Notes: generated from the letters alone by a model not told the origin. Numbered from the stretch's first letter, positions 1 to 64,000 are shown. The stretch: DNA of 64,000 bases from an uncultured delta proteobacterium (GCA_963841435.1 CAWJCS010000006.1:992001-1056000); one strand, 5' to 3'. Numbers and translations are program-made.

Positions 1-72
1 ACAGCGCTCCACTCGTTTTCCACAGCTTTCCCGCGAGATGAGGGCCGCTTCACCCCCGCGTCGCGCGCGGGC

Positions 73-1585
73 TCACTTCTTTGGCAGTGTCTCGCGGATC
101 GAAAAATCCTTCTCGGGATCGAGCACGTTGACCTTGGCGATGTGACGAAGCGACTCCTTCACGCTGCCCGCGTCGCCCACGACGACGATCACTTCGGAGC
201 CGGGCCGGTAGTACCGCGCCGCCACGCGCGCGCTCCCTTCGGGATCGAGCTGTCGCACGGCGTGCCGGTAGTCGTCGTAGCTTTCGTCGGGAAGGCCGAG
301 CACGAGCAGCCGGCTCGCGAGCTCCGCGATCGCGCCAGCCGTTTCCATGCGAAAAAGGAAGCTGTCCGACAGGAAGCGCGCGGCGCGATCGAGCTCCTGC
401 TCGCTCGGTGCCGTTTCGCCGAGGCGCGCGAAATGCTCGAGCAGCGCGCTGACGGCTTCGGTCGTCTTTTCGGTCTGTGTTCCGGCCGAGAGCACGAGAG
501 GCATGGGGCCGTGCGCGGGCTCCTCGACCCAGGAGCCCGTGCTGTAGGCGAGCGACCGCTTCTCGCGCACGTCGAGAAAGAGTCGCCCGGCGGTGCCCCC
601 TCCGAGGAGCTGGTTCGACGCCATCACCGCCGCGTAGTCCCGACTCTTTCGTTCCGGCCCGAACGTGGCGACGAGGATTTGGCTCTGTGTGCTGCCCGGG
701 CGATCGACGAGCAAGAGCACCCGCGAATCGGGCCCGTGCGGATCGGGAAAGCTCACGGGCTCGGGGCGGGGACCGCGCCAGCCGCCGAGCCAGGTCGTCG
801 CGGCGCGCTCGACGTCGTCGGGACGAACGTCGCCGGCCACGACGAGCTCCGCGTTCGCCGGCGTCACGTGCTTTCCGTACCAGCCGACGACGTCACGCAG
901 GCGGATGGCAGCAAGCTCGCTGGGCGAGGCGTCGTATGCGGCGTAGGGATGGACCGAGACGGGCAGCGCGTAGAGCTCGCGGTAGAGGGCCGTCGCCGCG
1001 AGCCAGCTCGGGCTCGTGCGGGCGCGGTCCTTCACGCGGTCGATTCTCGCGCTGGCGGAGCTTTTCGAGCTCGGAGCCGGGCAGGCGCGGCTTCTCGACG
1101 ACGGCCTGGACGATCTCGAGCGCCCGGTCGAGGTCGCCCTTGGTCACGGCGAGGGAAATGCGCGTCGAGTCGCGGTCGGTCTGGATCGACAGACGGGACC
1201 CGAGTGCCTCGGAGCGTTCGACGAGCTCCTGGCTCGTGAAGGGGCCCGCGCCGCCGTCCTTGAGCAGGCGCCCCGTGAGGGAGGCGAGGCCGGGGAGCTC
1301 TCCGTCAGTGGCCTGTCCGGAGTGGAGCACGAGCCGGATCTCCACGACGGGAAACGAGGCTCGCGGCACGATGGCGAGCCCGAGCCCGTTCGGCAGCTGG
1401 CGATGCTCGATCGGCGGAAACGGGGCGGAGGGAGTGATGCCGGCGGGCGGGGGCTCGGCGAGCGGATCGCTGGGCGGCGCGAGCGCGACGGGGGGTGCAG
1501 CGAGTGCGGGCGCTGGCGGCGCGACGGGCGCGGGGGGCGACGCGCAAGCCGCCGCGAAGACCAACCAGGCGAGGGAGCGTTTCAC
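73..1585 (-). CDS. M16B family peptidase-like lipoprotein, non-catalytic subunit; interrupted by a +1 frameshift at about 1044
   Basis: ORF 893-1585 gives a lipobox (LVFAAAC) and the M16 N-domain, with no HxxEH (GLASLTGRLL instead). ORF 73-1035 gives the C-domains (LLGGGTAGRLF, VREKRSLAYS). Removing one A from GAGAATCGAC restores REIDRVKDRAR. Confidence 0.85.
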
Positions 1586-2982
1586 GGCGTGCCTCCTTTC
1601 GGCATCACCTCGACGACTACGCGCCGCTCGGGTGCGAGGTACCGCTCCGCGGCGGCGCGCACGTCCTCGGCCTTTACGTCGAGGTAGTGCGAGAGCTCGC
1701 GGGCGAAGAGCCGTGCGTCGCCCAGGAAGAGCTCGTCCTCACCGAGCGCCACCGCACGGCTCAGCGTCGTCTGCAGGCCGAACACGAAGCTTGCCTTGAC
1801 GCGCTGCTTGGCGCGCGAGAGCTCGGCCGCTGTCGGTGGTTGCCGGCGGAGACGCTCGAGCTCCTGATCGAGGGCTTTTGCCACCTCGGGCAGCTTGGCC
1901 TTCTCCGAGAGCACCACCTGCACGCCGAACTGATCGGGCCCCTCGAAATCGCGCGTCCAGGCGCGCGCTTCGAGCGCGATCGCCTTTTTTCGCACGAGCT
2001 TCTGATAGAGGCGCGCGCTCTCGCCATCGCCGAGCAGCATGGCCGCCATCTCGAGCGCGTAGTGCTCGGGCGTGTGCGTCGCGGGAACGAGATAGCCGTA
2101 GTAAAGGCTCGCTGTCTTGGCGTTCGCGTCCTCGACGCGTTCGCGGGCCGGGCGAGGCTCGGGCGCGGAGACCGCGGGCCGCTCGGTCTTCTTGCCACGC
2201 CGCGGCAGCGGACCGAAGTAGCCCTCGACGAGCTCGAGAGCCTGGTCCTTGTCGAAGCCGCCCGCGATGGTGAGGACTGCGTTCTCGGGCGAGTAGTGCT
2301 CTTCGTAGAACTGTTTGACCCACGCGAGCTGCGCGCCGTCCAAATCGGCGATCTTGCCGATGGTCGGGTTCGCGTAGGGAGGGTAGCTCGCGAACACGAG
2401 CTCGCCGAGGCGCAGCGCCGCGAGCATGTACGGTGCATTCGCGTAGCGCATGCGGTACTCCTCCTTGACGACGGCGCGCTGATTTTCGAAATTTGCGGCC
2501 GAAACGTCGAGGGAGCGCATGCGATCGGCCTCGAGCCACAGCGCGAGCGCGAGCTCGCTCGACGGGAGCACCTCGTAGTAATTGGTACGATCGGCGTTCG
2601 TGGTGCCGTTGAGCGTTCCGCCGCGTTCGGCGATCAAGGCGAAGTGCTGACCCTTTTTCACGTGGCCGCTGCCCTGGAACATCATGTGCTCGAACAGATG
2701 TGCAAAGCCGCTCCGGCCCGCCACCTCGTCCTGTGAGCCCACCGCGTAGGTCACGCTCACGGCGACGGTGGGCGCCGTCGTATCCGGCGCCAACACGACG
2801 CGCAGGCCGTTCGCGAGGGTTCGCCGCTCGATCGACAGCGCAAGTCGCTCGAGGGCCTCGAGGGCCGGGTCGGCCGCAGCCCGCGCGGGAGCGCCTTCGG
2901 CGCGCGCCGTTGGGGTGGGTCCGACCAAAAGCCCGAGCATTGCCGCGACGAGTGCCGGCACCATCGCCTTCCGAATAGCCAT
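1582..2982 (-). CDS. M16 family (pitrilysin/insulinase) zinc peptidase, catalytic subunit, secreted
   Basis: Signal peptide, GFAHLFEHMMF (HxxEH), NGTTNADRTNYY, VVKEEYR; stop overlaps the start of the downstream partner. Confidence 0.93.
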   Translation of the reverse strand: MAIRKAMVPALVAAMLGLLVGPTPTARAEGAPARAAADPALEALERLALSIERRTLANGLRVVLAPDTTAPTVAVSVTYAVGSQDEVAGRSGFAHLFEHMMFQGSGHVKKGQHFALIAERGGTLNGTTNADRTNYYEVLPSSELALALWLEADRMRSLDVSAANFENQRAVVKEEYRMRYANAPYMLAALRLGELVFASYPPYANPTIGKIADLDGAQLAWVKQFYEEHYSPENAVLTIAGGFDKDQALELVEGYFGPLPRRGKKTERPAVSAPEPRPARERVEDANAKTASLYYGYLVPATHTPEHYALEMAAMLLGDGESARLYQKLVRKKAIALEARAWTRDFEGPDQFGVQVVLSEKAKLPEVAKALDQELERLRRQPPTAAELSRAKQRVKASFVFGLQTTLSRAVALGEDELFLGDARLFARELSHYLDVKAEDVRAAAERYLAPERRVVVEVMPKGGTP

Positions 2983-3084
2983 CCGAGGGCGCTTACCATG
3001 GCTTTTATGCTCTCGCTTATCGAAGTGGAGCGAAGCTATGCCCCTTTGGCTCGGGAGCGGCGTCGCGCTAGGCTAGAGACTGCC

Positions 3085-3897
3085 GTGCTTGTGTTGCTCG
3101 CGCCGAGCTTCGACGGTAGCGATCAGGGCTACCAGGTGCTGGCACAGGCTACGGGGCTCGTTCAGTACGATCTTCGCACGCGCGTGAAGCCCGGCAGCTG
3201 GGGTCTCGTGAAGGGGTTCGCCGACGCGGGGCCTGCGCAGGAGCTCGCGAGCCGCCTGATCGCGCACGGCTTTCCCGTCGTGCTCGTGGATCGCCAGGTG
3301 GCTCACGATCCAGAGCGCCGCGTCGTTCCCGTGCAGGGGCTCGTCATGGGCGAGGCTGATTTCGCGCTCCAGCTGCGGGACCGCGAGATGCGGATCCCGT
3401 ACGGGGCGCTCACCTGCATCGTCGAGGGTGAGGTGCAGCCGGGGCGAGCGGCGCGCGGCGTGCGCCAGACGCCGAGCGGGACGAGTAGCGGTGCGCTCCG
3501 CGCGGTCGTACCGACGCTCGGCGAGGTGCAGGCGTTTCGCGACGCGCAGGTCGCCGCGCAGGTGGGCTACCTCGCCGCGGACCTCCATTTTGCGACGGTA
3601 CGCTGGGTCGCGCGGCTCGACACGCGCTTGCTCGATTTCGGCGCAGAACGTAGTGGCAACGTCGCCGCCGACCTCGCGGGCCTGACGACGCTGCTCGCGG
3701 CTCGCACCGGCGTGCGCATCGATCGCGGGGTCAAGACCTCGAGTCTCGCCTCGTTCGCCGATCAACCCGTGCCGATGCGCGCGAATTCCTGGCCGCCCGT
3801 CAGCGCGCGTTCCAAGCACGAAGCCGCGGACAACCGCTTCGACTCGTACTCGCGCCTAGTAGGAGAAGCCGAACGAGTCGCAAGACACCTGTCCTGA
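3085..3897 (+). CDS. Hypothetical protein
   Basis: GC3-biased frame within ORF 2998-3897. GTG at 3085 chosen because TAGGCT (3069-3074) lies just upstream. Confidence 0.7.
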   Translation: MLVLLAPSFDGSDQGYQVLAQATGLVQYDLRTRVKPGSWGLVKGFADAGPAQELASRLIAHGFPVVLVDRQVAHDPERRVVPVQGLVMGEADFALQLRDREMRIPYGALTCIVEGEVQPGRAARGVRQTPSGTSSGALRAVVPTLGEVQAFRDAQVAAQVGYLAADLHFATVRWVARLDTRLLDFGAERSGNVAADLAGLTTLLAARTGVRIDRGVKTSSLASFADQPVPMRANSWPPVSARSKHEAADNRFDSYSRLVGEAERVARHLS

Positions 3898-3917
3898 CGC
3901 GAGACGGCGGGATCGTC

Positions 3918-4541
3918 TCACGAGCCCGCACACTCGTCACTCTCTGGATGCCGCCTACACAAGGTCTGCGCGCGGTCCACGAGCGCTGCTGCCTGTCGTG
4001 CGCTCCGCGCGACCCCGTCGCCCGAGCGATAACGCTCGGCGAGCACGAGGCACGCGCGCGCTGAATCTCGCTCGCAGCGACGGACGAGCTGCGTCAGCTC
4101 CACGCGCCGGTAGTTGCGCGCACGCTCGGCGTCGCGCGGAACGACGCGGCCGGCGTCGTAGGCGTCAGCCGCGCGGTGGCACGCCTCCGGGTCCTTCTGG
4201 TAACAGCGGATCTCGGTGGCGGTGAGCTCGTCGGGTGACGCGACGGGCGGCAGCGACGGGAACACGATGGCCGCGGCGCTCGCCGACGTGTCCGGTGCGG
4301 CGCTACCTGACGGGGCGGCGCTACCTGACGGGGCGGCAGAGGCGGTCGGGGACCGAGCGGGTGCGATCGGTGGCTCGTTGGACGGTGCCGCGCTCGCCCG
4401 AGGTGGCGAGGCGCTGCCGACGGCGGCCACGGCGCGCGCCGCGGCGGGGGCGAGGGGCGGCGGCGGCTCGTTCTTCTGAGCGACCGCGAGCGCTACCCCT
4501 GCGGTCGCGCCGACGAGGACGGCGAGCGCCTGGGCGCGCAT
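3918..4541 (-). CDS. Membrane-anchored or secreted protein with Pro/Ala/Ser linker and C-terminal Sel1-like repeats
   Basis: ATG overlaps the upstream stop (TGATG). Hydrophobic N-terminus; ACHRAADAYDAGRVVPRDAERA and ACLVLAERYRSGDGVARSARQA resemble Sel1 repeats. Confidence 0.72.
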   Translation of the reverse strand: MRAQALAVLVGATAGVALAVAQKNEPPPPLAPAAARAVAAVGSASPPRASAAPSNEPPIAPARSPTASAAPSGSAAPSGSAAPDTSASAAAIVFPSLPPVASPDELTATEIRCYQKDPEACHRAADAYDAGRVVPRDAERARNYRRVELTQLVRRCERDSARACLVLAERYRSGDGVARSARQAAALVDRAQTLCRRHPESDECAGS

Positions 4542-6556
4542 CAAGCGAGCCCCTGGCGCTCGAGCAGCGCCTCCATCCGCGGCTCCCGCCCCATGAAGCC
4601 CACGAACAGATCCATCGGATCGCGGCTGTCGCCCTGCGAGAGCACGGCGTCCCGGAAGGCGGCCCCGACGGCCGGGCTCAGCACGCCCTCGCGCCGGAAG
4701 CGCCCGAACGCGTCCGCGTCGAGCACCTCGGCCCACTTGTAGGAATAGTACCCCGCCGCGTACCCGACGGGATGCGAGAACAGATGCAAGAAGCCGGCGA
4801 GCATGCCGTAGTCGTCGGGCAGGGGAGCCGCGGCGTATTTTTCGAGGACCCGGTTCCCGAAGGCGAGAGGGTCTGCGTCGCCGCCCTCGAAGCCGCGGTG
4901 CAGCGCGAGGTCGACCGCCGCGAAGCCGAGCTGGCGCATCTGCTGGCTCGCCGCGCGAAACGTGCGAGCCGCGCGGAGCCTGTCGAGCAGGTCGTCGGGG
5001 ATGGGCGCGCCGGTCTCGTAGTGCCGGGCGAACAGGTTCAGGCCCTCACGCTCCGTGCAGAAGTTTTCCATGATCTGCGACGGGAGCTCGACGAAGTCCT
5101 GGACCACGCGCGTTCCCGCGAGGCTCCGCACGCTCACCGTGCTCAGGCAGTGGTGCAGGAGGTGGCCGAACTCGTGGAAGATGGTCTCGACGTCCCGATG
5201 CGTGAGGAGCGACGGCTTGCCGCCCGCGGGCGGCGCGACATTGGCGCAGAACACGGCGACGTGACGCGCCGGCGGCACGGCAGCGACGAGCCCGTGCATC
5301 CAGGCGCCGCCGCGCTTACTCTCGCGCGGGTAGGGGTCAACGTAGAACTGGGCAAGCTCCCGCCCGTCGCGGTCGAGCAGGCGGAAGGCGCTCACGCTCT
5401 CGTGCCACGTGCTCGCGCCCTCGTCTGCGACGACGCTCACACCGTAGAGCGTCTGCGCGAGCGCGAACGCTCCGTTTAGCACCCGGTCGAAGGGAAAGTA
5501 GGGACGGAGCTTTTCGTCGTCGAACGCGTAGCGTGAGAGCTTGAGCTTCTCGGAGTAGTAACCGATGTCCCACGGCATGAGCTCGGGGGCGCTCGGCCCT
5601 TCGAGCTCGCGGCGGAACGCGAGCAGCTCGGTCTTTTCGTGCTCGAACGCGGGTTCGGTCTTCTGGGTGAGGTCGTCGACGAAACGCTGGGCCTCGGCGC
5701 CAGTTTTGGCCATGCGCTCTTCGGTGACGAGATCGGCGAAGTCCCCGAAGCCGAGCAGACGCGCCCTCTCGCGCCGGAGCTCGAGCAGGCGACGCACGAG
5801 TGGGCGATTGTCTCGCTCGCCCGAGGTTGCCCGATCGTTGTACGCCTTCCAGATCGCGCGCCTGAGCTCGGGATCGTGGGCGTACGTGAGCACGGCGGTG
5901 ACGCTCGGCGCCTGCAGCGTCAAGCGGAAGCCCGGCTTGTCGGCGGCTCGGGCAGCGTCGCGCGCGAGCTCGAGCGCCGACGGGGGCAGCCCCGAGAGCT
6001 TCGCTTCGTCCTCGATGACGAGCGCGAAGGCGTTGGTGTCGTCGAGCACGTTTTGCGCGAAGCGGGAGGTGAGCGTCGAGAGCTCACGGTCGATCGCCGT
6101 GAGGCGCTCCTTCTCGGGACCGGCGAGGCTAGCGCCGTGGCGGCGCAGCTCCGCGAGGGTTTTCTTGAGGAAGCGGGTGCGCGTGGGGTCGAGCGCGCGA
6201 GCCTCCGCCGTCTCGGCGAAGGCGGAGAGGCGCGCGAAGAGTCGCGAGCGCAGTGGGATTCCGGCAAAGAAGGCGCTCACCTCCGGCAGCATCTCGTTGT
6301 AGGCGTCGCGCAGGGCCTGCGTCGTGGCCGTGCTCTCGAGGTGCTCCACGACGCCCCAGGCGGTCTCGAGCCGCTCGCTGGCGGTTTCGAGCGCAGCGAG
6401 CGTGCTCGAGTAGGTGGGTGGCGAGAGGTCGGACTCGAGCGCCTCGAGCCGAGCGTTGGCGTCGGCGAGCAGCGCGCTCACGGCGGGAACGACGTGCTCC
6501 GGGCGAACGCGGTCGAAGGGGAGCTCGGTGCCGAGGTCGAGCAGCGGGTTTTCCAC
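4541..6556 (-). CDS. prlC: M3A family oligopeptidase A
   Basis: N-terminal NPLL, KRGGAWM, HEFGH zinc motif, DFVELPSQIMEN, YAAGYYSYKWAEVL. Confidence 0.93.
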   Translation of the reverse strand: MENPLLDLGTELPFDRVRPEHVVPAVSALLADANARLEALESDLSPPTYSSTLAALETASERLETAWGVVEHLESTATTQALRDAYNEMLPEVSAFFAGIPLRSRLFARLSAFAETAEARALDPTRTRFLKKTLAELRRHGASLAGPEKERLTAIDRELSTLTSRFAQNVLDDTNAFALVIEDEAKLSGLPPSALELARDAARAADKPGFRLTLQAPSVTAVLTYAHDPELRRAIWKAYNDRATSGERDNRPLVRRLLELRRERARLLGFGDFADLVTEERMAKTGAEAQRFVDDLTQKTEPAFEHEKTELLAFRRELEGPSAPELMPWDIGYYSEKLKLSRYAFDDEKLRPYFPFDRVLNGAFALAQTLYGVSVVADEGASTWHESVSAFRLLDRDGRELAQFYVDPYPRESKRGGAWMHGLVAAVPPARHVAVFCANVAPPAGGKPSLLTHRDVETIFHEFGHLLHHCLSTVSVRSLAGTRVVQDFVELPSQIMENFCTEREGLNLFARHYETGAPIPDDLLDRLRAARTFRAASQQMRQLGFAAVDLALHRGFEGGDADPLAFGNRVLEKYAAAPLPDDYGMLAGFLHLFSHPVGYAAGYYSYKWAEVLDADAFGRFRREGVLSPAVGAAFRDAVLSQGDSRDPMDLFVGFMGREPRMEALLERQGLA

Positions 6557-6623
6557 GGGCGTCCGACTATAGCATCGCCCGGGCGCCGCTTTCGCGCCGT
6601 CCAGTTCACGCTATGCTCGTCGG

Positions 6624-8600
6624 GTGACGGAAGGCAGCATCGTCGCGGGTACGGAGCTCTACCGGCCCAGCGCCGAGCGGGTCCAGCGGAGCCGCCTCTA
6701 CACGTTCGCCGAGTACCTCGAGCGCGAGCACGGCGTCCCGCGCGGGAGCTACCAAAAGCTCTGGCGCTTTTCGGTCGACGAGATCCCGACGTTTTGGCGC
6801 GCGCTCGCGGATTTCTTCGACGTGCACTTCGTCACGGGCGAAAATCTGGTGCTCGCCGGCGCCATGCCGGATGCCCACTGGTTTCCGGGGGCAACCCTGA
6901 ACTACGCCGAGCACGCGCTCCGCGGACCCGACGAGGCGCTCGCGGTGATCGCCTGCTCCGAGGGCGGAGCACGCCGCACGCTGACGTTCGGCGAGCTCCG
7001 CAGCGAGGTCCAGAGGGTGCGCGCTGGGCTCGTCGCGCTCGGCGTCGGGCGGGGCGACCGCGTGGCGGCGCTCCTGCCGAACGGTGTCGAGGCGCTCGTC
7101 ACGTTCCTCGCGACGGCGAGCCTCGGCGCCGTGTTCTCGAGCTGCTCTCCCGAATTCGGCCTCAAAAGCGTGCTCGACCGTTTCCGCCAGATCCGGCCGC
7201 GCGTGTTGGTTGCCGTCGATGGCTATCGCTACGGCGGCAAGGCCTTCGATCGTTCGGCCGACGTCGCCGCCATCTTCGCGGACCTCGAGGGCGCGCGCGC
7301 CGTGGTCCTGCCCGTGCTCGCCGACGAGCCCCCGATCCCCGGCGCCCTGTCGTGGGCGGAGCTTTCGGCGGGCACGGCACCGCTCACGTTCGAGCCCGTG
7401 CCCTTCGAGCACCCGCTGTGGATCCTCTACTCCTCGGGCACGACTGGCTTGCCGAAGGCGATCGTTCAGGGGCACGGCGGCATCCTGCTCGAGCACATGA
7501 AGGCGCTCGCCCTGCATTCCGATCTCGGCCCGGGGGATCGCTTCTTTTGGTTTTCGACCACGGGCTGGATGATGTGGAACTATCTCGTGAGCGGCCTTAC
7601 CGTCGGCGCGACGATCGTCCTATACGACGGCAGCCCCGCGTATCCATCGCTCGACGCGCTCTGGGCATTCGCCGAGACCGAGCGCCTGACGTACTTCGGG
7701 ACGAGCGCGCCGTTCTTGCTTTCGTGCCAGAAGCGGCGCCTCGTGCCGAAGAGCAAGCACGACTTTTCGAGCCTGCGCGCGATCGGCAGCACCGGCGCGC
7801 CGTTGCCCGCGAATGGCTTCGCCTGGGTTTACCAGAACGTGAAGGATGATCTCTTGCTCGCGTCGGTGAGCGGCGGCACCGACGTGTGCACCGCGTTCCT
7901 ACTGTCCTGCCCTATGCTTCCAGTGCGTGCGGGTGAGATCCAGTGCGCGGGTCTCGGCGCCAAGGTGGAATCGTTCGATCCCGACGGGCAGCCGGTGACG
8001 GACGAGGTGGGGGAGCTCGTCCTCACGGCTCCGCTGCCGTCGATGCCCGTCTCGTTTTGGGGTGACGACGACGGGTCGCGGTTGCGCGAGGCGTATTTTT
8101 CGACCTTCCCCGGTGTGTGGCGCCACGGCGACTGGGTCAAGCTGACGAGCGCCGGCTCGGCCATCATCTACGGTCGCTCGGACTCGACGCTGAACCGCGG
8201 TGGCGTGCGCATGGGAACGAGCGAGTTTTACCGCGTCATCGAGGCGATCCCCGAGATTGCCGACAGCCTCGTCGTGGATACCGGCTCGCTCGACGGCGAC
8301 GTCATGGGCAAGCTCTGGTTGTTCGTCGTGCTCGCGGGCGAGGCGAAGCTCGATCAAGAGCTCGAGCGGCGCATCCGAACGACGCTCGTTGCCGAGCTCT
8401 CCCCGCGGCACGCTCCGGACGAGATCCGCGCCATCAGCGTCGTGCCCCGCACGCTGAACGGCAAGAAGCTCGAGGTCCCGGTCAAGCGCATCCTGCTCGG
8501 GACCGCGCTCGAGCGCGCCGTGAGCCGCGACACGCTCGCCGACCCGGGCGCTCTCGATCCGTTCGTCGCGCTCGCCGCCGAGCTCGGCACGCGCGCCTGA
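6624..8600 (+). CDS. Acetoacetate--CoA ligase
   Basis: WFPGATLNYAE, YSSGTTGLPKAIVQGHGG, TTGWMMWN, SVSGGTDVC, GRSDSTLNRGGVRMGTSE, NGKKLEVPVK. Confidence 0.93.
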   Translation: MTEGSIVAGTELYRPSAERVQRSRLYTFAEYLEREHGVPRGSYQKLWRFSVDEIPTFWRALADFFDVHFVTGENLVLAGAMPDAHWFPGATLNYAEHALRGPDEALAVIACSEGGARRTLTFGELRSEVQRVRAGLVALGVGRGDRVAALLPNGVEALVTFLATASLGAVFSSCSPEFGLKSVLDRFRQIRPRVLVAVDGYRYGGKAFDRSADVAAIFADLEGARAVVLPVLADEPPIPGALSWAELSAGTAPLTFEPVPFEHPLWILYSSGTTGLPKAIVQGHGGILLEHMKALALHSDLGPGDRFFWFSTTGWMMWNYLVSGLTVGATIVLYDGSPAYPSLDALWAFAETERLTYFGTSAPFLLSCQKRRLVPKSKHDFSSLRAIGSTGAPLPANGFAWVYQNVKDDLLLASVSGGTDVCTAFLLSCPMLPVRAGEIQCAGLGAKVESFDPDGQPVTDEVGELVLTAPLPSMPVSFWGDDDGSRLREAYFSTFPGVWRHGDWVKLTSAGSAIIYGRSDSTLNRGGVRMGTSEFYRVIEAIPEIADSLVVDTGSLDGDVMGKLWLFVVLAGEAKLDQELERRIRTTLVAELSPRHAPDEIRAISVVPRTLNGKKLEVPVKRILLGTALERAVSRDTLADPGALDPFVALAAELGTRA

Positions 8601-8624
8601 GGCGCGCTGCGCGTCGAGGGGCGC

Positions 8625-9533
8625 TCAGCGGTCGAGCCCGAGCCGCCGCCGCGACACCTCGAACGCCAGGGGGCTCGCGTCGATGCCGAGAAAGCGACGG
8701 CCGAGCCGGTGCGCCACGAACAGCGTCGTGCCCGAGCCGCACATCGGATCGAGCACGCGGCTTTCGGGCAGCGAGGCCGCAAGCACGATGCGTTCGAGCA
8801 GCGCTTCGGGTTTCTGCGTCGGGTAACCCGTGGCTTCGTCCGAGAGCGGCGTGTTGGCGCTCATCGCCGGGCAGTCGGCCCAGACGCTGCCGAGGCGTCG
8901 GCCGCGGTCGGCGTAATAGCGGTACGTCTTGCCCGCGATGCGGCGCTCGCGAAAGCGGCGGCCGCCCTCGTTGACGGACGAGAAATGCATGCGCAGGCTC
9001 GTCGAGGCGAACGGCTCGCGCAAGGTGGGGTCGTCGCCGTTCCAGATGGGCTCGCGGCCGCGCGCGTAGACGAGCAAGGTCTGGTGCGTGACGCTCGGCC
9101 CGCGCCGCCGTCGCCCGCCGTTGCCCGGCACCCAGACGATCTCGCCACGAAACGCGGTGCGGCCGAAGAGTCGATCGCAGAGGACCTTGGCCTCGTGCAC
9201 CGTGCGGTGATCGAGGTGCAAGAACAACGAGCCTCGCTCGCTCATGGCGTCCCTCACGGCAGCAAGCCGGGGCCCGAGCATGAAAAGGAACGCCTCGACG
9301 CTCGGAAACGTGTCGACATAGGCGCGCGGTCCCCGGGCGCGCGCGCCCTTGCCGCGGCGCACGCCGTGATGCGTGCGCGCGTTGAAAGGCGGATCCACGT
9401 AGACGAGGTCGCAGCGCTCGCGCGGCGCCCGCGCGAGCGACGGCAAAAGCTCGAGGCAGTCGCCGAGCGCGAGCGTTCCGCCCTTGCTCTCGAGCACGCG
9501 CGCGGGAAGCGTGCGGCCCGCGCGAGCGTTCAC
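8625..9533 (-). CDS. Site-specific DNA methyltransferase (N6-adenine/N4-cytosine, beta class), orphan
   Basis: Motif IV YVDPPFN precedes the target-recognition region, YPTQKPEALLERI and motif I VLDPMCGSGTT. GTG start overlaps the upstream TGA. Confidence 0.88.
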   Translation of the reverse strand: MNARAGRTLPARVLESKGGTLALGDCLELLPSLARAPRERCDLVYVDPPFNARTHHGVRRGKGARARGPRAYVDTFPSVEAFLFMLGPRLAAVRDAMSERGSLFLHLDHRTVHEAKVLCDRLFGRTAFRGEIVWVPGNGGRRRRGPSVTHQTLLVYARGREPIWNGDDPTLREPFASTSLRMHFSSVNEGGRRFRERRIAGKTYRYYADRGRRLGSVWADCPAMSANTPLSDEATGYPTQKPEALLERIVLAASLPESRVLDPMCGSGTTLFVAHRLGRRFLGIDASPLAFEVSRRRLGLDR

Positions 9534-10407
9534 TCGCCGGCCTCGGCGGGCACGAAGCTCTCGGCGCTGCCAGCGCCGCCGAGCGGGGCGGGTGGCTCGT
9601 CGCTCGCGAGGGCGGCGACGAGGCCCGGCTCGTCGAGCGCGACGGGCGCAGGCACGGGCGGCAGCCATTCCCAGTACGGACCACCACCGATGCAGCCGTG
9701 TGCCATCTCCTCGAGGCTACAGGCGATGCGCATGTGGACGTGATCGTCGTGGCTCAGGCTGTCGCCGGGCTCGAGCATGACGCTCTGGGCGTGGAGCACG
9801 AGATTCGAGCGGCTCCCCGCGCGCGAGCGCGTAGTCGACGAGCAGGGCCTCGATGGTGCGGCTCACGAACAGGAACTGAACGCCGATCTCCGGTGCCGTG
9901 ACGAGGGAGCGGACGAGGCGCCACTCGTGCTCAACGTCGAAGCGAAGAACCTGCCCGCTTTCCCACACGCGCGCGAGACCATCGGTGCCGACGCGCACGA
10001 ATCCGGGAGCTGTGACTCTTGCGCCGCCGGGCGTCAAAAAGTAAAATAGAATGTTGAACGTCACGGCCCGTGCGGTGCGATTGATGCCCGGGGATCTTGC
10101 CGCCGTTCTGGGCGGACAGGTCGCCGATGACGAGTGGGGGCGCGTTCGGTCCGACAGCGAGCTCGTCCGCGATGCGCTCGAGCGCGGCGACGAGCCGCGG
10201 GCGGCCGAAGTAGTGGTCGCCCTGGGGGCGAAAACGAACGAAGCCCGGGCCGCTCACGGGCAGCTCCACGCCGTCGGTCTGCACGCCCGAGCCCGGCGCA
10301 CCGACCGTGCCCGTGATGCCGGGCGTGAGCGGCGAGGGCGCGGCGATGCACCCCGTGAGCGACAGGGCCGAAAGCCACGCGAGGAGCCGAGCGCCCGCGC
10401 TCCTCAC
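9530..10407 (-). CDS. mepA: Penicillin-insensitive murein endopeptidase (MepA-like) lipoprotein; two +1 frameshifts (about 10057 and 9804)
   Basis: Lipobox LSLTGC, VIGDLSAQNGG, HQSHRTGRDV and HDDHVHMRIAC, read across three consecutive frames. Confidence 0.8.
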
Positions 10408-13025
10408 GGCCGACCACCCGAGAGATACCCCGCGACGGTCTCTTCGATGGCGGCGATCGCCTCGGGGCGAACGTACGCCGGCGAGAGCTCGTAGCCCTGG
10501 CGATGGACGAGGAACCCCTGGTCGGCGAACGCCATCATGGCGTTCTGGATCACCGGCTTGCTGATCGATTCGGGCCGCTCGATGAGGCCCTGCGCCAGAA
10601 GCTCGCGGCCCGCGCCGAGCGCCTTCTTGACGAGCTCTTTTTCGCTCAGGGGCCCCTTTTCGAGGCTCGCGAGCGCGCGCGCCGCCACCCGATAGCCCTC
10701 GAGAAAGCTTGCCACGGCGTCGCGGTACCACTCGAGCCATTGCAGGCCCGAGAGGCCGTCGTGCCCCGTGCCGGGCTCGAGATCCTCTCCGGACTGCACG
10801 AGCTCGCCGGCGTCGGTCATGCTCTGCACGGTTTCCCCGAAGATCGCCGAAAAGGGCTGATCGGCGCGGAAGCGGAACTCGAATTTGAAGAGCCGCGACA
10901 GCTCGCGCACGCGCTCGCTGACGAGCTCGAGCCGCCGCTCCGGGAGAGCGAGAACGGCGAGGGCGACCAGCGCGCGCTCGACGAAGAAATGCACGATGAC
11001 GTTCTTGGAGGTGTCGAGGGACAAGCGCTTGTGCGCGGGAACGGAGTAGAAGGCGCCCGGACCGGCCTTGGCCGGCCGCCGCCCGGTCTCCGCGCTGGCG
11101 GCGTCGAGGCTCGGGGCCACGGCGATGAGCTCCGTGTCGGCGAACATCTGCAGCGCTTCGCGTAGCGCCTCGAGGCGCGTGGTGCCGTCCGGAGTACGCA
11201 GGGCCGGGCTCACGCGCGCGCCGAGCCCTGCGATCACGAAGAGCAAGCGCTCGCAGCGAGTGACCACCTGGTCGTGAGACATGGAAGAGCCCCGATGCGT
11301 GAGCAGTGTCGTCGCGACGAGCGAGCCCGGTGTCACGGCGGTCACGCGATTGATCTCGTCCATCACGCGATTGCCCAGGCGCGTGACGAGCGCCCGACGG
11401 CGCGCAGGGCTGAGCGGAGCATCGCCCTGAATGCCGACCTCGGCCGCGAGCTCGCGCAGCGTGAGGAGCTGGCCGACCTGCAGGCTGATGCGGCCGTAGC
11501 GATGCCGCAACAGATCCCGCGACTTGAAAAGCCCCGCGGCGTCTTCCTTCTCTTTGTCGCCGCCCGACAGTTCTCGCCCGTAGCTGCGCGCCTCGATCAC
11601 CTGCTCGTAGCCGATGCTGACGGGGACGAAGAAGGTCGGCCTTTCGGGCACGGCAAGCGCCGCGTCGACGAGCATTCCGAGGAGCCCGAACTTCGGCGGC
11701 AAGAGCTTGCCCGTGCGGCTCCGCCCGCCCTCGAGGAACAGCTCGATGGGGTACCCGTCGCGGATGAGGCGACGCACGTAGGCGTCGACCACGGCGGCGT
11801 ACAAGCGATCGCCGCGGAATGCTCGCCGGATGAAGAACGCGCCGCCGCGGCGGAATATCGCGCCGACCGGAAAGAAGTTCAGGTTGTCGCCGGCGGCGAT
11901 GAGCGGCAAGGGTAGGTTCTGCTGATTGAAGACGTAGCTCAGGATCAGGTAGTCGATGTGGCTCTTGTGGCTGGGGAGCAGGATGAGCGCGCCCTCGTGA
12001 GCGGCGGCGCGCAGTCGATCGATATCCGATTTTTCCCACTCGATGCCGGCGTAAACGCGCGAGAACACCCGTTCGAACATCACCTCGAGCCCCTTGATCG
12101 TCGTGCGGTCCGGCGTCGCTGCGAGCTCGCGCAGCATCTCGAGGGCCCTGCTCATCAGCGTGTAGCGGGTGGTGCGCTCGTCGACGAGGTCCTCGATCAC
12201 GCCGCGCAGCCTGGGGCTCCGGAGGATTTCCTGGCGTACGCGCTCGGGCGCTTTCTCGGCGGGTCCGGTGACGCTCCGACGCTCGCGCTCGAGACGCCGC
12301 AGCACCGTGTAGGTCAGACGCCGGACGCGCGCGGACTCCGACATGCCGTTCGCGCTCTCGAGGAACGCCTTGAGGTCGATGGGCTCCCCGAGCTTCAGCT
12401 CGACGTGACGGTAGTTGTAGAAAAACTGAGCGATGGTCCGCGCCGGGCTCGGCCATTCGCGCGGTCCGAGCAAGAAGTCGAGCGGCTCGGAGCCTCGCGT
12501 GTCCGGCGAGCGAGACCACACGAACACCTGCGGCACGAGGAAGATGGGGCGCGCGCGGCGCTCGGACAGCTCGAAGAGCGCTCGCATGATCTCGTCGCCT
12601 TCCATGAGCCCGCGAGCGCCTGCGCGGCCCGTGGCGACGGCGTCGAGCACACCGGGGGGGCGCTTGAGGAACAGCGCGGCCGAGCCGCCGCGCGACAGCG
12701 CATCCTCGAGCTCGTCGCGAGGGGCCACGCGCGCGGGCAGGATGGCGTTGAGCCAGCCCTTACCGAGCGGATTGAGGATCCAGAGACCGAGATCGTTGAC
12801 GAAGCGGACCTGCGGTAGCCGGTAGCGCTTCGTGAGGTAATCGAGCGCCAAAAAGTCGATGAAGTTGAGGTTCCTGAGCACGTAGACGACCTCGCCGCGT
12901 GCGGCGAGATCGCGCACCGCCGCGACCCAGGCTTCGTCGACGTGGATCTGGTCGAAGAAGCGCTCGTAGATGGCTCGGAGCGCGGGGTTCGGCTCGTAGG
13001 TTCGCGTGAGCTCGCGGTCGGGCAT
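10404..13025 (-). CDS. plsB: Glycerol-3-phosphate 1-O-acyltransferase
   Basis: HKSHIDY (HxxxxD), AAGDNL, GAFFIRR, FLEGGRSRTGK, PVSIGYE. Confidence 0.92.
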   Translation of the reverse strand: MPDRELTRTYEPNPALRAIYERFFDQIHVDEAWVAAVRDLAARGEVVYVLRNLNFIDFLALDYLTKRYRLPQVRFVNDLGLWILNPLGKGWLNAILPARVAPRDELEDALSRGGSAALFLKRPPGVLDAVATGRAGARGLMEGDEIMRALFELSERRARPIFLVPQVFVWSRSPDTRGSEPLDFLLGPREWPSPARTIAQFFYNYRHVELKLGEPIDLKAFLESANGMSESARVRRLTYTVLRRLERERRSVTGPAEKAPERVRQEILRSPRLRGVIEDLVDERTTRYTLMSRALEMLRELAATPDRTTIKGLEVMFERVFSRVYAGIEWEKSDIDRLRAAAHEGALILLPSHKSHIDYLILSYVFNQQNLPLPLIAAGDNLNFFPVGAIFRRGGAFFIRRAFRGDRLYAAVVDAYVRRLIRDGYPIELFLEGGRSRTGKLLPPKFGLLGMLVDAALAVPERPTFFVPVSIGYEQVIEARSYGRELSGGDKEKEDAAGLFKSRDLLRHRYGRISLQVGQLLTLRELAAEVGIQGDAPLSPARRRALVTRLGNRVMDEINRVTAVTPGSLVATTLLTHRGSSMSHDQVVTRCERLLFVIAGLGARVSPALRTPDGTTRLEALREALQMFADTELIAVAPSLDAASAETGRRPAKAGPGAFYSVPAHKRLSLDTSKNVIVHFFVERALVALAVLALPERRLELVSERVRELSRLFKFEFRFRADQPFSAIFGETVQSMTDAGELVQSGEDLEPGTGHDGLSGLQWLEWYRDAVASFLEGYRVAARALASLEKGPLSEKELVKKALGAGRELLAQGLIERPESISKPVIQNAMMAFADQGFLVHRQGYELSPAYVRPEAIAAIEETVAGYLSGGRP

Positions 13026-13163
13026 GCTGTCGGCGGAGGGCGCGGTGGCTGTCGAAGCCTACCACCAGTTCTCTTGCAGGAGCGCTCGGGCCCGCGGCCG
13101 CTCCTGCGCCCGCTGGCTGGCCGGACGCTTGCGCATCGCCGGGCGAGCGAGTAGCGAGACCCG

Positions 13164-14501
13164 GTGACGGTCCGTCGACAGCCCGAACGGTGCCTGATCG
13201 GCGTCCTGTCGGCGGCGCTCGCCATCGCGCTCGCCGTCGGGTGTCGGTCCAAGCAGCGCTCCCGCGCCGTGCCCGCTGAAAAGTCGAGCGCCGTGGCCTC
13301 GGCGAGCGCTGTCCCGGAACGCCCCGCGGGGCGTTGCCGCGAGCTCGCTCCGGGACCCGCCGTGCGCCTCGGAGAGCCTGCGAGAGCGCCCTCGAACGGC
13401 GATGACGACGACGAAGCGGCCGACGATTCCACGTTGCCATTCGCCCCCGAGATCGGCCAGGCGGTCGCGTTGCCCGGGTGGTTCGCCGCCAGCGCGCAGC
13501 GCTCGGCGGGGGGCGGGACCGAGGACGTGATCGCGCTCGTTCCCGACGACGGCAAACCGGGGCGAATCGTCTCGCTCGGGCGCGTGTACGGCGACGTGGA
13601 CCCCGCCGTGCTCGCGGCGCGCGGCGCGAAGCTCGGCGTCGGGGTCCTCGACAGTGACGCCAAGGGCACGACGCTGAAGCTCTTCTTGCTCGGCGTCACG
13701 TCGGATGCGCCGCGGCCGCTCGGCGAGCTCACCGACGTGGAGCAGGATGCGGGCGTCGCCGCCGCCTACGGGCCGCGCGGCCCGCTGTTCGTGCTCGGCA
13801 GGAGGCGCGTGGGAAAGCCCACGAGCCTCGCCTCCGTTCAGGTCAACGAGGGCGCGCCGCGGCCGCTCGGGATCAACGAGCTCGAGGGCACCCAGGCGGC
13901 CGAATCGCCGGTGCTCGCGCTCCGTCCCGGCGGCTACTGGCTTGCGTACGTGGTCGAGCGAGGCGTGCCCGACGCCGGGGCTCCCGCGGACGGTGACAGG
14001 CTCGTCGCGATCGGCGCGCGCACCGTGCTCGCGCTGCTGCTCGATGCGGACGGCAAGCCCACGGGCCGTCCGCTCGCCGTGAGCGCGCCGGACGCGCACG
14101 CCACGGGCTTCGCCGCGGCCGCGCAGCCGGACGGCTCGCTCGCGCTCGCGTTTCGGGAGGACGACGCCACGCCGGGGGTCGACCGCGGCGACATCGAGCT
14201 CGCCCGTGTGGCTCTCGACGGCTCGATCACGCGCGGGCGGATCGACGACGAGGACATCGGCACGGGGCTGCCGTCACTTTTCGCCGACGAGGCGGCGGGC
14301 CACACCTGGCTCGGCGTTCACAGCGCGAGGGATGCCGTGCGCTTCGGCACCCTCGCCCCCTCCGCGCTCGCCGTGCAGGGCCTCGCCACCGACCCCGCGC
14401 TCGGCCGGAGCGAGCTCGTCGCCGCGGGCGCGGGGCGGGTGCTCGAGGCACGGTTTCGCGGCGGTGCGCTCGAGCTCGGCGTGCTCGCCTGCAAACCCTG
14501 A
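13164..14501 (+). CDS. Hypothetical lipoprotein, beta-rich
   Basis: Lipobox ALAVGC; coding-type codon bias. Confidence 0.75.
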   Translation: MTVRRQPERCLIGVLSAALAIALAVGCRSKQRSRAVPAEKSSAVASASAVPERPAGRCRELAPGPAVRLGEPARAPSNGDDDDEAADDSTLPFAPEIGQAVALPGWFAASAQRSAGGGTEDVIALVPDDGKPGRIVSLGRVYGDVDPAVLAARGAKLGVGVLDSDAKGTTLKLFLLGVTSDAPRPLGELTDVEQDAGVAAAYGPRGPLFVLGRRRVGKPTSLASVQVNEGAPRPLGINELEGTQAAESPVLALRPGGYWLAYVVERGVPDAGAPADGDRLVAIGARTVLALLLDADGKPTGRPLAVSAPDAHATGFAAAAQPDGSLALAFREDDATPGVDRGDIELARVALDGSITRGRIDDEDIGTGLPSLFADEAAGHTWLGVHSARDAVRFGTLAPSALAVQGLATDPALGRSELVAAGAGRVLEARFRGGALELGVLACKP

Positions 14502-14532
14502 CGGCTGCCGGTCGAGCCCCGTGTGGCGGGCG

Positions 14533-15081
14533 TCAGCGCGGCGTCGGGGCGACGAGCATGCTGTCGCGCAGGCGTTCCGCCGTGGGGGCGTCGACGAGTT
14601 GCTCGACCGTCGCGAGCGCGAACTCGAGCGCCGTGCCGACGCTACGGCTCGTGATCACGTTGCCGTCGACGACGACGCGGTCGTCGCTCACGCGCGCGCT
14701 CGGGATGGGGTGGCCGGGGTAGGCGGTGGCGCGCCGCCCGGCGAGCACGCCGGCGGCCTCGAGTGCGATCGGCGCGGCGCACACCGCCGCGATGGTCTTG
14801 TTGGCGCGATCGGCAGCGCGGAGCAGCTCGAGCACGCGCGGATCGTCGGCGAGGTGCCTGGCGCCCGGCATGCCGCCGGGCAGCACCACGGCGTCGAAGG
14901 CCGCGACATCGACGGCGTCGAGCAACGCGTCCGCCACGAGCGCGATGCCGTGCGAGCCACGCACGGGGCTCTCGCCGAGCGCGGCCGCGGTCACCTCGAC
15001 CCCGGCGCGGCGCAGGACGTCGATGACGGTGACGGCTTCCGTCTCCTCGAAGCCTTCGGCCAAGAGCACGAGCGCTTTCAC
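14533..15081 (-). CDS. DJ-1/PfpI family protein (YajL/ThiJ-like)
   Basis: GFEETEA, VLRRAG, VVLPGGMPGA, AAVCAAP catalytic Cys. Confidence 0.92.
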   Translation of the reverse strand: MKALVLLAEGFEETEAVTVIDVLRRAGVEVTAAALGESPVRGSHGIALVADALLDAVDVAAFDAVVLPGGMPGARHLADDPRVLELLRAADRANKTIAAVCAAPIALEAAGVLAGRRATAYPGHPIPSARVSDDRVVVDGNVITSRSVGTALEFALATVEQLVDAPTAERLRDSMLVAPTPR

Positions 15082-15163
15082 GCGGCGAAAGCTACCAGCG
15101 GCGCGGCGTCGGGTCGAGCCGCTGCCCCTGCGCCGGGTGCCTCGCGAAGCGCGCGGCGCCGCG

Positions 15164-16135
15164 TCACGGCAGGAGCACGGTGCTGCCCGTCGTCGTGCGC
15201 GACTCCAGCGCGCGATGCGCGTCGGCGGCCGCGGCGAGCGGGAAGTGCTGCCCGATGGTCACTTTCACGGCGCCGCGCGCGAGCACGTCGAAGAGCGCAT
15301 TCGCCGATTGGGTCAGCTCCTCGCGCGTGCGCACGTAGTCGCCGAGCATCGGGCGCGTGAGGTAGAGCGAGCCCTTGGCGGCGAGCAGCAGCGGATCGAG
15401 CGGATCGGGGCGGCCGGAGGCGTTGCCGAAGGCCACGAGCAGGCCGCGTGGTGCCAGACAATCGAGTGAGGCGAGCAGCGTCGCCTTGCCGACGGCGTCG
15501 TAGACCACGCGCGCGCCGCGTCCTCCCGTGAGCCGGCGCACGCTCGCCGGGAGCTCGCCATTCGCCGAGCGCAAAACGTCGCTCGCTCCGTGTGCCCGGA
15601 CGAGGTCCGCCTTCGGCTCGGAGCTCACGACGCCAATCACGCGCACGCCGAGCGCCGTGAGCCATTGCACGAGAATGAGCCCAACGCCGCCGGCCGCGGC
15701 GTGCACGACGGCCACGTCCCCCGGCTCGAGGTGCAGCGTGCGCCGTGCGAGATACTCGGCGGTCATGCCCTTCAGCAGCGCTCCGGCGGCGATCTCGTCA
15801 CTGATCGAATCGGGCAAGAGCACGAGCCGGTCGGCGGCGACCACGCGCGCTTCCGCGTATGCGCCGTGCCCTGCCTGGGCGTAGCCGACCCGGGCGCCAG
15901 GTTGGAGCGCGACGCCCGGACCCACGGCTTGGACGACGCCCACGGCCTCGACACCGAGAACGGCCGGCAGGGGCAGCGCATAGAGTCCGGAGCGATGATA
16001 GGTGTCGATGAAGTTTACGCCGATGGCGCGGTGCTTCACGAGCGCCTCTCCGGGTCCCGGCGGTGCGAGGTCGATCGACTCGAAGCAGAGCACTTCCGGC
16101 CCACCCGTTTCGTGGATGCGGATCGCCTTCGTCAC
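15164..16135 (-). CDS. qor: NADPH:quinone oxidoreductase (zeta-crystallin/MDR family)
   Basis: AIGVNFIDTYHRSGLY, HAAAGGVG, VYDAVGK, FGNASG, KGSLYLTRP. Confidence 0.92.
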   Translation of the reverse strand: MTKAIRIHETGGPEVLCFESIDLAPPGPGEALVKHRAIGVNFIDTYHRSGLYALPLPAVLGVEAVGVVQAVGPGVALQPGARVGYAQAGHGAYAEARVVAADRLVLLPDSISDEIAAGALLKGMTAEYLARRTLHLEPGDVAVVHAAAGGVGLILVQWLTALGVRVIGVVSSEPKADLVRAHGASDVLRSANGELPASVRRLTGGRGARVVYDAVGKATLLASLDCLAPRGLLVAFGNASGRPDPLDPLLLAAKGSLYLTRPMLGDYVRTREELTQSANALFDVLARGAVKVTIGQHFPLAAAADAHRALESRTTTGSTVLLP

Positions 16136-16180
16136 GCGTTGAAGCATGTGGTATTCGACGCGTTTCGGGAAGTGGCCCCT

Positions 16181-17278
16181 ATGTCAACTGGTTCAACCAT
16201 CGATCTCCGCCTCAAGGCGCAACGCATGTCCCAGGCGGAGCGTGCCAAAGTCATGCAAGGCTTGGGGTTCGGTCGGATCTTCACCGAGCACATGGTGACG
16301 ATCCGCTACGCCGACGGCGCTTGGGGTCGCGGCGAGGTGGTTCCTTATGCCCCGCTGTCGCTCGATCCGGCGGCGTCGGTGCTGCACTACGGGCAGGCGG
16401 TGTTCGAGGGCTTCAAGGCTTACCGGCAGCCCGACGGCGGCATCGCGACCTTCCGCCCCGAGGCCAACGCCAGGCGCTTCGGCGAGTCGACGGCGCGGCT
16501 CGCGATGCCTGCGCTGTCCGTCGAGCGCTTCGTCGAGGCCGCGGACACGCTCATCCGCACCGAGCGGGACTGGGTGCCGTCGGGAGCGGGGGAGAGCCTG
16601 TACGTCAGGCCGTTCTCGATCGCGACGGAAGCGGCGCTCGGCGTGCGCCCCGCCAGGGAGTACCTGTTCGTGTTGTTCGGCTCGCCGTCGGGCTCCTACT
16701 TCGCGCAGGGCGTCAAGCCGGTTTCCGTGTGGCTCTGCAAGGACTACGTGCGCGCGTCGCCCGGGGGCACGGGCGCCGCCAAGTGCGCGGGCAACTACGC
16801 TGCGAGCCTCGTGGCGCAGCAGAAGGCCATCGATGCTGGCTGCCAGCAGGTGGTGTGGCTCGACGCGATCGAGCACCGCTTCGTCGAAGAGATGGGCGGG
16901 ATGAACCTGTTCTTCGTCTACAAGGAGGGGGAGCGCGTCACGCTCGTGACGCCGGCGCTGAACGGCGCGCTGCTCCCGGGCATCACGCGCGATAGCATCC
17001 TCAAGCTCGCCCCGGAGCTCGGCTACGAGACGGCGGAACGGCGCCTCTCGACCGAGGAATGGGGCCGCGACCTGGCGAACGGCACGCTCACGGAAGTGTT
17101 CGCCTGCGGGACGGCGGCCGTGGTCACGCCGGTCGGTCACGTGAAGTTCGAGGGCGGGGCGTGGACCATCCATGGCGGTGAGCCCGGGCCGGTCTCGACG
17201 CGTGTGCGAGAGACGCTCATGGCCATTCAGTACGGCCACGCCCCCGACAAGCACCGCTGGATGCACCGCGTGGTCTGA
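16181..17278 (+). CDS. ilvE: Branched-chain amino acid aminotransferase
   Basis: LHYGQAVFEGFKAY, LYVRPF, GGTGAAKCAGNY (PLP lysine), EEMGGMN, LPGITRDS, CGTAAVVTP. Confidence 0.95.
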   Translation: MSTGSTIDLRLKAQRMSQAERAKVMQGLGFGRIFTEHMVTIRYADGAWGRGEVVPYAPLSLDPAASVLHYGQAVFEGFKAYRQPDGGIATFRPEANARRFGESTARLAMPALSVERFVEAADTLIRTERDWVPSGAGESLYVRPFSIATEAALGVRPAREYLFVLFGSPSGSYFAQGVKPVSVWLCKDYVRASPGGTGAAKCAGNYAASLVAQQKAIDAGCQQVVWLDAIEHRFVEEMGGMNLFFVYKEGERVTLVTPALNGALLPGITRDSILKLAPELGYETAERRLSTEEWGRDLANGTLTEVFACGTAAVVTPVGHVKFEGGAWTIHGGEPGPVSTRVRETLMAIQYGHAPDKHRWMHRVV

Positions 17279-17320
17279 AGCCTCCGTCCCAAGACGCTGT
17301 GGGGTGCAGTTGGGGTCGGC

Positions 17321-20300
17321 TCAGCTCTTCCGACCCCTGCGTCGTTCGAGCAGGATCTCGGCGGCCGACCGACCGCGCGCGGTGCCAGCGGGCGGGGGTG
17401 CGGCCGAGTCGCGCGGCGCGGGCGAGCGCGGCTCGTGTCGTGTGGGCGAGGGAGCGCCGGGCGTTGCGGGGGCAGGGCGACTGCTCGGGCTTTCGCCGAG
17501 CGGCGTGCGAAGGCGCTCGACTTCGGCTCGCGCGGCACGCGCACGGGCGCGTCCACGGCGCAGCGCCTCCAGGCTGCCGCCCGCGGTCTCAGTCGCGGGG
17601 ACGGAGCTCGGACGGCCTCGCGCGGTGGGTGTCGCCGCGGCCGCAGCTGGGTTGGAGGGTGCGTCAGAGCCCGCCTGGTGCTCGGCCTTGGCGCGCGCTT
17701 CGCTTTCCCTCTCGCGTCGCCGCCGGGCGCGCTCGCCGCGCCGTGCCGCCCGGCGCGAGAGGTATCCACCGACGGCGTCGGGCAGCGCGAGCCGCCGCGC
17801 CGTGACCATCGCCAACAAACCGCAGGCGCCGAGCAGCGCAAGCAACGGCGCGAGGCTCGAGTAGGCGAAGCGTCGCGGAGGCCGGTCGTTGAAGACACCC
17901 GCGAGCGTGTCGCGCAGGTGGCCGCCGCTGAGCTCGGCGACGCGCCGGAGCAGAGCCCGATCGGTCCCGGTGGGTCGGAGCTCCTCCCCCGCGCTCAGCG
18001 CGGCGCCCGCGAGGCCGAGCGGCGCGCCGCGTTCGTCGAGCACCGTCGTCACGTACGCCCCGGGGCGGCTCAGCGGCAGCTCCGCCGCATAGGCGCCGCT
18101 CCCGACCGCTTCGAGCTCGACCTCCGTCGTGAAGCCGTCGGGCCCCGCCACGCGCGCGCGAAGACGTCGGAAGGTCTCCGCACGTCCGCGCTCGTCGGTG
18201 AGGCTCGCGCGCACGTGCAGGACGCCGCCCTGCGCGTCGGCATCGACTCGCGCGCGCGGGTCGTCGGCGCGCCGCGCGAGGTCGCGCGCGAGCTGCCCGA
18301 ACAGGCGCGTGGCGCCGGCCCAGCTCGTCCAGGCCACGCCCCAGCGATCCTCGTAGTCGCTCGTGAACGCGGCGGCGCGCCCCACGCCCGCCGACCACGT
18401 CGCCAGGATCGGGTCGCCCTCGGGTCCACTGAGGTGCACCTGCGCGCGCGGCTTCGGGATCGTGACGACGTAGCCCGAGAGCTCGGGGCTCGTGGCGAAA
18501 TCGATGCCGCGCACCGCCGGCCCCGGCGACGCCAGGGCGGGTCGAAAGGCGAGCTCGTTGATGGCACTGCGCGTGGCGAGCACGGTTTCCTGCGCGAACA
18601 CCGCGGGCAGGCGCGTCGCATCCTCGATCAGGTAGAAGCGGCCCCCGCCAATGCGGCTCATCTGCTCCAGATCGGGCACGTCGCTGCCGTTGCCGAGGGC
18701 GACGACGCTCGTCGTCGTGCCGGACGCCTTGGCGTGCATCACGAGCGAGAACGCGCGGCTGTGCTCCTCGGCGTCGGCCCCGTCCGAAAACAGAAGGCAG
18801 TGCTTGAGCTGAGCCTTTTCGCGCGCGAGCGCGTCGTAGGCCGCGCCGAGCGCGAGATCGACGTAGATGCCGCCGCCGCCCGGTCCGACCGCGCGGATGC
18901 TCTCGGCGATGCGCTTCTTGTCGCTCACGGGACCGAGGGGGACGGTCCAGCGCACGGCCGTGTCGACGTGCATCACGCCGAGCCTGTCACCCGCGCCGAG
19001 CAGCTCCGCCGAGCGCACGGCGGCTTCGTTCGCGAGCTCGAGCTTGGTCTGGCGGCCGACGCTGGCCGCCATCGAGCCCGAGTAGTCGACGGCGATGATC
19101 TCCGCGAGGCTCGCGCGCCGCCGCTCCTGCTTCACGTCGAACGAAACGGGGCTCACTTCCTCGAGCGGGGTGCGCCCATAGCCGCCCGGTCCGAGACCCC
19201 GCTCGCTCCCGAAGAGCAAAAGGCCGCCGCCCAGGTCGCGCACGTAGCTCGAGAGGGCGTCGATCTGCGTCGGTGCGAGATCGGGCGCCGGGATGTCGCT
19301 CAGCGTGACGAGGTCGTACGCCGCGAATCCGGCCACGTCGGCGGGGACGGCCGTCGGGCCGCGCGTCTCGACGCGAAACGCCGCCGCCTCGAGCGCGCGC
19401 ACGAGCGGCCGGGCGAGGGCGGGGTCGCGCGCGAGCACGAGCGCCGAGCTTTCACCCCTGACGCGCACGAACGCGGTGCCGGCATTGTCCTCGTGGGCCT
19501 GATCGAGCTCCGGATCGAGGCTCGTGAGCTCGACGTCGTAGCGGTGGAAGCCCGGCTCGGGGGCGAGCTCCCTGAGGTGCAAAACGTCCTCGCCCGCGCG
19601 GAGCTCCACCTCGCCGCGCCGGATGGGCTCGCCGTCGCGCAGGATCCTCACCTCGGCGCGCGTGGGCGCGGACGCCGAGGTCACGAGCCTGAGCTCGAGC
19701 GGCTCGCCTTCGTTGGCGCGCGACGGCATGCGCACGGCGACGAGCCGCACGTCGGGCACGGAGGCCTGATCGAGCGGCACGGCATCCACCGGCACGCCGG
19801 CGGCCACGGCGGCGAGCGCGGCGCCAAGCGCGTCCCCGCGCGTCGCCACGCCGTCCGTCAGCACGACGACGCGCCCCGCAGAATCGGCAGGCAGCTCGCC
19901 GAGCGCGTGGCGAATCGCCGCGCCGATGTCCGTGCCGTCCCGCCCGACCTCGGCGCGCTGCGGCGCGGGCAGGCGCGAGCGTGGCCGGAGCGGATCCTCC
20001 ACGGCGGCGGTCGCTCCGAACGCGACGGTGCCCACGCGGTCCTCGTCGCGCATGCCGAGCTCGGCCACGCGGAGCTCCGCGGCGATGCGCGCGTCGGCGC
20101 CCGGCACGAGATCGATGCTGCGGCTCCGGTCGATCGCGATGATCACGCCGAGCCGGTCGAGCGGGCGGCCGAGCTCGAGGCCGGTCACACCGAGCGCGGC
20201 ACAACCGAGGGTGAAAACGGCGAAGAGCTCCGTCAGGCTGCGGCGGAGGCGCGCGCTCCGTGACGAGAGGCGCTCGAGCCGCACGATGGCGATGATCACG

Positions 20301-20533
20301 AGCGCGAACGCCGGCACCGCCAAAAACGGCCGTTCGAGGCGGGCCCAGGGAAGCTCGATGCCGAAGAGCCGGGCCGCGCTCGCCGAAAGAGGCGGTGCGA
20401 GCGCGAGGACGGCGCCGAGCGCCAGCAAGGGCCGGCGCACGAGCGCGCGCGCCACGAGCCGATGAAGCACGACCACGACGAGGCCGAGCGCTCCCACCGC
20501 CTCGAGCACCGCGAAGGGCGCGGGCAGGCTCAA
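17321..20533 (-). CDS. Membrane protein with two vWA domains and a glutamine amidotransferase-like domain
   Basis: N-terminal TM helices; MIDAS motifs DRSRS...LTDG and DYSGSM...FSDG; GGGLLLFG and GVGRAAAFTSD segments; C-terminal TM. TTG start overlaps the upstream stop. Confidence 0.85.
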   Translation of the reverse strand: MSLPAPFAVLEAVGALGLVVVVLHRLVARALVRRPLLALGAVLALAPPLSASAARLFGIELPWARLERPFLAVPAFALVIIAIVRLERLSSRSARLRRSLTELFAVFTLGCAALGVTGLELGRPLDRLGVIIAIDRSRSIDLVPGADARIAAELRVAELGMRDEDRVGTVAFGATAAVEDPLRPRSRLPAPQRAEVGRDGTDIGAAIRHALGELPADSAGRVVVLTDGVATRGDALGAALAAVAAGVPVDAVPLDQASVPDVRLVAVRMPSRANEGEPLELRLVTSASAPTRAEVRILRDGEPIRRGEVELRAGEDVLHLRELAPEPGFHRYDVELTSLDPELDQAHEDNAGTAFVRVRGESSALVLARDPALARPLVRALEAAAFRVETRGPTAVPADVAGFAAYDLVTLSDIPAPDLAPTQIDALSSYVRDLGGGLLLFGSERGLGPGGYGRTPLEEVSPVSFDVKQERRRASLAEIIAVDYSGSMAASVGRQTKLELANEAAVRSAELLGAGDRLGVMHVDTAVRWTVPLGPVSDKKRIAESIRAVGPGGGGIYVDLALGAAYDALAREKAQLKHCLLFSDGADAEEHSRAFSLVMHAKASGTTTSVVALGNGSDVPDLEQMSRIGGGRFYLIEDATRLPAVFAQETVLATRSAINELAFRPALASPGPAVRGIDFATSPELSGYVVTIPKPRAQVHLSGPEGDPILATWSAGVGRAAAFTSDYEDRWGVAWTSWAGATRLFGQLARDLARRADDPRARVDADAQGGVLHVRASLTDERGRAETFRRLRARVAGPDGFTTEVELEAVGSGAYAAELPLSRPGAYVTTVLDERGAPLGLAGAALSAGEELRPTGTDRALLRRVAELSGGHLRDTLAGVFNDRPPRRFAYSSLAPLLALLGACGLLAMVTARRLALPDAVGGYLSRRAARRGERARRRRERESEARAKAEHQAGSDAPSNPAAAAATPTARGRPSSVPATETAGGSLEALRRGRARARAARAEVERLRTPLGESPSSRPAPATPGAPSPTRHEPRSPAPRDSAAPPPAGTARGRSAAEILLERRRGRKS

Positions 20534-22428
20534 GGCCGCCGCCCTCCGGGCGTTCGGGTCACCCAGATCACGTCGAGCACCCCGCACAGAAGCGCGACCG
20601 CGCAGAGCAGCCACGCCCAGTCGGTGGTCGAATCGGCGAGCGCGCTCGCTTCCCGGACGGGGGCGTCTGCCGACGGCGCTTCAGCCCGCGCTGCGAGGTT
20701 GCTTTCGGGAGCGCTCGTGAGATTGACGGGCACGAGCGTGCTTCCGGGCCGCGCGCCCTCCCAGCTCACGAAGTAGAAGCCGGCCCGCTCCGGCCCTGGC
20801 GCGACGGCGACGCCCGCGTGGGCGGGCACCGTCAGCACGCTGCCGTCGGGGCCCTCGACGCGTACCTCGGTCGTCGGCACGGGCACGCGCAAGGAGAGGG
20901 GCTCGCCTGCGCGCGCCGGGCCCGTGATGGCGCCGCTCCGATGCGCGCGGGCCCCCTCGAGCAGATTGCGGATGAAGAGCACGAAGGACGCCCGGAGCGG
21001 CCAGGTGCTCTCGCCCACGTCGAATCCGATGACGGTTCCCGTACGCCCCGCCCCGGAGGCGTCGGCGACGAGCGCACCCTCCTGCCCAACGACGAGCGCC
21101 GCGGCTGGCCCATCGGGCACGAGGCGCCGGGTGCGCGCGACCGTGACGCCGTCGAAGCTCACGAAGCGCAGGCGCGGGTCGCTTTCCGCCCACGACGTGA
21201 TGGTCGGCTTCTCGACCACGGGTCCGACCTCGACAGTCAGGCAGCGGCCCGCCGGCGGGTTGACGATGAGGAAGTCACCCCCCGGGAGGTGATCGGGGCA
21301 GGCGCCGGCCACGACGACGAAAGCCTCGCGGGGCACGTCGGCCGTCGCCAGCGCGTCGCGCGCTGCACCGAACAGCTCGACGTCGGGGTCGCTCGCGAGC
21401 GCGCGGCCGAGCCACGGCGTCGCATCCTTCGGCGATAGGACGACCGGTAGCCGTCGTCCGGCGGGGACCCTGAGGTAGGCCCGGTCGTCCGCCCGCACGG
21501 CGTCTCCGGGCGAGAGCTCCACGACGAGCCCCATGCCCTCATCGCTCGGTGCCGCCGGGAACCCCAAGACGACGGGAGCTTCCTCGCCTGGTGCGAGGTC
21601 GAGCCGCCTCGACGCGATCGGCGACACCGTGTTGCGCTGGGACAGCGTGACGAACAACGATCGTGCGCTTTTCCCGAAGTTTTGCAGCAGCGCGAACGCC
21701 TCGATCCGATCGCGATCCCCGTCGCGGCGCCGGCCGATGTCCGCGCGCACGATGGCCACGTTGTCGACGGCCTCGCCCACGCGGACCACCTCGAGCGGGA
21801 AACCGACCCCAAGCAGTGCTTCGGGATGAGCAAGGGCGAGGTCCGTGATGGCGATGAGCCGGGGTCGCCCGGCACGCTGCTTGAGGTGGCTCGCGGCGAG
21901 CCCGAGCGCGCGCCCGAGGTCGCCTTCCACGTCTCCGGGGCGGATGCGGTCGATGGCGGCGGCGAGCCGACGCTGGTCGTGCTCCCAGGGCGACACGACC
22001 TTCGGTTCCCGCCCCGCCTGCACGACGAGGGCGTCGGCACCCGGACCGAGCCGCTCGATGACGGCGCGCGCGGCGTCCTCTGCCAGGGCGATGCGCGTCT
22101 TTCCCCCGGGGCCCACGGCGGTCATCGAGGCGCTCGCATCGACGACGATCGCGACGTGATCGGAAGCGATGCGGCCCCCGCGCGTGGCGGGGCGTGCGAC
22201 CGCGAGCGCGAGCGCCACGAGCCCGAGCGCCTCGAGGATGAGCGACACGTGGGGAACCAGGCGCCGGAACGGATGGCGGGCCAGAAGGTCGCGCTCGGCG
22301 GCTTGCCACAGCCAAATCGAGCCCACGCGCTGTCGCGCACGACGGATACGAAGCACGTATAGAAGCAGGAGCGGGACCAGCAGGCCGAGTAGGCCGAGAC
22401 CGCTCGGGCTCTCGAGCTCCAGGGGCAC
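20530..22428 (-). CDS. BatA-type N-terminal domain plus vWA domain membrane protein
   Basis: LLVPLLLLYVLR...SIWLW...LAVARP (BatA-like), MIDAS DASASM...ITD, C-terminal TM. Confidence 0.87.
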   Translation of the reverse strand: MPLELESPSGLGLLGLLVPLLLLYVLRIRRARQRVGSIWLWQAAERDLLARHPFRRLVPHVSLILEALGLVALALAVARPATRGGRIASDHVAIVVDASASMTAVGPGGKTRIALAEDAARAVIERLGPGADALVVQAGREPKVVSPWEHDQRRLAAAIDRIRPGDVEGDLGRALGLAASHLKQRAGRPRLIAITDLALAHPEALLGVGFPLEVVRVGEAVDNVAIVRADIGRRRDGDRDRIEAFALLQNFGKSARSLFVTLSQRNTVSPIASRRLDLAPGEEAPVVLGFPAAPSDEGMGLVVELSPGDAVRADDRAYLRVPAGRRLPVVLSPKDATPWLGRALASDPDVELFGAARDALATADVPREAFVVVAGACPDHLPGGDFLIVNPPAGRCLTVEVGPVVEKPTITSWAESDPRLRFVSFDGVTVARTRRLVPDGPAAALVVGQEGALVADASGAGRTGTVIGFDVGESTWPLRASFVLFIRNLLEGARAHRSGAITGPARAGEPLSLRVPVPTTEVRVEGPDGSVLTVPAHAGVAVAPGPERAGFYFVSWEGARPGSTLVPVNLTSAPESNLAARAEAPSADAPVREASALADSTTDWAWLLCAVALLCGVLDVIWVTRTPGGRRP

Positions 22429-22438
22429 GAGCCCGAGT

Positions 22439-23125
22439 CTACGCCCGTTTGGTGCCGTCGAGGCGCGCCTCGACGGCGTCTCGATCCCTCAGGATGTCGG
22501 AGACGATCGCCTCGAAAGCGGCGAGCCCCAAACCTTGCAAAGTAGCGAGATTTGCCCGCGCGATGCGCTCGCGCAGGGGGGTGCGGACGGGCCTTTGCAC
22601 CTCGGGGCTCGCGAGCAGCGAAACGTCCAGGTAGGCGGTGCCCTCGTCGGTATCACCCCTGACCCGATCGAGTGCCGAGCGGCGCACGACCTGGATGGTG
22701 GGGTAGGGGGTGCGGCGCAGGTAGGGCACGAGGCGCTCTGCGTCCGAGAGGTCAGGGCGTGCGTCGGGGTGGAAGGCGGCCATGGCGACGGGCACCTCCC
22801 CCAAGGGGTGCCGGGCGCTGTCCTGCTCCCGGAGCACGCGCACGAAGTGTTCGAACTCGAGGCGACCGAGCCCGAGGCGCGGGTAGATGAAGAGGCCGAT
22901 GTCGGTCTGCCGAGAGGCGATCATGGTGTCGAGCGCGGCGAGCGAATGAGCGAAAAACTCCGGTGATTCCTGCCAGAAAACGCGTTCCATCACGGCGCCG
23001 TCGAGCCGGGCGCGAAGCGCCCATGGGCAGAGTCCGAAGCGCTCCACGACTTCGGTCAGGTAGCGGCGGTTGAGCCTGAGCACCTCGGCTTCGAAAGCGA
23101 GGTCGGGATCGTGCTCCGCAGCCAT
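22439..23125 (-). CDS. DUF1415-like protein
   Basis: GLCPWA, AAFHPD and RRTPYPTIQVVR resemble the LCPFA/FHP/RSPYP motifs of DUF1415. Confidence 0.72.
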   Translation of the reverse strand: MAAEHDPDLAFEAEVLRLNRRYLTEVVERFGLCPWALRARLDGAVMERVFWQESPEFFAHSLAALDTMIASRQTDIGLFIYPRLGLGRLEFEHFVRVLREQDSARHPLGEVPVAMAAFHPDARPDLSDAERLVPYLRRTPYPTIQVVRRSALDRVRGDTDEGTAYLDVSLLASPEVQRPVRTPLRERIARANLATLQGLGLAAFEAIVSDILRDRDAVEARLDGTKRA

Positions 23126-23326
23126 GACCAACGCATCGTACCAAGCGCCACGCTCGACGTGTCAGCGTTCGTCGTGACCCGAACCGAAGTGACATCTTCG
23201 CGGTGAGTGCGTGTGCGTGCACGGTCCAAAGTGTCGTTGTTGCTTGACGTGATTCCGAAAGGGAGAGAAAGTGCTGTTGCTGGACGCTCCAAACCGAGAG
23301 TCCGATAACAACAAGAGGATGGATCC

Positions 23327-23434
23327 ATGGCTGCGAAGAAGAAGAAGGCACCCGCCAAGAAGCGCCGCAAGGCAAAGGCCAAGGCTGCCCCGATGCCCGC
23401 ACCGGTGAAGAAGGCGAAGCGCAAGAAGAAGTGA
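23327..23434 (+). CDS. 35-aa Lys/Ala/Pro-rich basic protein (histone H1/protamine-like)
   Basis: MAAKKKKAPAKKRRKAKAKAAPMPAPVKKAKRKKK. SD AAGAGGA at 23313-23319, all Lys codons are AAG, downstream hairpin. Below the ORF-track size cutoff. Confidence 0.8.
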   Translation: MAAKKKKAPAKKRRKAKAKAAPMPAPVKKAKRKKK

Positions 23435-23444
23435 GTGCCCGGGC

Positions 23445-23489
23445 GCGACGCGAGCGTGGGCCGCCGGGGGTGGCCGGCGCTCGCGTCGC
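23445..23489. terminator. GC-rich hairpin between the small basic gene and the convergent DUF58 gene
   Basis: Perfect 12-bp inverted repeat GCGACGCGAGCG (23445-23456) / CGCTCGCGTCGC (23478-23489); no clear U tract. Confidence 0.55.
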
Positions 23490-23503
23490 CCCGAACTAAT
23501 CAA

Positions 23504-24397
23504 TCAATCGATCGAGCGGGACACGAAGCGACGCATCACGGGCTTCAACGGCTCGTTCGTCGCCGTGAGCACGTAGCTCGAGCCATGTCGGCGCGCCCAC
23601 CCACGTAGGGTGTCGGACAGCGCGCCCAGGCGTCGTAAATAGGCTGAAATTGCCGCTGGATCGGCCGTGACATCGAGCAGTGCTCCGGTCTCGGTGTCCT
23701 CGAGCGCGAGGTCCCCCTCGAGATCCGGATTGAGCTCGAGGGCGTCGAGGACCTGGACGAGGACGACATCGTGGCCGAGCGTTCGCGCGAGGCCGAGCGC
23801 CTCGATGACCGGCCCGGGGTCGAAGAAGTCACTCAGCACAACGAGCAGTCCTGGTCGCGTCGCGGACTCGACCAGGCCGCGGACGGCGCCCGGGAGATCG
23901 GTCCCGCCATGGGCCGTGACCGTCGACAGCTCGCGCAGGAGGGTGGTGATCCCGGCGCGACCCCTGCGGGTGCGACCCCGGACGCCCGCTGGCCCGTGCG
24001 ACCCGCCGGTGACGCGTGCGACCCGGAGCTCGGCGCGCTGACCCCCAGCAAGCGCCAGGTATCCGACGGCGGCAGCGATCCGCCCGGCGGTCTCGATCTT
24101 GGGTGGGGTACCGAGCTCGAGGGAGGCGGACCCGTCGAGGAGCAGGCGCACGACGGCGTCCTCTTCGGCTCGGAACAACTTGGTCACGGGCGACCCCGTG
24201 CGGGCGAACGCGTGCCAGTCGATGCGACGCAGATCGTCGCCCGGTTCGTAGGGGCGATGCTCTGCGAACTCGGCGCTGCCGCCCCGGCGACGCGAGGCAC
24301 GCTCGCCGAGGCCACCCGAGCGTGCGTCGATTTCGAGGCTGTGTTTGAGGATTTCGAGCTCGCGGAGGAAATCCGGGGTGAGAAGCTCGAGGGTCAC
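23504..24397 (-). CDS. DUF58 family protein (MoxR-associated, vWA-like)
   Basis: EFAEHRPYEPGDDLRRIDW, LLDGSAS, VVLSDF. GTG start overlaps the upstream TGA. Confidence 0.92.
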   Translation of the reverse strand: MTLELLTPDFLRELEILKHSLEIDARSGGLGERASRRRGGSAEFAEHRPYEPGDDLRRIDWHAFARTGSPVTKLFRAEEDAVVRLLLDGSASLELGTPPKIETAGRIAAAVGYLALAGGQRAELRVARVTGGSHGPAGVRGRTRRGRAGITTLLRELSTVTAHGGTDLPGAVRGLVESATRPGLLVVLSDFFDPGPVIEALGLARTLGHDVVLVQVLDALELNPDLEGDLALEDTETGALLDVTADPAAISAYLRRLGALSDTLRGWARRHGSSYVLTATNEPLKPVMRRFVSRSID

Positions 24398-26023
24398 GGC
24401 GCGACGGCCTGCGGCGCCGCGGGTGCGGGTGCGGGTGCCGTGGCGAGGCGCCTGCCGACCCGCGCGTGCGCGAGCATGAACAATCCGAACCCCGCTAGCC
24501 CCCAGCCCAACGACGTGACCACCGCGCCGAGCATGGCGAGCTGCCGTTCGGGATCCGAGCGAGCGATCATGCGAAACACGTGCACGGCGTAGGCGGGCGA
24601 CGGAGATGCGAAGAGCAGTGCGCGCTCCCCGCTTTCGAACAGCCCCGCGATCGCCATGGCGATCCAGGGCCCCACGGCGGACAAGGAAGAGCGCGCCGAC
24701 GAGGGCCAGGCGAGGCCCCGCTGGCCGCTGCGACCGCGCACGCGCCCAGGCAGCGAACCCCGCCACGAACACCAGGAACGCGCCCAGACAACCCGCGAGC
24801 ACTGTTCCCGCGAGCGCGTCGTCGCGATCGGTCACGAGGAAGTAGCAGGCTGCCATGACGGCCCCGAAGGACCCGAGCACGAGCAGCACGAGCAGCCAAA
24901 AGGCGCGCAGCACGCCGGGACCGAGGAAGCGCCGGGCGCGCCCCGCGCGAGCGCGCTCCCAGCGCAGCCGAACGCGGTCCGACGGTGCGAGGGGCTCTCC
25001 CGCGAACAGGAACGCCACGAACAGATACGTGAAAAATAGGACCAAAACGGCCAGAATAAACCAGTCGACGTCCCTGACCGTGAGCCCGCCGAGCACGGCG
25101 ACCCCCGTCATGCCGACCCCTGCGACGAGCGTCCAGAGGCGCAGGCGCGTCGAGCGGTCGTCGCTCGGCGAGGCCATGTTGGCGACGGTGATCTCGTGAA
25201 ACAGCCACGCCGGGAGCGCCACGAGGGCCGCCGGGGCAAGCACGAGGAGCAGAAGGTACTCCGCGTTGACGTCCGCCCGCGCGTACGCCATCGGAAGCCA
25301 CACGGGCGGCCCCTTCTCGACCATCGGCCAGAGTCGATTCGCAGCGCTCGATAGCCCCACGCCGAGCCCGAGGTACGCCACGATCGAGCCCGGGACGCTG
25401 ACGAGCAGCGTGACCAGGATGGCGAGCGCCGGGCTCGAGAACTTCGAGCTCATCGCCAGGCCGAAAGTGACGCTCACGACGGCGATTCCGCCGAGCACGA
25501 CGAACGCGAGGATCACCTCCGCCGCCGTGACGCCCCCGAACAAGAACGGCAGCGCGCCGACCGGCGCGAGCATCACGAGGTAGAGCGATACATAAGTGAG
25601 CGACGCGAGCAGCTTGCCGCGCGCAATCGCCCGGGGTCCTAGGCCCGTGAGCTCGAGGGCTTCCCACGTGCGCCCGCTCCGCTCGGCGGCGATGGTTGCA
25701 GCGGCCATGGCGGGGCCCATCCAGGCGACCAGCGCGAAAGCGAGGGAAAAAAACGTGTGATAGAGCCAGGTGCCGATGCGCGCCGGCTCCGAGCCCGTGG
25801 CCGCGGCGACACCGCCGACCGAGGCGATGAGCAGGGTCATCATGCCCGTCGTCACGGCGAGGATCACGGGTGTGCGCTGCAGGCGGGAGAGCGCGCGAAG
25901 CTCCCGCATCCACACCGGGTTCGGGTTGCTCACGAGATGCGCGACGAGCGCCCGGAGCCGCGGCACCCCGTGCAGGCTCGGCGCCGGGGGCGGCACCGAC
26001 GCGACGCCGGTCTGGGCGCTCAT
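24394..26023 (-). CDS. ABC-2 type transporter permease; +1 frameshift at about 24680
   Basis: NPVWMRELR, TIAAERSGRTWEALELT...GKL and many TM helices. The C-terminus continues in ORF 24394-24741 (AVGPWIAMAIAGLF). Confidence 0.82.
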
Positions 26024-27138
26024 GAGGCTTCTCCCCGGGTGACCTCGAGGAAGATTCGCTCGAGCTCGTTGCGCTCGGGCTCGACCCCCACGAGGGCCAC
26101 GCCGCGCGTCACGAGGTAGCGCACCACCTCGGCGACGTACCCGTCGCCGCCCACGTAGTGCAGGGTGAGCTGCCCGCCGGGGCCAGGCTCGACGCCGAGC
26201 ACCCCGCTGCCCCCCTCGAGCAGCGGCACCACGGGGTGCGCGTCGCCGAGCACGCGCAGCCGCAGGCGCTTGCGGGTCGCGACGGGGATCGGGACGCCGC
26301 CTGCCGTGACGCCGAGCTCGGCCCCGAGCGGCGTCGCCCCGGGCGCCCCGAACGCCGCCGTGGCCTCGTGCAAAAGGCCGCGCTCGCGCGCCAGGCGCTC
26401 GGCAATCTCGCCGATCGGTCCCGACACGACGAGCTCGCCCTGCTCGAGAATACCGACCGAGGTGCACACGTCGCTGAGCTCGGTGAGGATGTGGCTCGAG
26501 AGAAAGATGGTCTTTCCGAGCTCGCGGAGCTCGAGCAGGAGATCGCGCACCTCGATGCGCGCCCGCGGGTCGAGGTCGCTCGCCGGCTCGTCGAGGATCA
26601 AGACGCGCGGGTCGTGGAGCAGCGTGCGCGCGATCTGCAGGCGCTGCTTCATGCCCTTGCTTAGCGTCGCGACGAGCCGGTCCTCGAGCTTCTTCAGGTC
26701 GGTGAGCTCGATGACCGCGTCGACGACGCCAAGCTCGGGGATCGCGTAGGCGTCGGCGAAGAACTCGAGAAACTCACGCACCGTGACGCGCTCGTACACG
26801 CCTGCGTGATCGGGCATGTAGCCGATGATGCGCCGTACCCGCTCGGGCTCGAGCGACACGTCGATGCCGTCGATCTCGACGCGCCCCGCGAAGGGCTCGA
26901 GGAGCGTCGCCATGATACGGATGGTCGTGGTCTTTCCGGCGCCGTTCGGGCCGATGAAGCCGTAGATTTCCCCGCTCGCGACCTCGAAGTCGATGTTGCG
27001 CAAGACGTCGAGGTTGCCGTAGCGATGCACGAGGCCCTCGACGCGAATCGCCGGTGGCGCCGACGCCGCGGGGTACGAAGCCCGAGCCGAGGCTTCCGGT
27101 AGCGGGGGCGTCTCGCTCGCGAGCGTGGCCTCGGTCAC
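26020..27138 (-). CDS. ABC transporter ATP-binding protein
   Basis: GPNGAGKTT, LSKGMKQR, LILDEP, SSHIL. Confidence 0.93.
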   Translation of the reverse strand: MTEATLASETPPLPEASARASYPAASAPPAIRVEGLVHRYGNLDVLRNIDFEVASGEIYGFIGPNGAGKTTTIRIMATLLEPFAGRVEIDGIDVSLEPERVRRIIGYMPDHAGVYERVTVREFLEFFADAYAIPELGVVDAVIELTDLKKLEDRLVATLSKGMKQRLQIARTLLHDPRVLILDEPASDLDPRARIEVRDLLLELRELGKTIFLSSHILTELSDVCTSVGILEQGELVVSGPIGEIAERLARERGLLHEATAAFGAPGATPLGAELGVTAGGVPIPVATRKRLRLRVLGDAHPVVPLLEGGSGVLGVEPGPGGQLTLHYVGGDGYVAEVVRYLVTRGVALVGVEPERNELERIFLEVTRGEAS

Positions 27139-29198
27139 GGCACGCCTCCGAAGCCCACGATCCGCACGAGGACGCGATCCTGATCGACATCGAAACCGGC
27201 GTCGGAGCGCGTGCCCTCCCCGCCATCGAGCTGCGCGAGCAGCACCGGCACGTCGTCCGGCCAGAAGTTGACGTTGTTGCCGAGCGCCTCGAGCGTCGTC
27301 CAGGCACGGGAGAGCCCTTCCGCGTAGCCGTCGAGCGTCTCGGCGACGAACGAGGTGCCGAGCGGCCTCAGCAGGGTGTAAACGGGAGCGGTTCCGAGCT
27401 GCGGGGAGAGCGCCTCGCCGTCTTGCTCGCGCACGCGCTGCCCATCTTTGATCCGGGAAAAGCCGACGGCGGCGCGTCCTGGAGGCTTGAGCACGACGCC
27501 GACGAGGTCGCGCGCCGTGCGATTCTTGACGAGCACGCCTCCTTCGGCGTCGGGCGTGATGCTGATGCCACCCGCGAGACTGAGAAAGCCGTCCTCGCGC
27601 GCGACGACGGTTGCCCACGGCTTGGTCCGGAGGTGCTCGAGCCGCGCGCCGTCGCGGTCGACGACGAGTGTTCGCTCCACGAACGTGTCGCCCTGCGCGA
27701 CGTCGATGAGGTTGCCGCGCGAAACGGGCCGCACCACGATCTCGCGCGACGACGGCGCGTAGAACCCGCGAAAACGCGCGGCCGCGGCGCGCTCCATGCC
27801 CGCGCCGGCCTCGGCGAGCGTGAAGTGACGGGCGCGCCCGCGGACGCCCTTGCCGATGAAGCCGAGCACGACGATCGCGGCGAGCGTTCCGGCCGCCCAG
27901 AACGGCAGGTGCAAGAGCGCCCTCAGCGGTCGCCCGCGTCGCGTCGCAAGCCAGAAGCTCAGCGGCCCGGCGACCGCGGCGTAGCCGAGCAAGAGCAGTG
28001 CGGCGACGACGATTGTCCAGCGCACCGTTCGGTTCGGGTCCAGCAGGCTGCGAACGGCGTCGGCGCCCGAGGAGTCGAAGGCGGTGCGCCCGAGGGGCTG
28101 CAGGACGGCCGTCTGTCGCTCCCAGGCGTGACGCAAGAGGTCCGCGAGCTTGAGCGTCACCCAGCGATCGGACGCGAACGGCTCGCCGAGATCGAACGCC
28201 AAGAGGTGCAGCTCGCCCAGGCCGTAGCTTGCTACGGCACCCCAGGGGCTCGGACGCAGATTGCCGCCGGAGAATCCCTCGAGCAGCGCTGCCGTTTCCG
28301 CGCGTGGGGCGCGGCGCTCCAAAACGACGCCGTGGCCGCCGCCGAGCGGGCTCGCCGTCGAGGGTGCGGCGGTCGCGTCGGGCGCGAGCACGAAGTCCGC
28401 GCTCTCGAAGAGCTCGCGGCTGGCCGCTTCGCGCCTTATGGGACCGCCGGCGAGACGCGCCAGCACGTCGAGCGTGGTGTCCTCGGGGCGTTCGACGCTC
28501 ACGGCGAGCGCGCCCCCCGCGAGCACCCAGTTGACCAGGGCCGCAAGCTCCGGGCGCCCGAGCGTGGCGAGCTTTTTCGCGCTCGCGGTCACGAGCGTAG
28601 CGCCTGCGAAGCCCGCGGAAAAACGCGGTAGCATGAGGTCGCCCGTCGCCGGGTTGACGGGTGGCGTCGTGACGATGGCGGATGGGGCGCGGTAGCCGCC
28701 GCTCGACCCGCGCCGGACGGCGAGCGCAATGCCGCGCAGCCCCGGAGCGATGCGGCTCGGCGCGCTGAGGTCGACGAGCTCGGGGTCGTCGTGCTTGAGA
28801 TCGGGCACGACGACGGGGCCCGCGGTGAGCGCCGTGCCATTTTCGTCGAGCACGCGCAGCTCGAATTCGGCGGGAGTGCTCGAGAAGCCGTGGGTCGGAA
28901 GCTCGAGCGCAACGTGGGCGCCCGGGGCGAGCGCGAACGGTGCTTTCGTGAGGACGCGCGTCTCGGAGCGGGCCCACGCCGGTGTCGCCTCGAGCTCGAC
29001 GAACCCCGACACCTCGCTCGGGCGCGGGTTCTTGAGCCAGACGACGAAGCTCACCCAGCCTTCGGGCATCGCGGCGCCGGACCCGAGCGCCGGGACGACC
29101 TCCGCCGTGATGGCCGCTCGGGGTGGGGCGGCGCTCGCTTTCGCCGCGGTGAGCGCGAGCGCGAGCGCGACGGCAGCGAGAGCTCGGACGCGCGTCAC
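27135..29198 (-). CDS. Hypothetical membrane protein (signal peptide, large extracytoplasmic domain, two TM helices)
   Basis: VTRVRALAAVALALALTAAKASA signal; WVLAGGALAV; LLLLGYAAVAGPLSFWL TM. Translationally coupled on both sides. Confidence 0.8.
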   Translation of the reverse strand: MTRVRALAAVALALALTAAKASAAPPRAAITAEVVPALGSGAAMPEGWVSFVVWLKNPRPSEVSGFVELEATPAWARSETRVLTKAPFALAPGAHVALELPTHGFSSTPAEFELRVLDENGTALTAGPVVVPDLKHDDPELVDLSAPSRIAPGLRGIALAVRRGSSGGYRAPSAIVTTPPVNPATGDLMLPRFSAGFAGATLVTASAKKLATLGRPELAALVNWVLAGGALAVSVERPEDTTLDVLARLAGGPIRREAASRELFESADFVLAPDATAAPSTASPLGGGHGVVLERRAPRAETAALLEGFSGGNLRPSPWGAVASYGLGELHLLAFDLGEPFASDRWVTLKLADLLRHAWERQTAVLQPLGRTAFDSSGADAVRSLLDPNRTVRWTIVVAALLLLGYAAVAGPLSFWLATRRGRPLRALLHLPFWAAGTLAAIVVLGFIGKGVRGRARHFTLAEAGAGMERAAAARFRGFYAPSSREIVVRPVSRGNLIDVAQGDTFVERTLVVDRDGARLEHLRTKPWATVVAREDGFLSLAGGISITPDAEGGVLVKNRTARDLVGVVLKPPGRAAVGFSRIKDGQRVREQDGEALSPQLGTAPVYTLLRPLGTSFVAETLDGYAEGLSRAWTTLEALGNNVNFWPDDVPVLLAQLDGGEGTRSDAGFDVDQDRVLVRIVGFGGVP

Positions 29199-30244
29199 TA
29201 GCCGCCCTGCACCGCGCGCTCGACGCCCTCCGGGCGACTGGGGACCGTCTTCACGAGCTCGTCGATGACGCTGTCGGTCGTGATGCCGTCGGCCTCGCCC
29301 TCGAAGCTCGGAAGGATGCGATGGCGGAGCACGGGTTTCGCGGTGCGCTTGAGGTCGTCGAACGCGACCTGCGCGCGCCCGTCGAGCATCGCGATCGCCT
29401 TTGCGGCCAGGATCAGCGCCTGCGCTCCACGCACCCCCGCTCCGAGCCGGACGGCGCGTTTCACGAGCGCCGTCGCGGCCGCTCCGTCCGGGCTGCTCGC
29501 GGCGACGAGCCGCGCGGCATAGGCGAGCACCGGCTCGGCCACGGCGATGTCGCGGCACAGCGAACGCAGCGCGATCACGTCGGCGCGCCCGAGGATTGGC
29601 TGCGGCAGCTCGAGCTCGTGCCCCGTCGTGCGCGCGAGGATGCGCGTTACGTCCACTTCCGACGGCTGGGGCACGAGCACTTTCAAGAGGAAGCGATCGA
29701 GCTGTGCTTCGGGCAATGGGTAGGTGCCCTCCATCTCGATCGGATTTTGCGTGGCGAGCACGAAGAACGGTTCGTCGAGCGCGTGACGCGTCCCGCCGAT
29801 CGTGACGGCGTGCTCCTGCATCGCCTCGAGCAGCGCGCTCTGCGTCTTCGGCGTCGCGCGATTGATCTCGTCGGCGAGCACGACCTGCCCGAAGATGGGA
29901 CCTCGGTGCAGCTCGAACCGCCCGCTCGCGCCGCCCTCGCGTCCGAGCGAGAGGACGTTGGTGCCGATGACGTCGCTCGGCATGAGGTCGGGCGTGAATT
30001 GGATGCGCGAGTAGGCAAGGTCCAGCGACGAAGCGAGTGTCCGCACGAGCAGCGTCTTGCCGAGGCCCGGGTTGCCCTCGAGCAACACGTGGCCGCCAGC
30101 GAGGAGCCCCCACAAGACCTCGTCGACCACCTCGGCCTGCCCGACGATCACCGTCGCGATCGCGTCGCAGAGCCTCCCGCACGCGGCGTGGGCGGCCGCA
30201 ACGCGCGCGTCGAACGAAGCCGGGGCGCCCGGAGCCGTGGACAT
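29198..30244 (-). CDS. moxR: MoxR family AAA+ ATPase
   Basis: GHVLLEGNPGLGKT, RIQFTPDLMPSD, LADEINRATPKTQSALLEAM, ATQNPIEMEGTYPLPEAQLDRF. Confidence 0.96.
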   Translation of the reverse strand: MSTAPGAPASFDARVAAAHAACGRLCDAIATVIVGQAEVVDEVLWGLLAGGHVLLEGNPGLGKTLLVRTLASSLDLAYSRIQFTPDLMPSDVIGTNVLSLGREGGASGRFELHRGPIFGQVVLADEINRATPKTQSALLEAMQEHAVTIGGTRHALDEPFFVLATQNPIEMEGTYPLPEAQLDRFLLKVLVPQPSEVDVTRILARTTGHELELPQPILGRADVIALRSLCRDIAVAEPVLAYAARLVAASSPDGAAATALVKRAVRLGAGVRGAQALILAAKAIAMLDGRAQVAFDDLKRTAKPVLRHRILPSFEGEADGITTDSVIDELVKTVPSRPEGVERAVQGG

Positions 30245-30401
30245 CGGCCGCCCACGCTACCACCGGCGCGCGCCCCGGGCACCGGCTCGGTCATCGCTTC
30301 ACGAACCCGGGCGGAGAGCCCGGCGAGGCTTCTGCCTCGGCCCGTCGCTCGGTTGACGGCTCGCTTGTACGCGCGCCCGGGCTCTCCTATCCTCCCGGCC
30401 G

Positions 30402-30959
30402 ATGCGAAAGCTCTTGCTGCTGGGGCTGCTCTTGGTGGCGTGCAGCCACGCGGAGGAGGACAAGGCGAAGCTCGACGCGATCGCGAAGCGCGCCGACGAA
30501 CGCGTGGCTCAGGCCGAGAGCCAGGCAAAGACGAAGATCACCGATCTCGAGCGCGAGCTTTCGGACGCGAAGCAGAAGCTTGCCGACGCCGAGACGAAGG
30601 CCAAGCAGGCGTTGACGGAAGCGCAGGCGAGCGCCGAGGAGCAGGCCAAGGCGGCCGAGGAGGCCCTGGCGCGGGCCCGCCAGGCGTACAAGGACAAGGC
30701 CAGGCTGCAACTCTCCGAGGCCAACAAGGAGCTTTCCGACGTTGGCTCCAAGGCGTCCAAGGTCCCCGCGAAAGCCAAGAGCGCCTACCAGAAGGCGATG
30801 GCCGACGCGAAGAAGGCGCAGTCGGAAGTCGCCAAGGACATTGCTGCCTTCGACAAGGCCGCACTCGACGGGTTGCGCGCCCTGAGCGCCAAGGTCCAGC
30901 GCGACATCGCCACCATGAAGGCCAAGATCAAGGCCGCGAAGGCGAAAATACCGGGCTGA
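30402..30959 (+). CDS. Hypothetical coiled-coil lipoprotein
   Basis: Lipobox LLVAC followed by Ala/Lys/Glu-rich heptads. Confidence 0.85.
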   Translation: MRKLLLLGLLLVACSHAEEDKAKLDAIAKRADERVAQAESQAKTKITDLERELSDAKQKLADAETKAKQALTEAQASAEEQAKAAEEALARARQAYKDKARLQLSEANKELSDVGSKASKVPAKAKSAYQKAMADAKKAQSEVAKDIAAFDKAALDGLRALSAKVQRDIATMKAKIKAAKAKIPG

Positions 30960-30972
30960 CGCCGCCCCGGCC

Positions 30973-32784
30973 TCAGGGTTCGAAATAGCGGCCGACCTGC
31001 TCGCGGTACTCTTCCGGAATGTCCGCGCCCTCGACCGCGCCCACCTCGGTGGGGCCGACGCTGCCGAGCTCCCCGGTGCCCACTTGATTAGCCGTCTCGC
31101 CCGGGCGACCCGGAGCGCGACCGAGCGTGGCACGGTGCATGGGAGCGCCCGGCAGCAGGTGCCCTTCGGTCTTGGAGCGCAGCTCCTTCACGTCGAGCCG
31201 CTCGGTGTGGCCGTCGTGCTTGGCGTCGCCGCCGTCGTCGCTCGAGCCGGGGCCCGCGCCCGGCTTACCGTCCTTTGCCGTCTCCTGCTTGGGTCCCGCT
31301 TGCGAGCCGCTCTGGCCGAGCGGTAGTGGGATCGCGCCGAGGGCGCGCTCCGCATCGGAGCCGCCGCGCTCGGCTTCGCCGAGACCCCGTTCGCGCTCGG
31401 CGTCGTCGCTCGGATCGCGCCGAGCGAGCTCTCGCAGCTCCTCGAGCAGGCGCTGCTCGGCGCCCTTTTCCCCGAGTCGCTTGGCGAGATCCTCCAGTTT
31501 TTCGCGCGTCATCGGTGACATCGACCCGTCGCCGCCCTGCTTCAGGTCCTGCTGCAGGCGCGCGGCCAGGCGTTGCCGCTCCTCCTCGCTGAGCTTGCCG
31601 AGCGCGCGGTCGAGCGCCTCGGCGAGCCTCCGCTGTGCCTCGGGGCTGCCGCTTTCGTTGGCCTCGCCGAGCGCGCGACGACCGTCCTCGTCGAGGGCGC
31701 CTTTCAGCCGGCGCGCGAGGTCGCGTAGCGCGTCCATCTTCGCCTCGGCTTCCTCGAGCTTCTTCCGTTCCCGCCCGAGCGCGTCAGCGAGATCGTTCGC
31801 GCCCTTCTCGCGGGCGGCGCGCTCGGCTTCTTCGAGGGCCTGCTTGGCGGCTTCGCGATCTTCCTTTTCGGCGAGAGACGCGAGGCGCTGCATCTCCGCG
31901 TCGAAGGCCGTGATGTCGCCGTCGCCGAGCGCGCGCGCCGCCTTCGCCGTGATCTTCTTCTGCGAGAGCTCGGACACGGCGGCGTCGAGACCGGCGCGGT
32001 TCGTGCGGTCGCCGAAGCGCAGCTTTTCGGCGGCGATGTCGTCGCGCAGCTTGGCGATGCGCGCCTGCGCCTCGCGCTTTTCGAGACCCTGGGCGAGCGC
32101 CTCGCGCAGCTTCTTGGCGCGCTCGGCGAGCGCTTTCAGCCGTTCGCGCTCCGCCGGGCTGCCCCCGCTGATCTCGGCGAGGGCCTCGATGCGCTCGAGG
32201 CCGCTCGGCTCCTTGAGCCTCACGCGCTCGGCACCGGGGGGCGCAGGAAGCGCGGCGGGCTTGGGCGGCAGCGGGATCACGGCGAGCCACAGCGCGGCGG
32301 CGCTGCCGACGGGAAGCGCGCCGTGCCAGCGAGACAGCGGGCGCGGACCGAGCGCCCTCGCGGGTCTCGCCTCGAGCGCGCTCGCCGCGCGGCGCTTTGC
32401 CGCCGAGCGAGCCTCCGACGCGCCGTCCTCGACGGCCGTGACGATAGCCTCCGAGGCTCCGAGCTTGGCGTCGAGATAGAGCGCGACGTCCGTATCGGAC
32501 CAGCGGCGCCTGAGTGCCACCCAGACGGAAGCGAGCACCCCGACGCCGAGGGCGCAGGGCAGGGCGAGCGGGCGCAGCGCCGCGAGCCTCTGCCACCACG
32601 CGAGCGCCGTCAAAAGGGCGCCCCCGAGCGCCCCCGCCGACACGCCGAAGAGCAGCACGCGCAACGCGAGCAGCGCTCGGACCTTCTGCGCGCGGCGCCG
32701 AAAGCTCCGTTCGAAGCCGGCCTCCGCGAGAGAAGCCGTGCCGTCCTCGTCTCGTGTCGGCTCTTCGCTCGCGTCGATGCTCAC
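30973..32784 (-). CDS. Membrane-anchored coiled-coil protein, probably part of the MoxR/vWA cluster
   Basis: Three N-terminal TM segments, long E/K/R/A coiled coil, Gly-rich tail ending IPEEYREQVGRYF. Start is GTG 32784 or ATG 32796. Confidence 0.8.
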   Translation of the reverse strand: MSIDASEEPTRDEDGTASLAEAGFERSFRRRAQKVRALLALRVLLFGVSAGALGGALLTALAWWQRLAALRPLALPCALGVGVLASVWVALRRRWSDTDVALYLDAKLGASEAIVTAVEDGASEARSAAKRRAASALEARPARALGPRPLSRWHGALPVGSAAALWLAVIPLPPKPAALPAPPGAERVRLKEPSGLERIEALAEISGGSPAERERLKALAERAKKLREALAQGLEKREAQARIAKLRDDIAAEKLRFGDRTNRAGLDAAVSELSQKKITAKAARALGDGDITAFDAEMQRLASLAEKEDREAAKQALEEAERAAREKGANDLADALGRERKKLEEAEAKMDALRDLARRLKGALDEDGRRALGEANESGSPEAQRRLAEALDRALGKLSEEERQRLAARLQQDLKQGGDGSMSPMTREKLEDLAKRLGEKGAEQRLLEELRELARRDPSDDAERERGLGEAERGGSDAERALGAIPLPLGQSGSQAGPKQETAKDGKPGAGPGSSDDGGDAKHDGHTERLDVKELRSKTEGHLLPGAPMHRATLGRAPGRPGETANQVGTGELGSVGPTEVGAVEGADIPEEYREQVGRYFEP

Positions 32785-32931
32785 GGTGCCCACCATTTTA
32801 ACATGCCTGGAAGCGGGCCGCCGCGCCCGGATCCGCGAGCCTCGCGCGAGGGGCCCGTCGCGGCCCCGTGGGCCTCGGCGTCGGGGCCTCGGCGCCTGCC
32901 GGCCCCGCGGCGGTGCTAGGCTGAGCGGAAG

Positions 32932-33831
32932 ATGCAGCACGCCGCGAAGGTCACGGCTCCGGCGCTCCGCGCGCGCAAGGCGCACGGTCCGAAAATCAGC
33001 GTCGTGACCGCCTACGATGCGACCTTCGCCCGCCTCTTCGACGAGGGTGGAGCCGATGCGTTGCTCGTCGGCGATTCGCTCGGCATGGTGGTGCAGGGCC
33101 ACAACACGACGCTCGGTGTCACGCTCGAGGACATGCTCTACCACGGTCGCGCCGTGGCGCGCGGCACGAGGCGCGCGCACCTCGTCGGCGATCTGCCCTT
33201 CATGAGCTACCAGACGGGCGTGGTCCCGGCGCTCGAAGCGGCGGGCCGCATGCTCAAGGAGGGCTCGTACGAGGCCGTGAAGCTCGAGGGCGGCGAAACC
33301 TACGCCGAGCACGTACGCGCGATCGTGCGCGCCGGCATCCCCGTGATGGGTCACGTGGGTCTCCTGCCGCAGTCCGTGCACGCCATGGGTGGTTTCAAGG
33401 TGCAGGGTCGCGACGACCAGTCGGCGGCGCGCTTGCTCGCCGATGCGCGCGCGCTCGAGCAAGCCGGCGCCTACGCCATCGTCGTCGAGGCCGTGCCCGC
33501 CGAGCTCGCGCGCCGCATCACCGAAGCCGTCGGCATCCCCACGATCGGCATCGGCGCCGGCGCTGCATGCGACGGTCAAGTCCTCGTAGGCTACGACCTC
33601 TTGGGCATGTACGGTGAGCTCCGACCCAAATTCGTGAAGCGCTACGCCGAGGTGGGCTCGCTCGTCGTCGAGGCCACGAAAGCGTATGTCTCGGACGTGC
33701 AGAGCGGGGCGTTTCCCACCGCGGCTCATGCCTTCGCCGCGCCGCGCGAGCGGCCAGCGTTGCCCGAGGTCACCGGTGACGAGTCCGTCGTCAAAGGCGA
33801 CCCCCCGCACTATGGACCGGCCGGCGATTGA
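32932..33831 (+). CDS. panB: 3-methyl-2-oxobutanoate hydroxymethyltransferase
   Basis: [43 protein letters not shown]. Confidence 0.97.
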
Positions 33832-34736
33832 TGGTGAGCGGCGCCGCTACCCAGTCGCCGGAGGTCTGCGAAACGGTCGAGGCATTCCGCGCCGCGTGCG
33901 ACGCGGTACGCCACGGCGGCGAAACCCTCGGGCTCGTTCCGACCATGGGCGCGCTGCATGCCGGGCATCTTGCGCTCGTCGCCGAGGCTCGGCGGCGCGC
34001 ACAAAGGGTCGCCGTGACGATCTTCGTGAACCCCACGCAGTTCGGGCCGCACGAGGACCTTTCGCGCTACCCGCGCCCGCGTGAGGCCGACCTCGAGCTC
34101 TGCCGGCAGGCCGGCGTGAGCATCGTCTTCATGCCACCCGCGTCCGCCATCTACCCGCCGGGTGAAACGACGCGGGTCCGTGTGGGAGCCCTCACCGATG
34201 CGTTGTGCGGACCGCTTCGTCCGGGGCACTTCGAGGGTGTCGCGACCGTCGTCACCAAGCTCTTCGCGGCGGCCGGCCCGGCGATCGCCGTGTTCGGCCG
34301 CAAGGATTACCAGCAGCTTGCCGTCGTCCGGAGGCTGACACTAGACCTCTTGTTGCCCGTGACGATCGTCGGCCACCCCACCGTTCGCGACTCCGATGGC
34401 CTGGCCCTATCGTCGCGCAATGCCTACCTTTCGCGCGAAGAGCGGCAGCGCGCCCTCGCCGTGCCGTTTGCGCTCTCGGCCGTGGTGCGCGCGCACGCAC
34501 GGGGCGAGCGGAACGTCGGCGTCCTGCGCAGGATCGCCCGCACGATCCTCGAGCCCGAGGCGACGCGCCTCGACTACCTGAGCATCACCGACGCCGACGA
34601 TCTCACGCCGCTCATCGACAGCGCCGAGACGGGCGAGCGCGCGCTCTGCGCCGTGGCGGCCTTCATGGGCGCCACGCGGCTCATCGACAACGTCGTCCTC
34701 GGAGAGGACCCGGCGCCACGATCGGAGGCCGCATGA
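33831..34736 (+). CDS. panC: Pantoate--beta-alanine ligase
   Basis: [55 protein letters not shown]. Confidence 0.97.
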
Positions 34737-35404
34737 AGCACGAGTCGCTGCCCGGCACCTTCATCGTCGTCGAAGGCGTCAACGGCTGCGGCAGCACGAC
34801 CCACGCGCGTCTGCTCGCCAAGTCGCTGCGCGCGCCCGGGCGCGAGGTGGTGCTCACCTGCGAGCCCACGAACGGTCCCGTCGGCGGATTGATTCGGCAA
34901 ATCCTGCAGCGGCGCCTGTTCGTCACCGACGCAACGGGCCCGCGTGGCTTCGCCTGGTCGACGATGGCGCTCCTGTTCGCCGCCGATCGCCTCGATCACC
35001 TCGACTCGGTGGTCATGCCCGCCCTGCGAGACGGCTCGGTCGTCGTGAGCGATCGGTACCTGCTTTCGAGCCTTGCCTACCAGTCGGCAACCTCGCCAGA
35101 GGGTGTCGACGCCGTGCCGTGGATCCACGAGGTGAACGTGCGGGCCCAGCGCCCCGATCTCACCATCGTGATCGACGTTCCCGCCAACGTCGCGGAGGGG
35201 CGCCGTCAGAACCGCGGCGGCACGGCGGAGGTCTTCGAGACGCGCGCGCTGCAGGAGCGGCTCGTGGCGATCTACGCGCGCGCCGAGACGCTCGTGCCGG
35301 GCGAGCGGGTGGTCCACCTCTCGGGCGTGGGCGAGTCGGCGGATGTCGCAGCCCGCATCCTCGAAGCGACGCTCGAGGCGCTCCCCGTGCTCAGGGGGCG
35401 CTAA
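34733..35404 (+). CDS. tmk: Thymidylate kinase (variant P-loop)
   Basis: [50 protein letters not shown] overlap with panC. Confidence 0.88.
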
Positions 35405-35453
35405 AAAGGCGGCCATAGGGGCGCGAAGCGGGTGCCCGTGGTAGATTCGCTGG

Positions 35454-36410
35454 ATGGTGTGGCGCTCGTCCTTGGCGTCCGTGGGCCTCGCGGTGGCGTG
35501 TGCCTGGGCATGCGGTGGAGCCTCCAACGTGGAGAGCGAGACGGGCGGGACGGGGCAGGGCGGCTCGACCGGTGGCTCTGGAAACGGTGGGGCCTCGGGA
35601 CGCGCGGGCGATGGCCCAGGGGCCCAGGGTGGCGTGGGCGGCTCGGCGGCAGTCGGCGGTGACGCCGGTAGCGCGCTGGGCGGTGTGGGTGGCATCGGCG
35701 GTGCCGGTGGTGCCGTCGGCGGTGTCGGCGGCGCGGGCGGCAGCGTTGGTGGTGTCGGCGGCGTTGGCGGCAGCGTCGGTGGCAGTGCGGCGAGCGGCGG
35801 TGACGCGGGCATCGCAGGCTCACTCGGGGGCACCGCCGGCGACGCCGGCGCGGCCGGCGCCCCGGGCTGCGTCGATCCCGACGGCGCCGTCCAGCCCATG
35901 AGTGGCGCGTCGGTCGCGAGCACCACGGTGGGCGAAAACGGATCCTTTACCGACACCTGCGACGAAAACGGAAACCTCGTCGAGTACGTCTGCGAGATGG
36001 CGCCCTGCACCGTCCAGCGCATCATCCCCGCCACGGGCGGCCAGGGCACGGGTGGGACCAGCGCCTGCCTGCCGATGGCGTCCGGTCAGGTCGTCCCCCT
36101 GTCCATCGACTGCGCGGGCCACTGCCGCGACGGCGCGTGCTTCGGCTGGTGCGCGAGCTTCGGCGACACGTTCACCGTGACGGCCGTCGCCGCGAACGGG
36201 CTCGAGATGAGCCGCGGCGACGACGCGTACTCGTGCTCGGTGGTGTTCCAGCGCGATGGCTACGATTGCCTTGGCGCGAGCCTCATGGGCCGCGAGCTCG
36301 TCGTGACCTCGCTCGGCGCCTGCGTCGGAGCCAGCACGACCTTCGGTTGGGACGATCTCGACGATCCGGCCACCGAAGAATGCGCGTTCACGTGCACCTT
36401 GCTCGATTGA
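35454..36410 (+). CDS. Lipoprotein with Gly-rich linker and Cys-rich C-terminal domain
   Basis: AWAC lipobox, long GGxGG tract, 12 Cys in the C-terminal part. Confidence 0.8.
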   Translation: MVWRSSLASVGLAVACAWACGGASNVESETGGTGQGGSTGGSGNGGASGRAGDGPGAQGGVGGSAAVGGDAGSALGGVGGIGGAGGAVGGVGGAGGSVGGVGGVGGSVGGSAASGGDAGIAGSLGGTAGDAGAAGAPGCVDPDGAVQPMSGASVASTTVGENGSFTDTCDENGNLVEYVCEMAPCTVQRIIPATGGQGTGGTSACLPMASGQVVPLSIDCAGHCRDGACFGWCASFGDTFTVTAVAANGLEMSRGDDAYSCSVVFQRDGYDCLGASLMGRELVVTSLGACVGASTTFGWDDLDDPATEECAFTCTLLD

Positions 36411-36521
36411 GCTTCGGTCTACCGGCCTGAGGGAGTCGGAAAGGGGGGACCCGCGAGACCGCTCGCGCCGAGCGCGATCTTGTCTTCCAAGACTGCCCAA
36501 GTTGAACGCTAGATCGGGCGC

Positions 36522-36854
36522 ATGCCGTGCCTGATCGGCTGCATCGCCATCCTGTTTCCGCGCCTTTCGCTGCTCTTTGTGTGGCTTTTCGGCGGCGACT
36601 ACCTCACGCGCGCCTACCAGGGCTGGATCTGGCCGCTCTTCGGATTCTTCTTCCTGCCGCTCACGACGCTCGCCTTCGCCTTCGGCATGAACTCGCTCGG
36701 GCCCCCGGGCGAGATGGGGCCGCTCGGCTGGCTGCTAGTGGCGCTCGGCGCGGCGGGAGACCTGGGGCTCCTCCGGGGGGGCGCCCACGGCGCCGAGAGC
36801 TTTCGCGGCCGCTCCCGGAGTGACGGGGGTTGGCGCCATCCTCCGCGGTCCTGA
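36522..36854 (+). CDS. Small conserved membrane protein
   Basis: FPRL..WLF, WPLFGFFFLPLTTLAF, three hydrophobic segments. Confidence 0.8.
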   Translation: MPCLIGCIAILFPRLSLLFVWLFGGDYLTRAYQGWIWPLFGFFFLPLTTLAFAFGMNSLGPPGEMGPLGWLLVALGAAGDLGLLRGGAHGAESFRGRSRSDGGWRHPPRS

Positions 36855-36892
36855 ACTTGCCCCGCAGCGCGGGTCATTGCCATAGTCGGGGT

Positions 36893-37348
36893 ATGCGAGG
36901 CCTCGTCCTGCTCGCTTCGTCCGCCGCCCTCGCGACGGCCTGTGGCGGCGCGCCGCGCGCCGAGACGGCGGCGAGCGCCCCGGCCACGGAAAAGGCCGCC
37001 CCGACGCCGAGACCCGCGCCGCCGCCCAAGGGCACGCTCCGGCGCGCCGACGTGAACGCCGTGCTCGATGCCGGTTTCGGCCGCTTCCTTCAGACGGTCG
37101 CCGTCGAGCCACGACTCGACGCCGGTCGCTTCCGCGGCTGGACGATCCTCGATCTCGAACAGGGCCCGTTCTACGACGCCGTCGATCTCAAGCCGGGTGA
37201 CGTGGTGACCCGCGTCAACGGGATGCCGATCGAGCGCGACACCGAGGCGTTCGACGCCTTCGAGTCGCTGCGTACCGCGTCGGCGCTCACGGTCGATTAC
37301 GCGCGCGCCGGGACCGAGCGCACGATCGTCTACCGCATCGTGCCCTGA
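36893..37348 (+). CDS. PDZ-domain lipoprotein (GspC C-terminus-like)
   Basis: Lipobox LATAC; GRFRGW, LKPGDVVTRVNG PDZ signature. Confidence 0.8.
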   Translation: MRGLVLLASSAALATACGGAPRAETAASAPATEKAAPTPRPAPPPKGTLRRADVNAVLDAGFGRFLQTVAVEPRLDAGRFRGWTILDLEQGPFYDAVDLKPGDVVTRVNGMPIERDTEAFDAFESLRTASALTVDYARAGTERTIVYRIVP

Positions 37349-37357
37349 GCGGCGCCG

Positions 37358-38491
37358 TCAGGTCGCGGCGAGCTGGAAGGCGACGAGCGCATCCAGCATG
37401 GCGCCGAAGCGTTGGCGCGAAAAGCGCGAACCGCTCGTGATCCAGTCGACGTGTACGCTGGGGGTCACATCGTCGTGGAAATGGCCGATCACGTCGAGGT
37501 GGTCGGCCTCGCCCGCCCACAAGAGCTCGCCCCAGATCATGCTGAGCGTCGGGACGATGCCGTCGCTCGTGGCATCGCCGATCTCGTGGTCGATGCCCGC
37601 CTTCAACAGATCGAGCTGGCGAGCGGTCGGCTTCGCATAGGGGTAGACGCGCGGTCGCTGCCCGGCAAACTGGTAGAGTGTCGAGAACATCGCCGCCGTG
37701 AGCGCCGCGTACGGCGAGCGGATGCGACGCGCGATGCGCAACGAACGGGGCGGTGGCGCCGCCGTGGCCACCGAGCCGTAGCGAACGCCAGAGCGATCCT
37801 CGGTCGCGGCGTTGAAGAGGTCCACGGCCTCCGGCATGATCTGCACGATGGCGCCCTGATCGACGCGAACCTTGCTCAAGAATTGCGAAATTTCCTCGCG
37901 CCCGTCACGATCGACGAACCTGAGGATGCCGTCCGTCACGCGGCTGACGAGCTTGAGATCGCCGCCGAACAGCGCGTCAACGCCGCCGACCCCGGCGAGC
38001 ACGCGCGAGAAGATCGCGAGCGACGGCTCGCCGAGCGTCAGCGAGAGCACCGTGAACAAGCTGAGCGCGTAGAGCACTCGCGTGCCCGACACCGTTGCGA
38101 AGTAGCTGGCGACGGGCGTGCCGTAGTGCGGGGTATTGAGCGTGATCGTCAACCGCACGCGCGGCCGCCAGGCGAGCTGCGCTTCGTCGACGCCGAGGCT
38201 CGCCGAAGGGGAGAGCACGAGACGCGCGTCGAGGCCTCCCGTCGAGTGCCCGACGAGGTGGATCGGGCCACCTTCCGTGGTCGTTCGCGCGACGGTGCTC
38301 GCGAGCACGCGCGAGCGGTAGCGCAGCGACGACGTGGGTGGCGCCGGCACGTCCTCGCAGATGACCTCGACACCCGCGTCGGCGTAGCGGCGCTCGATGC
38401 CGGCGCGAAGGTGCGTGAAGTAGTCGTAGCCCGCGAGCTTCGCGAAGCCGAACAGCCCCGGAACGAAGTAGACTCGGTGGGCCTGTGTCAT
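37358..38491 (-). CDS. Alpha/beta hydrolase, triacylglycerol lipase-like
   Basis: FVPGLFGF oxyanion region, GHSTGG nucleophile, TPHYGTP, DGIVP, DHLDVIG. Confidence 0.88.
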   Translation of the reverse strand: MTQAHRVYFVPGLFGFAKLAGYDYFTHLRAGIERRYADAGVEVICEDVPAPPTSSLRYRSRVLASTVARTTTEGGPIHLVGHSTGGLDARLVLSPSASLGVDEAQLAWRPRVRLTITLNTPHYGTPVASYFATVSGTRVLYALSLFTVLSLTLGEPSLAIFSRVLAGVGGVDALFGGDLKLVSRVTDGILRFVDRDGREEISQFLSKVRVDQGAIVQIMPEAVDLFNAATEDRSGVRYGSVATAAPPPRSLRIARRIRSPYAALTAAMFSTLYQFAGQRPRVYPYAKPTARQLDLLKAGIDHEIGDATSDGIVPTLSMIWGELLWAGEADHLDVIGHFHDDVTPSVHVDWITSGSRFSRQRFGAMLDALVAFQLAAT

Positions 38492-38540
38492 GGGGCGCTC
38501 AGGCCCGGGAGGCCGTGGATGGGCGCGTCGGCAGGCGGCT

Positions 38541-39422
38541 TCACTCGATGGTGACGCGGGCTTCGAGCGCGAAATCGAAGCGCAGCTCGCCGCCGGCGAT
38601 GCCGAGGTCGGTGAAGGATGCCTGGCGCAGGCGGTGCACGGCGAGCGTGGCAACACCCCGTGCGGGCAGCAGAGCCACGGGGACGGCGCCCGTGCCCGCG
38701 TCGTCGCGGAAGGCGCACTCCGTCGTCACCGTGCCCGCGTCGATCACGACGAGCACTCGATCGCCCGAGCTTCCCGCCGCCCAGGCGAGGGTGGCATCGC
38801 GCGCGGCGGAGAGTGACTCGACTTCGGCGAGCGGCGTTTCGCCGAGCCTCACGTCGGTGAGCTCCGCCGGCGCGGGCGCTGCCGCCGAGATGGGGCCGAG
38901 CGCGGCTGCACCCCCCGCGAGCGTGCCCGAGGTGGCGATCGTGTAGGTGCGGCCGCTCGGCAGGGGCTCCGGCGCCCGATCACGCGTGGTGTAGACCACG
39001 CCGGCGAGCGAGTCGGTGACCGTGGGGAAGGCGCGTGGCGCGAGGGTCGTGACGCTGCCACCCGCGGCGACGGTGACCTCCCCGGCGTCGAGCAGCTCGA
39101 TGCGCGTGAGGTCCCCGGTGGCGCCCGCCTCGCCCGCCACGACCTTGCGACAGGCACCGGCCTCGGGCGCGTCCACTGAGAGACCCGCGGCGGCCAGCGC
39201 GCGCCCCGCGTTGGCGTCGACCGGCAGGCGTGAGAAGGTGGCGAGCGCGTCGGCCCTCACCTCTTCGGGCGTGACCGCGGAAGCCGTGCGCGTGATGGTG
39301 ACGAGGGCGTGCGTGCTGCCGGCCGCTTCGGTCGCCGGGTCGCCATCGGTGCTCACGCCGCAGCCGAGCGCGGTGGCACCGAGCACGACCAGGTAGCGGG
39401 CGAACGTCGTCGAAGGCGACAC
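38541..39422 (-). CDS. Hypothetical lipoprotein
   Basis: Lipobox TALGC; beta-rich body. Confidence 0.75.
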   Translation of the reverse strand: MSPSTTFARYLVVLGATALGCGVSTDGDPATEAAGSTHALVTITRTASAVTPEEVRADALATFSRLPVDANAGRALAAAGLSVDAPEAGACRKVVAGEAGATGDLTRIELLDAGEVTVAAGGSVTTLAPRAFPTVTDSLAGVVYTTRDRAPEPLPSGRTYTIATSGTLAGGAAALGPISAAAPAPAELTDVRLGETPLAEVESLSAARDATLAWAAGSSGDRVLVVIDAGTVTTECAFRDDAGTGAVPVALLPARGVATLAVHRLRQASFTDLGIAGGELRFDFALEARVTIE

Positions 39423-39459
39423 TCCCTAGATCGTAGGCCAGGCGCCCGGGCCCCGCAAG

Positions 39460-40821
39460 TCAGCGGGGAAGCCTCGCGATCACGCTGCGGACCACGGCCC
39501 GCCCCTTGCCCTTGAGTTCGCGGAGGCTCTCCGGGCCAAGGTCGTGGGTTTCGGCGAGCAGTGCGGCGAGCTCCGCGGTGACGAGCGTCTCACCGGGGCG
39601 GGCGGCCGTTTCGAGCCGGCTCGCGACGTTCACGGCGTCGCCCCAGAGGTCGTAGAGCAGGCGCTCGCGGCCGAGCACGCCGGCCATCGCTTCGCCACGC
39701 GCGATGCCCACGCGCAAATGCAGGTCGCGCCCGCGCCGTGCCGCCACCTCGGCCACCTTGAGGTGCATGCTCAGGGCCGCGTCGGCCGCGGCTATCGCGT
39801 CGTGCGAGGTCGGCTTCTCGATGCCCAGCACGGCGAGGTACCCGTCGCCGATCGTCTTGATCTTTTCGAGCGCGTGGCTCTTTGCGACCCCGTCGAACTC
39901 CGAGAACAGCTCGTCGAGCAGCTCGACGAGCTCGGGCGGCTTGAGCGCCGATGCGAGCTGCGTGAAATCGCACAGGTCGGCCATCACGATCGTGAGCTTT
40001 TCGTGGGAGTCGGCGATCGGCGCCTCGCCGGCGCGCAGGCGCTCGACGATGCGGGCCGGCAGCACGGCCGAGAGGAGCTTTTCGGTCTTCTGGCGCTCGG
40101 CCTCGAGCTTCTCGTTGACGGCCGCGAGGGCGCTGTGCTGCCGTTCGATCGTGACGCGTTGCTCGAAATCCCTCGCCTTCGTTCGGTAGAGCATGCGCGA
40201 AAAGATCACGCAGACCGCCGTGAAGCCGGCGCCGTTGATGCCTTGACTGAACGCGAGGGGCGGCTCCGTCGTGAAGGCGAGCTGGCCCGCGAGGAAGGCC
40301 GCGTAGCCGGCACCGAACGCCAGATACGTCGGCAGGCTCTCGAACGTCACGAACAGCGCAGACCCGATGGCGACGATCAGATAGACGGTGATTCCCGCGC
40401 CGATGAGCTGGTCGACGCCCGACAGCACGCCGCTCCACACGAGGAAGAACGCCGTCGTGATATAGGCGACGCGCGCCTTCGACGCGGCATTGGCGGTCAG
40501 CTGCGACACCAGCATCGAAAGAGCGGTGCCGACGAGCATCATGACGTGCAGGACGAAGAGCCAGCTTTGCCAAGTGCGCTCGGGGGCGCTCTCGGCCGGC
40601 GCCTGGACGAGGTCGTGCACGACGAGCCCGAGGTGCACGACGAAGAGCAGGATCGAGAACGCGCGTAGCCGCTCCACCGCCTGTTTGCCGAGCTCCTTTC
40701 GGAAGAGAGAAAGCTCCTCCGCAGCCAGGCCGATGCGGTGCCGGAGCGCGAGCCGCCCCAACCCGAGGGCACGTCCACGCGTGGCTGCCTCGGCGCGTTC
40801 GACCATCGCGTCGTCGAGCAT
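39460..40821 (-). CDS. Membrane-bound class III adenylate cyclase
   Basis: About six TM helices, coiled coil, VLPARIVERL, ADLCDFT, KIKTIGDGY, YDLWGDAVNVASRLE. The K/D pair indicates ATP specificity. Confidence 0.9.
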   Translation of the reverse strand: MLDDAMVERAEAATRGRALGLGRLALRHRIGLAAEELSLFRKELGKQAVERLRAFSILLFVVHLGLVVHDLVQAPAESAPERTWQSWLFVLHVMMLVGTALSMLVSQLTANAASKARVAYITTAFFLVWSGVLSGVDQLIGAGITVYLIVAIGSALFVTFESLPTYLAFGAGYAAFLAGQLAFTTEPPLAFSQGINGAGFTAVCVIFSRMLYRTKARDFEQRVTIERQHSALAAVNEKLEAERQKTEKLLSAVLPARIVERLRAGEAPIADSHEKLTIVMADLCDFTQLASALKPPELVELLDELFSEFDGVAKSHALEKIKTIGDGYLAVLGIEKPTSHDAIAAADAALSMHLKVAEVAARRGRDLHLRVGIARGEAMAGVLGRERLLYDLWGDAVNVASRLETAARPGETLVTAELAALLAETHDLGPESLRELKGKGRAVVRSVIARLPR

Positions 40822-40840
40822 ACCGACTTTCAGGCCGGGG

Positions 40841-41143
40841 CTAGCGGAAGCGCGACGGGAAGGTGCCGTCGGCGGCGCTCCGCTCGAGCACGCTATCGCC
40901 TGGGTGCAGCGCGAGGGCGCGCCGGAGCAGCACGGCCTCCGATTCCGGGCGCGCTGGGTCTGGGACGCAGCACGCGACGGGGCACACGGCCTGGCACGCC
41001 TCCCCAGCATGGTAGCCGACGCACTCCGTGCAAAGGTCCGGCTCGATGACGTAGAGCGCACCCCCCTCGTGGATCGCGTCGTTGGGACATTCCGGTTCGC
41101 AGGCCCCGCAGTTGATGCAATCATCGGTGATCACGGTTGCCAT
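40841..41143 (-). CDS. YfhL-family 2[4Fe-4S] ferredoxin
   Basis: CINCGACEPECP and CTECVG...CQAVCP. Confidence 0.92.
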   Translation of the reverse strand: MATVITDDCINCGACEPECPNDAIHEGGALYVIEPDLCTECVGYHAGEACQAVCPVACCVPDPARPESEAVLLRRALALHPGDSVLERSAADGTFPSRFR

Positions 41144-41211
41144 GCGCCAAAATCCCCGGACGGGGACACTAGCACTCGGCCGCAGCCCGTGACATAGAGC
41201 CCCCCTCCGGA

Positions 41212-41700
41212 ATGAACAGGCTGCTCTTCGTCTTGTTGCTTTTGGTGGCCGGCTGCGCGCCGGGTATCGGCGACGCCTGTGAAACGTCAACCGATTGCTC
41301 ACAGAACGGCGACCGGCTGTGCGACGTGAGCCAGCCGGGCGGGTACTGCACGGTGTTCGCCTGCGATCCCGGCAGCTGCCCGGACGACGCGGTCTGCATC
41401 CTCTTCGGCAAGGATCCATCGACGGTCGCAGGTTGCGAGGACGACACCGGCTCGAATCCGTCCGCTCGCAGCTTCTGTATGAAGAAGTGCAAGAACAGCG
41501 GAGACTGCCGACAGCCCGAGGGATACATCTGCGTCGACCCCGTGGGCCCCGACCGGCCGATCTCCGCGGTGAACCTCGACGCACCGAGCAAGGTTTGTAT
41601 GTTCGTCTCCAGCGAGACGCGCGCGACGGACGCGGCGTCGGACGTGTGTCACGCCGAGCCGGTGTCGTCCGGCGGGGGCGGCGAGGGCGGCGGGGGCTGA
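41212..41700 (+). CDS. Cys-rich lipoprotein
   Basis: Lipobox LVAGC; IGDAC...C, PGGYCT, FCMKKC...DC. Confidence 0.82.
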   Translation: MNRLLFVLLLLVAGCAPGIGDACETSTDCSQNGDRLCDVSQPGGYCTVFACDPGSCPDDAVCILFGKDPSTVAGCEDDTGSNPSARSFCMKKCKNSGDCRQPEGYICVDPVGPDRPISAVNLDAPSKVCMFVSSETRATDAASDVCHAEPVSSGGGGEGGGG

Positions 41701-41713
41701 CGGTCGCCAGGCG

Positions 41714-42757
41714 ATGTTCGGGCTGCCGCCGCTGCCGCGCAAGCTCGCTGCCGCCCTGACCGACGCGCAGAACCGGCGGGCCGACGTTCGGCTCTCTGCA
41801 CTCGGTGATCTCGTGCGCCTCACGCGCGTCGAAGCCGAACGCGACGCGGCGGTCAGTGGGCTCGAGGGGTTGCTCGCGGGCGACCCGAGCCCCGAGCTCC
41901 GCGCCGCCGCCGCCATGGGGCTCGCCGACGCCGAGGCGAGCGTCTCGCTGCCGGCCCTCGCGCGGGCGCTCGACGACGGCAACGCTCGCGTGCGGCAGAT
42001 GGCCGTGCTCGCGTTCGGGGAGCTCGCCGACCCCGGCGACCGCGCAGGCGCCGCGCGCGTCGAAGCCCTGCTCGCGGCGGCGGAACCGCCCGTACGCTTT
42101 CAGGCCCTCATCGCGTTCGTGAGGCTTTGCCCGGAGCGAGCCACACCGGCGCTGCTCGCCGCGAGCGAGGACGCCGACGACGAGATCCGAGCGATGGCGT
42201 ATCGCCTCGCGGCGAGCACCTTCGACGGCGACGTCGAGGCGCCCGCGTCGCTCGTCGCGAGAGCCGAACGAGCGCTGGGCGAGACCTCGGACGCCGCGCG
42301 CGCTGCTGCGGCGATCTTCCTCGCGCGGCGGGGCCTCGAGAAGGCGGAGCCCGTGATCGTCGGCGTGATCGACGGCAGCGTGCGCGTCGCCGAAGAAGCG
42401 GATCGGCTCCGCGCCATCGAGGTCGCCGCCGAGCAAGGTATCGAGCGGGCACGCAGAGCGCTCGTGCAGCGCGCCTTCGGCCCGTTCCGGCGGCGGTTCG
42501 GCGCGCTTTCGTGGCACGCGCTCGTCGCCGCAGCGTCGCTCGGCGACGAGCGCGCCCGGCACGCCATTTTGCGCGATCTCGCGGCGTGGACGCGCGAGAC
42601 GCGCACGCTCGCCGTCGTGGCGGCTGGTCGCGCGGGCCTCCACGAGGCGCTGGGAGCCATCCAGGGTTTCGTCGGCAACCCCTCCCGCGCCGACCCCGAG
42701 GCCGTCAACGAGGCACTGCGCGCGCTCGGCCATCGCGGAGCGACCGACGCTGGTTGA
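41714..42757 (+). CDS. HEAT-repeat protein
   Basis: Repeated D..xVRxxAxxALG units. Confidence 0.85.
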   Translation: MFGLPPLPRKLAAALTDAQNRRADVRLSALGDLVRLTRVEAERDAAVSGLEGLLAGDPSPELRAAAAMGLADAEASVSLPALARALDDGNARVRQMAVLAFGELADPGDRAGAARVEALLAAAEPPVRFQALIAFVRLCPERATPALLAASEDADDEIRAMAYRLAASTFDGDVEAPASLVARAERALGETSDAARAAAAIFLARRGLEKAEPVIVGVIDGSVRVAEEADRLRAIEVAAEQGIERARRALVQRAFGPFRRRFGALSWHALVAAASLGDERARHAILRDLAAWTRETRTLAVVAAGRAGLHEALGAIQGFVGNPSRADPEAVNEALRALGHRGATDAG

Positions 42758-42789
42758 AGCGGCGCGCCCGCCCGGATACGCTGCCACGC

Positions 42790-43119
42790 ATGACGGGCGA
42801 CGGCACGATTGAACCGGGGCTCGCGTTCGAGATCACCAAGCTTCTCCTGCAGGCCGTTTGGGCGGACGGGGAGGTGGCCGACGAGGAGGCCGAGGCCCTG
42901 CACGACTACGCCGTGCGCGCGGGCGTCGACCCCGTGGCTCTCGAGTCGCTCGACGCGTGCCTCGCGGGGCAGCAACCGCTCGTGCTGCCGAATCTAGGAC
43001 TGCTCAAGGGGCATCGTACGGAGGTGCTCCGCGCCGTCCGCAAGCTCGTCACCTCCGACCAGCGCATTCACGAGGAGGAGGAGGCGCTCGTCGACCAAAT
43101 CGTGGCGCTGCTCAGGTGA
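42790..43119 (+). CDS. TerB-like (tellurite resistance fold) small protein
   Basis: WADGEVADEE and SDQRIHEEE acidic motifs typical of TerB-like helical bundles. Confidence 0.7.
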   Translation: MTGDGTIEPGLAFEITKLLLQAVWADGEVADEEAEALHDYAVRAGVDPVALESLDACLAGQQPLVLPNLGLLKGHRTEVLRAVRKLVTSDQRIHEEEEALVDQIVALLR

Positions 43120-43125
43120 CCCGAC

Positions 43126-44217
43126 GTGGCGGCCCCCGACAGAGCTGACGCACCGTTCGCGCTGATCTCGAGCGACGGCGAGCTCGCGCCGGGGCAAAGC
43201 TCGTCGCTTTCGGCGCGCAGCCGGCTCTCGCTCTACCGTCACATGCTGCGCGCGCGGCGCCTCGACGAGCGCCTGAGCGCTCTCACGCGAAACGGGGCAA
43301 TCGGATTCTTCGGCTCGAGCCTGGGACAGGAAGCCGTGCCCGTGGCCGCGACGCTCGCCGTGGACGCCGAGGACTGGATCTTCCCCGCGCTGCGCGAAAG
43401 CGCCGCGCTGCTCGTTCGCGGGCTCCCCCTCGAGCTATTGCTCGCCCAGTCGTTCGGCAGCGCGCGCGACTTCGCAAAGGGTCGCCAGATGCCGAACCAC
43501 GCGTTCAGCGCGGCGCACCGCGTGGTCTCGTGGTCGAGCTGTATCGCGACTCAGCTGCCGCACGCCGTCGGCATGGCCTGGGCGGCGAAGCTCAGGCGCG
43601 AGCCGCGCATCGCGCTCGCGTTTCTCGGCGACGGGGCCACGAGCCACCCCGACTTTCACGCCGCGCTCAATTTCGCCGGTGTGTACCGGCTGCCGGTCGT
43701 GTTCGTCTGCCAGAACAACCAGTACGCGCTGAGCGTTCCGGCCGCTCGCCAGACCGCCTCACGGAGCTTCGCCATCAAGGCGCGCGCCTACGGCGTCGGC
43801 GAGGCGCTCGTCAACGGCAACGACGCGCTCGCCGTGCATCAGAAGGTGGAGCAGGCCGCGGCCCACGCGCGGAGCGGCAGCGGGGCGACCCTCGTCGAGT
43901 GCGTCACCTACCGGCGGGGACCGCATTCGTCGAGCGACGACCCCGCGCGCTACCGCAGCGCCGCCGAGGAGGCAGCGTGGGCGGCCCGTGACCCCATTCT
44001 TCGCCTCGGGCGACATCTCACCCGCGAGGGTTTCCTCGATCCGGTGCTCGAGTCCCGCCTCGTCACGGCCATCGACGATGAGATCGACGCGGCCCTCGCC
44101 GTCGCGGCTGCCGATGGCCCGCCGGTTCGCGAGACCTTGTTCGACGACATCTACGAAACCCGCCCCTGGCACCTCCGGGAGCAGGCCGACGGCGTGGAAA
44201 TCGGCACACAGTATTGA
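43126..44217 (+). CDS. TPP-dependent 2-oxoacid dehydrogenase E1 alpha subunit (pyruvate or branched-chain)
   Basis: GQEA, GRQMPNH, GDGATS...NN TPP motif, TYRRGPHSSSDDP. Confidence 0.9.
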   Translation: MAAPDRADAPFALISSDGELAPGQSSSLSARSRLSLYRHMLRARRLDERLSALTRNGAIGFFGSSLGQEAVPVAATLAVDAEDWIFPALRESAALLVRGLPLELLLAQSFGSARDFAKGRQMPNHAFSAAHRVVSWSSCIATQLPHAVGMAWAAKLRREPRIALAFLGDGATSHPDFHAALNFAGVYRLPVVFVCQNNQYALSVPAARQTASRSFAIKARAYGVGEALVNGNDALAVHQKVEQAAAHARSGSGATLVECVTYRRGPHSSSDDPARYRSAAEEAAWAARDPILRLGRHLTREGFLDPVLESRLVTAIDDEIDAALAVAAADGPPVRETLFDDIYETRPWHLREQADGVEIGTQY

Positions 44218-44269
44218 GGAACGAGCACGGGTCTTGTGAGGCGCCGGGCGGTAAGGTAGTCGGGCGCCC

Positions 44270-45676
44270 ATGGAAACGACCTACGACGTCATCGTTCTCG
44301 GAGGTGGTCCCGGTGGCTACCCCTGCGCCATTCGCCTCGGGCAGCTCGGGCTCAAGGTCGCGTGCGTGGAAGAGGAAGAGTACGGCGGCGTCTGTCTCAA
44401 CTGGGGTTGCATCCCGTCCAAGGCGCTGATCGCCAACGCGCACTTCGTCGAGAAGTCGCGTCACGTCGCCGACTTCGGCATCGCGGTCAACGGTGTCTCG
44501 GTGGACGTTCCGCGCATGCAGGAGTGGAAGGGCGGCATCGTGAAAAAGCTGACGGGCGGCGTGCGCTCGCTGCTCAAGGCCAATGGCGCGGCGATCGTCG
44601 AAGGGCGCGGTCGCTTGACCGACGCCAAGACCGTCGAGGTCGCGCAAAAGGGTGGTCAGACCACGAAGCTCACGGCGAAAAAGGCGATCGTCATCGCTAC
44701 GGGCTCGGCGACGATCCAGGTGCCGGGCTTCGAGTTCGACGGCCAACGCGTGATCGGCGCGCGCGAGGCCGTGAGCCTCCCGCAGATCCCGAAGCGCCTC
44801 GTCGTGATCGGGGGCGGCGTGATCGGGCTCGAGCTCGGCATGGTGTACCAGAGCTTCGGTGCCACGCTCACGGTGGTCGAGCTCACGCCCGAGCTCTTGC
44901 CGGGGACGGACCCCGACTGCGTGCGCATCGTCGAGAAGAACATCGTGAAGCGCGGGGGCACGGTGCTGAAGGGCGCGCGCGCGGAGAGCTTGGAAAAGAA
45001 GCCGGACAGCGTCGTCGTCAACGTGGCTGCCGCCGACGGGCCGAAGAAGATCGAGTGCGACGTCGTGCTGGTCGCCGTGGGCATGAAGCCGCGCGGCAAG
45101 GGTATCGGCCTCGAGGAGATCGGCGTCACGGTCGACCAGCGCGGCTTCGTTCCCACCAACGATCGCTGCGAGACCAACGTGCCCGGCATCTACGCCATCG
45201 GCGACGTGAGCGGCCCGCCCATGCTCGCTCACAAAGCTTCCAAGGAGGGCGAGGTGTGCGCCGAGGTGATCGCCGGCAAGGCCGCCGCCAAGGACTGGGT
45301 CACGATCCCCGGCATCATCTTCACCGATCCGGAGATCGCGACCGTGGGCATCACCGACGCCCAGGCCAAGCAGCAGGGTCTCACGGTGAAGGTGGGGCGC
45401 TTTCCGTTCTCCGTGCTCGGCCGGGCGATGAGCATCGGCGAGACCGACGGGTTCGTGAAGGTCGTGACGGAGCAGAAGACGGGCCGCGTGCTCGGCATCC
45501 ACATCGTGGGGCCGAACGCGAGCGATCTCATCAGCGAGGCGGCGCTCGCGCTCGAGGTGGCCGCCACCGCCGAGGACATTGCGCTCACGGTGCATCCGCA
45601 CCCGACGCTCGGCGAAGCCTTGATGGAGGCGGCGGCGCACTCGATCGGCCACGCCATCCACATCGCGAACCGCTGA
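44270..45676 (+). CDS. lpdA: Dihydrolipoyl dehydrogenase (E3)
   Basis: GGGPGGY, GGVCLNWGCIPSK, GGGVIGLE, MLAHKA, HPHPTLGE. Confidence 0.96.
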   Translation: METTYDVIVLGGGPGGYPCAIRLGQLGLKVACVEEEEYGGVCLNWGCIPSKALIANAHFVEKSRHVADFGIAVNGVSVDVPRMQEWKGGIVKKLTGGVRSLLKANGAAIVEGRGRLTDAKTVEVAQKGGQTTKLTAKKAIVIATGSATIQVPGFEFDGQRVIGAREAVSLPQIPKRLVVIGGGVIGLELGMVYQSFGATLTVVELTPELLPGTDPDCVRIVEKNIVKRGGTVLKGARAESLEKKPDSVVVNVAAADGPKKIECDVVLVAVGMKPRGKGIGLEEIGVTVDQRGFVPTNDRCETNVPGIYAIGDVSGPPMLAHKASKEGEVCAEVIAGKAAAKDWVTIPGIIFTDPEIATVGITDAQAKQQGLTVKVGRFPFSVLGRAMSIGETDGFVKVVTEQKTGRVLGIHIVGPNASDLISEAALALEVAATAEDIALTVHPHPTLGEALMEAAAHSIGHAIHIANR

Positions 45677-45788
45677 CGCGCGGCAGCTGGCTTCGGGCGC
45701 TCCGCATCCGGATGGGGCGTTGCGGCGGCCGGGGCGGGCCCGGCGCCCACGCTTTGAGCGCTCCCGAAAGGCGTGGCATCTTCGACCC

Positions 45789-46523
45789 ATGGGCATCTTC
45801 GACCGCGTGGGCAGCGTCATCTCGTCCAATTTCAACGCGCTCCTCGATCAGCTCGAGGATCCGAAAAAGTCGGTCGAGGCGACGCTCTCCGGCATGCGCG
45901 ACCAGATCCGCGCCGCGCGCCGCGAGGTCGTGAGCGCCGTCGCGGCGGGCAAGCAGCTCGAGCGGCGCGTCGAGGAGCTCGGGCGCGAGGCCGACAAGTG
46001 GCAGCACCGCGCCGAGCTTGCCGTGCGCCACGGCGACGACGACCTCGCGCGCGAGGCACTGTTTCATCACCGGCGAGCGCAGAGGGAGCGCGATCAGGCG
46101 GAGGCTCAGCGCGGCGAACAGCGCGCGTCGGCGGTCGAAATGAAGAAGGAGCTCGAGCGGATGGAGCAGCGCGTGGGCGAGCTCGACAAAAAGAAGGGCA
46201 CGCTCGCCGCGAAGCTCGGCCAGGCGAAGGCCGGTGGCGGCCCCGAGGCGCTCGGCGCGCGCGGCGCGGGTCCAACGGCGTTCGAGGAGTTCCGCCGCAT
46301 GGAGGATCAGATCGAAGCCGTGGAGACGGCGGCGCAGGCCCAGCGCGAGATCGAGGACGCTCTCGGTGGCGGGCGCGGCCCGGCGGGCCTCTCGGCGAGC
46401 GAGGTGGAGGCGCGCTTTCGCGCTCTCGAGAGCGGCCAGAGCCCCAAGGCCGAACGCGAGGGCGAAGGCGACGTTGAGGCCGAGCTCAGCGCGCTCAAGA
46501 AGCGCATTCGCATCGAGACCTGA
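45789..46523 (+). CDS. pspA: PspA/IM30 family protein
   Basis: MGIFDR...NFNALLDQLEDP, GDDDLAREAL, FRRMEDQIE, VEAELSALK. Confidence 0.9.
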   Translation: MGIFDRVGSVISSNFNALLDQLEDPKKSVEATLSGMRDQIRAARREVVSAVAAGKQLERRVEELGREADKWQHRAELAVRHGDDDLAREALFHHRRAQRERDQAEAQRGEQRASAVEMKKELERMEQRVGELDKKKGTLAAKLGQAKAGGGPEALGARGAGPTAFEEFRRMEDQIEAVETAAQAQREIEDALGGGRGPAGLSASEVEARFRALESGQSPKAEREGEGDVEAELSALKKRIRIET

Positions 46524-46535
46524 GCGGCCGAGCCG

Positions 46536-47054
46536 TCACGTTTCGGGCGCGCCCGAGCTCGAGCTGACGAATCCCACCGATTCACCGAGCTCGTCGCGCG
46601 GCTCGCGCGATGCGGACCTCGCCTGGCTCGCGAGCCACGCTTCGAGTCGGGATGCGACGGCGATGCCGACGAGCATCGTCGCGACGAAGCCCAGGGCTCC
46701 TGCGCCGCCGGAAGCCAGGGCGACGACGCTCGGCCCCGGGCAGTAGCCGGCGAGCCCCCAGCCGACGCCGAAAATCGCGGCGCCCACGAGCAGCCGGGCG
46801 TCGATGGGCCCCTTGACCGCGAACGAGCTACGCGCGCTCGACGGCGGCGCGCTCTTCGTCAACGCTCGCACTCCGAGCGCGTGCACGCCGATGGCCCCGA
46901 CCATCACCAAGGCGAGCGAGGGGTCCCAGGCACCCGCCAGATCGAGGAAGCCGAGCACCTTTTCGGGTTGGGTCATCCCGCTCAGCAAGAGCCCGACGCC
47001 GAACACGGCGCCGCTCGCGAGCGAGGCGAGAGCGACCTTGCTGGCGTGGCTCAT
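46536..47054 (-). CDS. YeeE/YedE-family sulfur transporter half (DUF6691-like)
   Basis: FGVGLLLSGMTQPEKVLGFLD, WDPSL, FGVGWGLAGYCPGP. Confidence 0.88.
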   Translation of the reverse strand: MSHASKVALASLASGAVFGVGLLLSGMTQPEKVLGFLDLAGAWDPSLALVMVGAIGVHALGVRALTKSAPPSSARSSFAVKGPIDARLLVGAAIFGVGWGLAGYCPGPSVVALASGGAGALGFVATMLVGIAVASRLEAWLASQARSASREPRDELGESVGFVSSSSGAPET

Positions 47055-47479
47055 GGTCCGCCACCGAGCAGGTGAGCGAGCGACGCGGTCAGCATGCCGG
47101 TCGCGACGAACGTCACGGTGGCGACGAGCGAGCGCACGGACCCTCGGCTCAAGCCGCACACGCCGTGGCCGCTCGTGCAGCCGCTGCTCAGGCGCGTGCC
47201 CATTCCCACGAGGAACCCGCCGACCAGCAGCGTTCCGAGGGTCCGAGGTGAAGCGGCAATCGCGTTCGAGCCGGCCAGAATCGAAACCGCGCCAGCGGCG
47301 AGCAAGCCTGTCACGAACAGAAGTCGCCAACGTACGTCGCCCGGCCGCGGGACGGCGAGCCCTGCGACGATGCCGCTCACGCCGGCAATGCGGCCCGTGA
47401 GCGCGAGCAACAAGGTGGCGGCGAGGCCCAGCAACGCGCCGCCGGCCAGCGCAGCTATGGGAGTGAAGGTCTGGGTCAT
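47051..47479 (-). CDS. YeeE/YedE-family sulfur transporter half
   Basis: GRIAGVSGI, GCTSGHGVCGLSR. Confidence 0.9.
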   Translation of the reverse strand: MTQTFTPIAALAGGALLGLAATLLLALTGRIAGVSGIVAGLAVPRPGDVRWRLLFVTGLLAAGAVSILAGSNAIAASPRTLGTLLVGGFLVGMGTRLSSGCTSGHGVCGLSRGSVRSLVATVTFVATGMLTASLAHLLGGGP

Positions 47480-47544
47480 CCGGGCCGGCTCCGTTACGAC
47501 GTCCGCGGGAGCGTTTCAAGTCGGGCGGCGCAAACGGCGCCGGC

Positions 47545-48750
47545 CTAACGCCCCGGCCGGCCGCCGGTCGCGGCGCCGGTCGTGAACGTCCACTCGAAAT
47601 GCAGCGGCGATGTGTCGCGGGTCGCCTCGATGGCGACGCGGTAGGTGGTGTTCGCCGTGAGCGGCGCGTCCGTGTAGAGCACCTTCGCGTAGTCGGGTAG
47701 GGTGGGGTCGTCGCTGTCGAGCCACTGGTGCATGAGCTCCTCGGTCGTTCCATCGACGACGATGGAATGGCTCGAGACGGTGATGCTTTTCGCGTAGAGC
47801 GTCACGGGAAATCCGCTCGGCCAACCCGTGGCGGGCATGGGTGGCTCGGGGCCTTCGCGGCTGCCGTCGAAGGACGTTGGCACGCCGGTTTGATCGGCGT
47901 ACGGGTAGAAGGCCGTGACGTTGGCGGCGGTCATCGCGCCGGTGCCGTAGTCGATCGTGTCGCAGCCGTCACCGAAGCCGTAGCCGAGCTCGCGTGTCCA
48001 GGGATCCAGCACGGGAGTGCGGTGATACACCGAGTTGACGAACATCATGGTCGAGGTCACCGGGTCACCGGCGAACGCCATGCATTCGGAACCGCCGCGT
48101 CCCGTGTAGCCGGCGGCGCGCATCCGATCGCCGAGACCTGCGCCGGTGAACCCAGGGCAGCCCATGATTTCGTTGTGGGGGCTCGGCGCCTCGCACATCG
48201 CGTCGCCCTGGTTCTGAACGTAGTAGTCGCAGTGGTTTTGGGCGCTCGTGATGAGCTCGGCGACGAGCGTGGCGCAGTCGAGGCCCATGGCGAGCCTGAG
48301 CTCGTTCTCCGTGTTCAGTGCGACGACGGCTTCGTCGGGGACGCCCACGGGAGGGGCCGGGCACGAATCGAGCCCTGGCGTCGTGCCGCCCGTGCCCGCG
48401 TCACCGGCAGCGCCCGCTCCCGCGCTGCCCGCGGTACCGGCACCACCAACGCCCGCGGTTCCCGCGTCCCCGGCGCTCGCTCCGCCGCTCGCGAGCCCGG
48501 CTCCACCGGCGGCTCCGCCGCCGAGGCCTGCCGCCCCCGCACCGGACTGACCGGCGACGCTACCGGCGCTCCCGCCCGCTCCCGCTGCCGTCCCAGCCTG
48601 CCCGCCGCTTGCCGCGGCGCCGCCTTGTCCGCCGCTCGCGCTCATCGTTCCGCCGGAGCCGCCGGTGCTCGGAATGCCGAGATCGTCTTGCCCGCTGCTG
48701 CAACCGAGCAGTGGGGTCAGGGCCAGTAGAAACCACGGCGTATGGCGCAT
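47545..48750 (-). CDS. CAP/SCP-domain lipoprotein with Gly-rich linker
   Basis: Lipobox LLGC; NELRLAMGL, SAQNHCDY, H, RMRAAGY, SVYHRTPVLDP, GYG. Confidence 0.85.
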   Translation of the reverse strand: MRHTPWFLLALTPLLGCSSGQDDLGIPSTGGSGGTMSASGGQGGAAASGGQAGTAAGAGGSAGSVAGQSGAGAAGLGGGAAGGAGLASGGASAGDAGTAGVGGAGTAGSAGAGAAGDAGTGGTTPGLDSCPAPPVGVPDEAVVALNTENELRLAMGLDCATLVAELITSAQNHCDYYVQNQGDAMCEAPSPHNEIMGCPGFTGAGLGDRMRAAGYTGRGGSECMAFAGDPVTSTMMFVNSVYHRTPVLDPWTRELGYGFGDGCDTIDYGTGAMTAANVTAFYPYADQTGVPTSFDGSREGPEPPMPATGWPSGFPVTLYAKSITVSSHSIVVDGTTEELMHQWLDSDDPTLPDYAKVLYTDAPLTANTTYRVAIEATRDTSPLHFEWTFTTGAATGGRPGR

Positions 48751-48804
48751 GACCGTTAAGTGTCTCGAGAGCGCGCGCTCGGGGCGAAAATCGGGATGAG
48801 GACC

Positions 48805-48864
48805 CGTGCAAGCTCTTGCACGATGCAGCGCCTTGCACGCGTCGGCGGTGCGCGGGCGTGCACG
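48805..48864. promoter_or_regulatory. Three tandem TGC(A/G)-N6-TGCA boxes, putative enhancer or regulator binding sites
   Basis: Perfect palindrome CGTGCAAG-CT-CTTGCACG (48805-48822), TGCAGCGCCTTGCA (48824-48837), TGCGCGGGCGTGCA (48849-48862); each ends in TGCACG. Confidence 0.6.
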
Positions 48865-48903
48865 TCGATCGACGCACCCGCGCAAATCACGGCGATTCAT
48901 GCA

Positions 48904-48919
48904 CGGCACAGCCCTTGCT
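48904..48919 (+). promoter_or_regulatory. Sigma-54 (-24/-12) promoter
   Basis: CGGCAC-AGCCC-TTGCT matches YGGCAC-N5-TTGC with exact GG-N10-GC spacing, 32 nt before the ATG; SD GGAGGAG follows. Confidence 0.72.
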
Positions 48920-48951
48920 CTTCCCAGGTCGAACCCACGGAGGAGAACGAC

Positions 48952-51507
48952 ATGAGGCTTGGAAAATTCTTTGGGACCGCACTCGTCCTGACCCTTGGGA
49001 CTGCGAGCATCGCGTGCAGCTCGGGCTCGCGCGCCGGCGCCGACAGTGACGGCGACGGTAGGCCCGACGTGGTGGATCTTTGTCCCGGCACGACCAACGC
49101 CATCGCGGGTCCTGACGGTTGCGCGAAGGGAGAGGACGGCGACGCCGACGGTCTCGACACCGGTGACGATCTCTGCCCCGGCACGCCCACGGGCGCCGAC
49201 GTCGACGCTTACGGTTGCTCGGCCGAGCAACGGGCCGCCGGCGTCGGTGCGGGCGTATTCGGCGGTGCGACGCGAGGCGTTGACGAGCGCTTGCCGGGTG
49301 AGGCTCCGGATGGCGTGACATCGGGCGATTCGCAGGGCAACGAGGTTGACGTCGCGGGCCCGCTCGCTCCTGCGGCATCGACCGCAGAGGAGGCGCAGGC
49401 GTTGCTCGACGACCCGCCGGAGACGGGCTCCGTCAGGAACGGCTTCGTCGCGCTTGTCGTCGATCGCCAAAGCGACCGTCCGCTCGTGTTCTTCACGTTC
49501 GCCTCGAACGTCACGACGCTCGAAAACGGCTACGAGGTGCACGGCGCGTTGCTCCTGACGACACCGCTCGGCCAGGTACCCATCGCGAACGCATCGGTCG
49601 TCTTCGAGAAAGGCGACGACCCGAAGTATGGCCTCGAGCGGGTGCGCGGCTTCGTCGGTATGCCGTTCCCCGTCGCCGGCGCGCTCCGGGGCTTCGAGGT
49701 CGACGATCTCGTGACGGCGTCGATCGGCCTCGACTGGGGGAAGAACCTGAAGGACCTCGAGGCGCCCATCCACGACGATCGGAAGTACCTGTTCTTCCAC
49801 TACCAAACGGGGTTCGAGGCGAGGAGCGGTCCCATCAGCATCACGCTCCCCGGCGCCGCCGACGCGACGCTGATTTTCGATCCCTTCGATCCTTTCCTGT
49901 TCGCGCGGGGCAGCTTGCTCGGTCTGTCGGCGCTCGGCCCGGTCGAAGACGTCGCGCTCGGCCTTTCGGCACGCGGCCGGATCCCGTTCGCGCCAGAGAC
50001 CACCTTCGAGCTCGGCGCCGGTATCGAGCCGTTCGAAGGGCAGCTCTACTTCGGGGGCTCCGTGCCGCTCGCGCGCCTCCCGATGACGCTGAGCGGGCAC
50101 ATGGTGCTCGACATCGACCCGAACGGCGACGGACGCCCGCTCGGCGCGATCGACCAGGCCGGCATGGAGCTCGGCTTGAACGGCGACGTGGCGCTCACGG
50201 CGAGCTTTCTCGACATCCTGAGCTTCGAGGCACCCATCGGTCAGGCGACGGTCGGGCTGCGCGTTACCGGCGACGAACAGCAGGCTTACTTGTCCGGCGT
50301 GATCGAGCCCGACCAGTCGTTCTTGCCCGACGAGCTGCCGCTTCGCGCCGAGCAGACGATCGAGGTAGCGGGCTTCATCAGTAGCGAGATCGAGGATTCG
50401 TACCTGGTTCTCGAGGGTGAGTACCGGATGGTGGGCTCGAGTCTCACGCAGAAGGTCGGCGTGGATCTCTCGGACCTCGCCGTCGCCGAGGCCCGGCTCG
50501 ACGTCGATCGCCGTGGCTTCCGCCTCGCGGGAACGATGCGCGTGGGCGTCACGCTGGCCAAGGACCTCGAAATCGGTGGCGGCGCGGCGGTCGAAGCGTT
50601 CTTTGCCGACGACCCGGCCGACTTCTACGTGCGCATCACCGGTGACGTGACGGTTGCCGGACAGGAGCTGTTCGACGCCCGCGTGCGCATGGATGCCCAC
50701 GGGCTCTTCGTCGAAGGCGAGCTCGATACCGGCGTGAGCCGCATCGCCGTGACGGGGTTCATCACCCAGAGAGGCGCCGAGCTCGGCGGCGAAGCGTCGG
50801 TCCACATCCCCGTGCAGACCGGCAAGAAGGTGCTGGAGACGCTCGTCGATGGCGCCATCTGCGGCTACGAGGCGGTGACGGACGGCGCGAAATGCGGCTA
50901 CGAGGTCGTCAGCGACGGCGCCGTGTGCGGCTACGAGAAGGTGACGGACGGTGCCGTGTGCGGGTACCAGACGGTGACGAACGGCGCGGTGTGCGGCTAC
51001 CAAACGGTGACGAGCGGCGCGTTGTGCGGCTACCAGACGGTGACGAGCGGCGTGCTCTGCGGGACGCACGAGGTGTGCAAGTGGCTCGGCGCGATTGGTA
51101 TCCACGTCTGTGACGACGCGCCCAACACCTGCTCGGTGCCGAAGACCTGCACCGATCCGAGCGCGCCGAAGACGTGTACCGACCTCTCGCTGCCGAAGAC
51201 CTGCAACGACCTCGCAAAGCCCAAGACGTGCGCCGATCTCGCTCGGCCCAAGACCTGCGCCGATCTCGAAAAGCCGCGGACGTGCGAGCACGAGAGCGTG
51301 ATCCCGGATTTCGACTACGGCACGCTCGAGGGCAAGATCGCGCTATCGCTCGGAACGCGCGGGCTTTCGGGTGAGGTGAGCGGCGACTACTGCGAAAGCG
51401 GCGGCGGCTGCACGCGCCTCGCGGGCGGCCGCGTGAAGGTCGGCGACCCGCTGACGGCGTGCATCGACGTGCCGCCCGGGCTCGGCGAGTTCTGCGCGCC
51501 CTTCTGA
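48952..51507 (+). CDS. Large lipoprotein: TSP3-like Ca-binding repeats, long beta-rich body, symmetric 16-Cys repeat insert
   Basis: Strong SD; lipobox SIAC; DSDGDGRPDVVDLCP and DGDADGLDTGDDLCP; alternating hydrophobic strands; two Cys repeat arrays. Confidence 0.88.
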   Translation: MRLGKFFGTALVLTLGTASIACSSGSRAGADSDGDGRPDVVDLCPGTTNAIAGPDGCAKGEDGDADGLDTGDDLCPGTPTGADVDAYGCSAEQRAAGVGAGVFGGATRGVDERLPGEAPDGVTSGDSQGNEVDVAGPLAPAASTAEEAQALLDDPPETGSVRNGFVALVVDRQSDRPLVFFTFASNVTTLENGYEVHGALLLTTPLGQVPIANASVVFEKGDDPKYGLERVRGFVGMPFPVAGALRGFEVDDLVTASIGLDWGKNLKDLEAPIHDDRKYLFFHYQTGFEARSGPISITLPGAADATLIFDPFDPFLFARGSLLGLSALGPVEDVALGLSARGRIPFAPETTFELGAGIEPFEGQLYFGGSVPLARLPMTLSGHMVLDIDPNGDGRPLGAIDQAGMELGLNGDVALTASFLDILSFEAPIGQATVGLRVTGDEQQAYLSGVIEPDQSFLPDELPLRAEQTIEVAGFISSEIEDSYLVLEGEYRMVGSSLTQKVGVDLSDLAVAEARLDVDRRGFRLAGTMRVGVTLAKDLEIGGGAAVEAFFADDPADFYVRITGDVTVAGQELFDARVRMDAHGLFVEGELDTGVSRIAVTGFITQRGAELGGEASVHIPVQTGKKVLETLVDGAICGYEAVTDGAKCGYEVVSDGAVCGYEKVTDGAVCGYQTVTNGAVCGYQTVTSGALCGYQTVTSGVLCGTHEVCKWLGAIGIHVCDDAPNTCSVPKTCTDPSAPKTCTDLSLPKTCNDLAKPKTCADLARPKTCADLEKPRTCEHESVIPDFDYGTLEGKIALSLGTRGLSGEVSGDYCESGGGCTRLAGGRVKVGDPLTACIDVPPGLGEFCAPF
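50842..51285 (+). repeat. Two intragenic tandem arrays: 7 x 33 bp (VTxGAxCGYxx) and 7 x about 27 bp (xDLxxPKTC)
   Basis: Read directly, e.g. gtgacggacggtgccgtgtgcgggtaccagacg and gacctcgcaaagcccaagacgtgcgcc. The first two return units are shorter. Confidence 0.92.
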
Positions 51508-51528
51508 GCCATCGCACGGGGCGTCGTT

Positions 51529-51564
51529 GGGCGGGTCCCTCCGGGGCCCGCCCGTCGTCGTTTT
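51529..51564 (+). terminator. Probable intrinsic terminator hairpin
   Basis: GGGCGGGTCCC-TCC-GGGGCCCGCCC followed by GTCGTCGTTTT, between convergent genes. Confidence 0.55.
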
Positions 51565-51569
51565 GTGCG

Positions 51570-53054
51570 TCAGGGCGCTTTTCGGACGGCGTGCAGGATC
51601 GCGAGCCGGGTGCCTCGCCCGGCGACGGGCGGGGACGGTTCGGTGAGGGTCCCGTCCGGCTGGATCTGGAAGCTGTGCGTGTCTACGTCAGTGGTGACGA
51701 ACAGGTGCCGGCCGGTTCGGTTGACGGCGAGATCTCCGGGCCTCGTCAGGGGGATGCCGCTCACGCCGTTCAGCGTGTCGTCGTCGAGGTCGATGAGCTC
51801 GGGCTGCGCGGTGCCTGCCTTGAAGGCCCAGAGTGCGTCGCCGCCCACGGCGTAGACGAACCCGCCGGCGGGGTGGACCGCCATCCGCGAAAGTTCCAGG
51901 TTCCCGTTCGGGGTCGAACCGGCGTACGGCGCAAGCCTCGGTGAAAACGACCTCACGCTGAACGATTCGAGGTGGTCCCCGAAGAGGACGTAGACGAGCT
52001 CACCGGACGGGGCGACCGCGACCTGTTGGGGCGGGTACCCGTCGTTGATGTCGAGTGCGGCCGTGTCGCGGGGGGAAAGCGTTCCCGCCTGCGCGTCGAA
52101 AGAGACGGCGTTCACGGTGCTCGAGAACGAATACGGGTCCTGGATGACGTACACCCAGGCGCCCGACGGATCGAACACGGGCGACCACGGCTTGTTGATG
52201 GAAAGCCGCTCTAGCTGGGCAATTCGACCGGGGTACTGGTCGTGGTCGAACGAATAGAGGTAGACGCCGCCGCCGGAGCCGTTGCTGTCCCCGTTCGCGA
52301 CCAAAAGGAAGTCGTGGTCCAGCCCCGCGGGGCCCGCGAGCATTGCGCCCGTGGCGTATTGCGTGGTGGGCTCACCCGACGTTTCCATCGGCTGGGTTTG
52401 CAGGCTCTCCTCGAGCTCGAGCGTGTCCGGATCGACGTTGAAGGTGTGCGTGATCTGGCCGCCTTTTCCACTGAGGGCCACCACGTGCTGCCGGTCGGGG
52501 GCCGAGAGCAGGTCACCGCTGACACTGGAGGCGTGTTGGATCACGCTAAGGGGCGTGGCGTCGAGCCCGCCCGATGGCTCGACTCCGAACCCGACGAGGT
52601 TGGGCGAGGAACTCTCTTTCATGACGTACACCGCGACGGGCGCGAGCTCGCACCGCGGATCGGCGAGCGCCTCCTCGCCGTCGCAGCTCACCGGGCCCGC
52701 GCCGCCCTCGCCCGCCGCGCCGCCGGGCGCCTCACCCGCCGCGCCACCGGGCGCCTCACCCGCCGCGCCGCCCGCCGCGGTGCCGCCACGCCCGCCGACG
52801 CTCGAGCCCGCTTGACCACCTTTTCCGCCGCGGCCGCCGAGATCCTGAGCCCCCGCCTCGCCGCCCTCGCCGGCCTGTCCTCCCTCGTTGCTTTTCGGCG
52901 GCTCGCCGAACGCGTAGCGATCCAAATCGAGGGTCAACGAGCACGCCGAGCCGAGCACGCCGAGCACGACCCAGCCGCCGAGCGTGCGCCGGGCACGGCC
53001 GCCCGAGCGCGACCTCGAGGTGCGGTCGGGCGGGGCAGTCAGCTTCGGGCGCAT
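51570..53054 (-). CDS. Lipoprotein with Gly-rich linker and lactonase-like beta-propeller
   Basis: Lipobox LGSAC-SLTLDL; blades such as FDPSGAWVYV, VAPSGELVYV, VHPAGGFVYAV, VNRTGRHLFV. Confidence 0.82.
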   Translation of the reverse strand: MRPKLTAPPDRTSRSRSGGRARRTLGGWVVLGVLGSACSLTLDLDRYAFGEPPKSNEGGQAGEGGEAGAQDLGGRGGKGGQAGSSVGGRGGTAAGGAAGEAPGGAAGEAPGGAAGEGGAGPVSCDGEEALADPRCELAPVAVYVMKESSSPNLVGFGVEPSGGLDATPLSVIQHASSVSGDLLSAPDRQHVVALSGKGGQITHTFNVDPDTLELEESLQTQPMETSGEPTTQYATGAMLAGPAGLDHDFLLVANGDSNGSGGGVYLYSFDHDQYPGRIAQLERLSINKPWSPVFDPSGAWVYVIQDPYSFSSTVNAVSFDAQAGTLSPRDTAALDINDGYPPQQVAVAPSGELVYVLFGDHLESFSVRSFSPRLAPYAGSTPNGNLELSRMAVHPAGGFVYAVGGDALWAFKAGTAQPELIDLDDDTLNGVSGIPLTRPGDLAVNRTGRHLFVTTDVDTHSFQIQPDGTLTEPSPPVAGRGTRLAILHAVRKAP

Positions 53055-53165
53055 GGGTCGTTGAACGTAAAAGGAGACGCTCCGACCGTGCGCTCGAACG
53101 CCGACGGCCGCAAGCCCGGGCGCGCTTCTTGCGCGGGCCGCGCCCTTCGGGCCTACTCGTGGGCG

Positions 53166-54218
53166 ATGAGCGACAAGAGGTTGGCCGCCCAACGCGTTGC
53201 GCTCGGTCTCGTGCTTTCGCTCGGGGCTCCCTCGGTGCGCGCAGAGCCCGCGCCGACGGCGTCCGACGCGACGGCGTCCGACGCGACGGCACGCGCCCGC
53301 GCCGACACCCTCTTCCGCGAGGGGCGCCAGCTGATCGCCGAGGGAAAACTGGAGCTCGCCTGCACGCGCTTCGAGCAGAGCCAGTCGCTCGACCCGTCAC
53401 CCGGGACGCTCCTCAATCTCGGCGCGTGCCACGAAAAGCGCGGCGACCTCGTGCGCGCGCAGCAGGACTTCGAGCGTGCTTCGGCCCTCGCGCTAAAGCA
53501 CCCGGATCCGACGCGGCGCAGGGCGTGGACGGCCGCGGCCGAGAAGGAGCTCGGGGCGCTCACGCCACGCATTCCGAAGCTTCGCTTGAAGCTTCCCGCG
53601 ACTCCCTCGCTCGGTGTGTGGCTCGACGGCGCCGAGCTCGCGCAACCACTGCCCGAGGCGGGGACGCTCGTCAACCCGGGCGCCCACGCGATCGAGGCCC
53701 GGGCGCCCAGTCGGGCGACGTGGCACGCGTCCCTCAGCGTCGCCGAAGGCGAGGTGTCGAGCGTGGTCATCCCCGAGCTCGTGCCGCTCCTCGCACCCGA
53801 GCCGGCGGCACCCGCCGGGCACGACGGGGGCGCTGCAGCCTCGCGCGTCCCGGCGTTCGTGGCATTCGGGGCGTCGGGGGCGCTCCTCGGTGCTGGCGTC
53901 GTGACCGGTGTGCTCGCAAAGTCCGCCCAAGCAGACCTCGACGAGCGCTGCACCGCTCCGGATCCAGCGCGGCCCGGCGGTGTGCTCTGCGATCCGTCGT
54001 TGCGCTCGACGCGCGACCGTGCGCGGACGCTCAGCATCGTCACCGACGTGCTCTGGGTCGGCGCGGTGGCGAGCGCGGGGCTCGGCGCGTACTTCTGGCT
54101 CAGCGCGCCGGCTCACGACGACCGGGGCGCGGAGCCGGCGTCGCGCGATGCTGCGGCACGTGTCTCGGCTGGCTGTGACGGCACGGGCTGCGCGCTCGCC
54201 GTCGCGGGCGCGTTCTGA
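53166..54218 (+). CDS. TPR + PEGA-like domain protein with C-terminal hydrophobic segments
   Basis: ADTLFREGRQL...ACTRFEQSQSLDPSPGTLLNLGACHE (TPR), VWLDG...VNPGAHAIEARAP (PEGA-like), ends AGAF. Confidence 0.85.
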   Translation: MSDKRLAAQRVALGLVLSLGAPSVRAEPAPTASDATASDATARARADTLFREGRQLIAEGKLELACTRFEQSQSLDPSPGTLLNLGACHEKRGDLVRAQQDFERASALALKHPDPTRRRAWTAAAEKELGALTPRIPKLRLKLPATPSLGVWLDGAELAQPLPEAGTLVNPGAHAIEARAPSRATWHASLSVAEGEVSSVVIPELVPLLAPEPAAPAGHDGGAAASRVPAFVAFGASGALLGAGVVTGVLAKSAQADLDERCTAPDPARPGGVLCDPSLRSTRDRARTLSIVTDVLWVGAVASAGLGAYFWLSAPAHDDRGAEPASRDAAARVSAGCDGTGCALAVAGAF

Positions 54219-54221
54219 GCA

Positions 54222-55745
54222 CTATCTGAGATCGAAGGCGTCGACGGTGGCCGGCTTTTGCGGCTGGCTCGGGGGCGACGCCGTCGCGCGGGTTTCAGCG
54301 GTTTTGGGCGCCGGCGCTGCGCCCTTCGTCGGCGGTGACGCGGCGCTCGGCGCCGAAACCGGGGCGCGCCCTGCGCGTGCCGGGGGACGCCCTCGCGGCG
54401 CCGCGGTCGTGGGCGCATGGTTGGGCTCGGGCGCTGCGGAGGCGGAGGCGGAGGCGGAAGGTAGGACGGGCTCCACCGTCGGCGCGCGCTCGGCGTTCGG
54501 GGCCGCGGGAGTCGGCGTAGCGTTGGGCGCGTCGGTGGTACTTTGCGCCGCGGGTGCGGGTGCCGCGCTCTCGGGCAGGGGGGCGGCGGGCGCCGCCGCG
54601 TCGCTCTCGCTCGTCACCGCGGGCCGGCTCGCGAGCACGAAAACCGCGACGAGCCCTGCGCCGGCGGCAGCGCTGACGAGCAGCCTGCGTGAGCGCTTCT
54701 TCGGTTCGAGCGGGGCGCTCTGCACGGGCGCGAGCGACTTCTCCGTCGGCGTGCCCGGCGCCGGCTCGGCGAGCGCGGTCGCGGAGTGACCCGAAACGCG
54801 TGCCGACGGTGCCGCACGGACGACATCGACGACAAAGCCCTCGAGCGCCGCGCCGAGCGCGCCGACGGCCTCGCTGGCGGTCGAAAATCGGCGCTCAGGC
54901 CGCGCTTCCAGGCAGCGGAGCAGCCAGGCGTCGAACGACGCGGGCACGCTTCCCGTGAGACCCTGCTCGCGGATCCGCTCGGACGGCGCCGTCCGGTCCG
55001 CGCTGCCGATCTCGCCGAGCACCGCGAGCAGGTTCGGGTTCTCGCCGTACGCTCCCTTCCAGTAAACCTTGCCCGTGACGAGGTAATAGGCGACGAGCCC
55101 GAGCGCCCAGACGTCCGTCTCCGGGGAGACACGCTGCGCGCGGATCTGCTCGGGCGCCATGTAGAGCGGCGTGCCCTTGAGGTCGGTGCTCACGTGCGAG
55201 GTGTCACCGAGCACCTTGGCGATACCGAAGTCGAGAATGCGCACGAACGGCCGGTCGCTGTCGGCGTCGGTCACGAAGAGATTCTCGGGCTTGAGATCGC
55301 GGTGAACGATGGGTTGCGGAGTGCCGTTCGCTGCGCGGTGAGCGTGGGCGGCGTCGAGGCCTGCTGCGACCTGCTCGAGCAGCAGGAGCGCCCGCGCGGG
55401 CTCGAGCGGTCCGCTTCGCTGCACGAGCGTGCGCAGGTCCTCCCCATCGAGGAGCTCCATCACGAGGTAGGGCAGCTCGCCGTCCTCGGCGAAGCCAGCG
55501 TCGAGCACCTTGACGATATGGGGCGAAGCGACGCGGGCCGCGACGCGCGCTTCGAGCTCGAAACGCTGCCGCGCGCCGGCCTGCTCGAGAACCTCGGGCC
55601 ACAGCACCTTCACGGCAAGGCGCATTTCCGTGGTCACGTGGCGCGCCTCGAAGACGGCGCCCATGCCGCCCTGCGCGAGCTGTCGCTCGAGCCGGTAGCG
55701 CTTACCCAAAACGACCCCCGGGGTAAGGCTCAGGCGCGAGCTCAT
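54222..55745 (-). CDS. Hanks-type Ser/Thr protein kinase with TM helix and Pro/Ala-rich tail
   Basis: LAQGGMGAVF, AVKVL, HRDLKPEN, DFGIAK, GTPLYMAPEQ, DVWALG. Confidence 0.95.
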   Translation of the reverse strand: MSSRLSLTPGVVLGKRYRLERQLAQGGMGAVFEARHVTTEMRLAVKVLWPEVLEQAGARQRFELEARVAARVASPHIVKVLDAGFAEDGELPYLVMELLDGEDLRTLVQRSGPLEPARALLLLEQVAAGLDAAHAHRAANGTPQPIVHRDLKPENLFVTDADSDRPFVRILDFGIAKVLGDTSHVSTDLKGTPLYMAPEQIRAQRVSPETDVWALGLVAYYLVTGKVYWKGAYGENPNLLAVLGEIGSADRTAPSERIREQGLTGSVPASFDAWLLRCLEARPERRFSTASEAVGALGAALEGFVVDVVRAAPSARVSGHSATALAEPAPGTPTEKSLAPVQSAPLEPKKRSRRLLVSAAAGAGLVAVFVLASRPAVTSESDAAAPAAPLPESAAPAPAAQSTTDAPNATPTPAAPNAERAPTVEPVLPSASASASAAPEPNHAPTTAAPRGRPPARAGRAPVSAPSAASPPTKGAAPAPKTAETRATASPPSQPQKPATVDAFDLR

Positions 55746-55850
55746 GGCCCCAACCGTATCAGCCAGAGTGCGCGGCCGCACCGCGAAATGACCTCGTGAG
55801 CGCGGCCGGGCGGCGCGCTCGCCGATCGGGTAGCCTGGGGAGAGCCCTCG

Positions 55851-57242
<1,392 letters not shown>

Positions 57243-57285
57243 AGCAGATGCGGCCTGACCCCGGGGCGCGCGTGGGGGGTTCTGC

Positions 57286-57714
57286 TCAGGCGGCGGGCGG
57301 GTTCGGCGGCATGCGGAACACGATGAGCCGCCGCACCGGATAGGCGAAGCCTGCGAACACGATGAACGTGCCGACGAAGCCCACGACCTCGGGCGCGAGC
57401 ATCGTCAGGCGCTCGACGAGGTAACGGAACACCGTGTAGTTCAAATACAGCGTGATGCTCTCGGCGACGACGAACAGCCACGCCTGCCTCGACAGCTTTC
57501 CCGCGGTCGCGCGAAACGTGAAGCTGCGATTGCCGAAAAACTGAAAGCACGCGCCTGCGACGAGCGCGGGCACACGAGCCGAGGTGGGCGCCATCCCGAT
57601 GGCCCGGATGCAGGTCGTGAAGATCGAAAAGTCCGTCAAGGTCGCGCCGCTGCCCACGATCAGCGCGCGCCCGAAGCGGTAGGCGCGGGTGAGGAGCGGC
57701 TCCCTTTCGACCAC
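57286..57714 (-). CDS. GtrA family membrane protein
   Basis: VGSGATLTDFSIF, FFGNRSFTF, four TM segments. Confidence 0.85.
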   Translation of the reverse strand: MVEREPLLTRAYRFGRALIVGSGATLTDFSIFTTCIRAIGMAPTSARVPALVAGACFQFFGNRSFTFRATAGKLSRQAWLFVVAESITLYLNYTVFRYLVERLTMLAPEVVGFVGTFIVFAGFAYPVRRLIVFRMPPNPPAA

Positions 57715-57887
57715 GCTCCAATATCAGGCCAAATGGGTCGTTTTGTCCACTTCCCGGCCGCGGCTTCGGCCTTGCCGAGCGTTCTCACACGGTGGCTCGC
57801 GCCTGGCGAGGCTCACGTCTTCGACCGTCAGGTCCTTTTCGGTTGCGCCGATCTTGCTGCCCGCGGCGGCCGCCGCAACCCTGCCGG

Positions 57888-58922
57888 TCACCCAGCGTCG
57901 GGCGTCGAGAGGTCGGGTCGCGACGTCGCGAGATCGCGCAGGATCTCGGCGACGGCTTCGTAGAGCGCTTCGGGGATCTCGTCGCCGATCTCGAGCTCGG
58001 CGAGCGCGCGGGCCACGGGCACGTCCCGAACGCAGGGGATGCCGTAGGCGTGCGCCGCCTCGATGATGCGCCGCGCGAGGTCGCCGTGGCCGAGTGCGAC
58101 GAGCCTGGGCGCCTCGTCCTCGCCCTCGACGTAGCGCAGCGCGCTCGCGACGTGCGTGGGATTCACGACGACCACGGTCGCGTCCTTGACGGCATTGACA
58201 ATCGACCCCGCGAGGGCTTCCTGGTGCGCGCGGCGGCGCCTCGCCTTGATCTCGGGGTCGCCTTCGGCTTCCCGGTGCTCGCGGCGCACGTCGTCCTTGG
58301 TCATGCGGTGGCGGAGCCGAAATGCCCGATGCTGCAGCGCCACGTCGATTCCGGCGAGCGCGAGCCCGACGAGCGCCGCCTCGACGCCGAGCTGCTTGCC
58401 GAGCGTCGCGACGAGCGGCCCGATGGTATCCGGGTTGCCGGCGGCGTTCACGAGGTCCGCGGCGTGGTCGCGCAGCGTGACGAAGCAAAGGACGCCGACG
58501 GCGCCCGCCGCGACGAGCGCGCGCGCGAGCCCGGCGATGCGTTCCATGCGAAACAGGGCGGAAAGCCCCGCGATGGGATCGAGCCGCTCGAGCTTGGGCG
58601 TGAGCCGCGTGCCAGAGAAGACGCCGCCCGTCTGCACGAGCGAGACGGCGCCGGCCGTGAAGGCGACGGCGAGGAGGATGGGTAACGAGAGGAGGAGCAC
58701 CTCGACGGGTAGCGTCACCGCCGTCGACGCGGGTCGGCCGGCGAGCGCCCGGTGCAAGAGCTCGCTCGCGCGCGCCGCCGTGGCGACGATCGCGCCCGGC
58801 ACGAGCAACACCGCCGCCCACAGCGAAAGCGCCTGGCCGAGCGCGTGGGAAAGCGGGCTGTCGCCCTCTTCACGCGCCTTTCTCAGCCGGCGCGGCGAGG
58901 GCTCCTCGGTCTTCATCGCCAT
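57888..58922 (-). CDS. FlhB/EscU/YscU (SctU) family type III export switch protein
   Basis: KTEEPSPRRLRKAREEG, PKLERLDP, MTKDDVRREHREAEGDPEIK, VVVNPTH autocleavage motif, IPEALYEAVAEIL. Confidence 0.93.
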   Translation of the reverse strand: MAMKTEEPSPRRLRKAREEGDSPLSHALGQALSLWAAVLLVPGAIVATAARASELLHRALAGRPASTAVTLPVEVLLLSLPILLAVAFTAGAVSLVQTGGVFSGTRLTPKLERLDPIAGLSALFRMERIAGLARALVAAGAVGVLCFVTLRDHAADLVNAAGNPDTIGPLVATLGKQLGVEAALVGLALAGIDVALQHRAFRLRHRMTKDDVRREHREAEGDPEIKARRRRAHQEALAGSIVNAVKDATVVVVNPTHVASALRYVEGEDEAPRLVALGHGDLARRIIEAAHAYGIPCVRDVPVARALAELEIGDEIPEALYEAVAEILRDLATSRPDLSTPDAG

Positions 58923-58989
58923 GGTTGCCCCGCATCGGTCGCCGTGTGCTCCGAGTTGCCGCCCTGTTCCACGCGCCCTCCGATCGGCC

Positions 58990-60000
58990 CTAAAAGAAAG
59001 GGTAAGGCAGTCCGCGACCCCCGGTGCCACGCCAGGCGTTGGCCGTCTGTTGGATGATGGGGATGCGGAGCGCGGGCGATGGGTGACTGCGCTCGAAGCC
59101 GAACAGGATGTCGGCGGGCGTCAGCTGGTCCAGGCCGCTGAAGAACTGCATGGTGAGGAGCGCGCCACCCTCGGTGAAGTGATAGCCGTTGCGTCGCGCG
59201 CCCGCCGTGAGCGCGTCGTTCAGGCCCGACACGTCCGCGGCGATCTCGTTCGGCTGGTTGAAAAGGGGTACGGTGTCGGCGAGCACGCGACCGATCTCGG
59301 CGGCCGGCAGCGCGCCCGCGCCCGCGCAGGGCAGGTGCCCGAGATAGTGGTGGGCGAGCTCGTGACCGAGCACGAAGGCGATCTCTTCGTCGAGCACCTC
59401 GCGTTGGCGCGCGAGCTTTTGGGGATTCTGATCCATGGCCGGGTCGAAGAAGCCCGCCGGCGGCCGCACGATCGGCCGTTTCGGGCGCTGGTCACGGGCG
59501 ATGATCGCGATGTACTCGCCCACCTTGTTGGTTCGAAAGAGCTCGTCGATGGCCCTCGCGCGCGCCAGGTGGGCCTGGATGTCGAAGAGCCCGTCGGTGA
59601 CGGCCATCGCCGCGCGTCCGTCGCGCGTGCAGGTCGCGAACGCGTTCACCTCGCCGGGCGAGCCGTCGACGACGAGCGGGATGTTGGCGACGCGGCCGTT
59701 CTGCAAGGGCGGCAGCGCGGCCACGAGCTCCGCCAGGATGCCGCTCGCCTCGGTGCGCAAGAAAGGCAGATCGACGTTGTTGATGGGGTCGGGGCCCGAC
59801 GGCGCGACGGCGACGGGCGGCATACCCGTCGTCACGGGAGCGCCCGGCTGGGCCGGGTAGCCGGGTGACGGTGCGGGCGCAGCGTACTGCGGCGCGTAGG
59901 CGGGCGGCGGCGCCTGGTTCGAGCTGCTCTTGCAGCCCGACGAAAGGAGGGTGACGAGCCCGAGGCCGAGCGGCGCGAAAGGGAGGTGCGGACGACGCAT
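58990..60000 (-). CDS. M48 family zinc metalloprotease lipoprotein
   Basis: Lipobox LSSGC, VNAFA, EIAFVLGHELAH, NEIAAD, SHP...RI. Confidence 0.88.
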   Translation of the reverse strand: MRRPHLPFAPLGLGLVTLLSSGCKSSSNQAPPPAYAPQYAAPAPSPGYPAQPGAPVTTGMPPVAVAPSGPDPINNVDLPFLRTEASGILAELVAALPPLQNGRVANIPLVVDGSPGEVNAFATCTRDGRAAMAVTDGLFDIQAHLARARAIDELFRTNKVGEYIAIIARDQRPKRPIVRPPAGFFDPAMDQNPQKLARQREVLDEEIAFVLGHELAHHYLGHLPCAGAGALPAAEIGRVLADTVPLFNQPNEIAADVSGLNDALTAGARRNGYHFTEGGALLTMQFFSGLDQLTPADILFGFERSHPSPALRIPIIQQTANAWRGTGGRGLPYPFF

Positions 60001-60035
60001 CGACGAACCTTGGGACCGGGCGCAGGATAGCCGGC

Positions 60036-61199
60036 GTGCCACCCAACCGCACGCCGTTCCTCAACCGTCGCGCGGAGCCACAGTTCGTGGATGGAAACTG
60101 CGTCACTCTGCTGCGCGACGGCGCCGAAGCGTACCCGGCGATGCTCGCGGCGATTGCCGGCGCGACCGAGCAAGTGCTTTTCGAGATGTACTGGCTCGGG
60201 TCGGACAAGGCCGGCCACTCGTTCGCCGACGCCCTGATGGCGGCGGCGCGGCGCGGCGTGGAGGTCGCGCTCGTCTACGATGCGATCGGCAGCCTGGGGA
60301 TCGACGGCGCGTTCCTCGAGGAGCTGCGTCGGGCGGGTTGCTTCGTGGCGGAGTTCGGGCCGCTCGCGCCGTGGCGTCCTCGCTTTCGCTGGGAGGGGCT
60401 CGCGCGCCGCGATCACCGGAAGATCCTGATCGTCGACGGCGAGATCGGCTTCACGGGCGGTATGAACGTGGCCGACGCCTGGCTGCCCCTGGACCAGGGG
60501 GGTCAGGGCTGGCGAGACGACATGGTGCGTGTCGAGGGGCCGGCGGTGCGCGGCTTGGTGAACTGTCTGTTCGCGGCCTGGCGGCGCGCCGGGGGCCCGC
60601 CGCTCGGGCGCACGCGCCGCTCCGACTCGGGACCCCCGAAAAAGGCGGAGGATCAGCAGGTTCGCGTGCTCGGCGAGAGCTATTTTCGTTCGCGTCGGCA
60701 AATCTCCACGGCGTACCTCCAGGCGTTGCACGGTGCTTCGCGCACGGCATGGATCACCAACGCGTATTTCGTCCCCGATCGCTCCGTGCGCCACGCGCTC
60801 GTGGGCGCCGTGCGGCGCGGCGTTGACGTGCGCGTGCTCATGCCGGCAAAGAGCGACGTTGAAGTGGTGCGCTACGCGAGCCGCGGGACGTGGAGCCGGC
60901 TCCTGACGCGCGGCGTGCGGCTCTACGAATGGCTGCCGAGCGTGCTCCACGCGAAGAGTGCCGTCATCGACGGGCACTGGAGCACCGTCGGCACGTACAA
61001 CCTCGACTATCTGTCGTTGCGCTCGAACCTCGAGGTCAATGTCGCCGTGCTCGACGCTCGTTTCGGCGCCGAGATGGAGCGTTCGTTTCTGCGCGACCTC
61101 GAGCAGTCGCGCGAAGTCGATCTGGCAGGCTTCCGGCAGCGCCCGCCGCTCGACCGTGTGCTCGAGCACGTCGCCTACCGCTTTCGCAAATTCCTGTGA
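60036..61199 (+). CDS. cls: Cardiolipin synthase / phospholipase D (ClsB-like, no N-terminal TM)
   Basis: Two HKD motifs RDHRKILIVDG and LHAKSAVIDG; WRD; AYFVPD. Confidence 0.9.
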   Translation: MPPNRTPFLNRRAEPQFVDGNCVTLLRDGAEAYPAMLAAIAGATEQVLFEMYWLGSDKAGHSFADALMAAARRGVEVALVYDAIGSLGIDGAFLEELRRAGCFVAEFGPLAPWRPRFRWEGLARRDHRKILIVDGEIGFTGGMNVADAWLPLDQGGQGWRDDMVRVEGPAVRGLVNCLFAAWRRAGGPPLGRTRRSDSGPPKKAEDQQVRVLGESYFRSRRQISTAYLQALHGASRTAWITNAYFVPDRSVRHALVGAVRRGVDVRVLMPAKSDVEVVRYASRGTWSRLLTRGVRLYEWLPSVLHAKSAVIDGHWSTVGTYNLDYLSLRSNLEVNVAVLDARFGAEMERSFLRDLEQSREVDLAGFRQRPPLDRVLEHVAYRFRKFL

Positions 61200-61242
61200 G
61201 CGCCGGGCGGGACGGCGCCTCGCGCCCGGGTATACTGCCGGA

Positions 61243-62407
61243 GTGACGAATCAGGCGCCGATCGAAGTGCACACGCACGGTTCGATCCGCGAAGTGGGCG
61301 AGCACGCGTATCGCTCGCTCGTCACCGCCGAGACGCCGCCGTTCTTGCGCTTCGAGTGGCTCGACGCGCTCGAGCGCACCGGTTGCGTGACACCGGAACG
61401 CGGCTGGTTGCCGATGCACCTCACGCTGCACCGAGACGGGGAGCTCGTCGGCGTGGCACCCGCGTACGCCAAGGGCAACAGCGAAGGCGAGTTCGTGTTC
61501 GACCACGCCTGGGCTCGCTTCGCCGAGGTCGAGCTCGGCGTCAGCTACTACCCGAAGCTCATCGTCGCCGTTCCGTTCACGCCCGCGACGGGGCCGCGCC
61601 TGTTGCTCCGTGCGGGGGAGGAGCGTGCGCCCCTCGCGTCGGCGTTCGTTCATGCGCTTTCCGCCGTGACGGAGCAGGCCGGGCTCTCGGGTGCCCACGT
61701 GCTGTTCCCCCGCGAGGAGGAGGCGCGTGGCTATGCCGAAGCCGGCATGCTCGAGCGCCACGGTGTGCAATTTCATTGGCACAACGCCGGCTACGACACC
61801 TTCGACGCGTTCCTCGGGTGCTTCAACTCCAAACGGCGCAATCAGAATCCGCCGCGAACGCCGCGCCGTCGCCGAACGCGGCGTCGTGCTCGAAGCGTTC
61901 ACGGGCACGGACCTCGACCCGTCGCTCGCCGACTTCGTGTATCGCTTCTACGTCGCAACGGTTGACAAGTTCGCGTGGGGGCGCCGCTACCTGAATCGCG
62001 CCTTTTTCGAGGAGGTGCTCGCGACGATGCCCGACGCGCTACACGTCATCGTGGCGAGCGAGAGCTCGAGCAAGAAGAAGCTCGGCGGCGCCTTCAACCT
62101 GCTGGGACACGACCGGCTCTACGGTCGCTACTGGGGCGCGCTCGCCGAGGTGCCGTTTTTGCACTTCGATGTGTGCTTCTACAAGGGCATCGAGGAGGCC
62201 ATCGTGCGCCGGCTCGACGTCTTCGAGCCCGGCGCGGGCGGCGAGCACAAGGTGGCGCGCGGCTTCGAGCCCACGGTGACGTGCAGCGTGCACCACCTCG
62301 CCGACCGGCGCCTCAGGGCCGCCGTCGCCGATCACGTGCGGCGCGAGCGGCGGGCCGTCGACGAGCACGTCGATCACGCCGACTCCGTGCTCAGGCCGCT
62401 CGGCTGA
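61243..62407 (+). CDS. FemAB-like GNAT family protein (DUF482); +1 frameshift at about 61846
   Basis: PFLRFEWLDALE, SEGEFVFDHAW, YYPKL..AVPFTPATG, QFHWHN; continues in a second frame with LYGRYWG, LHFDVCFY, GAGGEHKVARGF. Confidence 0.87.
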
Positions 62408-62458
62408 GACGCGCGCTCGTGCGCGATGGGCCGGCGCGCGGGCAGCGCCCGCCTCGCA

Positions 62459-63100
62459 TCAGTCGCGGACGAGCGGCGTCGTGACGGCGAAGTGCCAGGA
62501 CAGGAACACGAGCCCCGAGGCCTCGCGGCCGCTCTCCGGCGCGTACCACCCGGCGCGCGCCTCGAGCCAGGGGCCGCTCGCCCGCGCCAAGAGCGGGACC
62601 CCGAAGCCCAGCGAAAGCTCCAAGCCGGCGTGGCTCGCGAAGTGCTCCCCGGGCGGGTCGAGCAGGAGCACACCGAGGCCGAGCGAGAGCGAATCGAGCG
62701 TCAGGTCGAGCAGGGCGGGCCCGTGCTCGGCGGCCTCGGAAAAGCGCAGCAAGAAGAGCGGCTCGAGCTCGAGCCCGAGGCCGAGTCGTCGCTCCACGGC
62801 GCGCGCGCCGAGCGACTCGGTGTATCCGAGGTACGGGCCGGCCGTCGAGTACCAGTGCGCCGCGGCGCGCAGCGAGGGGCCCGTGTCGCCGGTTGCGAAG
62901 AAGGTGCTCACGCCGACCCCCATTCCGAGATCGAGGTCGCCGTCGAAACGGCCGTAGACGCCGTCGCCCTCGACGCGATCGAGGTCGGGGTGGCGCGGCC
63001 CGCCGACGTGCGACGTCGTGTGCGTGCCGAACGCGCTTTCGTCCGAGGCGATTGCCGGCGGCGGTAGCGCCCCGAAAAAGAGCGCGGCGACGCCGATCAT
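62459..63100 (-). CDS. Hypothetical exported protein, possibly an outer-membrane beta-barrel
   Basis: Signal peptide, GDGVYGRFDGDL, alternating amphipathic strands; ATGA overlap with the upstream gene. Confidence 0.7.
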   Translation of the reverse strand: MIGVAALFFGALPPPAIASDESAFGTHTTSHVGGPRHPDLDRVEGDGVYGRFDGDLDLGMGVGVSTFFATGDTGPSLRAAAHWYSTAGPYLGYTESLGARAVERRLGLGLELEPLFLLRFSEAAEHGPALLDLTLDSLSLGLGVLLLDPPGEHFASHAGLELSLGFGVPLLARASGPWLEARAGWYAPESGREASGLVFLSWHFAVTTPLVRD

Positions 63101-64000
63101 GCGCGCACCGCGCCCAGCACGGCCTCGCGAAGCTCGGGCGCGAAAACCAGACGCACGCGCTCCATTTCCTCACCGCGCAGGCGGCCGAGTAAAAACGACG
63201 CCTCGGCGAGCGGGCGCGTGCGCTCGCCGGGCAACACGACGAGCAACGGGTCGTCGCCATCGTCGAAGGCCACCGTCGAGGCCACGTCGAGACCCACGTA
63301 GACCTGCGGGTCGAACCCGGACGTCTCGACCGCCTCGCGCGCGGCTTCGAGCGCTTCGAGCCGGCCGCGCGGCGTCTTGTGCTCACCGTGCAGCTCGAGC
63401 GTCTTGAACAGGCGCCGCCGGTGCAGCCGATCCACGAGGTCGGCGAGCACGGGGTCCTTGGCGTCTCGCCAGGCCGAAAGCGCGACCCACAACGACGGGT
63501 CGTCGAGCGCGAGGTAGTCGCCGAGCGAGGCCTTGCCGTCGCGCGCGAGCGAGATTAGGCCGGGCGGCGTTCCGGGCAGGCGTGCGCCGTCGGCGAGCAG
63601 CTGGTGGGCACGCTCGAGCACGCGCGCGAGCATCCATTCGCAGGCCCGCTCGGTCTTGTGAAAGTAAACCTGCTGGAACATGAAGAGCCGCGCGAGGAGA
63701 AACGACTCGATGGCGGGGATGCCCTTTTCCCCGTCGATCGCCAGCGGCGGCGCCTTGCTCTCGGACTCGGGGATGCCGAAGCGCAAGCTACGCAGCAGCC
63801 AGTCGAGGTCGAAGCGCCCGTAGCCGACGCCCGTCGCGTGCGCGTCGCGCAGGAGGTAGTCGCAGCGGTCGACGTCGAAGGTGCCACTCACCGCTCGCGC
63901 GAGGAACGTCAGCTCGTGCTTTCCCGCGACGAGCTGGGCGACGCGCTCGGGCAGCGCGCTGTCGATGCCGAGCAGGATCCGGTGCACGTCGGTGCTGGGG
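63097..64000 (-). CDS. HD-domain phosphohydrolase (dNTP triphosphohydrolase-like), 5' end outside the window
   Basis: SGTFDVDRCDYLLRD, GVGYG.FD, FLLARLFMFQQVYFHKT, RRRLFK. Confidence 0.88.
   Translation of the reverse strand, partial: PSTDVHRILLGIDSALPERVAQLVAGKHELTFLARAVSGTFDVDRCDYLLRDAHATGVGYGRFDLDWLLRSLRFGIPESESKAPPLAIDGEKGIPAIESFLLARLFMFQQVYFHKTERACEWMLARVLERAHQLLADGARLPGTPPGLISLARDGKASLGDYLALDDPSLWVALSAWRDAKDPVLADLVDRLHRRRLFKTLELHGEHKTPRGRLEALEAAREAVETSGFDPQVYVGLDVASTVAFDDGDDPLLVVLPGERTRPLAEASFLLGRLRGEEMERVRLVFAPELREAVLGAVRA

Follow-up and report, generated by a model that had tools for sequence, protein, structure and literature searches.

A predicted cystine-ladder hairpin with two count-matched repeat arms in an unannotated bacterial lipoprotein

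The protein P0002, a lipoprotein of a soil myxobacterium encoded within the 64,000-nucleotide stretch of DNA analysed here (the window), contains an insert in which eight cysteine residues, a ten-residue loop and a further eight cysteine residues follow one another. The best overall explanation is that the two cysteine-rich arms, which are composed of two different tandem repeats, are stapled to each other by nested disulfides, and that the loop at the tip is the functional end of the resulting stalk. We assign this reading a probability of about 0.6, a compromise between a firm case for the ladder and an evenly balanced one for the tip. The gene and the segments of its product are as follows.

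48760–51507, plus strand: open reading frame that contains 50842–51285
48904–48918, plus strand: element resembling a sigma-54 type −24/−12 promoter (CGGCAC-N5-TTGC), 34 nt before the ATG
48939–48945, plus strand: ribosome-binding site GGAGGAG, seen in the sequence
48952–51507, plus strand: gene for the lipoprotein P0002 (851 amino acids), stop codon included; likely start, ATG at 48952
48952–49017, plus strand: signal peptide with lipobox (MRLGKFFGTALVLTLGTASIA-C22), by inspection of the sequence
49039–49239, plus strand: Asp-rich repeats, residues 30–96, resembling thrombospondin type 3 repeats (calcium-binding type); Pfam TSP_3, below threshold
49399–50772, plus strand: N-terminal part of the β-rich body, approximately residues 150–607, without known family (AlphaFold2, AF2)
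50773–50847, plus strand: stalk base strand 1, residues 608–632 (DSSP E608–632 in the AF2 model)
50848–51078, plus strand: N-arm, residues 633–709, 8 Cys, 11-residue units x-G-A-x-C-G-Y-x-x-V-T, net charge −5 (translation, 33-nt array, AF2)
51079–51108, plus strand: tip loop KWLGAIGIHV, residues 710–719, between Cys709 and Cys720 (translation)
51109–51285, plus strand: C-arm, residues 720–778, 8 Cys, units of 7, 6 and 5 × 9 residues ending P-K/N/R-T-C, net charge +1 (translation, 27-nt array, AF2)
51286–51354, plus strand: stalk base strand 2, residues 779–801 (DSSP E777–801 in the AF2 model)
51355–51504, plus strand: C-terminal section of the body, in which four Cys are conserved (814, 820, 837 and 848), ending ...GEFCAPF (alignment of homologues)

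The N-terminal signal peptide of P0002 ends at a lipobox cysteine, C22, which by inspection classes the protein as a lipoprotein, and equivalent N-termini ending ...SGC, ...AGC or ...AAC are found at homologous loci. Residues 30–49 match TSP_3 (PF02412) with E = 0.0055 and 16.8 bits, below the 25-bit cut-off, and 9 of 36 family members have a TSP_3 match at E ≤ 0.01; the N-terminal region thus resembles the thrombospondin type 3 repeat, with membership short of established. The gene is present as a single copy in its own genome, and a six-frame scan of that genome found no copies of either repeat type besides the P0002 gene. The sequence is also present at small shares in three soil-metagenome DNA runs; no RNA dataset was listed for it.

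Positions 50842–51285 of the plus strand translate to 148 residues with 16 Cys. Seven 11-residue G-A-x-C-G units, an eighth Cys and a 10-residue loop had been proposed in the initial annotation, followed by a second array of seven x-T-C units of mostly nine residues; translation reproduces both arrays, and Tandem Repeats Finder detects a 33-nt array at 50860–51052 (5.8 copies, 83% matches) and a 27-nt array at 51138–51268 (4.9 copies, 77% matches). The proposed symmetry of eight Cys on each side of the loop is likewise seen in their positions (637, 648, 659, 670, 681, 692, 703 and 709; 720, 727, 733, 742, 751, 760, 769 and 778), which give six gaps of 11 and one of 6, a central gap of 11 spanning the loop, and then gaps of 7, 6 and five times 9. 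The AF2 model of whole P0002 places the insert between the 25-residue strands E608–632 and E777–801, as anticipated. The model pairs the arms as a ribbon with pLDDT values of 70–80 for the insert and below 50 for the tip loop; the N-arm consists of seven units, each a four-residue helical turn up to the Cys followed by a strand of four to five residues, and the C-arm forms a near-continuous strand (E720–775). When the module was folded by itself, a poor model was obtained, with a mean pLDDT of 56 and values below 50 mid-arm on both sides. The two arms are complementary in charge. In P0002 the tip carries +1 and the module as a whole is net acidic; among 127 modules, 102 have a net negative N-arm and 83 a net positive C-arm, and in 107 the C-arm is the more positive of the two. 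Strongly cationic modules (P0043, P0074, P0038 and P0104) have Lys-rich C-arms.

Matched arm counts extend throughout the homologues. A first search yielded 37 homologues, and a later one gave 1856 matches at E ≤ 1e-3, of which 150 were listed; the two-arm layout was found in 134 stored homologues, and this recurrence shows that it is not due to chance. The Cys number is even in 128 of 130 complete homologous modules, with a range of 8–22. Among 70 distinct even spacing patterns, 65 have all long (≥10) non-central gaps on one side of the central gap, from which it follows that the number of Cys per arm is equal, from 4+4 to 11+11; the remaining five violate this strict rule, and two of them are the irregular-rung proteins described below. 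Across the 70 patterns the numbers of 11-type and short gaps correlate with r = 0.79. The initial annotation had proposed to examine whether the two arrays co-vary 1:1, and independent contrasts support co-variation. With an IQ-TREE phylogeny of the body, computed with the insert removed, 20 sister pairs differing in Cys number were obtained; both arms grew or shrank together in 15 of these, only one arm changed in three, and the arms shifted in opposite directions in two (r = 0.79); the size of the change was identical on both arms in 10. On a FastTree phylogeny, 26 pairs yielded r = 0.82 with a slope of 0.92, and with the noisier arm counts used there the direction was the same in 15 pairs, one arm was unchanged in five and the direction was opposite in six (sign test, p = 0.078). 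Homologues with unequal arms would, according to the initial annotation, count against its reading: matching stands in those 65 patterns, and exceptions are P0142, with 7 Cys, and P0222, which has 18 Cys, is irregular near the tip and has arms without an obvious match. Another exception, P0119 with 29 Cys, in which the cluster merges with extra flanking Cys, was set aside.

Nested cross-arm disulfides, as first proposed, are the strongly supported prediction from parity, arm matching, the register of irregular rungs and the AF2 secondary structure. The number of Cys per arm is odd in 83 of 128 proteins, so pairing within a single arm cannot satisfy all Cys. In P0045 (16 Cys) and P0186 (20 Cys), each arm contains a single over-long unit (18 and 12 residues), and in both proteins and both arms this unit separates rung 4 from rung 5, numbered from the base; a parallel register would leave the two over-long units of P0186 unaligned. 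The order of the arms is swapped in P0058 and P0070, with the short-period array first and the 11-period array second, and the counts are still 6+6 and 9+9. A point against the ladder is that 11-residue units would have to face both 6- and 9-residue units, so that one arm must bulge. The genome is predicted to be able to oxidise exported Cys, because it encodes two VKOR and 13 DsbA-like Thioredoxin_4 matches.

Two alternatives concern the chemistry of the Cys residues. The disulfides might instead connect neighbouring repeats or form knotted pairs within a compact Cys-rich domain of the granulin or EGF type, and the indirect route to the pairing, the mid-arm quality of the module-only model and the extra tip-proximal Cys of some relatives, which could make a small local knot, leave some room for this. 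However, purely within-arm pairing is ruled out by the odd counts, a span of 4–11 rungs with unchanged unit sequences is what an open-ended repeat, unlike a fixed knot, typically shows, the irregular unit of P0186 lies at the nested-equivalent position, and tips of 1–23 residues force the arms to be antiparallel, with both base ends joining adjacent strands. We therefore regard non-nested disulfides as quite unlikely. That the arrays, like metallothionein or zinc ribbons, bind metal or take part in redox reactions would account for the high Cys density (16 in 142 residues), yet it appears highly improbable for an exported protein with signal peptide and lipobox: 83 of 128 proteins have counts of 10, 14, 18 or 22, which are not multiples of four as Cys4-type sites would suggest, consecutive Cys are spaced by 11 and by 6 or 9, the repeat units contain no conserved His, CxxC or CxxCH, and metal clusters provide no rationale for strict 1:1 matching of the arms.

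The hydrophobic Trp/Gly/aliphatic character attributed to the tip of P0002 is a property of the family, in which 83 of 103 distinct tips contain W, F or Y. The residues W, F, L and G are over-represented in the tips (W 7.9%, F 9.4% and L 9.2%, compared with at most 1.6% for W and for F in the arms). A second suggestion, that the tip is hypervariable, did not hold up: among relatives with identical Cys spacing, a requirement that biases the comparison towards conserved tips, identity is 0.71 in the tip and 0.67 and 0.62 in the arms. Some relatives have extra tip-proximal Cys, for example C-G-W-D-C ... C-S-C.

The N-terminal part of the body into which the module is inserted is predicted by AF2 to be almost all strand, with pLDDT mostly 70–94. 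In the C-terminal part two Cys, C814 and C837, never vary among the aligned homologues and two more, C820 and C848, hardly do, and the C-terminal end is also kept in the helical-stalk relatives. In these sister proteins, which share the body, the site is occupied by a helix-rich insert whose midpoint holds a W/Y cluster. Nineteen such inserts, rich in helix formers and 145–198 residues long, were collected, their helical nature being assigned from composition and periodicity; the hydrophobic period is 3.53 residues in the first arm, and the second arm peaks at 2.31, not 3.5. Approximately 14 of the 19 have five to nine W/Y/F within a 21-residue window at relative position 0.38–0.56, and pooled aromatics amount to 27% in the window versus 3.6% elsewhere. 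The insertion site would therefore be a stalk slot that presents an aromatic tip, because sisters with the same body place a midpoint-aromatic insert there. The module is also found outside this body, at the C-terminus of a Peptidase_S8 protein (subtilase), at the N-terminus of a Metallophos protein (phosphoesterase) and at the end of a red-alga protein, and it is C-terminal in P0190, P0218 and P0220. Judged from this distribution, the insert is an autonomous module, because it occurs at the ends of these other proteins.

We consider it about as likely as not that the module is a reach-out stalk with its functional end at the tip, and two further readings have to be weighed against this. The ladder could be real and serve only as a strut, stabiliser or spacer that stiffens or protects the β-body in oxidising, protease-rich soil, the loop being a mere turn. 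In close relatives arms and tip are conserved to a similar degree, some tips are very short (LFGG, GLIG, IFG and the single S of P0222), three of the 19 long helix-rich inserts (P0147, P0164 and P0170) lack the aromatic cluster, and the Cys-rich tandem repeats of TraA have been proposed simply as a rigid stalk (PMC3325183). Nevertheless, two stalk types with unrelated chemistry are both enriched in aromatic residues at the midpoint, separate lineages, including an arm-swapped protein, share the tip motif W-x-N-P-[LF]-K-W-G, and a pure strut does not need an exposed hydrophobic loop at its end, all of which makes the strut unlikely. Myxobacteria are predators, and the module could also be viewed as a membrane-attacking, defensin-like weapon against prey or competitors, a giant cationic β-hairpin displayed on or released from the lipoprotein. 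Hydrophobic and aromatic tips would fit such a weapon, as would the 17 of 127 distinct modules with a net charge of at least +5 (maximum +23) and Lys-rich C-arms, and disulfide-cyclised β-hairpin peptides are an established antimicrobial class (PMC13001179). It is, however, very unlikely for P0002, with arms of −5 and +1, and for a family in which the mean net charge is −1.35 and 33 of 127 modules have a charge of −5 or lower. The sequence shows no evident processing site, and a search among shorter proteins found no stand-alone small hairpin, its 10 matches being mostly contig-end fragments of the same large proteins.

The module belongs to no described protein family found by our searches, in keeping with the original impression that the architecture has no family name. 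Pfam and NCBIfam gave no match for module or body, and PDB sequence searches and the ESM Atlas returned no family for either; the NCBIfam scan of P0002 at E ≤ 1 produced only NF053612 at 13.4 bits, in a release that may lack TIGR04201. Structural comparison of the whole model using VIA-align gave a best Z of 7.5 for the LptD N-terminal domain (rmsd 3.3 Å, 128 aligned, residues 449–607), with LptC, LptA, LptH and TamB, likewise of the β-jellyroll (β-taco) lipid-binding type, at Z 5–7, values that are weak, since Z below 8 is common for unrelated models. Hits of the whole model to teneurin, Rhs and Tc shells in a Foldseek search of the PDB were rejected, with TM scores of about 0.05 and none at E ≤ 1e-3. 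For the module-only model, with its mean pLDDT of 56, the best Z was 2.8 with seven chains at Z ≥ 2, and because that model is poor the low value does not show a new fold. The literature searched contained nothing like the module, only small cystine-ladder peptides, the TraA stalk and an unrelated "cysteine ladder" in LRR proteins.

Expression of P0002 is probably sigma-54 dependent. The element at 48904–48918 differs by one mismatch from TGGCAC-N5-TTGC and is one of only two sites in the window with at most one mismatch; among 15 loci, 8 have an element of this quality no more than 220 nt ahead of the homologous gene, mostly as the sole such site per locus, so that at the sequence level a GG-N10-GC upstream element is conserved in orthologues. 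None of the five neighbours in the window is conserved beside the homologues. All-against-all clustering of open reading frames from homologous loci recovered only antisense shadow frames, sigma-54 activators and an Lnb_N protein (two loci), and the gene neighbourhood gives no conserved functional hint.

On the preferred reading of a nested ladder with a working tip, P0002 would be exported by Sec and then lipidated. The acidic arm of 11-residue repeats and the basic arm of 6/9-residue repeats would lie antiparallel and be stapled by nested cystines, from C637–C778 to C709–C720, with one rung per repeat pair. The outcome would be a thin and presumably rigid ribbon, resistant to proteases and shear, with a length of approximately 12–19 nm for eight rungs as estimated from residue counts. 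This ribbon would prolong a β-hairpin of the body and present the short aromatic/aliphatic/Gly-rich loop, its length being set by the number of rungs (4 to 11 in relatives) and changing only when both arrays change together, because unpaired Cys are selected against. The tip, as the working end, would most likely touch a target that is hydrophobic or interfacial, for instance a second membrane or the surface of a hydrophobic polymer, and the β-rich body would meanwhile stay tethered to the outer membrane through the lipid anchor; the net-acidic P0002 module disfavours simple binding to anionic membranes. A more extended picture can be offered tentatively, and we hold it to be doubtful as a whole: a new length-programmable cystine-ladder hairpin of two heterologous repeats kept in step, swappable with a helical hairpin in an outer-membrane lipoprotein, might hold a Trp/Phe-rich loop some 10–20 nm out from the cell, so that it enters the membrane of a neighbouring cell or meets a hydrophobic surface during contact with prey or kin, and might be portable to secreted hydrolases and a eukaryote.

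If true, P0002 and its relatives would provide the first example found of two different tandem arrays in one protein held at equal copy number by mutual pairing, and a natural system for the evolution of coupled repeat expansions, with at least about 15 independent coordinated changes. The cystine-ladder principle would then extend from peptides of 2–3 rungs to genetically tunable rods of 4–11 rungs, attractive for protein engineering as rigid, covalently braced spacers. The analysis also defines an unannotated family of large β-rich lipoproteins in soil Polyangiaceae and relatives, with what appears to be a dedicated stalk slot, occupied by a predicted helical hairpin or disulfide ladder, aromatic tips and apparent sigma-54 control, which offers a concrete handle on a putative cell-surface function in a poorly studied group of predatory and social bacteria.

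Among known systems, theta-defensins, protegrin, tachyplesin and gomesin have antiparallel strands, parallel disulfide rungs and a terminal turn. These cystine-ladder β-hairpin peptides fit 2–3 rungs into approximately 18 residues, and their two strands are alike in kind. The module would share their cross-braced antiparallel strands, and a subset of modules is strongly cationic; unlike the peptides, it has 4–11 rungs in 60–180 residues and two different repeats (11 versus 6 or 9), is embedded in or appended to large proteins (residues 637–778 of 851 in P0002) and is not cationic in P0002, and no sequence relationship was found in Pfam, NCBIfam or the PDB. The antifreeze protein of Tenebrio molitor is a disulfide-braced β-helix of 12-residue Cys repeats with one disulfide per repeat, forming a regular rod. 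Like the module it has short Thr/Cys-rich repeats (11–12 residues) and, as the ladder would, one disulfide per repeat, but it is a one-directional solenoid with the disulfides inside the coils, and has neither a second arm nor a tip; it is absent from the structural matches to the module-only model, an inconclusive absence as this model is poor.

Antiparallel coiled-coil stalks of the SMC/Rad50 type run out and back, as the module would, with arms of matched length and a functional element at the fold-back. Their arms are α-helical with a hydrophobic heptad core, whereas the module would be an extended ribbon with covalent rungs; the presumably helical inserts of the sister proteins share the slot, the out-and-back chain and the midpoint aromatic cluster with the coiled-coil stalk concept. 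In TraA, a protein on the surface of myxobacterial cells, a varying number of Cys-rich tandem repeats has been proposed to form a rigid stalk beneath a PA14 receptor domain (PMC3325183), and the TraA-type repeats (TIGR04201) resemble the module in serving as a proposed stalk that presents a recognition element. The TraA repeats are of a single type and all run the same way, their disulfides presumably lie inside the repeats, and the functional PA14 domain is a separate globular unit; the chain of the module, in contrast, would fold back so that its arms pair and only the loop is presented. Bacterial fibrillar adhesins also project a binding element away from the cell on a stalk (PMC9210967), however, their stalks are chains of globular repeat domains joined to an adhesive domain, whereas the module of P0002 would achieve this with a two-stranded ribbon and a loop.

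The translation of 50842–51285 fits exactly the two-arm repeat layout described in the initial annotation, i.e., eight Cys on either side of a tip loop, and places this module at residues 637–778 of P0002, an 851-residue lipoprotein.

48952–51507, + strand: P0002 gene, containing the Cys-array module

The 16 Cys lie at positions 637, 648, 659, 670, 681, 692, 703 and 709 in the N-arm and 720, 727, 733, 742, 751, 760, 769 and 778 in the C-arm, with spacings of 11x6 and 6, then 11 across the loop KWLGAIGIHV, then 7, 6 and 9x5. At the DNA level, Tandem Repeats Finder reports array 1 with period 33 (5.8 copies, 83% matches) and array 2 with period 27 (4.9 copies, 77% matches). The mechanical open reading frame begins at 48760, upstream of the ATG at 48952, which has GGAGGAG upstream; a signal peptide and lipobox, MRLGKFFGTALVLTLGTASIA-C, form the N-terminus of the protein, and the homologues have the same kind of start.

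That the module belongs to no named family is in agreement with our searches: Pfam matches P0002 only below threshold, with TSP_3 on the Asp-rich stretch near the N-terminus (16.8 bits vs 25), NCBIfam gave no meaningful match, PDB sequences gave no match at E<=1 for the whole protein and nothing better than E 0.42 for the module alone, and the ESM Atlas gave no usable match. A word-seeded search returned 37 homologues, none with a name beyond 'hypothetical'; their sources are Polyangiaceae or Myxococcota MAGs and metagenomes. An exhaustive HMMER search gave 1856 matches at E<=1e-3 (100 at E<=1e-30), the best 150 of which were analysed; a module-only search added further relatives, and a search of shorter proteins mostly fragments. 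Only one copy of the gene is present in its own 7.78-Mb genome. Its occurrence among relatives is patchy: it was found in 10 of 36 same-genus genomes and in none of 24 genomes from the order's other families; many of the genomes searched are incomplete.

The module is present in 134 of the 234 collected proteins. Four were set aside, i.e., P0217 (C-arm broken), P0047 (ends within an arm), and P0119 and P0221 (cluster merges with neighbouring Cys). An even number of Cys is found in 128 of the remaining 130, namely 8 (10 modules), 10 (13), 12 (11), 14 (12), 16 (23), 18 (56), 20 (1) and 22 (2); the odd counts are those of P0142 (7 Cys) and P0233 (13 Cys); in P0233 the cluster swallowed three Cys of the preceding domain and the module proper is 5+5. 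The 130 modules represent 72 distinct spacing patterns, 70 of them even, and in 65 of these 70 all gaps of at least 10, the central one excepted, are confined to a single side of the middle gap; the switch from the 11-residue to the short period is therefore exactly central and the arms are equal. The other five fail this one-sided test and include the irregular-rung proteins P0045 and P0186. Equal arms range from 4+4 to 11+11.

Clean examples of equal arms (spacings in one arm; central gap; spacings in the other arm)
P0030: 11x4; 11; 6x4
P0194: 11x6; 11; 6x6
P0048: 11x8; 20; 6x8
P0055: 11x10; 8; 6x10

The 1:1 co-variation of the two arms that the initial annotation had put forward as a check is present and has arisen many times, as judged by pattern correlation and by independent-pair contrasts on trees of the body sequence with the insert taken out. 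When arms are counted as 11-type gaps and terminal short gaps, symmetry not being presumed, the two numbers correlate over distinct patterns with r=0.79. For 26 independent pairs differing in 11-type gaps on the FastTree tree, the contrasts correlate with r=0.82 (slope 0.92), but only 15 pairs show both arms changing in a common direction, against 5 with one arm unchanged and 6 with opposite directions (p=0.078); the discordant pairs mostly have equal total Cys and a +/-1 shift from tip-proximal irregularities. On the IQ-TREE 'quick' tree, 20 independent pairs differing in total Cys give r=0.79. In 15 of them the arms lengthened or shortened together, in 3 a single arm changed, and in 2 the arms went opposite ways; the change is equal in size on both arms in 10 of the 20.

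With respect to pairing, the Cys count of each arm is odd in 83 of 128 proteins, and pairing within arms alone would thus leave some Cys unsatisfied. Tips of 1–23 residues, and base ends joined to adjacent strands, imply that the arms are antiparallel and side by side. The related proteins P0045 (16 Cys) and P0186 (20 Cys) each carry a single over-long unit on either arm (18 vs 11 and 12 vs 6 residues); in the nested register these units fall, in both proteins, between rungs (presumed cross-arm Cys pairs) 4 and 5 from the base. P0186 has two extra tip-side rungs on both arms, and a parallel register would leave the over-long units unaligned. In P0058 and P0070 the arm order is reversed, the short-period arm preceding the 11-period one, yet their counts are 6+6 and 9+9, so that mutual pairing is required, and not sequence order. 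The two arms are electrostatically complementary: of 127 distinct modules, 102 have a negative net charge on the N-arm and 83 a positive one on the C-arm, and in 107 the C-arm has the more positive charge of the two. Another disulfide topology is, against this background, improbable.

AlphaFold2 modeling of whole P0002 with 36 homologues gave a mean pLDDT of 76 and pTM of 0.57, with 70–80 in the insert and below 50 at the tip. The module prolongs a hairpin of two 25-residue strands; each N-arm unit has a 4-residue helical turn up to the Cys, then a 4–5-residue strand, and the C-arm is strand almost throughout. Folded alone, from an alignment dominated by 6-residue-period relatives, the module is poor (mean pLDDT 56), just three tip-proximal rungs reaching about 80, and with this poor model as query no structural analogue was found (best Z 2.8). 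For the body, Foldseek gave no match at E<=1e-3, and the VIA matches are weak (Z<=7.5, inside the tool's stated noise range), led by the beta-jellyrolls of LptD-N, LptC, LptA/LptH and TamB at model residues about 420–612. These 'beta-taco' matches (window about 50209–50787) have Z 5–7.5, with a best rmsd of 3.3 A over 128 residues; this recurrent but noise-range theme hints at a possible lipid-binding groove.

The 95%-complete genome of origin has 2 VKOR matches and 13 DsbA-like Thioredoxin_4 matches, and none to DsbB; by its gene content it can oxidise exported Cys. One VKOR homologue lies directly 5' of a DsbA-like domain and several Thioredoxin_4 matches form tandem clusters, which suggests a putative expanded VKOR-based oxidative folding system.

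VKOR/Thioredoxin_4 loci in the genome of origin
C3:874117-874542
C5:1723157-1724110
C2:869578-872112
C5:1552984-1554741

Both insert flanks were mapped onto all collected relatives, and in the 132 proteins with both, a sample skewed to ladder types since it derives from the best 150 matches to a ladder-type query, the slot, at 50848–51285 in the window, holds a Cys ladder in 110, a helix-former-rich insert of 145–198 residues (A/E/L/K/Q/R/M 0.47–0.61) in 19, and a short insert of 13, 41 or 61 residues in 3. The helix-rich inserts mostly have 0–2 Cys (13 in P0066), and about 14 of the 19 contain a 21-residue window with 5–9 W/Y/F at relative position 0.38–0.56, e.g., NWYKRQAWYKKSWAYAKYRAY in P0084; pooled aromatics are 27% within the midpoint window vs 3.6% elsewhere. 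Their hydrophobic period is 3.53 residues in the first arm and less clear in the second, and they are most likely antiparallel helical hairpins by these sequence features. P0066, P0077 and P0149 have helix-rich arms with a 12–13-Cys knob at the midpoint, and in four relatives a single Cys pair closes the aromatic midpoint. P0080, P0084, P0088, P0094, P0097, P0099, P0105, P0109, P0116, P0133 and P0138 are among the sister proteins, alike in their beta-body, in which a helix-rich insert some 165 residues long replaces the Cys ladder and has a Trp/Tyr/Lys-rich cluster at its midpoint. Insert types cluster on the body tree, where 5 changes suffice for all three, vs an average of 21 after shuffling, and 2 for the helical type by itself. 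Because two insert types share the site and both place an aromatic cluster where the chain turns back, the site is a constant feature of the family, a slot for a fold-back stalk that either a ladder or a helix-rich insert fills. This shared slot is the best evidence that selection maintains stalk-plus-tip, and not Cys chemistry as such.

Ladders also occur away from this body, which makes the module an autonomous unit.

Ladders outside a P0002-type body
P0222: C-terminal to a Peptidase_S8 domain
P0221: N-terminal to a Metallophos domain, module proper 7+7
P0119: N-terminal
P0167, P0190, P0220, P0233 (5+5): C-terminal tail ending in Cys
P0218: same kind of C-terminal tail, in a record named Rhodosorus marinus (red alga)

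P0218, a secreted-looking 684-residue protein on a 2.2-Mb contig, has its 8+8 module at the extreme C-terminus, the last Cys being the final residue, and its architecture recurs in the related metagenomic proteins P0190 and P0220. Its ladder could be the result of inter-domain transfer or contamination.

A sigma-54 type -24/-12 element, CGGCAC-N5-TTGC, lies at 48904–48918 (+ strand), 34 nt 5' of the P0002 start codon. At <=1 mismatch such an element is found 5' of the homologous gene in 8 of 15 loci (the window, L002, L004, L005, L008, L013, L014 and L017), mostly as the sole such site in the locus. NtrC-type sigma-54 activators lie near the gene in the window and four loci; this closeness may be chance, because myxobacteria encode many such activators.

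NtrC-type sigma-54 activators
Window 55851-57242
L005 8387-9778
L016 733-2121
L004 1993-3552
L002 11276-14311

The window neighbours of P0002, i.e., two lipoprotein-like genes without known family, a split Sulf_transp pair, PspA and a TPR protein, are without relation to the module, and none of them is kept beside the homologues. The two lipoprotein-like genes, which flank P0002, encode proteins with Gly/Ala-rich low-complexity linkers. The genome, of Polyangiaceae type, also has an export-gate gene in the window.

46536–47075, − strand, and 47051–47479, − strand: overlapping small genes, two halves of a YeeE/YedE-type sulphur-transport protein, matching DUF6691/Sulf_transp and Sulf_transp
47545–48750, − strand: lipoprotein-like/secreted protein, 401 aa, starting MRHTPWFLLALTPLLGC..., no Pfam family
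51570–53192, − strand: lipoprotein-like/secreted protein, 540 aa, no Pfam family
57888–59030, − strand: FlhB/YscU/SpaS-family export gate (Bac_export_2, E=1.8e-86)

Relative to the arms (W <=1.5%, F <=1.6%), the central loops, of which 103 are distinct, are enriched in W (7.9%), F (9.4%), L (9.2%) and G (15.3%), and 83 of the 103 contain W, F or Y; W-x-N-P-[LF]-K-W-G, V-S-[SV]-[LI]-[FW] and G-W-F-S-W-A-G are repeated motifs. Our data do not lend support to a hypervariable tip, raised in the initial annotation, since identity in 285 pairs with the same Cys spacing is 0.71 for the tip, 0.67 and 0.62 for the arms, and 0.77 and 0.71 for the flanks. The tip is thus conserved among close relatives; at larger distances its length and sequence shift and its character is kept.

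The structure of the module as a disulfide-stabilised stalk within an unannotated family is well supported. It is most likely a covalently braced, length-tunable ribbon, which would hold the aromatic/aliphatic loop at a distance from the lipid-anchored, beta-rich body. If a 6-residue unit is extended, and an 11-residue unit comprises one helical turn and five residues of strand, residue counts would give a rise of about 2 nm per rung and roughly 12–19 nm for eight rungs. That the module is an inert strut is unlikely, though this reading deserves some weight; a defensin-like weapon is a decidedly poor candidate, and metal binding by the Cys arrays is very improbable. Among the nearest known things to the ribbon are the antiparallel arms of coiled coils and the insect antifreeze rods braced by disulfides. 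Others are small cystine-ladder peptides and the Cys-rich stalk of TraA, as described in passages of PMC3325183. An abstract-level literature search, together with these TraA passages (PMC3325183), revealed no counterpart. None of the four systems has two heterologous repeat arrays kept at equal number by mutual pairing, and it is this trait, two different arrays with copy numbers equal through pairing, that sets the module apart.
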